A stretch of 45,233 bases of DNA, taken from positions 1-45,233 of the forward strand of contig JAEETF010000024.1 in NCBI GenBank assembly GCA_016290195.1. The letters are read 5' to 3'. The position numbers and the translations under genes were made by a program. Below the pieces are notes generated by a model. The model did not search any database, had not been told where the DNA came from, and worked only from the letters and a program-made list of their open reading frames with translations. Each line of letters opens with the position of its first letter. Positions within the stretch are counted from its first letter, which is position 1. The DNA comes from Bacilli bacterium. Lineage in GTDB: Bacteria > Bacillota_I > Bacilli_A > RF39 > UBA660. Positions 1-45,233 of the stretch are shown here, in pieces.

Positions 1-11
1 GTGGTGATAAT

Positions 12-1244
12 ATGGCTGATATTATTGATAATCGCAAATTTAGTGAAAAGATTAAATCAAATTATCAATCTTTTCTTCAAAATCATGGTTTAACTAAGGA
101 ACAACTTGATGTTATTCGTAAATTAAAGAAAGAAAAGAAATATGATGATATTTTTACTTTATATGGAAGAAGTGCTTATTTATTTCATACTCCATCTAAA
201 TATATAAAGAAAGATATTAAAAAACTATTAAAAAAGGGTAATTTTGAAGATATATATTCTAAATATGGTGCCACTAGTTATAATGGCAATTTAAGCAAAA
301 TGCAGGCTATTGATATATATTCAGAAACTAATAGTCATGGTAAAAGTTTTTTATCTAAAACTAAAAATGGAATTGTTAAAAAAGTACTACCAGCATTAAT
401 AGTAGGTGGAATATCTTTTAGTACAATTCCATATGTTATGTTTCCTGTTTTGTCTGATACTTTGATAAAGGAAAATGCTAGAGTTTATGCTGAAGAAATT
501 GTTTCTTATAATGCTAGAATAAATGATTATGCAAAACAATTTGAAAATTTAAATCTTAGTGATATTCAAGTAATTATGAAAGTAATGGATGATATGTGGA
601 AAGATATTAAGGGTTATGGTAATCCACAAAAAGATATATATGGATATGGTCGTTTAGATTTAGAACCTGGTGGCGTTGGCGTATGCCGTAATATGGCTGA
701 TGATGTTGCTGCTAAATTAAATGTCATTAATCCAGAATATAATGCTAGAACTTTAACTGTAATAGCAGATGAAGAAAAAAAGTATACGATTGCCAATATC
801 GAAAGAAATGTATATAATCCTAATCCTACAGTAGTAGGTTCTGCAACTACTGAAAATGAAACTGCTTCAAAGTTTACTCAGTCATTATTTGGTAATCATA
901 AAGTAGTTATTATGGATATTCCAGGTGAAACATATAATTTAATTGTTGATCCTACTAATCCTTCGATTGGTGTATTTGTAAATGGTAAAATTTATACTTT
1001 TTCAACATCAGATGGTAATGGAATATCTAATCCACATTTTAGTCAATATTTTGATGGATATGCCGCAGAATTTGATTATCGTAGTAAGGTAATGACTAGT
1101 TTTCAAAATTTAGATTTAGAATCATTACGTTCTAAGTGGGGAATAGAAGCAGAAAATAAGGCCCTTAATGAAGCAAGAGAAATTGCCGAACTAGCTCTTA
1201 AAAATACGAATATGCAATTTAATTCTAATAATACGTATACATAG
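12..1244 (+). CDS. Single-pass membrane protein with a transglutaminase-like (Cys-His-Asp) thiol-enzyme core; function unknown
   Basis: 410-aa ORF, ATG 12 behind GGTGA (3-7). One hydrophobic span, LPALIVGGISFSTIPYVMFPVL (res 126-147). Downstream motifs GVGVCRNMADD (Cys codon 684-686), GNHKVV (His 897-899) and IVDPTN (Asp 948-950). Their order and the 17-aa His-to-Asp spacing fit the transglutaminase/papain-fold core. Motif reading only. Confidence 0.55.
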   Translation: MADIIDNRKFSEKIKSNYQSFLQNHGLTKEQLDVIRKLKKEKKYDDIFTLYGRSAYLFHTPSKYIKKDIKKLLKKGNFEDIYSKYGATSYNGNLSKMQAIDIYSETNSHGKSFLSKTKNGIVKKVLPALIVGGISFSTIPYVMFPVLSDTLIKENARVYAEEIVSYNARINDYAKQFENLNLSDIQVIMKVMDDMWKDIKGYGNPQKDIYGYGRLDLEPGGVGVCRNMADDVAAKLNVINPEYNARTLTVIADEEKKYTIANIERNVYNPNPTVVGSATTENETASKFTQSLFGNHKVVIMDIPGETYNLIVDPTNPSIGVFVNGKIYTFSTSDGNGISNPHFSQYFDGYAAEFDYRSKVMTSFQNLDLESLRSKWGIEAENKALNEAREIAELALKNTNMQFNSNNTYT

Positions 1245-1287
1245 GGTAATGATTTAACTATTGATGAAAGTGAACTGGAGAATACTA

Positions 1288-1569
1288 ATGGAAGAACTAG
1301 ATAAAGATTTTAAAAAATATATTGATAGCGTAGCAAGTAATATTCATACTTCATTTTTAAAAAAAATAAATGATAAATTATATTTAAATGATAATGAATT
1401 AATGATACTTGATAAATATAAAATTAATTATAAGTCATGTAGTGATTATAATAATCTTTTATATTTAATTGATGAAATATTAGAAGATAGTTATGATGAT
1501 TTAAGTGATTTAGAAGAAATATCGCGAAATATTGCTGAAAGAAATTATTATCAGTATACAAACAAGTAG
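1288..1569 (+). CDS. Small acidic hypothetical protein, likely co-transcribed with 12-1244
   Basis: In frame with track ORF 1261-1569. ATG 1288 lies 7 nt after GGAG (1277-1280). 93 aa with an acidic tail (EDSYDDLSDLEE). Terminator immediately after. Confidence 0.5.
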   Translation: MEELDKDFKKYIDSVASNIHTSFLKKINDKLYLNDNELMILDKYKINYKSCSDYNNLLYLIDEILEDSYDDLSDLEEISRNIAERNYYQYTNK

Positions 1570-1588
1570 GAATTACTTGTTTTTTTTT
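1561..1588 (+). terminator. Rho-independent terminator
   Basis: AACAAGTA / GGAAT loop / TACTTGTT hairpin overlapping the TAG stop, followed by a T-run. Confidence 0.65.
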
Positions 1589-1602
1589 GTATATATAATT
1601 AG

Positions 1603-3471
1603 GTGATAATTTTGAAATATATAAGTTTAAATAAAAAAAATATATTTAGAAATATAAATAATAAAATATATTTAAAAATAGAAGAAATAAAATCTAAATC
1701 TATTCTTAATAATATTAATGGTTATAGTTTAGATAAAGAACAAAGAAAAGCTGTTTTAATAGATGAAGATACTAGTTTAATAGTAGCAGGAGCTGGTTCT
1801 GGAAAAACTCTTACTATGATGGGTAAAATAAGATATTTAGTTGAATGCAAAAATATAAATCCTAAAGATATACTTGTATTATCATTTACTAATTATACAG
1901 TAAATTCTTTTAGAAAAAGTTTAGAGAAAAATATAAATTATAATATAGATATACTTACTTTTCATAAGCTAGGAATTAATATATTAAAAAAAGCAAATTA
2001 TAAGTTTAAAATAAAAAATAGTATTTTAGATATAATAATTAAAAATTATTTTGAAAAAGAATTAATTTTGGATAAGAAAAAAATAATGGATTTCATTAAT
2101 TATTTTATTATTTTAAAAGAAGAAAAAATAGATAATACTAATTATAAATATAATACTAAAGAAGAAATAATATTAGGTAATTTTTTATATTGTAATAAAA
2201 TTAGTTTTAAGTATATACCATATGAAATAGAAAATAATTTAGTTAACTATGCATTTTATTTAACTGATTATAATATTTATATTGTTTATGATGAATTAGG
2301 AAAGGAATATGATAAACATTTTATTGTCATTAATAAAGATAATTTTACAGATGGTAGTCTATTTTGGTTATTATATGCCGAATTTAATAAATATAATATT
2401 AAAATAGATGAAAAAAACTATTTAGAAATAGTTAATATTTTTACACATAAAGGTAACAAAATGGAAAATTTATATAATTTGATTATAACTTTTATAAATA
2501 TGTTAAAAGGTAATAATTTAAATATAAATAGAATAGATAAAATAGAAAAAGTGCTAAGAAATGGTAAAGCAAAATTAGAAAATAAAAGATACATTTACAT
2601 TCTTTCAATAATAAAAGAAATATATTTTAAATATCAAAATTATTTAAAAGAAAATAATTTAGTAGATTTTAATGATTTAATAAATAAAAGCATTAATATA
2701 ATAAAGAATAATGAAGTTATATTAAATTATAAATACATTATAATAGATGAATTTCAGGATACTTCTTTTTGTAGATATGAATTAATTAATAATATAAAAA
2801 AGCAAACTAATTCTAAATTAATAGTTGTAGGGGATGATTTTCAATCAATTTATAGATTTACAGGTTGTGATATAAAAATGTTTTTAAAATTTAAAAAGTA
2901 TTTTCCTTTTTCTAAAATTTTATATATAACTAATACTTATCGTAATAGTAATGAATTAGTAAAAGTAGCTGGATCTTTTATTATGAAGAATAAAGAGCAA
3001 ATACGAAAAAAACTAAAATCTAATAAAAAAATATCAAAACCAATTAAAATATATTTTTATGATGTAAAAGCTGAAATTAATAATTTAATAAAAAAAGTAA
3101 AAGAAAAAAATATATTTATTTTAGGTAGAAATAATAAAGATATTGAGTATTTTAACTATATTGAAAATAAGAATAATATTAAATTTATGTCTGTACATAA
3201 GTCAAAAGGTTTAGAATGTGATGGTATTATAATCGTAAATTTATTAAATAGTACATTAGGGTTTCCTAGTAAATGTAAAGAAAATATATTAATTAGATAT
3301 TTATGTAATATAGAAGATAGTTATCCATATGAAGAAGAAAGAAGATTATTTTACGTAGCTTTAACTAGAACTAAAAATAATGTTTATTTATTTACACCTA
3401 GAGATAATTATTCTATATTTGTTAAAGAATTAATTAAAGATTATAAAAAGTATATTGAAATTATTAATTAA
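1603..3471 (+). CDS. UvrD/Rep/PcrA-type superfamily 1 DNA helicase (helicase IV-like) with a long insert between motifs I and II
   Basis: SF1 motifs in order: AGAGSGKT (1786-1809), TFHKLG, IIIDEFQDT (DEFQD 2746-2760), VGDDFQSIYRFTG, TNTYRNS, SVHKSKGLECD, RRLFYVALTRTK. Start is GTG 1603 or in-frame TTG 1612 after AGGTGA (1601-1606). Confidence 0.85.
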   Translation: MIILKYISLNKKNIFRNINNKIYLKIEEIKSKSILNNINGYSLDKEQRKAVLIDEDTSLIVAGAGSGKTLTMMGKIRYLVECKNINPKDILVLSFTNYTVNSFRKSLEKNINYNIDILTFHKLGINILKKANYKFKIKNSILDIIIKNYFEKELILDKKKIMDFINYFIILKEEKIDNTNYKYNTKEEIILGNFLYCNKISFKYIPYEIENNLVNYAFYLTDYNIYIVYDELGKEYDKHFIVINKDNFTDGSLFWLLYAEFNKYNIKIDEKNYLEIVNIFTHKGNKMENLYNLIITFINMLKGNNLNINRIDKIEKVLRNGKAKLENKRYIYILSIIKEIYFKYQNYLKENNLVDFNDLINKSINIIKNNEVILNYKYIIIDEFQDTSFCRYELINNIKKQTNSKLIVVGDDFQSIYRFTGCDIKMFLKFKKYFPFSKILYITNTYRNSNELVKVAGSFIMKNKEQIRKKLKSNKKISKPIKIYFYDVKAEINNLIKKVKEKNIFILGRNNKDIEYFNYIENKNNIKFMSVHKSKGLECDGIIIVNLLNSTLGFPSKCKENILIRYLCNIEDSYPYEEERRLFYVALTRTKNNVYLFTPRDNYSIFVKELIKDYKKYIEIIN

Positions 3472-3510
3472 AATTAATATTTGTGATAAAATACATACAG
3501 GTGATTTTTG

Positions 3511-4251
3511 ATGGAAGAAAAAGTTGTTTTAGTAACAGGTTCTAGTAAAGGAATAGGAGCAGCATGTATAAACAAATTTGCTAGTCATAATTATAATGTA
3601 GTTATTAATTATAATACTGATAAAGAAAGCGCGGTAAAACTTAAAGATGAAGTAGAAAATAAATATGGTGTAAAGGCATTAGTAATTAAGTGTGACGTTT
3701 CAAATGAATTAGAAGTAAAAGAAATGGTTCAAAAAATAATTAATGAGTTTGGACATATTGATTGTTTAGTTAATAATGCTGGAATAGCTATTGATACAAC
3801 TTTTGAAGATAAAACAGTTGAAAACTTTAGAAAAATAATAGATGTTAATTTAATTGGTACTTTTATTGTTAGTAAAGAAGTTGGAAAATATATGCAAGAT
3901 AGAAAATGTGGATCAATTATTAATGTAAGTTCTACTAATGGTATTGATACAATTTATCCAGAAAGTTTAGATTATGATGCATCAAAAGCAGGTGTTATAT
4001 CTCTTACTAAAAATTTAGCTTTAGTATATGCCCCATATATTAGAGTAAATGCTGTGGCTCCAGGATGGGTAAATACAGAAATGAATAAAGAATTAGATAA
4101 AGATTTTATAAAAGAAGAAGAAGAAAAAATATTACTTGGTAGATTTGGTAATCCAGATGAAATAGCTAAAGTAATTTATTTTCTTGCAAGTGATGATGCA
4201 AGTTATATTAATAGTGAAATAATAAGAATAGATGGTGGTTTTAAATGTTAG
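3511..4251 (+). CDS. Short-chain dehydrogenase/reductase, FabG-like 3-oxoacyl reductase family
   Basis: TGSSKGIG cofactor motif, NNAG, Ser...YDASKAG catalytic Tyr/Lys. ATG 3511 lies 6 nt after AGGTGA (3499-3504); the track start 3508 is an adjacent TTG. Confidence 0.85.
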   Translation: MEEKVVLVTGSSKGIGAACINKFASHNYNVVINYNTDKESAVKLKDEVENKYGVKALVIKCDVSNELEVKEMVQKIINEFGHIDCLVNNAGIAIDTTFEDKTVENFRKIIDVNLIGTFIVSKEVGKYMQDRKCGSIINVSSTNGIDTIYPESLDYDASKAGVISLTKNLALVYAPYIRVNAVAPGWVNTEMNKELDKDFIKEEEEKILLGRFGNPDEIAKVIYFLASDDASYINSEIIRIDGGFKC

Positions 4252-5489
4252 GTATAAGTGATGAAATAATAAAACTTAGTAAAGAAGTAGAAACTGAAAT
4301 AAAAGATGAAATAGAAAAAATAGATAAATTATGTTTTGATAATACATTAAAAGTACTTGAAGCTTTCCAAAAAGAAAAAATAAGTGATTCTCATTTTGGT
4401 TCTACTACTGGTTATGGTTACGGTGATGTTGGAAGAAGAGCTATTGAAAATGTTTTTTCATATGTTTTAGATGCTGAAGATAGCCTAGTAAGAAGTCAAT
4501 TTATATCTGGAAGTCATGCTTTAAATGTATGTTTATTTGCTCTTTTAAGACCAGGTGATATTCTACTAAGTATTAGTGGTAAGCCATATGATACTTTAGA
4601 AGAAGTAATTGGTATAAGAGAAAATAAAAGTTCTTTAAAAAGTTTTGGTATTAAATATGAACAAATAGATTTAATTGATAATGATTTTGATTATAAAAAA
4701 ATAGAGGAAACTTTAAAATCTAAAAAAATTAAAGTAATTGAAATACAAAGATCTAAAGGTTATTCTACTCGTAAAAGTATTACTATGGATAAAATGGAAA
4801 AAGTTATTTCTTTTATTAAAAAAATTAATAAAGAAGTAATAATTATGGTTGATAATTGTTATTGTGAATTTGTAAGTACTAATTCTCCATTAAGCATTGG
4901 TGCTGATGTTATAGTAGGATCATTAATTAAAAACTTAGGTGGAGGTATTGCTCCAAATGGTGCCTATATATCTGGACGTAAAGATTTAGTTGAACTTGCT
5001 GCTGAAAGACTTACTTTGCCAGGAGAAGGTGCTGAAGTAGGTCCAACTCTTGGTATAAATAAATCACTTTTACAAGGAATTTATTTTGCTCCTAGTGTAG
5101 TTGCTAGTAGTTTAAAAACTGCTATATTTGCTAGTCGTTTACTCGAAAAAATGGGTTATGATGTTGAACCAAAATATAATGATGTAAGAGCTGATATTGT
5201 TCAAAATATTATATTTGGTAGTGAAGAAGGATTAGTTAAATTTTGTCAAGGAATTCAATCTGGGTCAGCAATTGATTCTTTTGTAACACCAATTCCAGAT
5301 GATATGCCAGGTTATATGGATAAAGTTATTATGGCATCAGGCTCATTTACACAAGGTTCTTCTATTGAACTTTCATGTGATGGCCCGGTAAGAGAACCAT
5401 ATATTGCCTATCTTCAAGGTGGTCTTACTTATGGTTACGGAAAACTTGGAATAATGCGTGCTGCAAGTAATTTAAGAGGTAATAAATGA
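4245..5489 (+). CDS. PLP-dependent methionine gamma-lyase family protein (YnbB / aluminium-resistance-protein type)
   Basis: 414 aa. FGSTTGYGYGDVGRRAIE...SQFISGSHAL and the overall layout resemble the YnbB-type Cys/Met-metabolism family. Overlaps the previous stop. Confidence 0.65.
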   Translation: MLGISDEIIKLSKEVETEIKDEIEKIDKLCFDNTLKVLEAFQKEKISDSHFGSTTGYGYGDVGRRAIENVFSYVLDAEDSLVRSQFISGSHALNVCLFALLRPGDILLSISGKPYDTLEEVIGIRENKSSLKSFGIKYEQIDLIDNDFDYKKIEETLKSKKIKVIEIQRSKGYSTRKSITMDKMEKVISFIKKINKEVIIMVDNCYCEFVSTNSPLSIGADVIVGSLIKNLGGGIAPNGAYISGRKDLVELAAERLTLPGEGAEVGPTLGINKSLLQGIYFAPSVVASSLKTAIFASRLLEKMGYDVEPKYNDVRADIVQNIIFGSEEGLVKFCQGIQSGSAIDSFVTPIPDDMPGYMDKVIMASGSFTQGSSIELSCDGPVREPYIAYLQGGLTYGYGKLGIMRAASNLRGNK

Positions 5490-6298
5490 TTATAGAATGT
5501 AATAAAAATAGTACTCTTTTAGAGTATATGTATGAAGTAATTAAAGATAGATCAAAAAATAATATTAAAAGTTTACTTAAAAATGGTGTATATGTAAATG
5601 ATAAATTAGTAACGCAATATGATTATGAATTAAAAAAAGGTGATAAATTAAGATTTATTATTAATAAGATAGGAGATATTTCTATTTTATATGAAGATAA
5701 TGAATTTATAGTAATTGAAAAACCACATAATATGCTTACAATAGCTACATCTAAAGAAAAAGAAAAAACAGTTTATCATACTTTACTTACTTATTTAAAA
5801 AGGAAAAATCAAAAAATATTTATTTTGCATCGTTTAGATAAAGAAACCTCTGGTATAATGATTTTTTGTAAAAACGAAAAAATAAGAGATTTAATGCAAA
5901 ATAACTGGAAAGATGTTAAACGAAAATATGTAGCAATTGTTAAAGGTAAAATAAATGATAGCGGTGTTTATAAAGATTATTTAGATGAAAATAAAATACA
6001 TAAAGTATATATATCTAAAGAAGGAAAACTTGCTATAACAAAATATAAAAAAATTAAAGAAAGTAATCGTTTTTCACTTGTTGATATTGAAATAATAACT
6101 GGTCGTAAGAATCAAATAAGAGTTCAAATGGCAGAACATGGCAATTATATTTTAGGTGATAATAAATATTCAGATGATTATAAAAAATATGGAAGACTAT
6201 ATTTGCACGCTACTGAAATTAGTTTTAAACATCCAATAAAAAATAAAATTATGAAGTTTGTATCGCCAATTCCAAATAATTTTGATAAAATATTATAG
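5486..6298 (+). CDS. RluA-family pseudouridine synthase with N-terminal S4-like domain
   Basis: HRLDKETSGIMIF catalytic-Asp motif, GRKNQIRVQ, S4-like LLKNGVYVNDKLV. ATGA overlap with the upstream gene. Confidence 0.85.
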   Translation: MIIECNKNSTLLEYMYEVIKDRSKNNIKSLLKNGVYVNDKLVTQYDYELKKGDKLRFIINKIGDISILYEDNEFIVIEKPHNMLTIATSKEKEKTVYHTLLTYLKRKNQKIFILHRLDKETSGIMIFCKNEKIRDLMQNNWKDVKRKYVAIVKGKINDSGVYKDYLDENKIHKVYISKEGKLAITKYKKIKESNRFSLVDIEIITGRKNQIRVQMAEHGNYILGDNKYSDDYKKYGRLYLHATEISFKHPIKNKIMKFVSPIPNNFDKIL

Positions 6299-6310
6299 TA
6301 GGAGGATTAT

Positions 6311-7030
6311 ATGGAATATAATTTATTTTTGTATCATATTAGTTTTAGTTTTTTACTTAGTTTATTAGTAGGTCTAGAAAGACAAATTCGTGGTAGAGCA
6401 ATTGGTCTTAGAACAAGTGTTTTAGTTAGTATTGGATCATTTATGTTTGTTTCATTTTCTATGTATGTAGGAGTACCTGATATGTCTCGTATAGCTGCTC
6501 AAGTAGTATGTGGTATAGGTTTTTTAGGTGCAGGTGTTATTATTAAAGATGGAACAAATATTAAAGGTCTTAATACTGCAGCTACTCTTTGGTGTAATGC
6601 AGCAATTGGAGTTTTATGTGCTGGAGGATTAGTTGTTGAAGCAACAATAGGTACTGGATTTATATTATTTAGTAATATTATTTTACGTTATTTAATACAA
6701 AAGATAAGTATTACAAGAAAGAAAATAGAAGTATTTGATGACTATTCTTTAGTAATTGAAGCTTCAAATAAAGAAATGTCAAAAGAAAATATACATTCTA
6801 TGATAGCTGAAATAGCTCATAAAAATAAATTAAACATTGTAGGTGTAGAAATGGAAAGAGTAAATTCTGAAGTAACACGTACGGAAATAGATTTTAAAGT
6901 TAATATAAGTCAAAATATTGTTCTTGACCAATTCTTAAATGAAATAAATAAAAATAAAGGTATTGTTTATACATCATTTACTAAAACAAATCAAGAAAGA
7001 GTAGAAATACTTGATGATGATGAAATATAA
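6311..7030 (+). CDS. MgtC/SapB family membrane protein
   Basis: LVGLERQIRGRAIGLRT signature, 4-5 hydrophobic spans, soluble C-terminal domain. GGAGG RBS at 6301-6305. Confidence 0.8.
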   Translation: MEYNLFLYHISFSFLLSLLVGLERQIRGRAIGLRTSVLVSIGSFMFVSFSMYVGVPDMSRIAAQVVCGIGFLGAGVIIKDGTNIKGLNTAATLWCNAAIGVLCAGGLVVEATIGTGFILFSNIILRYLIQKISITRKKIEVFDDYSLVIEASNKEMSKENIHSMIAEIAHKNKLNIVGVEMERVNSEVTRTEIDFKVNISQNIVLDQFLNEINKNKGIVYTSFTKTNQERVEILDDDEI

Positions 7031-7505
7031 TGGCCTTTTTTGCTGTGATATATTTAATACTTATTATTATAGTTATGAAAACCATAATGAAGAAAGAAAA
7101 AAGTTTATAGAAAATTTAATAAAAATAAAAGAAAAAGATAATTTAAATGTATTATTTTTTTCTTTTATAACAAGTGATAATAGTGATTTTTTAAATGAAT
7201 TTATAGAAGATATAAAATATCATTTACCTGATGATATTAAACTTATTGAACAGTTTTTCTATAATGGTTACATTTTAGATAATAATAAAGAAATATATAA
7301 ATATACTCAGAAAGAAGAAGTAGTTGATTATTTAAAAAATAAATATAAGCCAGTAAAAATATATTATGCCGATGATGTATTGAGTAATCATAATAATAAA
7401 AATATTATTCATTTTATACCAGGAAAGTATAAAGATCATTGTTATTGTTCTGATAATAAAGGTTTAATGGGCTTAAATGATGCTATAAAAAAATATTTAA
7501 ATTAA
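7011..7505 (+). CDS. Hypothetical protein
   Basis: 164-aa ORF overlapping the mgtC-like stop. Several in-frame ATGs at 7014-7022, so the start is uncertain. No motif recognised. Confidence 0.45.
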   Translation: MMMMKYNGLFCCDIFNTYYYSYENHNEERKKFIENLIKIKEKDNLNVLFFSFITSDNSDFLNEFIEDIKYHLPDDIKLIEQFFYNGYILDNNKEIYKYTQKEEVVDYLKNKYKPVKIYYADDVLSNHNNKNIIHFIPGKYKDHCYCSDNKGLMGLNDAIKKYLN

Positions 7506-7527
7506 AAAGATTGCATTTGCAATCTTT
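7506..7527. terminator. Bidirectional hairpin between convergent genes
   Basis: AAAGATTGC / ATTT loop / GCAATCTTT perfect 9-bp stem between the stop at 7505 (+) and the stop at 7526-7528 (-). Confidence 0.6.
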
Positions 7528-8065
7528 ATTTTATAACATCTGGATTAATATTTTTAGGAACTACAATAAATTGAATAATTTCGGCAATAGAATAAATTAC
7601 AAGTACAATACCAGTAGCTATTCCAAATACATTAACAAAAATAATTGTATATAAACCACAAATAAGCATAATGGCAGAACTAATTAGTGGAATATACCAA
7701 GTTTGTATTTTAGCTTCTCTTAATTTAAGAGCAAGTACTAGTTTAACAACACCACTATAAATTAACCATCCACCTAAAATTAATTTAATAACAAAATTAA
7801 TGGCATCTGATAAGAACATAGTAATAATACCAATAACAATTAAGACAACTCCTATAGTTAAATTATTAGTATTATTAATTGCTTCTTTATTTTTTTTATA
7901 AAATATTAATTTAGCTATACCTGATATAGCAATAATAGCTCCTAATATTACAGCAATAAACTTAACAACTCCATCAGGATCAGATATTAATAGAATACCA
8001 AGAATTAAAAATAATATTGCTGAAATGATTGAAAAAGAATCTTTTTTTGTACTAAGTAATTTCAT
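7526..8065 (-). CDS. DUF308 / HdeD-like multi-pass membrane protein
   Basis: 179 aa, about six hydrophobic spans with the repeated G-I-L-L / P-x-G pattern typical of HdeD-type proteins. GGAGGA RBS (reverse complement of 8073-8078). Confidence 0.55.
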   Translation of the reverse strand: MKLLSTKKDSFSIISAILFLILGILLISDPDGVVKFIAVILGAIIAISGIAKLIFYKKNKEAINNTNNLTIGVVLIVIGIITMFLSDAINFVIKLILGGWLIYSGVVKLVLALKLREAKIQTWYIPLISSAIMLICGLYTIIFVNVFGIATGIVLVIYSIAEIIQFIVVPKNINPDVIK

Positions 8066-8131
8066 ACAATTCCTCCTTAATAATATAATTATAGCATTTA
8101 AAATTTATGGTGTAAAGTTGCAAATAAATAA

Positions 8132-8159
8132 TTGTATTATCATTTTTTTATGTTATAAT
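8132..8159 (+). promoter_or_regulatory. Sigma-A type promoter for 8182-8634
   Basis: -35 TTGTAT (8132-8137), 16-nt spacer ending in TGT, -10 TATAAT (8154-8159), i.e. an extended -10. Confidence 0.5.
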
Positions 8160-8181
8160 ACAATATTTAAGGGGTGTTAGT

Positions 8182-8634
8182 ATGCCATTTGATATTGGAA
8201 GTATAGTAGTATTAAAAAAAATAATTTTTAAAAAGACACATATGCGATATAAAAGAACTATTGATCATGCATATAAAAGAGGTAGACCAGCTATTGTTAT
8301 ATGTGAAGCAAATGATAAAATTTATCATATACTATTAACTCACAGTTGCTATGAAGATGAATATAAAGATGGACGCTATTATCCTATTGTTGACTCTAAA
8401 AATGATGAGATTGAGAATAGTTATATTGATTTTAGTGAAATACATTCTAGACCTATATGCTATGAACAAGAATGTGAATATATAAATGATGAGGATTTAC
8501 ATGACATTTTAGTAGCTTTTTGTACATATCAAGAAAGTGTATTTGAAGATGATGAATATGAGGAAATTAGGCCATATTTATATAGTTTAATTAAAGATTT
8601 AGAAAAAAATAAGGAACTTTGTTTAAAAAAATAG
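8182..8634 (+). CDS. Hypothetical protein; N-terminal half resembles a PemK/MazF-type SH3-like barrel, C-terminus acidic
   Basis: 150 aa. FDIGSIVVL...KRGRPAIVICEANDKIYHILLTHS...NSYIDFSEIHSRPI follows the G-x-I...RP-x-(I/V)(I/V)...(I/L)T-x-S...S-x-I pattern of PemK/MazF toxins. Eye alignment only. Confidence 0.4.
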   Translation: MPFDIGSIVVLKKIIFKKTHMRYKRTIDHAYKRGRPAIVICEANDKIYHILLTHSCYEDEYKDGRYYPIVDSKNDEIENSYIDFSEIHSRPICYEQECEYINDEDLHDILVAFCTYQESVFEDDEYEEIRPYLYSLIKDLEKNKELCLKK

Positions 8635-8654
8635 TTTCTTTTTTTATTTCTTTG

Positions 8655-8663
8655 TGTTATAAT
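8655..8663 (+). promoter_or_regulatory. Extended -10 promoter element upstream of typA
   Basis: TGTTATAAT (TG 8655-8656, TATAAT 8658-8663), 34 nt upstream of ATG 8697. Weak -35. Confidence 0.45.
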
Positions 8664-8696
8664 GGCGTGGTTGAGAACTTGAAAGAAGTGAAATTA

Positions 8697-10514
8697 ATGG
8701 AAAAAATAAGAAATATTGCAATTATAGCTCACGTAGACCATGGTAAAACTACTATGGTTGATAAATTACTTAGAATGTCTGGAACATTTAGAGAAAATGA
8801 AGAAGTAGTAGATTGTGTAATGGATTCTAATGCTATTGAAAGAGAACGTGGAATTACTATTCTTTCTAAAACAACTGCTATTGATTATAAAGGATATCGA
8901 ATTAATATACTTGATACACCAGGACATGCTGACTTTGGTGGTGAAGTAGAACGTATTATGAATATGGTTGATGGAGTTTTATTAATAGTTGATGCTTATG
9001 AAGGTACAATGCCTCAAACAAGATTTGTTCTTAAAAAAGCATTAGAAGCAGGTGTTACACCAATACTTGTTGTTAATAAAATAGATAAACCAACAGCTAG
9101 ACCAAAAGAAGTAGTAGATGAAGTATTAGAATTATTTATAGAACTTGGTGCAGATGCAGATCAACTTGATTTCCCAGTAGTATATGCATCAGGACTTGCA
9201 GGAACATCTAGTATGGATCCAGATCCAAGTACACAAAAAGAAACAATGGAACCAATCTTAGACTTAGTAATTAATCATGTGCCAGCTCCAGAAGTTGTTA
9301 AAGATGGAAGCTTACAATTTCAACCAGCATTATTAGATTATAATGATTTTGTTGGAAGAATTGGTATTGGACGTGTTAAACGTGGAACAATGAAAGTAAA
9401 TGAAATGGTTACTTGTGTTCGTTTAGATGGTAGCTATAAACAATTTAGAATTCAAAAAATGTTTGGATTTTTAGGTATTAAAAGAATTGAAATTACTGAA
9501 GCAAATGCTGGAGATATAGTAGCAATCGCAGGTCTTCCTGATATATCAGTTGGAGAAACAGTATGTGATATTGGAAAAGAAGATCCACTACCAGTATTAA
9601 AAATAGATGAACCAACTCTTCAAATGACATTTGGCGTTAACTCTAGCCCATTCTGTGGAAAAGATGGTAAATTATTAACTGCCAGAAAAATAGAAGAACG
9701 TTTATTTAAAGAAACTGAACGAGATGTTTCTTTAAGAGTAGAACCAAGTGAAGGAGAGTCTTGGATTGTATCTGGACGTGGAGAACTTCATTTAGGAATA
9801 TTAATTGAAAATATGCGTCGTGAAGGTTTTGAACTTCAAGTTTCTAAACCAAAAGTAATCATTAAAGAAGTAGATGGCGTAAAAATGGAACCATATGAAG
9901 AATTACAAATAGAAGTTCCAGAAGAATCAGTTGGTCCAGTTATTGAACAACTTGGTATGCGTGGAGCTAATATGGAAAGTATGAATAATTTTAATGGCCA
10001 AGTAAGACTTTTATATACTATTCCATCAAGAGGTTTAATTGGATTTTCAACAAACTTTATGACTTTAACTAAAGGTTATGGAATAATGAATCATAGTTTT
10101 AAAGAATATCGTAAGTTTGAATCAAGTGATATTGGTGAAAGAAAACTTGGTGTTTTAGTTTCAATGGAAAATGGTAAAACTACTGCATATGCTCTTGGTG
10201 CACTTGAAGATAGAGGTATTATGTTTGTTGAACCAGGAGTTGAAGTATATGAAGGTATGATTGTTGGTGAATGTAATCGTGAAAATGATTTAGCTGTAAA
10301 TGCTGTAAGAGGAAAGAATTTAACTAACGTACGTGCTGCTGGATCAGACCATACAGTTGTTTTAAAAAGACCAAGAATTATTACACTTGAATATGCGCTT
10401 GATTATATTAATACTGATGAACTTGTTGAAGTTACACCAAATAATATAAGACTTAGAAAACGTATTTTAAATACTGAATTACGTAAAAAAGCAGATGCTA
10501 AAAATAATAAATAA
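8697..10514 (+). CDS. typA: Translational GTPase TypA/BipA
   Basis: [30 protein letters not shown] and NKID G-motifs with EF-G-like domain order. ATG 8697 gives the canonical N-terminus; the track start 8619 is an upstream extension. Confidence 0.95.
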
Positions 10515-10538
10515 GAATGATTTAATCATTCTTTTTTT
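10513..10538. terminator. Bidirectional rho-independent terminator (typA / ddl)
   Basis: AAGAATGA / TTTAA loop / TCATTCTT hairpin, T-run on + and A-run upstream (a T-run for the - strand). Confidence 0.65.
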
Positions 10539-11487
10539 ATGCATTATTAATTAAAATGGTTATTAAATCTTGATATGTTATTTTATTGTTTTCTATTAAC
10601 TTAGGAAACATACTAATTTCTGTAAAACCGGGAATAGTATTTATTTCATTTATATATAAAGTATTGTTTTCTAAAAAGAAATCTATTCTAGCATAATTTT
10701 TTAGATTCATTTCTATAAATAATAGTTTAGCTATTTTTTTAATTTCATTTTTTATTTCTTTATTTATATTAGCTGGTATTTGAAGTTTAGATTCTTTTTG
10801 ATATTTAGCTTCATAATCGTAAAAATTATTGCATGATACTATTTCTCCTATATCAGATATAATTAATTTATTTTTCTTTTTTAAAACTGCTACTTCAAGT
10901 TCTCTAGTATTTATAAATTTTTCAATAATAATTTTTTTATCATATTTAAATGCTTCTTTTACTGCTTTTTTTAATTCTTTTTTATTATTTGCTTTATTAA
11001 TTCCTATTGAAGAACCACCATTTGCTGGTTTAATTATTACTGGAAATTTCTTTATTTTTTTAATTTCTTTCATGTTTTTAATTGTTATAAATGGTACTTG
11101 ATTAATATTTAGATGTTTAAAAAATATTTTAGCTAATTCTTTATCAAAACATAATACACTTGCATCTGTTTTAGAACCAACATATTTAATATTAAATAAA
11201 TCAAATAATCCTTCTAGTTTACCATCTTCTCCATTATTCCCATGCGTAATAGGAAATGCTACATCATACTCTTTTAAAAATTCTATAATGTTATCTATTT
11301 TTATATCATTATTTCTATCATTTAAATTGGTATTATTAGTAACAAACCATTCATTTTGCTTATTAATAAATACTGGAGTAACATCAAATAAGAATAGATT
11401 AATATTATCATATATAGATTGAGCAGATTTAATAGAAATATTATGTTCTGTAGAGTTACCTCCGAATATAAGTAATACTTTTTTCAT
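10537..11487 (-). CDS. ddl: D-alanine--D-alanine ligase
   Basis: MKKVLLIFGGNSTEHNISIKSA, ATP-grasp layout, PVIIKPANGGSSIGI, EINTIPGFTEISMFP. Start is the ATG at 11487 (4 codons inside the track ORF) behind GAGGTG. Confidence 0.9.
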   Translation of the reverse strand: MKKVLLIFGGNSTEHNISIKSAQSIYDNINLFLFDVTPVFINKQNEWFVTNNTNLNDRNNDIKIDNIIEFLKEYDVAFPITHGNNGEDGKLEGLFDLFNIKYVGSKTDASVLCFDKELAKIFFKHLNINQVPFITIKNMKEIKKIKKFPVIIKPANGGSSIGINKANNKKELKKAVKEAFKYDKKIIIEKFINTRELEVAVLKKKNKLIISDIGEIVSCNNFYDYEAKYQKESKLQIPANINKEIKNEIKKIAKLLFIEMNLKNYARIDFFLENNTLYINEINTIPGFTEISMFPKLIENNKITYQDLITILINNA

Positions 11488-11648
11488 AAAACACCTCATT
11501 TATATATATGTAAATATATGTAAAAGGGTGTTGAATTTAGATTTAAAAATATGATATATTTATAATGGTTTAATCATATTTTGTTACTTTCCTTTTTCTT
11601 AGAAAGAATAAATTATCTTAAATCAAATAAGAAGAAGGAGGTAAATAC

Positions 11649-11813
11649 ATGGAAGAAAAGAAAGATAAAACAATCAAATGTGTTGATTGTGGAGCTGAAT
11701 TTGTTTTTACAGTAAGAGATCAAGAATTTTATGCTGAAAAAGGTTTTACTAATGAACCTAAGAGATGTAAAGCATGTAGAGAAGCTAAAAAACAAGCTAA
11801 AAATAATAAATAA
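11649..11813 (+). CDS. Small zinc-ribbon protein (CxxC...CxxC), absent from the ORF track
   Basis: GAAGGAGGT RBS (11634-11642), ATG 11649, TAA 11811-11813. MEEKKDKTIKCVDCGAEFVFTVRDQEFYAEKGFTNEPKRCKACREAKKQAKNNK (54 aa). The F-x-F-T...EQ-x-FY...KGF...P-x-RC-x-x-CR pattern matches a widespread bacterial zinc-ribbon family. Confidence 0.7.
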   Translation: MEEKKDKTIKCVDCGAEFVFTVRDQEFYAEKGFTNEPKRCKACREAKKQAKNNK

Positions 11814-11816
11814 AAG

Positions 11817-11838
11817 AATCATCATTTGATGATTTTTT
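11817..11838. terminator. Bidirectional hairpin between the zinc-ribbon gene and cotJC
   Basis: AATCATC / ATTT loop / GATGATT followed by a T-run; sits between convergent stops. Confidence 0.55.
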
Positions 11839-12409
11839 ATTTTAATTCCCCATTTTCTTTTTTCTTTAAATAATAATCTCTTAATTCTTTAAATCTTTGA
11901 TAATGAATAATTTCTCTTTGCCTTAAAAATGCAAGTGGAGCTAAGACATCTGGATCATCAGTTAAATCCATTAAATGTTCGTAAGTAGCTCTAGCTCTTT
12001 GTTCTGCTCCCATATCACTTTCAATATTAGCAATACAATCACCAGCTACTTTGATATATGTCATATTAAATGGATTACCAAATGCATCCGCAGGAAATAA
12101 ATCTTTACCAAATTGTGCATAATTAGAACCAAGTCCTGCTTTTTCCATTTCTTCTATAGTAGCATCCTTAGTAAGTTGATAAAGCATTGCTGAAATCATT
12201 TCTACGTGGCCAAGTTCTTCTGTTCCTATATCGGTAAGAAGAGCTTTACCTTTTTCATCTGGCATACAATATCTTTGATCTAAATATTGCCATGCGGCAG
12301 CAAGTTCGCCAGCAGGTCCACCATATTGAGTCATTATATATTTAGCTAGTTTTAAATCTTTTTTAGTTATGTTAATGGGAAAAGCTAATTTTTTTTCATA
12401 TTTCCACAT
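11837..12409 (-). CDS. cotJC: Spore coat protein CotJC (manganese-catalase-like ferritin fold)
   Basis: MWKYEKKLAFPINI...YGGPAGELAAAWQYLDQRY...EELGHVEMI...REIIHYQRF. 190 aa from the ATG at 12409 behind GGAGGAC (reverse complement of 12414-12420). The track ORF start is an upstream extension. Confidence 0.85.
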   Translation of the reverse strand: MWKYEKKLAFPINITKKDLKLAKYIMTQYGGPAGELAAAWQYLDQRYCMPDEKGKALLTDIGTEELGHVEMISAMLYQLTKDATIEEMEKAGLGSNYAQFGKDLFPADAFGNPFNMTYIKVAGDCIANIESDMGAEQRARATYEHLMDLTDDPDVLAPLAFLRQREIIHYQRFKELRDYYLKKKENGELK

Positions 12410-12419
12410 AATAGTCCTC

Positions 12420-12818
12420 CTATTTATTTTCCCAAGGCCATGGATTTTTAATCCATTCCCATTCATTATTTTTATTAACAGCATTATCTATACAAATTGG
12501 TCCATAATTCTTTTCATAATTTTTTAATGCTTCTTCTTTTTCTTCTTCATATTGTTTAAATAGATTAGCTATTTCTTTATTATTAGGAAAAATGTCTAAA
12601 TAAAGATTTAAGTCATTAATAGCAAAACAAAGAGCATTTATATATGTTAAGTCTTCAGCTTGTTTATTCATTGGTACTATTTCAAATGGCTTATTTATTT
12701 TATAAGTATTATAAAGATCAGGAAACATGTTTCCTCTGATATATCCAGCATATGAATCAAATAAATTAGTTATATCATTTTGTATAAAATCACATTTATT
12801 GAAATTATAATTATTCAT
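12420..12818 (-). CDS. CotJB-like spore coat protein with a CotJA-like N-terminal extension (apparent fusion)
   Basis: C-terminal part LNLYLDIFPNNKEIANLF...WEWIKNPWPWE fits CotJB. N-terminal GYIRGNMFPDLYNTYK fits the CotJA G-T-x-FP-x-L motif. AGGAGG RBS (reverse complement of 12825-12830). Immediately upstream of cotJC. Confidence 0.6.
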   Translation of the reverse strand: MNNYNFNKCDFIQNDITNLFDSYAGYIRGNMFPDLYNTYKINKPFEIVPMNKQAEDLTYINALCFAINDLNLYLDIFPNNKEIANLFKQYEEEKEEALKNYEKNYGPICIDNAVNKNNEWEWIKNPWPWENK

Positions 12819-12956
12819 AAGTAACCTCCTCGATATAGTTTATTCTGGTTTAAATATCTAGTATAGGCAAGTATCATTGATGGTTGCAAAATATGATATG
12901 TAGTGTTAAAATAAATTTTGCTTTGAAAGAGTATATTAAGGAATATAGGTGATTTT

Positions 12957-13388
12957 ATGGAAAAGAATTTAAGCAATTTAAAAAAAATAAAAGATAATAA
13001 AAAGAATATAAATATTGAAATGTTAGAACCAACTCTTACTATATATTGTGTAAGAAATGCATATTTTTTTACAGATAAAGATTTAAAAATGTACTGTAGA
13101 AATAATGATATTTCATTTTGTGATACATATTCAATTGAATACTTTGAAAAATTCGCTGGTTGCTTTGATGTTATAAAAATGGATGATACTTATTATCATG
13201 CAACATCAGCTGATAGTTATGGAGTTTACAATTATGATGAAAGTTTATCTAGTGGTAGATATGTATGGAATTTTGAAAATGGTAGTTTAGAAGAAGAATA
13301 TCAAATACTAAAAGATGTTGGAATTACTTTAGAAAATGATGTTTTTGATAAAGAAAATTTAAAAAAAACTCTTATTTTAAGAAAATAA
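12957..13388 (+). CDS. Hypothetical protein
   Basis: 143-aa ORF, AGGTGA RBS at 12946-12951. No motif recognised. Confidence 0.5.
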   Translation: MEKNLSNLKKIKDNKKNINIEMLEPTLTIYCVRNAYFFTDKDLKMYCRNNDISFCDTYSIEYFEKFAGCFDVIKMDDTYYHATSADSYGVYNYDESLSSGRYVWNFENGSLEEEYQILKDVGITLENDVFDKENLKKTLILRK

Positions 13389-13413
13389 TATATCAAACGA
13401 TATATTTTTTTTT
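13388..13413 (+). terminator. Weak AT-rich terminator hairpin
   Basis: ATATATC / AAAC loop / GATATAT followed by T8. Confidence 0.4.
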
Positions 13414-13434
13414 GTAAAAAAGTGCTAAAAAGTA

Positions 13435-13463
13435 TTGATTTTCATACGATTATACTGTATAAT
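13435..13463 (+). promoter_or_regulatory. Near-consensus sigma-A promoter of the S10 operon
   Basis: -35 TTGATT (13435-13440), exactly 17-nt spacer, -10 TATAAT (13458-13463). Confidence 0.7.
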
Positions 13464-13595
13464 TTTGAATGTGTGATGCGCGTTGATGTGTGAGGTTGCT
13501 GATACACCAGGTTAAGTTGTTGGTAAAATTTAACTTTGTATCGGGTTTTTACACGGAGCATGTCTATACAAGATATAGGCGAGAGGAGGATAATG
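13464..13595 (+). promoter_or_regulatory. Long 5' leader of the S10 operon (candidate ribosomal-protein autoregulatory leader)
   Basis: About 130 nt between the promoter and rpsJ, visibly more GC-rich than other intergenic DNA here (GTGATGCGCGTTGATGTGTGAGGTTGCTGATACACCAGG...). Contains possible GTAAAA/TTTTAC and TTAAGTT/AACTT pairings. Structure not established. Confidence 0.3.
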
Positions 13596-13904
13596 ATGGC
13601 TTCAACAAAAGTTCGTATCAAATTAAGAGGATTTGAACATAAGAGTGTTGATTTAGCTTGCGCTAAAATCATTGAAACAGTAAAAAGAACTGGTGGAAGT
13701 GTTAGCGGACCTGTTCCACTACCAACTGAAATCGAAAAGATTACAATTCTTAGAGCTGTTCACAAATATAAAGATTCTCGTGAACAATTTGAAAAGAGAA
13801 CACACAAAAGACTTATCGTTATCAACAATCCAAGCAAGGAAACAATAGATGCAATTACTCATCTTGATATTCCAAGCGGTGTTGATATACAAGTAAATTT
13901 ATAA
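13596..13904 (+). CDS. rpsJ: 30S ribosomal protein S10
   Basis: 102 aa from ATG 13596 (or 13593) behind [23 protein letters not shown]...GPVPLPT. The track start 13536 is an upstream extension. Confidence 0.95.
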
Positions 13905-13919
13905 TAGGAGGAAAGAAAT

Positions 13920-14663
13920 ATGAAAGGAATCTTAGGTCGTAAAATAGGAATGACTCAAGTATTTACAAAAACTGGTAAATTGATTCCTGTAACTGTTATT
14001 GAAGTAGAACCAAATGTGGTAACACAAATTAAGACTAAAGAAAATGATGGTTACGAAGCAATTCAAGTTGGCTTTGATACTAAGAGAGAAAAATTAACGA
14101 CAAAAGCATCTGCTGGTATTACTACTAAAGCAGGTACTACACCTAAGCGCTTCTTTAGAGAGTTTAGAGGAGTAAACATTAGTGAATATTCTTTAGGACA
14201 AGAAATCAAAGCTGATATCTTTACTGAAGGAGAAATGGTTGATGTTACTGGTACAACTAAGGGAAAAGGTTTCCAAGGTGTTATCAAACGTCATAACCAA
14301 AGTAGAGGTCCTATGGGACATGGTTCTCATTACCATAGAAAACCAGGTTCAATGGGAACAATGAGACCAATGCGTGTTTTTAAAGGTAAAAATTTACCAG
14401 GTCATATGGGAGTAGAAACAGTTACTATTCAAAATTTAATGATTGTTGCTGTTGATATGGAAAACAATTGTATCCTAGTTAAAGGAAATGTTCCAGGTCC
14501 AAAGAAAGCATTAATTATGATTAAGACAGCTGTTAAAAATCCAGATAAAGTAAATGAAATGGATGAATTAGTTTGCTACGATGTTACTGAAGAAGTAGTA
14601 GCAAATGAAGAACCAGCTGTAGAAACTACTGAGGCAGCAGAAGAAACTGCTAGCGAAAATTAG
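13920..14663 (+). CDS. rplC: 50S ribosomal protein L3 (with acidic C-terminal tail)
   Basis: [15 protein letters not shown]...[11 protein letters not shown], operon position. Confidence 0.97.
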
Positions 14664-14675
14664 TAGGAGGTACAT

Positions 14676-15299
14676 ATGGAAAAATTTAAAGTATTAAATA
14701 CTAAAGGTGAAAAAGTAAGCGATGCAAAATTAAACGAAACTATTTGGGCTATTGAACCAAATGATACAGTTTTATATGATGCAATAACACTTACTAGAAA
14801 TGCTGAAAGACAAGGAACAGCTGATACAAAAACACGCTCAGAAGTAAGTGGTGGAGGAAGAAAACCATGGAAACAAAAAGGTACAGGTCGTGCTCGTCAA
14901 GGAAGTACTAGAGCTCCACACTGGCCAGGAGGAGGTATTGTTTTTGGACCTCATCCAAGAAGCTATTCAAAGAAAATGAATAGAAAAGAAAGAAGACTTG
15001 CTTTAAAATCTGCTTTATCTTATAAAGTAATTGGTAGTGAGTTAATTATCATTGATAGTTTAAAACTTGAAAATGCAAAAACAAAAACATTTGTAGAAAT
15101 TTTAAATAATTTAAAAGTTGAAGGAAATATCTTAATTGTTGTTGATGAATTAACTGAAAACTTAGTTCTTGCATCACGTAATTTAGCTAATGTAATTTTA
15201 CTTGAAGCTAGTGAAATTAATACATATGATGTAATCGCTGCTGACAAGATGATTATTACTGAAGCTGCAGTTAAGATGTTAGAGGAGGTGCTTGTTTAA
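14676..15299 (+). CDS. rplD: 50S ribosomal protein L4
   Basis: [19 protein letters not shown] motif, operon position. Confidence 0.97.
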
Positions 15300-15580
15300 T
15301 GAATAACTATAGAGACGTTATTAAGGCTCCAATCATTACTGAAAAAAGCACTGGTTTACAACAAAATGAAAATACAATAACACTTAGTGTTGATGTTAAA
15401 GCTAATAAAACACAAATTAAACAAGCAGTTGAAAAAATCTTTAATGTTAAAGTTGAAAGTGTTAATACAATAAACGTTAAGCCAAAGAAAAAAAGAGTTG
15501 GTAGATATGTTGGAAAGACAAATCGCGTTAAGAAAGCAATTGTTAAGTTAAAAGAAGGAAGTTCAATTGAACTTAACTAA
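15299..15580 (+). CDS. rplW: 50S ribosomal protein L23
   Basis: [12 protein letters not shown]...[20 protein letters not shown] overlap with rplD. Confidence 0.95.
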
Positions 15581-15592
15581 AGGAGGATATAT

Positions 15593-16423
15593 ATGCCAGT
15601 AAGAGTTTATAAACCAATGACTAATGGTTTAAGAGGTAAATCAACTCTTATTAATGATGAAATTACTAAGACAGTACCTGAAAAATCATTAGTTGTTACA
15701 CTTAAGAAAAATGGTGGACGTAATAATCAAGGAAGAATAACTGTTAGACACCAAGGTGGTGGAGCTAAAAGAAAATATCGTATTATCGATTTTAAAAGAG
15801 ATAAAGATGGTATTATCGGAACAGTATCTTCAATTGAATACGATCCAAATAGAACTGCAAACATTGCTTTAATTAATTATAATGATGGAGAAAAAAGATA
15901 TATAATTGCACCAAAAGGATTAAAAGTTGGTGACAAGATTGAATCAGGTGAAAATGCTGATATTAAGATTGGTAACTGTTTACCACTTGATAAGATTCCA
16001 GAAGGTACTTTAGTTCACAATATTGAATTAAAAGCTGGAAAAGGTGGTCAAATCGTTCGTTCAGCAGGTTCTAGTGCTCAAATACTTGGTCGTGAAGGTA
16101 AATATGTTTTAATTCGTTTAACTAGTGGCGAAGTTAGAAAAGTACTTGGTACTTGTCGTGCTACAGTTGGTGAAGTCGGAAATGCTGATCATGAACTTGT
16201 AAATTTAGGTAAAGCTGGACGTAAGAGACATATGGGTATTAGACCAACAGTTCGTGGTTCTGTTATGAACCCTAACGATCACCCTCATGGTGGTGGAGAA
16301 GGTCGTACACCAGTTGGACGTAAAGGACCAGTTACACCTTGGGGTAAACCTGCTTTAGGTTATAAGACACGTGACAATAAAAAAGCTTCAAATAAGTTAA
16401 TTGTACGTCGTCGTAAGAAATAG
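15593..16423 (+). CDS. rplB: 50S ribosomal protein L2
   Basis: [17 protein letters not shown]...[14 protein letters not shown]. Confidence 0.98.
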
Positions 16424-16442
16424 TGAAAGGATGGTTAAATAG

Positions 16443-16715
16443 ATGGCTAGAAGTTTAAAAAAAGCACCTTATGTTGGTGGTCATTTAATGGCTAAAATAG
16501 CTAAGGTTAATGAGTCTGGAAAAAAAGAAGTTATTAAAACATGGTCTCGCCGTTCAACCATTTATCCTGAATTTGTTGGACATACATTTGCTGTTCATAA
16601 TGGTAAAGAATTTATTCCAGTATATGTTACAGAAGATATGGTTGGCCATAAATTAGGAGAATTTGCCTTAACACGTAAGTTTGGTGGACATGGCGACGAT
16701 AAAGGAAAGAAATAG
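16443..16715 (+). CDS. rpsS: 30S ribosomal protein S19
   Basis: [11 protein letters not shown]...[17 protein letters not shown]. Confidence 0.97.
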
Positions 16716-16736
16716 TTACCAGGAAGGAGGACTTAA

Positions 16737-17072
16737 ATGGAAGCTAGAGCAATCGCAAAAGAAGTTAGAATTGTTCCTCGTAAAAGTCGTTTAGTTATCG
16801 ATTTAGTACGCGGTAAAAGTGTTATTGAAGCTGATACAATTTTAAAAAATATGAACAAAGAAGCTGCAAGAGCTATTCGTAAGGTTCTTACAAGTGCTGT
16901 TGCAAATGCTGAAAATAATTTCAGTTTAGATAAAAATAAATTATATGTTAAAGAAGCTCGTATCGATGAAGGTAGAGTTTTAAAAAGAATGAAGTTCGGA
17001 TCACGTGGACATGTTGATCCTATAAAGAAAAGAACTAGTCATATTACAATTATTGTAAGTGAGAAAAATTAA
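16737..17072 (+). CDS. rplV: 50S ribosomal protein L22
   Basis: [27 protein letters not shown], operon position. Confidence 0.95.
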
Positions 17073-17089
17073 GCAAAGGAGGAAATCTG

Positions 17090-17767
17090 ATGGGTCAAAA
17101 GGTTAGTCCTATAGGACTTAGATTAGGAATTAATAAAAAATGGCAATCAAATTGGTATGCAGATAAGGATTTCGCTCTTAATCTTGAAAAAGATCGTAAG
17201 ATTCGTAAATTCTTAGAAGCTGGATTAAAAGATGCATCAGTTTCAAGCATTATTATTGAAAGAAATAGTTCAAAAACTAATGTAATCATTAATACTGCTA
17301 AGCCAGGTGTTGTTATTGGACATGGTGGCGATGAAATTGAAAAATTAAGAGCCAAATTAGCAAAATTAGTAAAAGAAGATGTTCAAATCTCAATCATGGA
17401 AATTAAAAATCCAGATTTAGATGCATCATTAGTTGCTGAAAACATTGCACATCAAATTGAAAATCGTGTATCATTCAGAATTGCTCAAAAGAGAGCTATT
17501 AGAAATACACTAAAAGCAGGAGCAAAAGGAATTAAAACTGCTGTTTCTGGAAGACTTGGTGGTGCTGATATGGCTAGAACAGAAGGATATACAGAAGGTA
17601 ATATTCCACTTCATACACTTAGAGCAGATGTTGATTATGCTCATAAAGAAGCAAATACAACATATGGAAAAATTGGTGTAAAGGTTTGGATTTATAAAGG
17701 TGAAATCCTTCCTGGAAAAGAGAAAAAGGGAGGTAATAGCGATGGCAGTCATTCCAAAAAACACTAA
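17090..17767 (+). CDS. rpsC: 30S ribosomal protein S3
   Basis: [26 protein letters not shown] domain [11 protein letters not shown]. The basic C-terminal tail overlaps the rplP start. Confidence 0.97.
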
Positions 17768-18173
17768 ATATCGTAGACCACACCGTCTTCGCTATGATGG
17801 TGTAGCAAAAGGAAATACATCCCTTCACTTTGGATCATATGGTCTAATGGCAATGGAAGGTGCATGGATTACTCAACAACAAATTGAAGCAGCTCGTGTT
17901 GCTATGACACGTTTTATGAAACGTGGGGGAAGAGTATGGATTAATATATTCCCACACTTATCATTAACTAAAATACCTCTAGAAACTCGTATGGGTAAAG
18001 GTAAAGGTCAACCAGAAGTATGGGTTGCAGTTGTTAAAAAAGGAAAAATTATGTTTGAAATTGGTGAGGTTGATGAAGCAACAGCACGTGAAGCTTTAAG
18101 ACTAGCAATGCATAAACTTCCAATCAAATGTAAATTCGTTTCTAAAGAAAGTGGTGAGACTAATGAAAAATAG
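17742..18173 (+). CDS. rplP: 50S ribosomal protein L16
   Basis: [15 protein letters not shown]...[11 protein letters not shown] 17742 behind AAGGGAGGT. The track start 17700 is an extension inside rpsC. Confidence 0.93.
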
Positions 18174-18360
18174 TGAAATTAGAGAATTAACTAATGAACA
18201 AATCAATAAAAAAATTGATGAATATAAAGAAGAATTATTCAATCTTCGTTTTAGTCAAGCTACTGGTAATCTAGAAAAACCTTCAAGAATTAGAGAATTA
18301 AGAAAATTAGTTGCACGTATGAAAACAATTTTACGTGAACGTGAACTAAAGGAAAAATAG
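18163..18360 (+). CDS. rpmC: 50S ribosomal protein L29
   Basis: [38 protein letters not shown] 18163 overlaps the rplP stop. Confidence 0.9.
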
Positions 18361-18369
18361 GAGGCTTTT

Positions 18370-18636
18370 ATGGAAGAAAAGAGAAAAAACGAATTACTTG
18401 GAAAAGTTGTTAGTGATGGAACTAAAGCTGATAAAACAATAAAGGTTTTAGTAGAAACATATAAAAAAGATTCATTATATGGTAAACGTGTTAAATATTC
18501 TAAAAAATATACTGCACATGATGCAAATAATGAAGCTAAAATTGGTGATATAGTTCGTATTGTTGAAACTAGACCACTTTCAAAAACAAAACGTTATCGT
18601 TTAGTTGAAATAGTAGAAAAAGCAGTTATTCTATAA
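18370..18636 (+). CDS. rpsQ: 30S ribosomal protein S17
   Basis: [19 protein letters not shown]...[27 protein letters not shown]. Confidence 0.95.
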
Positions 18637-18660
18637 TTGCAATGGTAAAGGAGGATTAAT

Positions 18661-19026
18661 ATGCTTCAACAAGAAAGTCGCTTAAAAGTTGCTGATAACT
18701 CTGGAGCACGTGAAATTAGTGTTATTAGAGTTCTTGGCGGAAGTAAAGTTAAGACTGGTAATATTGGTGATATAGTTGTTGGAACTGTAAAAAAAGCCAC
18801 TCCTACAGGAACAATTGGCAAAGGAAAAGTTGTTAAAGCTGTTATTGTTAGGAGCAAATTTGGTCAAAGAAGAGAAGATGGATCTTATATAAAATTTGAT
18901 GATAACGCTTGTGTTATTATTAAAGATGATAATAGTCCCGTTGGAACTCGTGTATTTGGACCAGTAGCACGTGAATTGCGTGATAAATTTATGAAAATCG
19001 TATCACTTGCTAAAGAAGTGTTATAG
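18661..19026 (+). CDS. rplN: 50S ribosomal protein L14
   Basis: [19 protein letters not shown]...GPVARELR. Confidence 0.98.
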
Positions 19027-19044
19027 ATATAGGAGGAAAAACTC

Positions 19045-19353
19045 ATGAACTTTAAAACTGGAGATAAAGTTGTTGTTATTGCTGGTAAAGATCGTGGTAA
19101 AGAAGGAAAAATTATCAAAACTTTAAAAGCAGAAAATAAAGTTATCGTTGAAGGTGTTAATGTTGTTAAAAAACACATTAAACCAAATGGTAATTCAGCA
19201 GGTAGTATTACTGAAATGGAAGCTGCCATTCATGCTTCAAATGTTATGATTGTTGATCCAAAAACTAATAAGAGAACCAGAATTGGACATACAACTGATA
19301 AAAAAGGTAAAAAGGTTAGATGCACTAAAAAATCTAACGCTAGTATCGATTAA
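19045..19353 (+). CDS. rplX: 50S ribosomal protein L24
   Basis: KTGDKVVVIAGKDRGKEGKI KOW motif, operon position. Confidence 0.95.
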   Translation: MNFKTGDKVVVIAGKDRGKEGKIIKTLKAENKVIVEGVNVVKKHIKPNGNSAGSITEMEAAIHASNVMIVDPKTNKRTRIGHTTDKKGKKVRCTKKSNASID

Positions 19354-19371
19354 TTGGAAGGAGGGTAATAT

Positions 19372-19911
19372 ATGAACCGCCTAAAAGAAAAATATAATAA
19401 CGAGATTGTATCAAGTTTAAAGGAAAAATATAATTATTCAAGTATTATGGCTGTTCCAAAATTGGAAAAAATAGTAGTTAATATCGGAGTTGGAGATGCT
19501 TCTTCAAATAGTAAATTATTAGAAGCTTCAATGAATGATCTTGAATTAATTACTGGTCAAAAGCCAGTAGCAACTAAAGCTAAAAAAGCAATTGCAGGAT
19601 TTAAAATTCGTGCTGGACAACCAATTGGTTGCAAAGTAACTTTACGTGGAGATAAAATGTATAATTTCCTAGATAAGTTATTTAGTATTGCTCTTCCACG
19701 TGTTAGAGATTTTAGAGGTGTATCACCTAAAGCATTCGATGGACGTGGTAATTACACTTTAGGTTTAACTGAACAATTAATTTTTTCAGAAATCGTGTAT
19801 GATAATGTTGTTAAAGTACGTGGAATGGATATTGTTTTTGTTACAACAGCAAAAACAAATGAAGAAGCGTATGATCTTTTAAAAGGTCTTGGAATGCCAT
19901 TTAAAAAATAA
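19372..19911 (+). CDS. rplE: 50S ribosomal protein L5
   Basis: [13 protein letters not shown]...[21 protein letters not shown]. Confidence 0.97.
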
Positions 19912-19929
19912 CAAAATTAGGAGGAAATT

Positions 19930-20115
19930 ATGGCTAAAAAAAGCATGATAGTTAAAGCTAGTCGTAAACCTAAATTCGAAGTACGTAAGTACACTCGTTG
20001 CAACCGTTGTGGTAGACCACATGCAGTGCTTAAAAAATATGGAATTTGCCGTATTTGTTTTAGGGAATTAGCTTATAAAGGACAAATACCAGGTGTTAAA
20101 AAATCAAGCTGGTAG
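19930..20115 (+). CDS. rpsN: 30S ribosomal protein S14, short zinc-binding (type Z) form
   Basis: 61 aa, CNRCGRP...CRICFRE four-Cys motif. Confidence 0.95.
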
Positions 20116-20133
20116 GATAGAAGGAGGGATTTT

Positions 20134-20529
20134 ATGGTAACAGATCCAATTGCAGATATGCTTACAAGAATTCGTAATGCAAATCAATTGAGATATAAAG
20201 AAGTTGAAGTACCCGCTTCAAAAATAAAAGTTGGAATCGCTAACATTCTTAAAGAAGAAGGCTTTATTACAAATTATAAAGTAAAAAAAGATAATGTTCA
20301 AAGCGTTATTCAACTTGAATTAAAATATGGACAAAACAAAGAACGTGTTATTACTGGTCTTAAGAGAATTTCAAAACCAGGATTACGTGTTTATGCTAGT
20401 GCATCTGAACTTCCAAGAGTATTAAATGGATTAGGAATTGCAATTATTTCTACTTCTAAGGGCTTAATGACAGATAGAGAAGCTCGTAAACAAAATCTTG
20501 GTGGAGAAGTACTTGCTTATATTTGGTAG
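20134..20529 (+). CDS. rpsH: 30S ribosomal protein S8
   Basis: [15 protein letters not shown]...GGEVLAYIW. Confidence 0.97.
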
Positions 20530-20548
20530 AAAGTAAGGAGGATTTAAT

Positions 20549-21082
20549 ATGAGTCGTATTGGTAATAGAGAACTTATCATACCTGCAAATGTTACAGTTA
20601 CAGTAGATGGTAGTACAGTTACTGTTAAAGGTCCTAAAGGTGAACTTTCTACTAAAGTTAATGAAAATATTACTGTTAAAGTAGAAGATAATAAAGTTAT
20701 TTGTACAAGAAAAAATGATAACTTTAAAAACTTTCATGGAACTGCAAATGCTAATATCAAAAATTTGATTATTGGTGTAACAGAGGGTTTTGAAAAGAAA
20801 CTAGAAGCAGTAGGTGTTGGATATCGTTTCCAACTTAAGGGAAAACAATTAGTTGTAACTGCTGGTTATTCTCATCCTGTAGAGGTAGAAGTTCCAGCTG
20901 GAATAACTCTTGAAAGCCCAAGTAATACTGAATTGTTTATAAAAGGTATTGATAAATGTTTAGTTGGTGAATTTGCAGCTAATGTTCGTAAGATTAGATT
21001 ACCAGAACCATATAAGGGAAAAGGTATTCGTTATACTGATGAACATATTATTCGTAAAGTTGGAAAGAAAGCTTCTAAATAA
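20549..21082 (+). CDS. rplF: 50S ribosomal protein L6
   Basis: MSRIGNRELIIPANVTV...GVGYRF...PEPYKGKGIRY. Confidence 0.97.
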   Translation: MSRIGNRELIIPANVTVTVDGSTVTVKGPKGELSTKVNENITVKVEDNKVICTRKNDNFKNFHGTANANIKNLIIGVTEGFEKKLEAVGVGYRFQLKGKQLVVTAGYSHPVEVEVPAGITLESPSNTELFIKGIDKCLVGEFAANVRKIRLPEPYKGKGIRYTDEHIIRKVGKKASK

Positions 21083-21107
21083 TCTAAAGTAAAGGAGAAT
21101 ATTTGCT

Positions 21108-21470
21108 ATGATAAATAAAGTTTCACGCAATGATATGCGTCTTGCTAGACACACTAGAGTTAGAGAAAAAGTAGCAGGAACTGCTAGTGCTCCAAGACTT
21201 AATGTGTTTAGATCAAATAAGAATATTTTTGCTCAAATCATAGATGATGAAGCAGGTGTTACTTTAGTTAGTGCTTCTTCCATTGATAAAGAATTAAAAC
21301 TTGAAAATGGTGGAAACATAGAAGCTGCAACTAAAGTTGGAGAATTACTTGCTAAAAGAGCAAAAAAACAAAAAATTTCAAAGGTAACATTCGATAGAGG
21401 TGGTTACCAGTATCACGGTCGTGTAGAAGCACTAGCTAATGCAGCACGTGAAAATGGATTAGAGTTCTAA
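21108..21470 (+). CDS. rplR: 50S ribosomal protein L18
   Basis: [18 protein letters not shown]...[26 protein letters not shown]. Confidence 0.95.
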
Positions 21471-21483
21471 TAGGAGGGTATTT

Positions 21484-21996
21484 ATGGAAAATAAAAAGAG
21501 AGACGTACGCCCTAAGCAACCACAATACAATGAAGAAATGATTGACTTAAAAAGAGTAACAAAAGTTACTAAAGGTGGTCGTCATTTCCGTTTTGCTGCA
21601 ACAATGGCTGTAGGTGATGGTAAAGGATTAATTGGTCTTGGAACTGGAAAAGCTAATGAAGTACCAGATGCAATTAAAAAGGCTGTTCAAGCTGCAACAA
21701 AGAATATGATTAAAGTATCAATTGTTGAAGATAGAACTATACCACATGAAGCTATTGGTGTACAAAGTGCTAGTAGAGTTCTACTTAAACCTGCCCAAAA
21801 AGGTACAGGAGTTAAAGCTGGAGGTCCAGTTCGTGCAGTACTAGAACTTGCTGGGGTAAAAGATATTTTATCTAAGTCACTTGGTTCAAATACCAAAATT
21901 AATATGGCATATGCTACTTTAAATGCATTAAAATCTCAAAAAACAGCAGAAGAAGTTGCAAAACTTCGTGGAAAAAAAGTAGAGGAGATATTATAG
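21484..21996 (+). CDS. rpsE: 30S ribosomal protein S5
   Basis: [29 protein letters not shown]...[15 protein letters not shown]. Confidence 0.97.
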
Positions 21997-21997
21997 T

Positions 21998-22441
21998 ATG
22001 AAGTTAAATAGTATACATCCAACAGAAGGCGCTACACATAGAAGAAAAATTGTTGGTCGTGGACCAGGTAGTGGCCTTGGAAAAACAAGTGGTAGAGGAG
22101 AAAAAGGACAAAAGGCTAGAAGTGGCTATAGTCATAAACCAGGTTTTGAAGGTGGACAATTACCTTTATACCGTCGTTTACCAAAAAGAGGATTTTCAAA
22201 TGCACAATTTAAAATTAGATATGCTGTTATTAATTTAAATGATTTAAATAGATTTGAAGACAACGCTGTTGTTTCTCCAGAAATATTAAAAGAAATGGGA
22301 TTAATCAAAAAGAGCTTAGATGGAATCAAAGTTCTTGGCTATGGAAAACTTGAAAAGAAATTAACTGTTAAAGCTAATAACTTCTCAAGAACAGCTTTAG
22401 AACAAATAGAAAAATTAGGTGGAAAAGTAGAGGTGATTTAA
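21998..22441 (+). CDS. rplO: 50S ribosomal protein L15
   Basis: [24 protein letters not shown]. Starts 1 nt after the rpsE stop, leaving no room for rpmD. Confidence 0.95.
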
Positions 22442-23707
22442 TTGTTTTCTAAAATTAATCAACTACTTAGTCCTCAAAATAAAGATTTAAGAAAAAGAAT
22501 ATATTTTACACTTATAGTATTATTTATATTTAAACTTGGTACTGCAATTATAGTTCCAGGTGTAGATAAGACAAAGTTAAGTTCTGATAGTATGGGCTTC
22601 TTTGGACTTATAAATGCTATGGGTGGAGGTGCCCTTGAGAAATTTTCAATATTTTCTCTAGGAGTTATGCCTTATATTACGGCATCAATTATCATTCAAC
22701 TTTTAGAGATGGATGTTGTTCCTTATTTTTCTGAATTAGCAAAACAAGGACAAGTTGGTCGTAATAAATTAAATATGATAACAAGAGTACTTGGTATAGT
22801 GTTAGCCTTTATTCAAGCATATATGTTATCATTTGCTTATATTGATAATGGTAGTGTAACTGATTATATGCAGTTCTCACTAATAATTACAGCTGGTACT
22901 GCATTCTTATTATGGCTTGGTGATCAAGTTACTGCTAAGGGTGTAGGTAATGGTATTTCATTAATAATTATGGCTGGTATTATTGCTACTCTTCCAACAA
23001 TGTTTGTTGATGCATATAAGAGTTTTGTAGTAACTGATACTGTTCAATTATTATTACTTGGAATTGCTAAATTTGTATTACTAGTTGCTTTCTATATAGC
23101 AATTGTAGTAGGAATTGTATTTGTAGAATCAGCTGAAAGAAGAATACCTATTCAATATGCTAATAGTTCAACAAAAAATTTAGGTAAGCAAAATTATATT
23201 CCATTTAAATTAAATTCTGCTGGAGTTATTCCTGTCATCTTTGCATCAGCACTTATTTCAATTCCAGGATTACTTGCAAATTTTATTAAGAATGATGGAT
23301 TCCAAATATTTGTTTCAAAATGGCTTACTTTAAATAGTATTACTGGTGTAACATTATATATTTTATTTATTTTCGTATTTGGATATTTTTACACTTTCTT
23401 CCAATTGAAACCAAAAGAACTTGCTGAGAATTTGCAAAAAAATGGTGGATATATTCCAGGAATTAGACCTGGTGATGAAACTGTAAGTTATGTTACAAAA
23501 GTATTAAAAAGAATTACAATAGTTGGTACTACTTTCTTGGCTTTACTTGCTGCACTTCCAATTATTTGTGCTAATATGCCTGGTATACCATCAAGTGTTT
23601 CAATTGGTGGAACAGGATTACTAATCGTTGTCGGAGTTGCTCTTGAAACATTTAAACAATTAGAAAGTAGTTTAGTTACTAGACAATATACTAGAGGTCG
23701 TAGATAG
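22442..23707 (+). CDS. secY: Preprotein translocase subunit SecY
   Basis: TTG start right after the rplO stop, GAGGTGA at 22429-22435. DLRKRIYFTL...IVPGVD, about ten hydrophobic spans, 421 aa. Confidence 0.95.
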   Translation: MFSKINQLLSPQNKDLRKRIYFTLIVLFIFKLGTAIIVPGVDKTKLSSDSMGFFGLINAMGGGALEKFSIFSLGVMPYITASIIIQLLEMDVVPYFSELAKQGQVGRNKLNMITRVLGIVLAFIQAYMLSFAYIDNGSVTDYMQFSLIITAGTAFLLWLGDQVTAKGVGNGISLIIMAGIIATLPTMFVDAYKSFVVTDTVQLLLLGIAKFVLLVAFYIAIVVGIVFVESAERRIPIQYANSSTKNLGKQNYIPFKLNSAGVIPVIFASALISIPGLLANFIKNDGFQIFVSKWLTLNSITGVTLYILFIFVFGYFYTFFQLKPKELAENLQKNGGYIPGIRPGDETVSYVTKVLKRITIVGTTFLALLAALPIICANMPGIPSSVSIGGTGLLIVVGVALETFKQLESSLVTRQYTRGRR

Positions 23708-24367
23708 GTGCGAGGAATTATATTAATTGCACCTCCGGCTGCTGGTAAGGGTACACAATCAAGTTTACTTTGCAAAAAGTATAAATTTGTACATGTATCT
23801 ACAGGTGATCTTTTACGCGAAGCTGCGGCAAAAGATACAGAAGAAGGCTTATATATTAGAGAAAAAATGAATAGTGGAGAACTTGTTGATAACAGTCTTA
23901 CTATTAAATTACTTGAAAATAAGCTTAAAAGAAGTAAAGCATCTGGATTTATTCTAGATGGATTTCCAAGAGATATTGATCAAGCTAAAAGCTTAGATAA
24001 AATCATGGAAGAAATTAATATTTCAAGATTATATGTATTTTATATTGATGTTGATTTTGATGTTGTTAAAAAAAGATATACAGGACGTGTAGCATGTCCA
24101 AGTTGTGGTGAAGTTTATAATAAATTTATTGATGAACTAAAACCTAAAATGCCTGGAATATGTGATAAATGTGAATGTAAATTAATTACTCGTAGTGATG
24201 ATAATGAAAAGACATTTAATAAACGTTATGAAGTATATGCTGAAAAAACAGCACCACTTGTTAAGTTTTATAATCGCGAAAAAATGTTATATCGCATTGA
24301 TGGAAATTTAAGTGCTAAAGAAATTAATAAACAAATTGTTGATATTTTAGAGGTTCAAAATGATTAG
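23708..24367 (+). CDS. adk: Adenylate kinase (zinc-lid type)
   Basis: GTG start abutting the secY stop. AAGKGTQ P-loop, GFILDGFPR, lid CPSCGEVY...CDKCECKLITRSDD. Confidence 0.9.
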   Translation: MRGIILIAPPAAGKGTQSSLLCKKYKFVHVSTGDLLREAAAKDTEEGLYIREKMNSGELVDNSLTIKLLENKLKRSKASGFILDGFPRDIDQAKSLDKIMEEINISRLYVFYIDVDFDVVKKRYTGRVACPSCGEVYNKFIDELKPKMPGICDKCECKLITRSDDNEKTFNKRYEVYAEKTAPLVKFYNREKMLYRIDGNLSAKEINKQIVDILEVQND

Positions 24368-25106
24368 TATTAAAAGTGATCGTGAAATAGAACTTTTAAA
24401 GATAGCTGGTGAAATTGTTGGTAAAACTCATAATTATATGAAACAATTTATTAAACCAGGCATTACAACAAAGGAACTTGATGATTTAGCAGGTGAATTT
24501 ATAATTAGCCAAGGTGCTACACCATCATGCAAAGGGTATGAAGGATATCCAAATAATATTTGTGTATCTGTTAATGATGAAGTTGTTCATGGAATTGGTA
24601 ATAAAAGAAAATTACATGAGGGGGACATTGTTAAACTTGATATATGTGCTTGTTATAAAGGATATCATGGCGATTCTGCATGGACTTATCCAGTAGGTCG
24701 TATTAGTAAAAATCGTGAGAATTTACTTAAATGGACAGAAGAAGCTTTATTTGAAGGTCTTAAAACAATAAAAAATGGAAGCCGTGTTGGTGACATTGGT
24801 TATGCTGTTGAAAGCTTTGCAAAAAAGCATAATCTTGGAGTAGTAAAAGAATTAGTTGGACATGGTGTTGGTTCTAATTTACACGAAGAACCTGATGTTC
24901 CAAATTATGGTAAAAAAAATACAGGGATAGTACTTAAATCAGGAATGGTAATTGCTGTTGAACCTATGTTAAATTTAGGAACAGCAGATGTATGTATGCT
25001 TGATGATGACTGGACCATTGTTACAATGGACGGTAAACCATCAGCACATTTTGAACATACTATTTTAGTTACTGATGATGGTTATACAATCTTGACGAAG
25101 AGGTGA
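24360..25106 (+). CDS. map: Type I methionine aminopeptidase
   Basis: [36 protein letters not shown] metal-ligand motifs. Confidence 0.95.
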
Positions 25107-25110
25107 AGAG

Positions 25111-25383
25111 ATGCCAAAGAAACAATTAAAAAATAAAAATAATAATAATTATGATGAAACAAAAAGTTTCAAAAAAAGTAATGCAATTGAAGTAAATGGT
25201 AAGGTACTTGATGTTTTACCAGGTGGTAAATATCGTGTTGAACTAGAAAATAAACATACTGTAGTTGCCCATGTTTCTGGTAAAATCCGAATGAACTATA
25301 TTCGCATTTTACCAGGTGATACAGTAACGATAGAATTATCGGAATATGATTTAACACAGGGGCGCATAACCTATAGAAAATAG
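25111..25383 (+). CDS. infA: Translation initiation factor IF-1 (with N-terminal extension)
   Basis: [48 protein letters not shown]1-like core. 90 aa versus about 72 usual. Confidence 0.9.
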
Positions 25384-25396
25384 TAGGAGGGATTTT

Positions 25397-25510
25397 ATGA
25401 AAATTAGACCATCAGTTAAAAAAATGTGTGATAAATGTAAAATCATTAGACGTAAGGGAAAGGTACTAGTTATTTGTACTAATCCAAAACATAAACAAAG
25501 ACAAGGTTAA
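25397..25510 (+). CDS. rpmJ: 50S ribosomal protein L36 (absent from the ORF track)
   Basis: AGGAGGG RBS, ATG 25397, TAA 25508-25510. [37 protein letters not shown] (37 aa). Confidence 0.92.
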
Positions 25511-25525
25511 TAGAGGAGGGGTTTT

Positions 25526-25891
25526 ATGGTACGTGTTAAAGGTGTAGATATACCTGATAATAAGAGAGTTGAAATAGCTTTAACTTATATTTATGGTATA
25601 GGTAGAAATTTATCAAACCAAATCTTAAAGGATGCAAAAGTTGATCCAGATAAAAGAGCAAATTCATTAACAAACGATGAATTAGGTCGTATTCGTGATG
25701 AAATAGCTAAATATACAACTGAAGGTGATTTAAGAAGAGAAATCAATATGAATATTAAGACTCAAATGGAAATTAATTCATATAGAGGAACTCGTCATAA
25801 AAAAGGATTACCTGTTAGAGGTCAAAGAACTAATAGAAATGCTAGAACTCGTAAGGGTCGTGGCAAGGTAGTTGCTAATAAGAAAAAATAA
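25526..25891 (+). CDS. rpsM: 30S ribosomal protein S13
   Basis: [26 protein letters not shown]...[17 protein letters not shown]. Confidence 0.97.
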
Positions 25892-25922
25892 TAGTCTTTA
25901 AATAAATAAGGAGGTTATAAAA

Positions 25923-26306
25923 ATGGCTTATAAACCAAGAAAACGTAAAGTTAAGAAAAATGTGCCAGAAGGTAGAGCATATATTAACTCAACTTTTAAT
26001 AATACAATAGTTACTGTAAGTGATTTAGAAGGTAACGCTATTAGTTGGGCTTCTGCTGGTACTTTAGGTTTTAAAGGTAGTAAAAAATCTACCCCATTTG
26101 CAGCTGGTATGTCTGCTGAAGCTGCTGGAAAGGCTGCTGCAGACATGGGAATGAAGAAAGTTGCAGTATTTGTAAAAGGATTAGGTTCAGGTAGAGAAAC
26201 AGCAATTCGTTCTCTACAAACTGCTGGGTTAGAAATTACTTCAATAACAGATATTACACCAATCCCACATAATGGATGTCGTCCACCAAAACGTCCACGT
26301 GGCTAA
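25923..26306 (+). CDS. rpsK: 30S ribosomal protein S11
   Basis: [16 protein letters not shown]...[18 protein letters not shown]...[17 protein letters not shown]. Confidence 0.97.
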
Positions 26307-26326
26307 AAGAAAAGGAGTGTAGAAAA

Positions 26327-27277
26327 ATGTTAAATTTTGAAAAACCAATCTATAAAATTACTGAATATGTTGAAAATAGTAATTATGGAAAATTTGAATT
26401 AGAACCTTTGGAAAGAGGTTTTGGTACTACAATTGGTAATGCTCTTAGAAGAATAATGTTATCAAGTATGCCAGGTGCTGCAATTGTTGCATTCAAAATG
26501 GATGGAGTTATGCATGAATTCCAAACAATTGATGGCATTGTAGAAGATGTAACATCAATAGTATTGAATCTTAAAAATATTGTTGTTAAAACTACTAGTG
26601 AAGAAGAACAAATTTTAAGATTATATGCTGATAAAGAAGGTGTTGTAACAGCTGGTGATATTACTGTTAATCCAGATGTTGAAATAGTTAATCCAGATCA
26701 AGTTATTGCTACAATTTCTAAAGGTGGAAAAATTGATATGGAACTTGTAGTTGCAAGTGGTAGGGGTTACGTTCCTTCTAATGAAAATAAAAAATATACA
26801 GAAGGTAAAAAATTAGGATTCATTCCAATTGATGCTTTATATTCACCAATTGAACGTATTAGCTATGAAGTTGATAATGCTCGTGTTGGACAAGATGCTA
26901 CTTATGATAAATTAATAATGAACGTTTATACTAATGGCTCAATTCGTCCAGAAGAAGCTATGGCACTTGCTGCTAAAATATTAATTGAACACTTAAATAT
27001 TATTACTAATTTAAGTGAAATAGCTGATACAACTGGTATTATGAATGCTAAACAGGAAGATACAAAACAAAAGAAATTAGAGACACCAATTGATGATTTA
27101 GATTTCTCTGTCAGAGCTTACAACTGTTTAAAACGTGCTGGTGTTAATACACTAGGTGATTTAACAGAAAAGACTGAATTAGAAATGATGAAGATTCGTA
27201 ATTTAGGAAAGAAGTCTTTAAAAGAAGTTATTGATAAAATAAAAGATATGGGACTTAAATTCCGTGAAGAAGATTAA
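26327..27277 (+). CDS. rpoA: DNA-directed RNA polymerase subunit alpha
   Basis: MLNFEKP...[21 protein letters not shown]...[25 protein letters not shown] 26327 behind AAAGGAG. The track start 26276 lies inside rpsK. Confidence 0.95.
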
Positions 27278-27294
27278 TAGTTAGGAGGAATACT

Positions 27295-27642
27295 ATGTAT
27301 AGAAAATTAGGACGTACAAATAAACATAGAAGAAGTATGCTAGCTAACTTAACTAAAGATGTTATTATGAATGAAAGAATTGAAACAACGGAAACAAGAG
27401 CTAAAGAAGTTCGTAAATTTGTTGATAAATTAATTTCATATGGTAAAGATGGATCATTAGTTGCAAGAAGAAAAGCATTAGCATTCTTACATAATGATGA
27501 TGTAGTTGTTAAAAAAGTATTTGATGACTTAGCAAAACGTTATAGTGCTAGAAATGGTGGTTACACAAGAATTTTAAAACTTGCTGAACGTAGAGGAGAC
27601 GATGCGTTAATGGTAATTTTAGAATTAGTAGAGGGAGAATAA
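27295..27642 (+). CDS. rplQ: 50S ribosomal protein L17
   Basis: [19 protein letters not shown]...GGYTRILKL. Confidence 0.95.
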
Positions 27643-27719
27643 TTTCTTCCTTTTTTTTTCATAATATGTTATACTAATATCAGCGTGATATATTCGCGGA
27701 ATAAAGAAGGAGGTGTTTT

Positions 27720-28145
27720 ATGAAGAAGATTGTTGGAATGTTAACTGCTTTTGCTGTTCTATTTGGTTTAACTGCTTGTGGTTCTAAATATGATTTTACT
27801 TGTACTGGTACAATTGATGGACAAGAAGGAACAATTCAAGGAATAGTTAAAGGTGGAAAAGTAACAGAAATTCATGAAGAAACTGAAATGGATGCTGGTT
27901 CTGAGGAGACAGCAAAACAATATGCAGCAATGTATGCAGGATTTGGTTCAATGGCAAGTGAATCTGGTATGACAATGAGTGCCAAAGCTAGTGGAACAAA
28001 GGTTAAAGTAACTATTGATGTTGATGTTGAAAAAGCTAAAGCTGCTCAAGATTCAGATGATGAAGATAGTGATTTTGATTTGTCAGATACTTCTAAAGAA
28101 GCAATGATCAAATTTTTTGAAAAACAAGGATTAAAATGTAAATAA
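27720..28145 (+). CDS. Small lipoprotein, paralog 1 (YehR/DUF1307-like by eye)
   Basis: Signal peptide plus lipobox MKKIVGMLTAFAVLFGLTAC. 141 aa, ends FFEKQGLKCK. GAAGGAGGTG RBS. Confidence 0.75.
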   Translation: MKKIVGMLTAFAVLFGLTACGSKYDFTCTGTIDGQEGTIQGIVKGGKVTEIHEETEMDAGSEETAKQYAAMYAGFGSMASESGMTMSAKASGTKVKVTIDVDVEKAKAAQDSDDEDSDFDLSDTSKEAMIKFFEKQGLKCK

Positions 28146-28169
28146 AAAGGTATTATTAAATACCTTTTT
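28145..28169 (+). terminator. Rho-independent terminator
   Basis: AAAAGGTA / 8-nt loop / TACCTTTT followed by T. Confidence 0.6.
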
Positions 28170-28253
28170 ATTATACTTGTTTAATTAAATTAAAAATGTT
28201 ATAATTTTACTAATGTAATACTTAAAGTATTACTATTGGTGAGGAGGTGTGTT

Positions 28254-28667
28254 ATGAAGAAGGTTGCAGGAATGCTAGCTGCTTTTGCTGTTTTATTTGG
28301 TTTAACTGGATGTGGTGCAAAAACTTTAAAATGTACTATGGAACAAGGTAACAGTAAGATGTCACAAACATTTACTTTGGATAAAGATGATAAAGTAACA
28401 AAAGTTACTATGGAAATGATTGGTGAAGCTGATACTGAAGATGAAGCTAAAGCTGCTGAAGAGTATTATAAAGAAATTGCAAATGATAATGATGTAGCAG
28501 GTATAACATATTCAGTAAGTAGAAGTGGTAAAAAAGTTACTTTAAAAGGAACAGCTGATCTTTCAAAAGTTGATGCTGATGACATTGACACTTATATCGG
28601 AACAAAAACTAATTCTAAAGATGCAGTAAAAAAAGCATTTGAAGATGATGGTTATAAATGTAACTAA
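28254..28667 (+). CDS. Small lipoprotein, paralog 2
   Basis: MKKVAGMLAAFAVLFGLTGC lipobox. 137 aa from ATG 28254 behind GAGGAGGTG, ends FEDDGYKCN. Own extended -10 promoter (TTGTTT 28177-28182, TGTTATAAT 28197-28205). Confidence 0.75.
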   Translation: MKKVAGMLAAFAVLFGLTGCGAKTLKCTMEQGNSKMSQTFTLDKDDKVTKVTMEMIGEADTEDEAKAAEEYYKEIANDNDVAGITYSVSRSGKKVTLKGTADLSKVDADDIDTYIGTKTNSKDAVKKAFEDDGYKCN

Positions 28668-28697
28668 AAGTATTGAAGTTTCAATACTTTTTATTTT
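28667..28697 (+). terminator. Rho-independent terminator
   Basis: AAAGTATTGA / AGTT loop / TCAATACTTT perfect 10-bp stem, then a T-rich tract. Confidence 0.75.
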
Positions 28698-28746
28698 GCA
28701 CCACTATTATTAAAGTAGTATAATTATATCGATGAGGAAAATATAA

Positions 28747-28861
28747 ATGAAGAATTTTTTAAGTTTATATTTCAAAAGTTGATGATGATTCTTATATGTT
28801 GGATCAAATTACAAAAAACACATTAAAAAAAGAATTGAAGTTAGAAGGATATAAGTGTGAA
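28747..28861 (+). pseudogene. Decayed third copy of the lipoprotein paralog family
   Basis: RBS GAGGAAA plus ATG 28747 gives MKNFLSLYFKS-stop. A different frame (28763 onward) reads VYISKVDDDSYMLDQITKNTLKKELKLEGYKCEE, which aligns to the C-terminus of paralog 2 (LSKVDADDIDTYIGTKTNSKDAVKKAFEDDGYKCN). Signal peptide and middle are missing, the frame is broken and the native stop is lost. Confidence 0.55.
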
Positions 28862-28862
28862 G

Positions 28863-28895
28863 AAAAAAACTATGTCAAATTTGACGTAGTTTTTT
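28863..28895. terminator. Bidirectional hairpin
   Basis: CTATGTCA / AATT loop / TGACGTAG (one mismatch), flanked by an A-run upstream and a T-run downstream. Lies directly after the stop of the minus-strand lipoprotein gene. Confidence 0.55.
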
Positions 28896-29355
28896 ATTTG
28901 ATTAAAGAAACATTACTAATATCTTCTTCACATGTTCCAACATGTGCATTCATAGCACCTGCTTTAACATTTAAATTGTTATCCACTTTAAATTCTAATG
29001 AATATTCGCTAGTACATTCATTATTTTCTTTAACAAATCTATATACACTTACTTTGGCCTTTCCAGCTTTTTTTCCATTAATAATTAATGATTTTTTTTC
29101 GCCTTCAGTTTTAATTTCAAGTTCTATTATCTTATCTGTTTGCTCAATAATGTACCCAGATATGATTTCAGTATCATCTTCAGCAACTAAATTACCTTCA
29201 GCATCATAAACACGTAGTGGTTCATTTGTAATATCCATTTCATAAGGTGTATTCTTTTTTATATCTTCAGTATTTGTTTCTTCTTTCTTTTCTCCACAAC
29301 CAGTCATTAATAGTCCAAGTATTATTGTTAAAGAAATAGCTTTAATTATTTTCAT
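28894..29355 (-). CDS. Small lipoprotein (unrelated to the 27720/28254 pair by eye)
   Basis: MKIIKAISLTIILGLLMTGC lipobox. 153 aa from the ATG at 29355 behind AAGGAGG (reverse complement of 29361-29367). The track start 29385 is an extension. Confidence 0.75.
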   Translation of the reverse strand: MKIIKAISLTIILGLLMTGCGEKKEETNTEDIKKNTPYEMDITNEPLRVYDAEGNLVAEDDTEIISGYIIEQTDKIIELEIKTEGEKKSLIINGKKAGKAKVSVYRFVKENNECTSEYSLEFKVDNNLNVKAGAMNAHVGTCEEDISNVSLIK

Positions 29356-29491
29356 ATATACCTCCTTTATTAATATAACACTCATATATTATAAAGTCAA
29401 AATGCATTAATAAATTTAATGTATTTTTTTGTATTTTGAAATTTGGTAAGAAAAAATAAAAATTATCTATAATAGAAATGGAGGTAATAAT

Positions 29492-31792
29492 ATGTTTGGT
29501 AATTTTACAGAAGAAGCAAGAAAAGTATTAATGAATGCAAAAAAAGAAATGAAAAAATTAAAGCATCCATATATTGGAAGTGAACATTTATTATTATCAA
29601 TACTTAGTAGTGATAATATAGTAACTACTAAGCTTAAAGAATATAATTTGACATATAAAATTTTTAGAAATGAATTAATTAAAATTGTTGGTATGGGCAG
29701 TAAAGAAAGCAAGTATAATTTATATACACCACTGTTAAAAAGAATACTTGCAAATGCAGTAATAAATAGTAAAGAAAATAATAGTGATGTAGTTAATATT
29801 GAAGATTTATTTATTGGTCTGTTAGATGAAGGTGATGGAGTAGCAATCAGAATATTACTGGGATTAAATATTGATTTAGAAAAAATATATGATGATTTTG
29901 AATATAAAATTATAGATCATAAACCTAAAAATAAAAAGAAATTATTAATACAATATGGATATGATTTAAATGAAAAAGCCTTAAATAATAATTTTGATCC
30001 AGTTATAGGTAGAGATAAAGAAGTTAATAGAATTATAGAAATTTTAACTCGTAGGACTAAAAATAATCCATTATTAATTGGTGATGCGGGTACTGGTAAA
30101 ACAGCAATCGTAGAAGAATTAAGCAAACGAATAGCTTTTGGAAATGTACCATTAAAACTTAAAAATAAACATATAATTAGTTTAGATATGGCAACATTAG
30201 TAGCTGGTACTAAATATCGTGGTGAATTTGAAGAAAGAATAAGAAAAATTTTAAAAGAAGCAACAGATGATGAAGATGTCATTTTATTTATTGATGAAGT
30301 ACACACTATAGTAGGAGCTGGAGGTGCAGAAGGAGCTATAGATGCTTCTAATATTTTTAAACCTGATTTAGCACGCGGTAAAATACGCTGTATAGGCGCT
30401 ACTACATATGATGAATATAAAAAATTTATTGAAAAAGATTCAGCACTTGACAGGAGATTTCAAAAAGTATTTGTTGAAAAACCAGATAAAGATAAAGTAG
30501 TTAATATTTTAACTAATTTAAAATCCTATTATGAAAATTATCATAAAGTAAATATTTCTGATGATAACATTAAATTAATAGTTGATTTAGCTGAAAAATA
30601 TATATCTGATCGTAATGAACCAGACCGTTCTATTGATATTTTAGATGAAGTATGTGCAAAAGTAAGTCTAAAAGAAAATGGTACATATAAAAAATATAAT
30701 AATTATATTAATGAATTAAAAGATATAATTGACAATAAAAATAAAGCAATTATTTTAAATGATTTTGAAAATGTACATAATTATAAAGAACAAGAAAATG
30801 AAATAATGTCTAAAGTAAATGATTTAGAAATGAAAATATATAGTGATAGTAATTATAATAATGTTACTAAAAAAGATATTGCACAAGTAATACAATCAAG
30901 AACAAAAATACCAGTTTATGAAATTATGAGTGATAAACAAAAGATTATTAATAATATTTCATTAGAAATGAAGAAAGAAATAATAGGTCAAGATTATGCT
31001 TGTGATAGAGTAATAAATATTTTAAAAAGAATTAAGTTTGGATATGGACAAAATAGATGCTACTCATTTTTATTTTGTGGACCATCAGGAGTAGGTAAAA
31101 CTAGTTTAGCTACTTTATTTGGTAAAAAATTAGTTGGTGATGAAAACATTATCAAAATAGATATGAGTGAGTTTTCTGAAGAACATTCAATTTCTAAAAT
31201 ATTAGGTGCTCCTCCTGGATATGTGGGATATGATAGTAATAATACTATATTGGAAGAAATAAGAAAAAGACCAAATGCAGTTATTATATTGGATGAAATA
31301 GAAAAAGCTCATCCTAAAATAATTAGTTTATTTTATCAAATACTTGAAGATGGTACAATAAAAGATTCTAGTGGTAAAAAAATTTATTTTAATAATAATA
31401 TAATTATTATGACTAGTAATATTGGATATAATGAAAAAAAATTAGGATTTAGTAGTAATAATAAATATATTTTAAATAAATTAAAAGAACAGTTTTCTAT
31501 ATCATTTATTAATAGAATTGATGAAATAATTACATTTAATGAAATGAGTGAAAATATAATAGAAAAATTAATTAAAAATAAATTATTAAATATTAAAAAT
31601 AAGTATAATAAAATAAAAATTAATTTTGATAAAAATACTATAGAAAGTATTATTAAATCATCTAATTATAAAGAATTTGGGGCTAGAAAAATAGATAAAA
31701 TTATTAGAAATTATATTGAGAATACTATTATAGATGCGATTATTGATAAAAAAGAAGAAGTCAAATTAAAAAAAATAGTAATTAATAATTAA
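29492..31792 (+). CDS. ClpC-like Clp/Hsp100 AAA+ ATPase (two nucleotide-binding domains)
   Basis: Clp N-domain repeats (GSEHLLLSIL, IEDLFIGLL). D1 GDAGTGKTAIVE / ILFIDEVH. D2 GPSGVGKTSLA / VIILDEIEKAH. KLGFS loop in the position of the ClpP-docking tripeptide. GGAGGT RBS, TATAAT at 29468-29473. Confidence 0.85.
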   Translation: MFGNFTEEARKVLMNAKKEMKKLKHPYIGSEHLLLSILSSDNIVTTKLKEYNLTYKIFRNELIKIVGMGSKESKYNLYTPLLKRILANAVINSKENNSDVVNIEDLFIGLLDEGDGVAIRILLGLNIDLEKIYDDFEYKIIDHKPKNKKKLLIQYGYDLNEKALNNNFDPVIGRDKEVNRIIEILTRRTKNNPLLIGDAGTGKTAIVEELSKRIAFGNVPLKLKNKHIISLDMATLVAGTKYRGEFEERIRKILKEATDDEDVILFIDEVHTIVGAGGAEGAIDASNIFKPDLARGKIRCIGATTYDEYKKFIEKDSALDRRFQKVFVEKPDKDKVVNILTNLKSYYENYHKVNISDDNIKLIVDLAEKYISDRNEPDRSIDILDEVCAKVSLKENGTYKKYNNYINELKDIIDNKNKAIILNDFENVHNYKEQENEIMSKVNDLEMKIYSDSNYNNVTKKDIAQVIQSRTKIPVYEIMSDKQKIINNISLEMKKEIIGQDYACDRVINILKRIKFGYGQNRCYSFLFCGPSGVGKTSLATLFGKKLVGDENIIKIDMSEFSEEHSISKILGAPPGYVGYDSNNTILEEIRKRPNAVIILDEIEKAHPKIISLFYQILEDGTIKDSSGKKIYFNNNIIIMTSNIGYNEKKLGFSSNNKYILNKLKEQFSISFINRIDEIITFNEMSENIIEKLIKNKLLNIKNKYNKIKINFDKNTIESIIKSSNYKEFGARKIDKIIRNYIENTIIDAIIDKKEEVKLKKIVINN

Positions 31793-31803
31793 AATAAAGG
31801 GAC

Positions 31804-31833
31804 TTGAAATTTAAATATTATCTATGATAAAAT
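31804..31833 (+). promoter_or_regulatory. Putative promoter of the 31849-32702 gene pair
   Basis: -35 TTGAAA (31804-31809), 18-nt spacer, extended -10 TGATAAAAT (31825-31833). Confidence 0.45.
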
Positions 31834-31848
31834 TATATTGGTGATAAT

Positions 31849-32391
31849 ATGTCTATAGAGGATATTAAGGGGACTCTAGAAAACAATGGTAGTATAAGTG
31901 ATGAACTTAAAGATAACATTGTAGCATTAGTAGAAATATTTTCAAATAATTTTCCTAATGTTTCGCTAGAGAAGTTGAATAATAATTTAAAAACTTTAAA
32001 AATTAAACGTGTAAGTAAATATGTTACAAATGAAGTTGCATACTATAGTGGAGCATCAAATACGTTATATATAAATTATAGTAAAATAACTGATGATGAT
32101 GATGTTAGACATATTATTATGCACCAATTATTACATATAATTACCTACAATGGTCGTTATTCAGGCTTTAATGAAAATAATTTTTTTAGAGCATTAAATG
32201 AAGGATTTACAGAAATAATTACAAATAATATTGTTGGTAATGAAGGCGATAAGACATATTTTGATGATGAAGTAGTTGCTACTAACTTACTTTCAAGTAT
32301 TGTTGGTGTAGATGTAATGGAGAGATGCTACTTCAATAATGATGCACAGGGATTAATGCAAGAGTTAATCAATGTTGGGGGCGAAATTTAA
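31849..32391 (+). CDS. Hypothetical protein with a degenerate zincin-like motif (HQLLH ... NEGF)
   Basis: 180 aa. IIMHQLLHII (His codons 32122-32124 and 32134-32136) and ALNEGFTE (Glu 32200-32202, 22 aa after the second His). This resembles a gluzincin HExxH...E layout with the catalytic Glu replaced by Gln. Confidence 0.4.
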   Translation: MSIEDIKGTLENNGSISDELKDNIVALVEIFSNNFPNVSLEKLNNNLKTLKIKRVSKYVTNEVAYYSGASNTLYINYSKITDDDDVRHIIMHQLLHIITYNGRYSGFNENNFFRALNEGFTEIITNNIVGNEGDKTYFDDEVVATNLLSSIVGVDVMERCYFNNDAQGLMQELINVGGEI

Positions 32392-32702
32392 TGAATATTA
32401 AAAAAGTAATGGATAAAATGAATTATAATTATGGAAATCCAAATGGGAAAAGTGATTTAGGTGATATTCAGAATATGATGACAGAATGGTTTTATGAAAA
32501 TCTAACTAAATCATCTTTAAGTATGGAAGCTTCTAAAACTATGATGGATAATTTTGAAGCCAATATATTTGATAATCCAGATATGTTTGATTCAAGCATT
32601 GATTATAGTAGTATTAGAGGTTGTAAACACTTTTTTAATGAAAAGAAAGCTAATTATGGTATGTATTTAAATGAACAAAATGAAAATAAAATGAGACTAT
32701 AA
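32391..32702 (+). CDS. Hypothetical protein, translationally coupled to 31849-32391
   Basis: TAATG overlap at 32389-32393. 103 aa, no motif recognised. Confidence 0.5.
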   Translation: MNIKKVMDKMNYNYGNPNGKSDLGDIQNMMTEWFYENLTKSSLSMEASKTMMDNFEANIFDNPDMFDSSIDYSSIRGCKHFFNEKKANYGMYLNEQNENKMRL

Positions 32703-32723
32703 ATTAAAATTTATAGTTTTTTT
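32696..32723 (+). terminator. Rho-independent terminator
   Basis: ACTATAAAT / TAAA loop / ATTTATAGT perfect 9-bp stem, then T6-7. Confidence 0.6.
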
Positions 32724-32768
32724 GTAGGATTTTTTAAATTTATTTGGAATAATATACTTAGTACGCAA

Positions 32769-32797
32769 TTGATAAAAATTAAAAATATACGTATAAT
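32769..32797 (+). promoter_or_regulatory. Near-consensus sigma-A promoter of the M16 peptidase pair
   Basis: -35 TTGATA (32769-32774), 17-nt spacer, -10 TATAAT (32792-32797). Confidence 0.65.
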
Positions 32798-32814
32798 ATA
32801 GTCAGGTGATTTAT

Positions 32815-34086
32815 ATGAAATATAATAAATATGAAATGAATTCTTATAATTTGCACGTAATTAATACAGATAGATTTAAAGTAAATCGTTTAGTAGTACT
32901 TTTTTTAAGGAAGGCTAAAAAAGATGAAATTACTATTCGTAATCTTCTTGGTGATGTTCTTCTTACATCTACTAAAAAATATAATACACTTCGTTTATTA
33001 AATATTAAAACAGAAGAATTATATGGTATGCCATATGGTGGTGGTACTATAAATAGCGGAAAATATTCGGTAATGCGTTTTAGTATGGAATTCTTAAATG
33101 ATAAATATACTTTAGAACCAATATTTGAAGAAGCTATTAATTTTATGATGGATATTATTTTTAATCCAAATGTTACTGATGGAGCATTTGATGAAAAGAC
33201 ATTTGATATATGCAAAACTAATTTAAAAAATTATCTTGAAAGTATACCTGATTATCCAGATAATTATAGTCATATACGTTTGTTAGATGAAATGGATAAA
33301 TCATCACCAATTAGTTATCATAATGCTGGTTATTTAGAAGATTTAGATAGTATTACTCCTCAATCTTTATATAAGTATTATTTAAGTATGTTAAAAAAAG
33401 ATATGGTTGATGTATATTTAATTGGTGATGTTAATGAAAAAGAAGTTAAAAAAATAATAGATAGTAAAATGCTTTTAAATTCAGTAAGAAAAAATATAGG
33501 TAACCATTTAATAAAACATGATTTATTTAGAAATAAGTATAAAACAATTATTGAATCTAAAGATGTAAAACAAAGTAAATTATTAATAGGATTTAAAATT
33601 AAGAATCCTACATTTTATGAACTAAATTATGTTTCAGTAGCATACTCTTATATATTAGGTGGAAGTGCAGATTCATTATTATTTAAAAATGTTAGAGAAA
33701 AGAATTCATTATGTTATTATATCAATTCATCAATAAATAGAATTAAGAGTATTATGGTTATTTCATCAGGAATAAAAAAGAAAGACTTTAAAAAAACGTT
33801 AGAATTAATAAAAAAAGAATTAAAAAATATGTCACTTGGTAAATTTAGTGATAAATATATAGAAAATGGAAAAGAAATGTATTTGAATGCATGTGATGAA
33901 ATGTATGATACTCCAACAGATTTACTTAATACATATATCAATAATAATTATTTGCATACGGGTTTAATAGAAGAAAAGAAAAAAGAAATACTTAAAGTTA
34001 CTAAAGAAGACATAATAAAGTTTTCTAAAAAAATTATTATTGACACAATTTATTTATTAGAAGGAAGTGAACAAGATGATAATTAA
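32815..34086 (+). CDS. M16 (pitrilysin/insulinase) family protein lacking the HxxEH zinc motif (likely non-catalytic partner; YmfF-like)
   Basis: 423 aa from ATG 32815 behind AGGTGA. M16-like length and pairing with the next gene. No HxxEH anywhere in the sequence. Confidence 0.65.
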   Translation: MKYNKYEMNSYNLHVINTDRFKVNRLVVLFLRKAKKDEITIRNLLGDVLLTSTKKYNTLRLLNIKTEELYGMPYGGGTINSGKYSVMRFSMEFLNDKYTLEPIFEEAINFMMDIIFNPNVTDGAFDEKTFDICKTNLKNYLESIPDYPDNYSHIRLLDEMDKSSPISYHNAGYLEDLDSITPQSLYKYYLSMLKKDMVDVYLIGDVNEKEVKKIIDSKMLLNSVRKNIGNHLIKHDLFRNKYKTIIESKDVKQSKLLIGFKIKNPTFYELNYVSVAYSYILGGSADSLLFKNVREKNSLCYYINSSINRIKSIMVISSGIKKKDFKKTLELIKKELKNMSLGKFSDKYIENGKEMYLNACDEMYDTPTDLLNTYINNNYLHTGLIEEKKKEILKVTKEDIIKFSKKIIIDTIYLLEGSEQDDN

Positions 34087-35368
34087 AAAACTGGATTATC
34101 TAGATGTAGATGTTTATGAAGAAAAACTGGATAATGGATTATTATTATATATTGTTCCTATTCAAAATCGAAATAATATATATGTTACTTTAACAACTAA
34201 ATTTGGTTCTAATGTTTTAGAATTTATTCCTTTAAATGAAGATAAGATGGTTAAAGTACCAGCTGGTGTTGCTCACTTTCTAGAACATAAGGTTTTTGAA
34301 CAAAAAGATGGTATTGATCCATTTACATATTTTTCAGAAAGAGGAGCAAATGCAAATGCTAATACATCTCAACATAAAACAACTTATTTATTTTCAGGAC
34401 ATAGTAATATAGAAGATAATATAAACTTTTTATTAGATTATGTTGGTGAACCTTATTTTACTGATGAAAATGTAGAAAAAGAAAAAGGAATTATTATTTC
34501 AGAATGTGAAATGTATAAAGATAAATCATATCATAGATGTTATGAAAAAATGCTTGAAAATACTTTTCAAATTGATCCAGTGCGTATACCTGTAATTGGG
34601 ACAGTAGAAAGCATTAAGTCTATTACTAAAGAAGATTTATATACTTGCTACAATACATTCTATCATCCAGCTAATATGTTTATGGTAGTTACTGGTAATG
34701 TAGATCCAAAGCATATTATTAGTGTAGTAAAAGAAAATCAAAAAAATAAGAAATACATTGATTTTAAACCAGTTACTATTAAAAAATATGATGAACCTAA
34801 AACTGTATTAAAACAAAAAGATAGTTTTAATATGGATATAACAATTCCAAAAATTATGATTGGTTATAAAATAGCTTTTAAAGATTTTAATATGGATTTA
34901 AGAACTTTAAAAGATAATTTGATTATGATATTTGAATTAAACTTTGGAGAAACATCATTACTTAATGAAAGATTGGTTAATCAAAAAATAGTTAATGGTG
35001 GTATTGGCTATGATAATGTTTCAACGGATGATTATATGTTAATAACATTAAGTGCTGAATGTATGGATTGTAATTTATTTGAAAAAGAAATTGAAAAACA
35101 AATTAATAATTTAACAGTATCTGAAGAAGAATTTATGAGAAAGAAAAAATCTGCTATAGGAAATATAGTCGCACTAAGTAATGATGTATATTTAATGAAT
35201 AATAAAATAGTAAATAATGTAATTAAATATAATGAAGTAAAATATGATGATTATGAATATATTAAGAATTCGAGTTTTAAAGATTTAGAATATGTCTTAA
35301 ATAATCTTAATTTAGAAAATAAAAGTATATGTATAGTAAATCCAAAGAAACTTGCAAATAAGAAATAA
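34076..35368 (+). CDS. M16 family zinc peptidase (catalytic subunit; YmfH-like)
   Basis: Inverted zincin motif AHFLEHKVFE near the N-terminus. 430 aa from ATG 34076 (alternative GTG 34067). Overlaps the upstream partner. Confidence 0.8.
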   Translation: MIIKKLDYLDVDVYEEKLDNGLLLYIVPIQNRNNIYVTLTTKFGSNVLEFIPLNEDKMVKVPAGVAHFLEHKVFEQKDGIDPFTYFSERGANANANTSQHKTTYLFSGHSNIEDNINFLLDYVGEPYFTDENVEKEKGIIISECEMYKDKSYHRCYEKMLENTFQIDPVRIPVIGTVESIKSITKEDLYTCYNTFYHPANMFMVVTGNVDPKHIISVVKENQKNKKYIDFKPVTIKKYDEPKTVLKQKDSFNMDITIPKIMIGYKIAFKDFNMDLRTLKDNLIMIFELNFGETSLLNERLVNQKIVNGGIGYDNVSTDDYMLITLSAECMDCNLFEKEIEKQINNLTVSEEEFMRKKKSAIGNIVALSNDVYLMNNKIVNNVIKYNEVKYDDYEYIKNSSFKDLEYVLNNLNLENKSICIVNPKKLANKK

Positions 35369-35404
35369 ATATGTTATACTATAGGATAGTTAAGGAGGGC
35401 ATCT

Positions 35405-35617
35405 ATGAAGGTAGCTTTATTAATTATTAGTTTATTATTAATTGCTATTGTTTTACTACAAAGTGGTAAAGCAGAAGGAGCATCTAGTATTATTTCAGGT
35501 GGAAATTTAAATTTATTTGCTCAAAGAAAAGAACGTGGTGGAGAATTATTTATTAGTAGATTAACTTTAGCACTTGGTCTTGCATTTTTAACACTTAGTT
35601 TTATATTAGGATTTTAA
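35405..35617 (+). CDS. secG: Preprotein translocase subunit SecG
   Basis: 70 aa, two hydrophobic spans, LLQSGKAEGASSIISGG signature. AAGGAGGG RBS. Confidence 0.8.
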   Translation: MKVALLIISLLLIAIVLLQSGKAEGASSIISGGNLNLFAQRKERGGELFISRLTLALGLAFLTLSFILGF

Positions 35618-35618
35618 T

Positions 35619-35640
35619 AAAGGCTCTATGCCTTTTTTCT
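35619..35640 (+). terminator. Rho-independent terminator
   Basis: AAAGGC / TCTAT loop / GCCTTT followed by a T-run. Confidence 0.65.
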
Positions 35641-35712
35641 TTACAAAGATTTACAATATGAATATTGACAAAATAGAATTATTAATCTAAATTAATGATA
35701 GGAGGGAATACT

Positions 35713-35898
35713 TTGGAATTTGATGATAATTCTTTAAAAGAAGAAAATATTAGGAAAGAAGTGGTATTGTTAAGAGAAAAATTAATTAATAGTAATGATC
35801 CAGTAGAAATAGATGCTATTAAAGCTAGAGTATTAATGTTAAAACTTTTGCTTAGTAATCTAAAAAATAATAAAATTGAAAGCAAAAAAATATCTTGA
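35713..35898 (+). CDS. Small helical hypothetical protein
   Basis: Track ORF 35695-35898. TTG 35713 lies 6 nt after AGGAGGG (35700-35706), which makes it the better start (61 aa). TTGACA at 35665-35670 upstream. Confidence 0.4.
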   Translation: MEFDDNSLKEENIRKEVVLLREKLINSNDPVEIDAIKARVLMLKLLLSNLKNNKIESKKIS

Positions 35899-35901
35899 AT
35901 T

Positions 35902-35924
35902 AAGAACTTTTAGTTCTTTTTTTG
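35902..35924 (+). terminator. Rho-independent terminator
   Basis: AAGAAC / TTTTA loop / GTTCTT followed by a T-run. Confidence 0.55.
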
Positions 35925-35969
35925 TTTGTATAATTAGTTTAATTATTATATAATTAAAAGGGTGGTATA

Positions 35970-36728
35970 ATGAAAGCTTTAATAACTGGAGCAACTAGTG
36001 GTATTGGAGAAGCACTTGCAAATGTTTTATATGATATGGGTAGTAATCTTATACTAGTTGGACGTAATAAAGAAAAATTAGAAGAATTAAAAAACAAATT
36101 TGGTCGTAAAGCTAAAGTTGTTGATATAGATTTATCTAGTACATATAATTGTATGGAATTATATGAAATTTGTAAAAATGAAAAATTAGACGTTGTTATT
36201 AATAATGCTGGTTTTGGTGATTGTGGTTATTTTACAGAGACTAATTTAAATAAAGAATTGGATATGATTAATGTAAATGTTAAAGCTGTTCATGTACTTA
36301 CTAAATTATTTTTAAAAGATTTTGTTAAACATAATAGAGGTTTTATACTTAATGTGGCTTCTATTGCAGCCTTTGCACCTGGACCACTTATGGCAACATA
36401 TTATTCTACTAAAACATATGTTGTTAGTCTTACAAAACAAATTAATGAAGAATTAAAAAAAGAAAATAGTAATGTTTATGTAGGATGTTTATGTCCAGGA
36501 CCTGTGGATACTAATTTTAATAATGTAGCAGGAGTTATTTTTAATGCTAAGGGATTAACTAAAGAGTATGTTGCTGAATATGCAGTTAAACAAATGTTAA
36601 AGAAAAAAACAATAATAATACCTGGATTTAAAGTAAGATGTGGATATCTAGGTGCTAAATTATTTAGTGATAAAACTGTTTCTAAATTTATATTTAATGG
36701 ACAAAAGAAAAAATTAGGTAATGAATAA
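35970..36728 (+). CDS. Short-chain dehydrogenase/reductase, first gene of the ecf-truA operon
   Basis: TGATSGIGEA, NNAG, YYSTK catalytic Tyr/Lys. Its stop overlaps the ecfA1 ATG (TAATG at 36726-36730). Confidence 0.85.
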   Translation: MKALITGATSGIGEALANVLYDMGSNLILVGRNKEKLEELKNKFGRKAKVVDIDLSSTYNCMELYEICKNEKLDVVINNAGFGDCGYFTETNLNKELDMINVNVKAVHVLTKLFLKDFVKHNRGFILNVASIAAFAPGPLMATYYSTKTYVVSLTKQINEELKKENSNVYVGCLCPGPVDTNFNNVAGVIFNAKGLTKEYVAEYAVKQMLKKKTIIIPGFKVRCGYLGAKLFSDKTVSKFIFNGQKKKLGNE

Positions 36729-37531
36729 TGTCTTCTATTATTAAAATAAATGATTTATCATTTTCTTATGAAGATAAAAAAATATTTAAAAAATTAAATT
36801 TAGAAATAGAACAAAATAGATGGCTTACAGTAGTGGGTGCTAATGGTAGTGGTAAAAGTACTTTAGTAAGCTTAATTCTAGGACTAAAAGAATATGAGGG
36901 ACAAATATTAGTAGAAGATTTTGATGTTTTAAAAAGCAAAAAATTGATTCGTAAAAAAATAGGTGTAGTATTTGATGATCCTGATAATCAAATAATACAT
37001 GATATGGTTGATGATGAACTTTCTTTTATACTTCAAAATATGGGATTATCTATATCAGAAATAAATCAAAAAAAAGAAGAAATAGTAAATGCTTTAGGAA
37101 TTAAAAAAATATTAAAATTAAAACCTAGTGATTTATCTGGTGGTGAAAAATGTTTAGCTGTTTTAGCTGCATCTTTAGTTAAAAATCCAGATATAATTAT
37201 TTTAGATGAGGCACTTGAAATGCTTGATAATTTACAAAAAAATAAAGTAATTAAATTATTGAAAAATAGATTAAAAGCAGGTGCTACAATTATTAATATT
37301 ACTCAAGATATTGAAGATAGTTTAATTGGTGATGATATATTATTAATGGATAATGGTAAAGTAATACTTTATGATACAAAAGAATCATTTTTCAATCATG
37401 ATGAAGAAATTAAAAAGTATAATCTTGAATTACCTTTTATAGTAGATCTATCTATAAAATTAGAATATTATGGATTAACTAATAAAATATATCTTGATAT
37501 GGAAGAGTTGGTGAATGAAATATGGAAATAA
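36728..37531 (+). CDS. ecfA1: ECF transporter ATPase component A1
   Basis: Walker A GANGSGKST, signature LSGGEK, Walker B IIILDEA. Conserved position upstream of ecfA2-ecfT-truA. Confidence 0.85.
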   Translation: MSSIIKINDLSFSYEDKKIFKKLNLEIEQNRWLTVVGANGSGKSTLVSLILGLKEYEGQILVEDFDVLKSKKLIRKKIGVVFDDPDNQIIHDMVDDELSFILQNMGLSISEINQKKEEIVNALGIKKILKLKPSDLSGGEKCLAVLAASLVKNPDIIILDEALEMLDNLQKNKVIKLLKNRLKAGATIINITQDIEDSLIGDDILLMDNGKVILYDTKESFFNHDEEIKKYNLELPFIVDLSIKLEYYGLTNKIYLDMEELVNEIWK

Positions 37532-38358
37532 TATTTGATAATATTAAGTTCACTTATGAAGGTTCTAATGAAGAAACTATTAAAGGTTTATCAGCTCATT
37601 TAAAAAAGAATAGTATAAATGCTATAATTGGTGAAAATGGTAGTGGTAAAACTACTTTAATTCAAACAATAAATGGATTAATTATACCTGATATTGGTGA
37701 AATAAGAATAGATGATTTTAGAGTAAAAAAAGGTATTAAAGATTATAAAGATTTAAGATTTAATGTTGGTATGGTATTTCAACTTCCAGAGGAACAAATA
37801 TTTAATTTAACTGTAGAAGATGAAATTGGTTATACTCTTGATTATTATAATTATCGTCAAGATGAAAAAGAAAAACATATTTTAGATGCCTTAAAAATGG
37901 TAGGATTAAATAAAGATTATTTATCAAAAAATCCTCTTTCTTTAAGTCAAGGAGAAAAAAGGAAAGTAGCTATTGCAACTGTACTTGCTTTTAATCCTAA
38001 AGTTATAATTTTTGATGAACCAACTATTGGTCTAGATTATAAAACAAAAGAAAATTTAATTAAAATAATTAGATTACTTAAAAATAGATTTCATAAAACA
38101 ATAATTATAGTATCACATGATGTAGATTTAGTTCATAAATTATCTGATTATATATGTATATTATCGAATGGTAAAATTGTAAAAAGTGGTAGTAAGTATG
38201 AAATATTTACAGATTCTAACTTATTAAAAAAGTATCATATTAAAGTTCCAAAAATAATTGAATTTGAAAAATTAGTACTTGAAAAGAAAAAAATAAAACT
38301 AGGATATCGTGATGATATTAATGATTTATTAAAGGATATATATAGGAATGCTAAATAA
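37522..38358 (+). CDS. ecfA2: ECF transporter ATPase component A2
   Basis: GENGSGKTT, LSQGEKRKVAIA, IIFDEPT. Overlaps both neighbours. Confidence 0.85.
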   Translation: MEIIFDNIKFTYEGSNEETIKGLSAHLKKNSINAIIGENGSGKTTLIQTINGLIIPDIGEIRIDDFRVKKGIKDYKDLRFNVGMVFQLPEEQIFNLTVEDEIGYTLDYYNYRQDEKEKHILDALKMVGLNKDYLSKNPLSLSQGEKRKVAIATVLAFNPKVIIFDEPTIGLDYKTKENLIKIIRLLKNRFHKTIIIVSHDVDLVHKLSDYICILSNGKIVKSGSKYEIFTDSNLLKKYHIKVPKIIEFEKLVLEKKKIKLGYRDDINDLLKDIYRNAK

Positions 38359-39088
38359 TATAACTTTTGGAAAATATTATGATACAAAATCTAGATTACA
38401 TGATATGCATATAGTAATAAAAATAATTTGTTTATTTGTTATATTGATTTTTACTTATATTTATAGAAATTATCAAAGTTTGCTATTTATTCTAATATTT
38501 AATATACTAAGTATGTTTATGAGTAATGTACCTATTAAATATTATTTAAAAAGTATTTGGATTATGAAAATGCTAATACTTTTTATAGTTATCATAAACT
38601 TAATATTTGGTGGAGAAATAATAGTTAATGTTTTACAAATATTAATTGTAGTAATTAGTTCATCAATATTTATGTATACATCAAGATATAAAGATATTAT
38701 TTATGGATTAGAAATTGTATTTTATCCATTAAAAATATTTAAAATAAATCCTAAAAAGATAGCTTTTATTCTTTCTTTAACACTTAGATTTATACCAGAT
38801 ATATTTGTTTTAGCAAGGCAAATATTAAAGGCTCAAGCAAGTAGAGGTATAGATTATTATAATGGCAATTTTAAAGATAAAGTTTTTGCACTAAAATGTA
38901 TGCTTATACCTTTAGTTATAGGTTCATTTAGAAAAGCATCACATTTTGCTATAACTTTAGAGTTAAAATCATATAATGAGAATAGTATTACTAGAGAAAA
39001 GAAAAAATTAAAATTTTATGATTTATATTATTTATCACTTAATGTTGTAGTAGCAATATTATTATTTATAAAGGAAGTGCAATTATGA
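38348..39088 (+). CDS. ecfT: ECF transporter transmembrane component T
   Basis: 246 aa, multi-pass. ARQILKAQASRG (the A-R-G coupling-helix type motif of EcfT/CbiQ). Operon position. Confidence 0.8.
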   Translation: MLNNITFGKYYDTKSRLHDMHIVIKIICLFVILIFTYIYRNYQSLLFILIFNILSMFMSNVPIKYYLKSIWIMKMLILFIVIINLIFGGEIIVNVLQILIVVISSSIFMYTSRYKDIIYGLEIVFYPLKIFKINPKKIAFILSLTLRFIPDIFVLARQILKAQASRGIDYYNGNFKDKVFALKCMLIPLVIGSFRKASHFAITLELKSYNENSITREKKKLKFYDLYYLSLNVVVAILLFIKEVQL

Positions 39089-39825
39089 GATATTTTATGT
39101 ATTTTTCTTATGATGGTTCAAAATTTAGTGGTTATCAAAAACAACCAAGTAAGAAAACAATTCAGGGAGAACTTGAAAAGGCTTTAAAGAAAATTAATTC
39201 AAATAAAACAGTAAGTGTACATGCATCAGGTAGAACTGATGCAGGAGTTCATGCTTTAAATCAAGCTGCTCATTTTGATCTTGATAAAGAAATGGTACCT
39301 TCTAAATTAATGTGTTCATTAAATAGTTTGTTACCTGAAAGTATTTATATTAAAAGTATTGAAAAAGTTAATGATGATTTTCATGCTCGCTTTAATGTAA
39401 AAGCTAAAGAATATATTTATAAAATAAATATGGGAGAATATAATCCTATTGAAAGAGATTATGTTTTTCAATATAATAAAAGACTAGATGTTGTGGAAAT
39501 GGAAAGAGCTATGAAATATTTAGAAGGAGAACATGATTTTAAATCATTTACAAAAGCGGAAGAAGAATATGATAGTACAATAAGAACTATAGTTCAAACT
39601 AAAGTAATACGTGATGTAAGAAATGTTAATTTAGTTGTTTTAAGTTTTTTAGGAACTGGTTTTTTAAGATATATGGTTCGTAATATAGTAGGTGTTTTAA
39701 TTGAAATAGGCGAAGGCAAAAGAAAAAGTGAAGATATAATTAAAATACTTAATGCTCAAGATAGAACTGCGGCAGGTAAAACAGCTAATCCGGAAGGATT
39801 ATATTTAAAGGAAGTATTATATTAA
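39085..39825 (+). CDS. truA: tRNA pseudouridine(38-40) synthase TruA
   Basis: YDGSKFSGYQKQP...SGRTDAGVHALNQAAHFD...GFLRYMVRNIVG. Confidence 0.93.
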   Translation: MRYFMYFSYDGSKFSGYQKQPSKKTIQGELEKALKKINSNKTVSVHASGRTDAGVHALNQAAHFDLDKEMVPSKLMCSLNSLLPESIYIKSIEKVNDDFHARFNVKAKEYIYKINMGEYNPIERDYVFQYNKRLDVVEMERAMKYLEGEHDFKSFTKAEEEYDSTIRTIVQTKVIRDVRNVNLVVLSFLGTGFLRYMVRNIVGVLIEIGEGKRKSEDIIKILNAQDRTAAGKTANPEGLYLKEVLY

Positions 39826-39826
39826 A

Positions 39827-40444
39827 ATGCAATCAGAAAAAATTAAATTAGCTAGTGCATTTGCTAGTATTAAACATCAAAATCAAACTAGAAAAAATGG
39901 TTCTCCATATATTAATCACCCTATTAGGGTTGCTGATAAAGTATCAAGTTATACTGAAAAAAATGAAACATTAATTATAAGTGCAGTTTTACATGATACA
40001 CTTGAAGACACAGATACTACATATGAAGAAATTATAAAAACATTTGGACAAGAAATTGGGAATATAGTATTAGAACTTACTAATGATGATGAAGAAAAAC
40101 AAAAAAATGGTAAAGAAAAATATTTATCAAAAAAATTAGTAAAAATGAGTGATGATTCTCTTACAATTAAATTATGCGATAGATTAGATAATGTAATGGA
40201 TTTAGTAAATAGTAATGATTCTAAATTTATGGATAAATATATTAATGAGACAATTAATGTATTAAATTATTTAATAGCTAATAGAGAATTACAAGATACA
40301 CATATGAAAATAATTACTGATATTAGTTTGGAATTAGGATTATTAACTAAAGATAATGAAGAATACTTGAATAAAACATTAGATTTAATGGCAAAGTTAA
40401 ATATTCAAGTAAAAACACTTGAAAAAAAGTTAAAAGTGTGGTAA
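39827..40444 (+). CDS. Stand-alone HD-domain protein of the RelA/SpoT hydrolase type (small alarmone hydrolase-like)
   Basis: HPIRVA...LHDTLEDT...LELTND...KLCDRLDN pattern of the (p)ppGpp-hydrolase HD domain. 205 aa with no synthetase domain. Starts 1 nt after the truA stop. Confidence 0.65.
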   Translation: MQSEKIKLASAFASIKHQNQTRKNGSPYINHPIRVADKVSSYTEKNETLIISAVLHDTLEDTDTTYEEIIKTFGQEIGNIVLELTNDDEEKQKNGKEKYLSKKLVKMSDDSLTIKLCDRLDNVMDLVNSNDSKFMDKYINETINVLNYLIANRELQDTHMKIITDISLELGLLTKDNEEYLNKTLDLMAKLNIQVKTLEKKLKVW

Positions 40445-40529
40445 TATACCAGTAATGAGAGAGATCTCAGAAGTGAGAATGCAAGCATTTAATGGTTAAT
40501 GGTTAAGTGTGTACATTCGGGAATCGATG

Positions 40530-40558
40530 CTTCTAGCTAAAAAGCTAGAAGTTTTTTT
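40530..40558 (+). terminator. Strong rho-independent terminator of the ecf-truA-HD operon
   Basis: CTTCTAGCT / AAAA loop / AGCTAGAAG perfect 9-bp stem plus T7. Confidence 0.85.
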
Positions 40559-40588
40559 GTAAAATAAGAAGAAAAAGGTATATTTTTA

Positions 40589-40617
40589 TTGACTTTTTGA
40601 ATAAAATTTAGTAATAT
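40589..40617 (+). promoter_or_regulatory. Sigma-A promoter of rplM-rpsI
   Basis: -35 TTGACT (40589-40594), 17-nt spacer, -10 TAATAT (40612-40617). Confidence 0.6.
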
Positions 40618-40696
40618 TTTATTTGGTACATTTATATCCCATTATTAGTAAGGCCTGGGAAACTTTACTAAGAAATAATTAGAAAGGGAATGTTTT
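40618..40696 (+). promoter_or_regulatory. rplM 5' leader (candidate L13-type ribosomal protein leader)
   Basis: About 80-nt untranslated leader between the promoter and the rplM ATG. Firmicute rplM genes commonly carry a structured L13 leader; the structure was not verified here. Confidence 0.3.
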
Positions 40697-41131
40697 ATGA
40701 AAAACACATTTATGCAAAAAAAAGAAGAGATTAAACGTGAATGGTATGTTATTGACGCTGAAGGTCAAACATTAGGACGTGTTGCTGCTAAAGTTGCTCA
40801 TGTACTACGTGGTAAACATAGACCAACGTTTACACCTCATGTAGATTGTGGAGATTTTGTTATTGTTACTAATGCTTCTAAGGTTATTTTAACTGGTAAC
40901 AAATTAGATGACAAAATGTATTACAATCATAGCGGTTATCCAGGAGGATTACGCGAAAGAACTGCACGTACAATGAAAGAAGATTATCCAGTTGAAATGA
41001 TGGAAAGAGCTGTTAAGGGAATGCTTCCAAAAGGACGTTTAGGACGTCAAATGTATAGAAAGTTATTTGTTTATGCTGGTGCTGAACATCCACATGCTGC
41101 TCAACAACCAGTAGAAATGAAATTAAATTAG
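40697..41131 (+). CDS. rplM: 50S ribosomal protein L13
   Basis: [38 protein letters not shown]. Confidence 0.97.
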
Positions 41132-41141
41132 GAGGGTTTAA

Positions 41142-41558
41142 ATGGCTAATAAGAGAATTTTTATTGGAACAGGACGTAGAAAATCATCTGTTGCTCAAGT
41201 TAAAATGGTTCCTGGAAAAGGAAAAATAACTATCAACGGTGTTGACGTTAATGAATATTTTCCATATGAAACAAATGTTATGGATTTAAAGCAACCATTA
41301 GTTGCTACTGCTACTGAAGAAACTTTTGATATTGAAGCAAAAGTAAATGGTGGTGGATTTAGTGGTCAAGCAGGTGCTGTTAGACTTGGTATTACGAGAG
41401 CACTTCTTGAATATGATGCTCCTAATGCTGAAAGTGAAGATAACTTCCGTAAAAAATTAAAAGTTGCTGGATTTATTACAAGAGATCCACGTGCTAAAGA
41501 ACGTAAGAAACCAGGACTTAAAGCTGCTCGTAGAGCACCACAATTTTCAAAGAGATAA
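41142..41558 (+). CDS. rpsI: 30S ribosomal protein S9
   Basis: [12 protein letters not shown]...[19 protein letters not shown]...[25 protein letters not shown]. Confidence 0.97.
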
Positions 41559-41566
41559 AATCTTTC

Positions 41567-41592
41567 AAAACCCATTTTTATGGGTTTTTTTG
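41567..41592 (+). terminator. Rho-independent terminator of rplM-rpsI
   Basis: AAAACCCA / TTTTTA loop / TGGGTTTT followed by a T-run. Confidence 0.8.
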
Positions 41593-41684
41593 TGTCTATA
41601 AATGACGGGTTATTTTAACAATTTTAAATAAATTTTTCATTAGAAAAAAATAATTAATTTTTTTATTAAATAGTTGGTTTTAAA

Positions 41685-41713
41685 TTTACAAAAACTATTA
41701 ATAGTGATACAAT
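41685..41713 (+). promoter_or_regulatory. Promoter of the lipoprotein / giant-prepilin gene pair
   Basis: -35 TTTACA (41685-41690), 17-nt spacer ending TGA, -10 TACAAT (41708-41713), i.e. an extended -10. Confidence 0.55.
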
Positions 41714-41743
41714 ATATATAATAGAATGATAGGAGGAATAAGA

Positions 41744-42148
41744 ATGAAAAAATTTTTAGTTATTTTATTAGGGGGATTAATATTGACAGGATGTGGAGAC
41801 AAGAAGAAAGAAGATACTAACAATTCCACAAATGGAGATGCTACAAAAGCACAAGAGAACAGGGAAAAAACTGTAATGCAAGATCAATTATTTGAAGGCC
41901 TAGAATTTGTAAATGTAGGAGCAAGTGATGGTGTAATTAAAACAGTTGTAATTAATAATACAGGATATGTATATGAAGGATCTAGATTTAAAATGATCGT
42001 TATGGATCAAAATGGTGGTGTTATAGCAGAAGAAGTAGATTCTGTTACAGGCCCAATGGAAACTGGAACAACAATGGAAATTGAAACTAGAACTAGTGCT
42101 GATTTATCAATTGCGGCTAGTATAGAATATAGTATTATTAGTGAATAA
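41744..42148 (+). CDS. Small lipoprotein with a beta-rich mature domain
   Basis: MKKFLVILLGGLILTGC lipobox. 134 aa from ATG 41744 behind TAGGAGGA. The track start 41726 is an extension. Stop lies 15 nt before the next start. Confidence 0.75.
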   Translation: MKKFLVILLGGLILTGCGDKKKEDTNNSTNGDATKAQENREKTVMQDQLFEGLEFVNVGASDGVIKTVVINNTGYVYEGSRFKMIVMDQNGGVIAEEVDSVTGPMETGTTMEIETRTSADLSIAASIEYSIISE

Positions 42149-42163
42149 AATTAGGTGATGTTC

Positions 42164-45100
42164 ATGAAAAAAAGAAAAGGATTTACTTTAATTGAGTTAT
42201 TAGCAGTTATTGTAATTCTTGCCGTTATTGCACTTATTGCAGTACCTACAATTATGCAAGTAATAATCGGTGCGAAAAGAAATACTGCAATTATTAGTGC
42301 AGAAGGATATATTGAGGCAGTTCAAAGAAAAGTAACAATTTCAACAATGATAGAAAATAATGATTATGATGACAGAGAATATGCTTACGATGAAATAGAT
42401 GTTGAAGTAGATGGTATGATACCAACTGCGGGTACTTATGAATTGTCAGATGGCAAAGTAGCAAACGCTGTACTTTGCGTTAATGGATATACAGTAACAT
42501 ATCAGAATAATGAAACTACTGCTGGCGGAGAGTGTGATCTAGACAGCATGAAGCTTGCTTCAACATTAAAAGTTTCAAAAAATTCTGTTTTTTTGGCATA
42601 TCCAAATATGGAATTACTTGAAATTGTTGAAAACAAAAGTGATGGAGAAGTAACATGCGTGTCTAGTAATGAAGATGTTGCAATTTGTGAAATAGCAGAA
42701 AACAATATAGTGATAAAATCAGGACCGGTAGAAGGACAAGCAACAATAACATTAACTTCTCATGGAAATAATAAATATAAAGATGCAAATGCATCAATTT
42801 TAGTGTCAACAGCAAAAGGCTTATTGAATGTAACAGCAAATGGCTATAGTGGTATATATGATGGAAAGGCACATGGAATCAGTGTGATTTCTAGTGGTGC
42901 AAACATAATATATGGAACAACAAATGAAATATATGATTTAGGTTCAAGTCCAATGTATGTTGATGCAGGTACATATACTGTATATTATCAAATAACAAAA
43001 GCAGGATATAATACAGTAACAGGAAGTAAAACAGTAACAATAACAAAAGCTCAAGGAAATTTGGAATTGGAATCAACTAGTGGAACAATTACCTATGGTG
43101 AACAAAAAACAATCAATGTTACATCAACTGGCTTATTGACTGCAAAAGTTTCTGATACAAATATTGCTAGTGCTGAAATTGTTAATGGAAAACTTGTTGT
43201 AACAGGCTTAAATGTTGGCTCAACTTATGTAACAGTAACAAGTACAGAGTCAACCAATTATACTGAGATAAGTGCAACATATGATATTAATGTTGTGAAA
43301 GCAAATAATGTACTAGTACTATCAAGTAATGTTGGTAGTGTTACGTATCCTAACAGCATTTCATTTGATATTACACAAAATACAAGTGGTGGAGCACTAT
43401 CATGTACATCAAGTAATACAGCAGCAGCAACATGTAGTATTAGTGGCACAACGGTAACAGTAACAGCAGGAACGACAGCAGCAAGTAGTGTCACAATAAC
43501 AGTAACAAGTGCCGCAACGACTAACTATAAAGCAGTAAGTGCCGCATATTTAGTAACAAGTGAAAATGGAATGATGACTGTAACAGCAAGTGGTTATAGT
43601 GGAGCATATGATGGAAATGCCCATGGAATCAGTGTCTCTTCAAACGGTGCAACAATAAAATATGGCACAGAAGAAGGAATATACGATTTAAACACAAGTC
43701 CAACATATACAAATGTAGGAACATATACTGTATATTATCAAATAACAAAAGCAGGATATAATACAGTAACAGGAAATAAAACAATAACAATAAGCAAAGC
43801 AACAGGAAGTGTAACAGCACCAACAGCTAAAACGCTTTCATATACAGGAAGTGCTCAGGAATTAATAAATGCTGGATCAAGTACAACAGGAACAATACAA
43901 TATAAATTAGAATCAGGAGACTATTCAGAAATTATACCAACAGCGATAAATGATGGAACATATACTGTATACTATAAGGTTGTAGGAGATAGCAATCATT
44001 TAGACGTAGCCGAAGCAAGTATAAGTGTAACAATAAATAAAGCAGAACTTACATATACTGCAACAGGATATACTGGTATATATGATGGAGAAGCTCATGG
44101 AATCAGTGTAGTATCAAACGGAGCTACAATAAAATATGGCACAGAAGAAGGAGTATACAACTTAAATACAAGTCCAACATATGCAAATGCAGGGACATAT
44201 ACTGTATATTATCAAATTATGAAATTGGGCTACACAGTAATAACTGACAGTCAAACTGTGGTAATAAGTAAGGCAGCAGGAAGTGTAATAGCCCCAACAG
44301 CAAAGACACTTTCATATACAGGAAATGCTCAAGCATTAGTTAATGCTGGATCAAGTCCAACAGGAACAATACAATATAAAGTTGGTAATGGAAATTATTC
44401 AACAAGTATACCAACAGCAACAAATGATGGAACATATACTGTATATTATAAGGTTGTAGGAGATAGTAATCATAATGATGTAGCTGAAAATAGTATAAAT
44501 GTAACAATAAATAAAGCAACCCTTCCATATACAGCAAATGATTATACTGGAGTATATGATGGAGAAGCCCATGGAATTAGTGTTGTATCGAGCGGTGCAA
44601 CAATAAAATATGGAACAACGAGTGGAACCTATAATTTTTCTTCAAATCCAACATATACAGATGTAGGAGTACATACTGTATATTTCCAAATAACAAAAGC
44701 AGGATATAACACAGTAACAGGAAGTAAAACAGTAACAATAACAAAAGCTGATGGTAAAGTATCATTATCATCAAATACCGGAACAGTAACATATCCAAAT
44801 AGTACAACATTTGCTATAACTAAAAATATAAGCGGTGGGACACTATCATGTGCATCAAGTAATACGGCAGCAGCAACATGTAGTATTAGTGGCACAACAG
44901 TAACAGTAACAGCAGGAACAACAGCAGCAAGTAGTGTAACTATAACAGTAACAAGTGCTGCAACAAATAATTATAATAGTGCAAGTGCTGCATATGTAGT
45001 AACAAGTGAAAATGGAGTACTATCTGTAACAACAAACGGTTATAGTGGAGCATATGATGGAAATCCACATGGAATCAGTGTAACATCCAGTGGAGCAACA

Positions 45101-45233
45101 ATAAAATATGGAACGACAAGTGGAATATATAACTTAAATACAAGCCCAACATATACAAATGTAGGAACATATACTGTATACTATAAGGTTGTAGGAGATG
45201 GTAATCATACTGATGTAGCCGAAAAGAGTATAA
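42164..45233 (+). CDS. Giant prepilin-type (class III signal) protein with tandem Ig-like adhesin modules; 3' end outside the window
   Basis: Not in the ORF track because there is no stop in the window. AGGTGA (42153-42158), ATG 42164, in-frame TAG at 42152-42154 upstream, then 1,023 open codons. N-terminus MKKRKG/FTLIELLAVIVILAVIALIAVPTI has Gly-1, Phe+1 and Glu+5. It is followed by eleven 79-87 aa repeat modules. Confidence 0.85.
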   Translation, partial: MKKRKGFTLIELLAVIVILAVIALIAVPTIMQVIIGAKRNTAIISAEGYIEAVQRKVTISTMIENNDYDDREYAYDEIDVEVDGMIPTAGTYELSDGKVANAVLCVNGYTVTYQNNETTAGGECDLDSMKLASTLKVSKNSVFLAYPNMELLEIVENKSDGEVTCVSSNEDVAICEIAENNIVIKSGPVEGQATITLTSHGNNKYKDANASILVSTAKGLLNVTANGYSGIYDGKAHGISVISSGANIIYGTTNEIYDLGSSPMYVDAGTYTVYYQITKAGYNTVTGSKTVTITKAQGNLELESTSGTITYGEQKTINVTSTGLLTAKVSDTNIASAEIVNGKLVVTGLNVGSTYVTVTSTESTNYTEISATYDINVVKANNVLVLSSNVGSVTYPNSISFDITQNTSGGALSCTSSNTAAATCSISGTTVTVTAGTTAASSVTITVTSAATTNYKAVSAAYLVTSENGMMTVTASGYSGAYDGNAHGISVSSNGATIKYGTEEGIYDLNTSPTYTNVGTYTVYYQITKAGYNTVTGNKTITISKATGSVTAPTAKTLSYTGSAQELINAGSSTTGTIQYKLESGDYSEIIPTAINDGTYTVYYKVVGDSNHLDVAEASISVTINKAELTYTATGYTGIYDGEAHGISVVSNGATIKYGTEEGVYNLNTSPTYANAGTYTVYYQIMKLGYTVITDSQTVVISKAAGSVIAPTAKTLSYTGNAQALVNAGSSPTGTIQYKVGNGNYSTSIPTATNDGTYTVYYKVVGDSNHNDVAENSINVTINKATLPYTANDYTGVYDGEAHGISVVSSGATIKYGTTSGTYNFSSNPTYTDVGVHTVYFQITKAGYNTVTGSKTVTITKADGKVSLSSNTGTVTYPNSTTFAITKNISGGTLSCASSNTAAATCSISGTTVTVTAGTTAASSVTITVTSAATNNYNSASAAYVVTSENGVLSVTTNGYSGAYDGNPHGISVTSSGATIKYGTTSGIYNLNTSPTYTNVGTYTVYYKVVGDGNHTDVAEKSI
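42821..45233 (+). repeat. In-frame tandem coding repeats (237-261 nt modules of three types) inside the giant prepilin gene
   Basis: Modules A1 42821-43057, B1 43058-43309, B2 43310-43570, A2 43571-43807, C1 43808-44044, A3 44045-44281, C2 44282-44518, A4 44519-44755, B3 44756-45016, A5 45017-edge. Examples of identity: 55 nt identical at 42971-43025 and 43721-43775; 124 nt with 7 substitutions at 43395-43518 versus 44841-44964. Confidence 0.9.

Follow-up and report, generated by a model that had tools for sequence, protein, structure and literature searches.

A putative giant modular type IV pilin with an Ig-like stalk, encoded next to a small lipoprotein in uncultured gut Bacilli

Modular pilins are the current explanation for many functions of simple type 4 filaments, and to our knowledge only single-domain grafts have been studied experimentally. 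Modular pilins consist of an N-terminal pilin module and one or more extra domains that are not specific to type IV pilus biology, and more than 1,200 of them, in 264 architectures, were catalogued by Raynaud et al. in 2021 (PMC8179133). In the monoderm Streptococcus sanguinis, PilB (vWA module) and PilC (lectin module) have a class III signal with Glu5 and join a small pilin module to adhesive cargo, in each case one grafted domain in a protein of about 50 kDa in total that is encoded in the pil operon (PMC8179133; PMC9934059). PilB also provides the precedent that bulky modular pilins are polymerised through the pilin module (PMC8179133). An 860-aa N_methyl protein of Candidatus Falkowbacteria, in which a prepilin motif is followed by 12 tandem IPR013211 repeats, was singled out by the InterPro survey as 'the most extreme case' (PMC8179133). 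Finally, in CofB, a minor pilin of the type IVb system of ETEC, a diderm, the pilin module is followed by two extra domains, a beta-repeat and a beta-sandwich domain, with a binding function at the filament tip; the protein is a trimer and is encoded in the cof operon (PMC8179133).

Two further kinds of surface proteins are relevant to the locus described here. Sortase-anchored adhesins are attached to the wall at the C-terminus, through LPXTG, and have their Sec signal and their tip at the N-terminus; the number of their modules varies between strains. SasG and Rib are Gram-positive stalk adhesins of this kind. Class III signals are also found on non-filament proteins, namely the sugar-binding proteins of archaeal Sulfolobus (the 'bindosome'), whose genes lie away from the assembly genes.

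The window we analyzed, 45,233 nt in length, is an entire contig, and the gene of interest runs off its end inside repeats (Table 1). From the ATG at 42164 the frame continues for 1,023 codons without a stop through base 45233, and an in-frame TAG is found upstream at 42152-42154. The initial annotation had reported this start, its ribosome-binding site, the TAG and the open frame, and all of them were found again. A second in-frame ATG at 42158, two codons further 5', would give MFMKKRKG..., but 42164 is the better start since 42158 overlaps the ribosome-binding site. A chance open frame is excluded because the frame extends over 3 kb in AT-rich DNA and its product has at least 515 homologues (E<=1e-5). 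Our analysis thus confirms that the gene at the end of the window is real and that it encodes a very large surface protein, in which a pilus-subunit head is joined to an Ig-like rod. Scans of genome and metagenome collections for a closer copy that could extend the contig gave nothing above 48-49% identity, the best protein match (P0001) is 65% identical, and the contigs with an identical RpsI come from strains that lack the gene and its neighbour. As the contig ends inside repeats, the repeat number may be mis-assembled.

Table 1. Features at the 3' end of the window, ordered along the forward strand.
Feature	Position	Strand	Remarks
Terminator-like hairpin and T-run	41567..41588	+	just after rpsI stop (41558); left edge of variable cassette
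Promoter-like site TTTACA, 17-nt spacer, TG, TACAAT	41685..41713	+	upstream of lipoprotein gene; consensus match 10/12; weak evidence, such sites being no more numerous in the region than in shuffled sequence
Partner lipoprotein gene	41744..42148	+	134 aa from ATG 41744; alternative start 41726; stops 15 nt 5' of pilin ATG
Shine-Dalgarno AGGTGA	42153..42158	+	5 nt ahead of ATG 42164
Putative giant modular type IV pilin gene, 5' part	42164..45233	+	1,023 codons, open at contig end
Leader peptide MKKRKG	42164..42181	+	predicted prepilin peptidase cleavage after Gly6
Predicted pilin module, mature residues F7-T134	42182..42565	+	alpha1 helix, 4-stranded antiparallel sheet, Cys pair C105/C124
Module A1, residues 135-219	42566..42820	+	Ig-like, Big_2-like sandwich with Cys pair
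Module Y1, residues 220-298	42821..43057	+	YxGxYDGxxHGI type, MBG_3-like below threshold
Module B1, residues 299-382	43058..43309	+	Big_2 / T2SS-T3SS_pil_N-like, below threshold
Module A2, residues 383-469	43310..43570	+	80% identical to A3
Modules Y2 and T1, residues 470-628	43571..44047	+	two tandem Ig-like sandwiches
Modules Y3, T2, Y4, residues 629-864	44048..44755	+	T1/T2 80% identical; Y modules 62-70%
Module A3, residues 865-951	44756..45016	+	module comparison
Module Y5, residues 952-1023	45017..45233	+	cut by contig end; Y/T hybrid

Residues 1-26 of the protein score above the cutoffs of both PF07963 N_methyl (33.9 bits against 21.2, E=2e-8) and TIGR02532 (31.2 bits against 16.3), which bears out the class III (prepilin) signal proposed earlier. 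The signal consists of MKKRKG, the cleavage site and then FTLIELLAVIVILAVIALIAVP, with Gly-1, Phe+1, Glu+5 and a hydrophobic stretch of about 20 residues; it is the one prepilin motif in the six frames of the window. An alignment of 20 homologues shows no variation at G6 (G-1), T8, L9, E11 (Glu+5) and P28 (Pro22 after cleavage), nor in the Cys pair of the head and that of the A modules. Strict conservation of Glu5 and Pro22 is expected of type IV pilus subunits that pack into filaments. An AF2 model of the head together with A1 (pLDDT 90.7) has a helix over residues 9-62 (54 residues) and four strands within 89-123, and a PDB profile search with the head recovers the S. sanguinis major pilin PilE1 as the best match (8pfb, E=3.8e-8), followed by MshA, PilA and GspG, all of which are filament-forming pilins. 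Residues 1-134, described at the outset as a pilin-like head of about 130 aa, are thus predicted to be a genuine pilin fold, a call made from the secondary-structure topology and the profile search, since Foldseek with the head and A1 model gave Ig-domain matches only. The same type of head is found without cargo in stand-alone pilins of 125-169 aa (e.g., P0426).

Behind the head, the at least eleven beta-rich modules of the initial annotation were recovered as eleven Ig-like modules of 78-87 aa, in the order A-Y-B-A-Y-T-Y-T-Y-A-Y. A tandem period of 474 nt detected by TRF corresponds to one Y+T unit, and the truncated Y5 is classified as a hybrid because it finishes, over 17 residues, like a T module (KVVGDGNHTDVAEKSI). 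As for the domain types that had been suggested, the resemblance of Y to MBG_3 and of A to Big_2, and the Cys pair, hold, but both matches lie under the Pfam thresholds: a Y module aligns to MBG_3 (MBG, PF18887) end to end, 3-78 on 2-72 of 72, with E=4e-4 and 20.8 bits (cutoff 25), and the A modules match Big_2 (PF02368) with E=1.3e-3, A1 reaching 19.1 bits (cutoff 22.8). Some homologues pass the Big_2 threshold, among them P0054 with 50.2 bits. In Foldseek, A1 retrieves Ig domains of the Sap S-layer protein and of lambda gpV. An S-layer protein was ruled out as a candidate, the Sap matches being generic Ig folds, and a phage tail fibre by the chromosomal housekeeping context and the prepilin N-terminus. 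The model of Y2-T1 is all-beta, with tandem Ig-like sandwiches (pLDDT 97.4), and its Foldseek matches are GhpA stalk fragments, protocadherins, titin Z1Z2 and the sortase-anchored stalk adhesin SraP (PDB 4m00, TMq 0.60 to its binding region), in which a rod of tandem Ig-like modules likewise presents a binding domain. This resemblance to adhesin and stalk proteins suggests a role of the predicted stalk in adhesion. At about 4 nm per Ig-like domain, eleven modules would give a stalk of roughly 40-50 nm.

The homologues range from 570 to 1,660 aa and have in common the base H-A-Y-B/A-A-Y, in an architecture H-A-Y-B/A-A-Y-(T/Y/A)n with 5-13 modules; the same prepilin N-terminus is present in 95 of the 120 best. 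Complete homologues end in a variable tip of 200-450 aa, and all that was found for its identity was one weak DUF6273 match (E=0.004) in one of five tips, so that a 'lectin-like' label for the tip was dropped. Neither an LPXTG motif nor a C-terminal TM segment was found in the 18 full-length homologue C-termini inspected. The family is abundant in gut metagenomes and common in uncultured gut Bacilli with small genomes, from humans, ruminants, rabbits and chickens. The initial annotation had allowed for the architecture being an already characterised family; this is not so, as all homologues are unnamed and uncharacterised, and a literature search found no paper on the giant-pilin family or on a prepilin expansion in RF39/RFN20-like Bacilli.

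A conserved gene for a small lipoprotein, absent from the initial annotation, lies immediately upstream of the pilin gene. Its product combines a lipobox (LTGC), whose Cys17 is invariant in an alignment of 26 sequences, with a linker rich in N, K and E and a beta-rich domain that is highly conserved and spans about 85 aa. None of its 178 homologues has a Pfam domain or a name. The protein of the window itself has no Pfam match, its NCBIfam and PDB-profile matches cover the signal/lipobox region only, and it is not on record as a protein entry under either start. In every relative with readable flanks a lipoprotein gene of this kind (125-157 aa) lies directly beside the pilin gene, and it adjoins an H-A-Y-type N_methyl gene in loci L001/2, L003, L005, L007, L008, L237 and L238. 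Lipoprotein and giant pilin form a two-gene cassette that varies between strains: in strains L029/L030 the 98% identity over 37544-41558 ends at the rpsI stop, and no cassette follows rpsI.

To search for pilus genes in the window, we used T2SSF, A24 and T2SSE of a relative as tblastn queries and obtained no significant match; the best (E=0.043) is the Walker A site in an ECF ATPase. A Pfam search of 20 other ORFs of the window shows housekeeping genes. Together with the single prepilin motif, this upholds the earlier statement that no pilus operon surrounds the gene, and at none of the loci examined are genes of the family part of a pilus operon. Two MAGs that contain a giant pilin carry machinery genes at another locus, CANSFI01 with T2SSF (1.3e-49), A24 (8.6e-33) and T2SSE (4.9e-126), and SVAG01 with T2SSF and an adjoining A24-motif ORF (L225). 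An A24-motif ORF lies beside T2SSF in 77 of 80 loci of the clade, and the peptidase is confirmed by Pfam in L189, L153 and L155; in L153 two modular pilins come directly after T2SSF and A24, and the best 120 T2SSF protein matches are all close relatives of L153. Since relatives encode their machinery elsewhere, the lack of such genes near the pilin is no evidence against its dependence on a filament machine.

On balance, we favour the explanation that the gene encodes a giant modular type IV pilin that serves as a surface adhesin, in a two-gene cassette with the small lipoprotein. The precursor would insert into the membrane, where the A24 peptidase would cut off MKKRKG and methylate Phe1. By means of its pilin module the protein would then be built into a type 4 filament or short pseudopilus by a PilB/PilC-type machine encoded elsewhere. 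Small pilins whose alpha1 helix is almost the same would make up such a filament, in which the giant subunit would be rare or sit at the tip, and the Ig-like stalk would keep a variable binding domain at the C-terminus at a distance from the cell. We infer that the lipoprotein would probably bind the pilin head at the membrane or act as its chaperone there. Alternatively, though we consider this less than likely, the class III signal may serve export, peptidase processing and retention only, with the alpha1N helix holding the protein in the membrane, perhaps together with the lipoprotein, and the stalk spanning the wall to present the tip; there would be no filament. This would agree with the scattered genes, never found in pilus operons in the loci examined, with the dedicated lipoprotein partner at the membrane and with a stalk that should be long enough to cross the Gram-positive wall unaided. 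Prepilin-type ORFs of every size are, moreover, numerous in the small genomes, with about 190 in 120 eight-kb tiles and six or more in one MAG, and stalk modules of the same types are also attached to other N-terminal anchors that lack Glu5 (GITLIALV... in P0386 and P0076) and to an ordinary signal peptide in P0458. However, to keep Glu5 and Pro22 invariant and the globular pilin head complete and conserved would be costly for a mere anchor, the same head makes stand-alone small pilins, and the platform is kept in the same genomes, in one of them with the assembly ATPase. A broader and more tentative version, which we regard as doubtful, is that the prepilin pathway is a general surface-display system in this clade of gut Bacilli with genomes of about 1.2 Mb. 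Scattered proteins with class III signals (110 to more than 1,600 aa, many per genome) would share one A24 peptidase and one minimal PilB/PilC machine, and the giant H-A-Y types, with the lipoprotein as dedicated co-anchor, would rise from the membrane itself or from a very short pseudopilus. Against the explanation that we favour, a stalk of about 45 nm would be needless if a pilus gave the reach; it fits a membrane-standing protein better.

Two other readings are far less probable. The protein could be an accessory subunit of a competence (Com) pseudopilus whose main role is DNA uptake rather than adhesion; the N-terminus does match the ComGC, ComGE and ComGD models weakly, and Erysipelotrichales with reduced genomes keep comG operons (PMC12786226). 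This is very unlikely, since the scores are far under the NCBIfam equivalog cutoffs (ComGC 26.5 against 75, ComGE 21.8 against 49, ComGD 14.2 against 70 bits) and the N-terminal helix alone aligns on these models. The machinery of the clade, besides, scores higher against GspE/PilB and GspF/PilC than against ComGA/ComGB, and an Ig-like stalk with a variable tip is typical of adhesins, with no sign of DNA binding. It is similarly improbable that head and repeats are not one functional protein, either as a chimeric assembly across the repeats or as a pseudogene in a variable island. The contig does stop inside the repeats, the cassette is absent from strains that are 98% identical in the flank, and decay occurs in relatives, where P0001 has lost its start to an IS element and L008 contains a frameshifted second copy. 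But dozens of full-length homologues, assembled independently, have the collinear order head-A-Y-B-A-Y as well, 1,023 codons are free of stops in AT-rich DNA, AF2 models the head/A1 junction with high confidence, and the rpsI junction of the window is also found in another sample (L032, 99.6% match up to 41674).

With its head (residues 1-134) and eleven Ig-like modules, the protein falls under the published definition of a modular pilin (PMC8179133). The novelty claimed in the initial annotation was overstated, as the more than 1,200 catalogued modular pilins include the 860-aa protein with its 12 repeats (PMC8179133); the giant pilin extends a known idea and is not a new kind of system. It resembles PilB and PilC of S. 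sanguinis in its monoderm host, its signal and its small pilin module with non-pilin cargo attached, and differs from them in its at least eleven tandem Ig-like modules, its length of more than 1,023 aa (1,660 in relatives), its location outside a pilus operon, its lipoprotein partner and its variability between strains; it is known here from sequence alone. The Falkowbacteria protein, also described from sequence, shares the prepilin motif followed by many tandem repeats, but members of the giant-pilin family are longer and belong to another repeat family and another phylum. CofB offers the same order of a pilin module and then beta-rich domains, unlike the giant pilin in its two extra domains, trimeric state, diderm type IVb origin and cof operon, and we found no sequence similarity between the two. 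As in sortase-anchored adhesins the module number varies, whereas the polarity is inverted, with an N-terminal pilin anchor and, in the homologues, a variable C-terminal tip. The archaeal bindosome, with solute-binding cargo and no Ig-like stalk, is a model only for the alternative in which the pilin helix is a mere anchor.

The family stretches the modular-pilin idea to subunits of 130-180 kDa with 5-13 Ig-like modules, and it was probably missed by the InterPro-based survey, and is probably missing from domain-based surveys in general, because its cargo lies below the Pfam thresholds. It makes testable whether a PilB/PilC machine extracts and polymerises such a giant subunit or whether the pilin helix is a membrane anchor, and such experiments gain a new and specific handle in the conserved lipoprotein partner. 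If the tentative surface-display reading is true, the family would represent a route for anchoring giant adhesins that has not been described in bacteria, a functional parallel to sortase and LPXTG.

The initial annotation placed the start of the giant pilin gene at an ATG with a ribosome-binding site and an in-frame TAG just upstream, in a frame still open at the edge of the window. All these elements are present (table), and the frame runs for 1,023 codons without a stop, reaching the last base of the window. A second in-frame ATG lies at 42158, two codons before 42164, and overlaps the ribosome-binding site. Residues 1-26 score above the cutoffs of both PF07963 (33.9 bits, cutoff 21.2) and TIGR02532 (31.2 bits, cutoff 16.3), which bears out the prepilin signal that had been claimed. 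Self-comparison of the protein delimits residues 1-134 as a head. The remainder divides into eleven modules of 78-87 aa, arranged as A-Y-B-A-Y-T-Y-T-Y-A-Y (A, Y, B and T are types of Ig-like module), in agreement with the ~130-aa head and at least eleven modules described before. Identity between modules is 80% for both A2/A3 and T1/T2, 62-70% among the Y modules and ~35% for Y versus T, and TRF detects a tandem period of 474 nt that corresponds to the Y+T unit. The repeats give no match that passes Pfam thresholds. When the modules are scanned singly, Y can be aligned with MBG_3 from end to end (E=4e-4) and A resembles Big_2 (E=1.3e-3), so the earlier assignments to these domain types were reasonable as resemblances, although both matches are below threshold. 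The last module (45017-45233) begins as Y-type and carries the T-module motif KVVGDGNHTDVAEKSI at its end. It looks like a Y/T recombinant situated exactly where the assembly stops, and the repeat count may therefore not be reliable here.

Features of the lipoprotein-giant pilin cassette in the window
Feature	Position	Strand	Basis or remark
Terminator-like hairpin after rpsI	41567-41588	+	consensus match
Promoter-like site before lipoprotein gene	41685-41713	+	consensus match
Lipoprotein gene	41744-42148	+	134-aa ORF; the pilin ATG follows after 15 nt
In-frame TAG upstream of giant pilin ATG	42152-42154	+	sequence
Giant pilin start ATG	42164	+	preceded by AGGTGA at 42153-42158

A protein search recovered at least 515 homologues of the giant pilin at E<=1e-5. 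The same prepilin N-terminus is found in 95 of the 120 best (sizes 570-1,660 aa). Where the source names these proteins at all, they are called 'hypothetical protein', with one 'prepilin-type N-terminal cleavage/methylation domain-containing protein'. Architectures were read with HMMs made from the window's own modules and reveal a conserved base, H-A-Y-(B/A)-A-Y (H being the head), followed by 0 to 8 more T, Y, A or B modules. The C-terminal 200-450 aa are not covered by these HMMs, and this region is missing in the short homologues P0061 and P0066. About one third of the top 120 homologues have a C-terminal domain with the signature '...YW.S...G[IL]RP[VI]I' in common, for which no library returned a confident name. 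Neither an LPXTG motif nor a C-terminal TM segment was present in any of the 18 homologue C-termini inspected. A sensitive search with residues 30-219 yielded 259 clusters at 50% identity. The head type also occurs on its own, in ordinary pilins of 125-169 aa, and the homologue P0426 is essentially a bare head. The stalk modules, for their part, are also found behind GITLIALV... helices that lack Glu5 and behind ordinary signal peptides. Finally, several genomes encode at least two paralogues of the giant pilin.

Residues 1-225 were modelled confidently with AF2 from 20 homologues (pLDDT 90.7). In the model, a helix of 54 residues (9-62) precedes four antiparallel strands that form a sheet (89-123), and an Ig-like sandwich comes last. 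The model is of pilin topology, and the pilin-like head of the initial annotation is thus predicted to adopt the alpha-beta fold of pilins. When the head profile was compared with PDB sequences, the best matches were the filament-forming pilins S. sanguinis PilE1 (E=3.8e-8), MshA, PilA and GspG, with alignments that span alpha1, as is usual. Gly-1, Glu5, Pro22 and the Cys pair of the head are invariant throughout the family. The AF2 model of one Y-T pair contains two beta-sandwiches (pLDDT 97.4) and resembles the stalks of GhpA, protocadherins, SraP (TMq 0.60) and titin.

In the lipoprotein encoded directly ahead of the giant pilin, the lipobox is LTGC, the linker is of low complexity, and a domain of ~85 aa is well conserved (59% mean column identity in a 26-sequence alignment). 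In all relatives with readable flanks, its homologues directly adjoin an N_methyl gene of the H-A-Y type, either upstream (loci L001/2, L007 and L008) or downstream (L003, L005, L237 with a 36-nt gap and L238 with a 22-nt gap). The neighbour in L238 combines the H-A-Y base with ALK_LTK_GRD cargo, and thus the partnership tracks the head and base rather than the tip. The lipoprotein family is small (178 matches), and no Pfam domain or name was found for it. Nine contigs with lipoprotein matches coincide in size with contigs with giant-pilin matches, including those of 3,099 and 5,437 bp. This conserved partner is an addition to the initial annotation, which had missed it. The ALK/LTK glycine-rich domain (PF12810, 7.7e-39) recurs on N_methyl proteins of the clade (L189 16960-18513, L001 1-904, L238 5895-7979), and the L238 protein has both the base and the lipoprotein partner of the giant family.

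Judged by consensus matches only (table), the lipoprotein and giant pilin genes look like a transcription unit of their own. Contigs encoding an identical RpsI (L029/L030) share 98% identity with the window through truA-HD-rplM-rpsI, between 37544 and the rpsI stop (41558). They split from it exactly at that stop (from 41559) and carry HD and iPGM genes in place of the cassette. After rpsI, the window and L029/L030 each have their own terminator hairpin; on the right, the variable segment extends past the end of the window. In P0001, the closest homologue (65% identity), the leader and start codon were removed by a DDE transposase IS immediately upstream (L001 8299-10000), and in-frame sequence ahead of the annotated start still encodes the prepilin helix (AFSLIELLAIIVILAIIA...). 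Downstream of the giant pilin P0054 lies a second prepilin gene (L008 13383-14976), split into a 126-aa N-terminal and a 287-aa C-terminal piece, the latter bearing the same tip domain; it looks like a frameshifted paralogue. Elsewhere in the window, CotJB and CotJC/Mn-catalase genes (11837-12818, - strand) and ddl (10537-11499) indicate an organism that is walled and probably spore-forming, even though public records label relatives as 'Tenericutes' and their genomes measure ~1.2 Mb.

As had been claimed, the giant pilin gene does not lie among pilus genes: type 4 filament genes were found neither within the 45-kb window nor in the +/-10-kb flanks of the relatives' giant genes. A prepilin-helix DNA pattern run against a genome collection matched at least 120 eight-kb tiles, nearly all from small gut 'Bacilli/Tenericutes/Mollicutes' MAGs. 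On these 120 tiles (L035-L154) there are ~190 prepilin ORFs of 110-890+ aa, almost none of them beside machinery. Some form tandem arrays of 120-165-aa pilins, the MAG MGYG-HGUT-02248 has at least six prepilin loci, and one tile (L127, CALVKO010000004.1, 32001-40000), for which blastn gave no long match with the window, encodes a different prepilin protein of 893 aa. As regards adjacent machinery, one tile is the exception: L153, where typA, a T2SSF platform (6.6e-49) and an A24 peptidase (2.4e-33) are directly followed by two modular pilins. With its T2SSF as the query we recovered 191 relatives and kept the best 80 loci, which include MAGs that carry giant pilins. Within the regions shown, 77 of the 80 have an A24-motif ORF next to T2SSF. 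The gene for the assembly ATPase often lies apart from these: an ORF with GspE/PilB-type motifs (Walker A and Asp box) lies in the flanks (up to 10 kb) of 23/80. Of the MAGs with giant pilins, CANSFI01 encodes T2SSF, A24, T2SSE (4.9e-126) and two further N_methyl proteins, and SVAG01 a T2SSF with an adjacent A24-motif ORF. Thus a complete lack of prepilin peptidase or filament machinery, which would have spoken against the initial annotation, does not apply to these two relatives. Unusually, the clade T2SSF is extended at its N-terminus by 250-330 aa, which are TM-rich at first and then K/E-rich and coiled-coil-like (L153 1499-3451; L189 8888-11071; L155 10001-11908); the gene lies in a conserved neighbourhood, typA-yqfQ-T2SSF-A24-lspA. 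Neither PilM/N/O nor a retraction ATPase was noticed at these loci.

Judged by its sequences, the giant pilin family falls within the definition of modular pilins, of which a survey lists more than 1,200, the largest example having 860 aa and 12 repeats (PMC8179133). In concept, the characterised proteins that come closest to it are the S. sanguinis modular pilins PilB and PilC and ETEC CofB. The giant family differs from the known modular pilins in its size, unrecognised repeat cargo, extra-operon location, dedicated lipoprotein and strain variability. We found no published description of it in the literature.

We lean towards the view that the giant protein is a filament-borne modular pilin. 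In the main rival explanation, it never leaves the membrane: it would be anchored there by the pilin helix, perhaps helped by the lipoprotein, and its stalk would cross the wall. The long stalk (~45 nm, estimated from general domain sizes), the scattered genes and the lipoprotein would all fit such an anchor. A filament instead fits with Glu5 and Pro22 being invariant, with a head that is complete and also forms stand-alone pilins, and with a platform that is retained and in one genome accompanied by the ATPase; we regard a mere anchor as possible but distinctly less probable. A role in competence is very unlikely; the clade's machinery scores higher with GspE/PilB and GspF/PilC models than with ComGA/ComGB, all scores being below the equivalog cutoffs. 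It is equally improbable that the gene is an artefact or a pseudogene; a 934-nt contig of another sample matches the rpsI junction of the window at 99.6%.

If the giant protein is a filament-borne modular pilin, its precursor would be processed by the A24 peptidase, and a minimal PilB/PilC machine would insert it into a filament or short pseudopilus, either as a rare subunit or at the tip. The filament or pseudopilus would be made of small pilins with the same alpha1 helix as the giant protein, and the Ig-like stalk is predicted to display a variable C-terminal binding domain.
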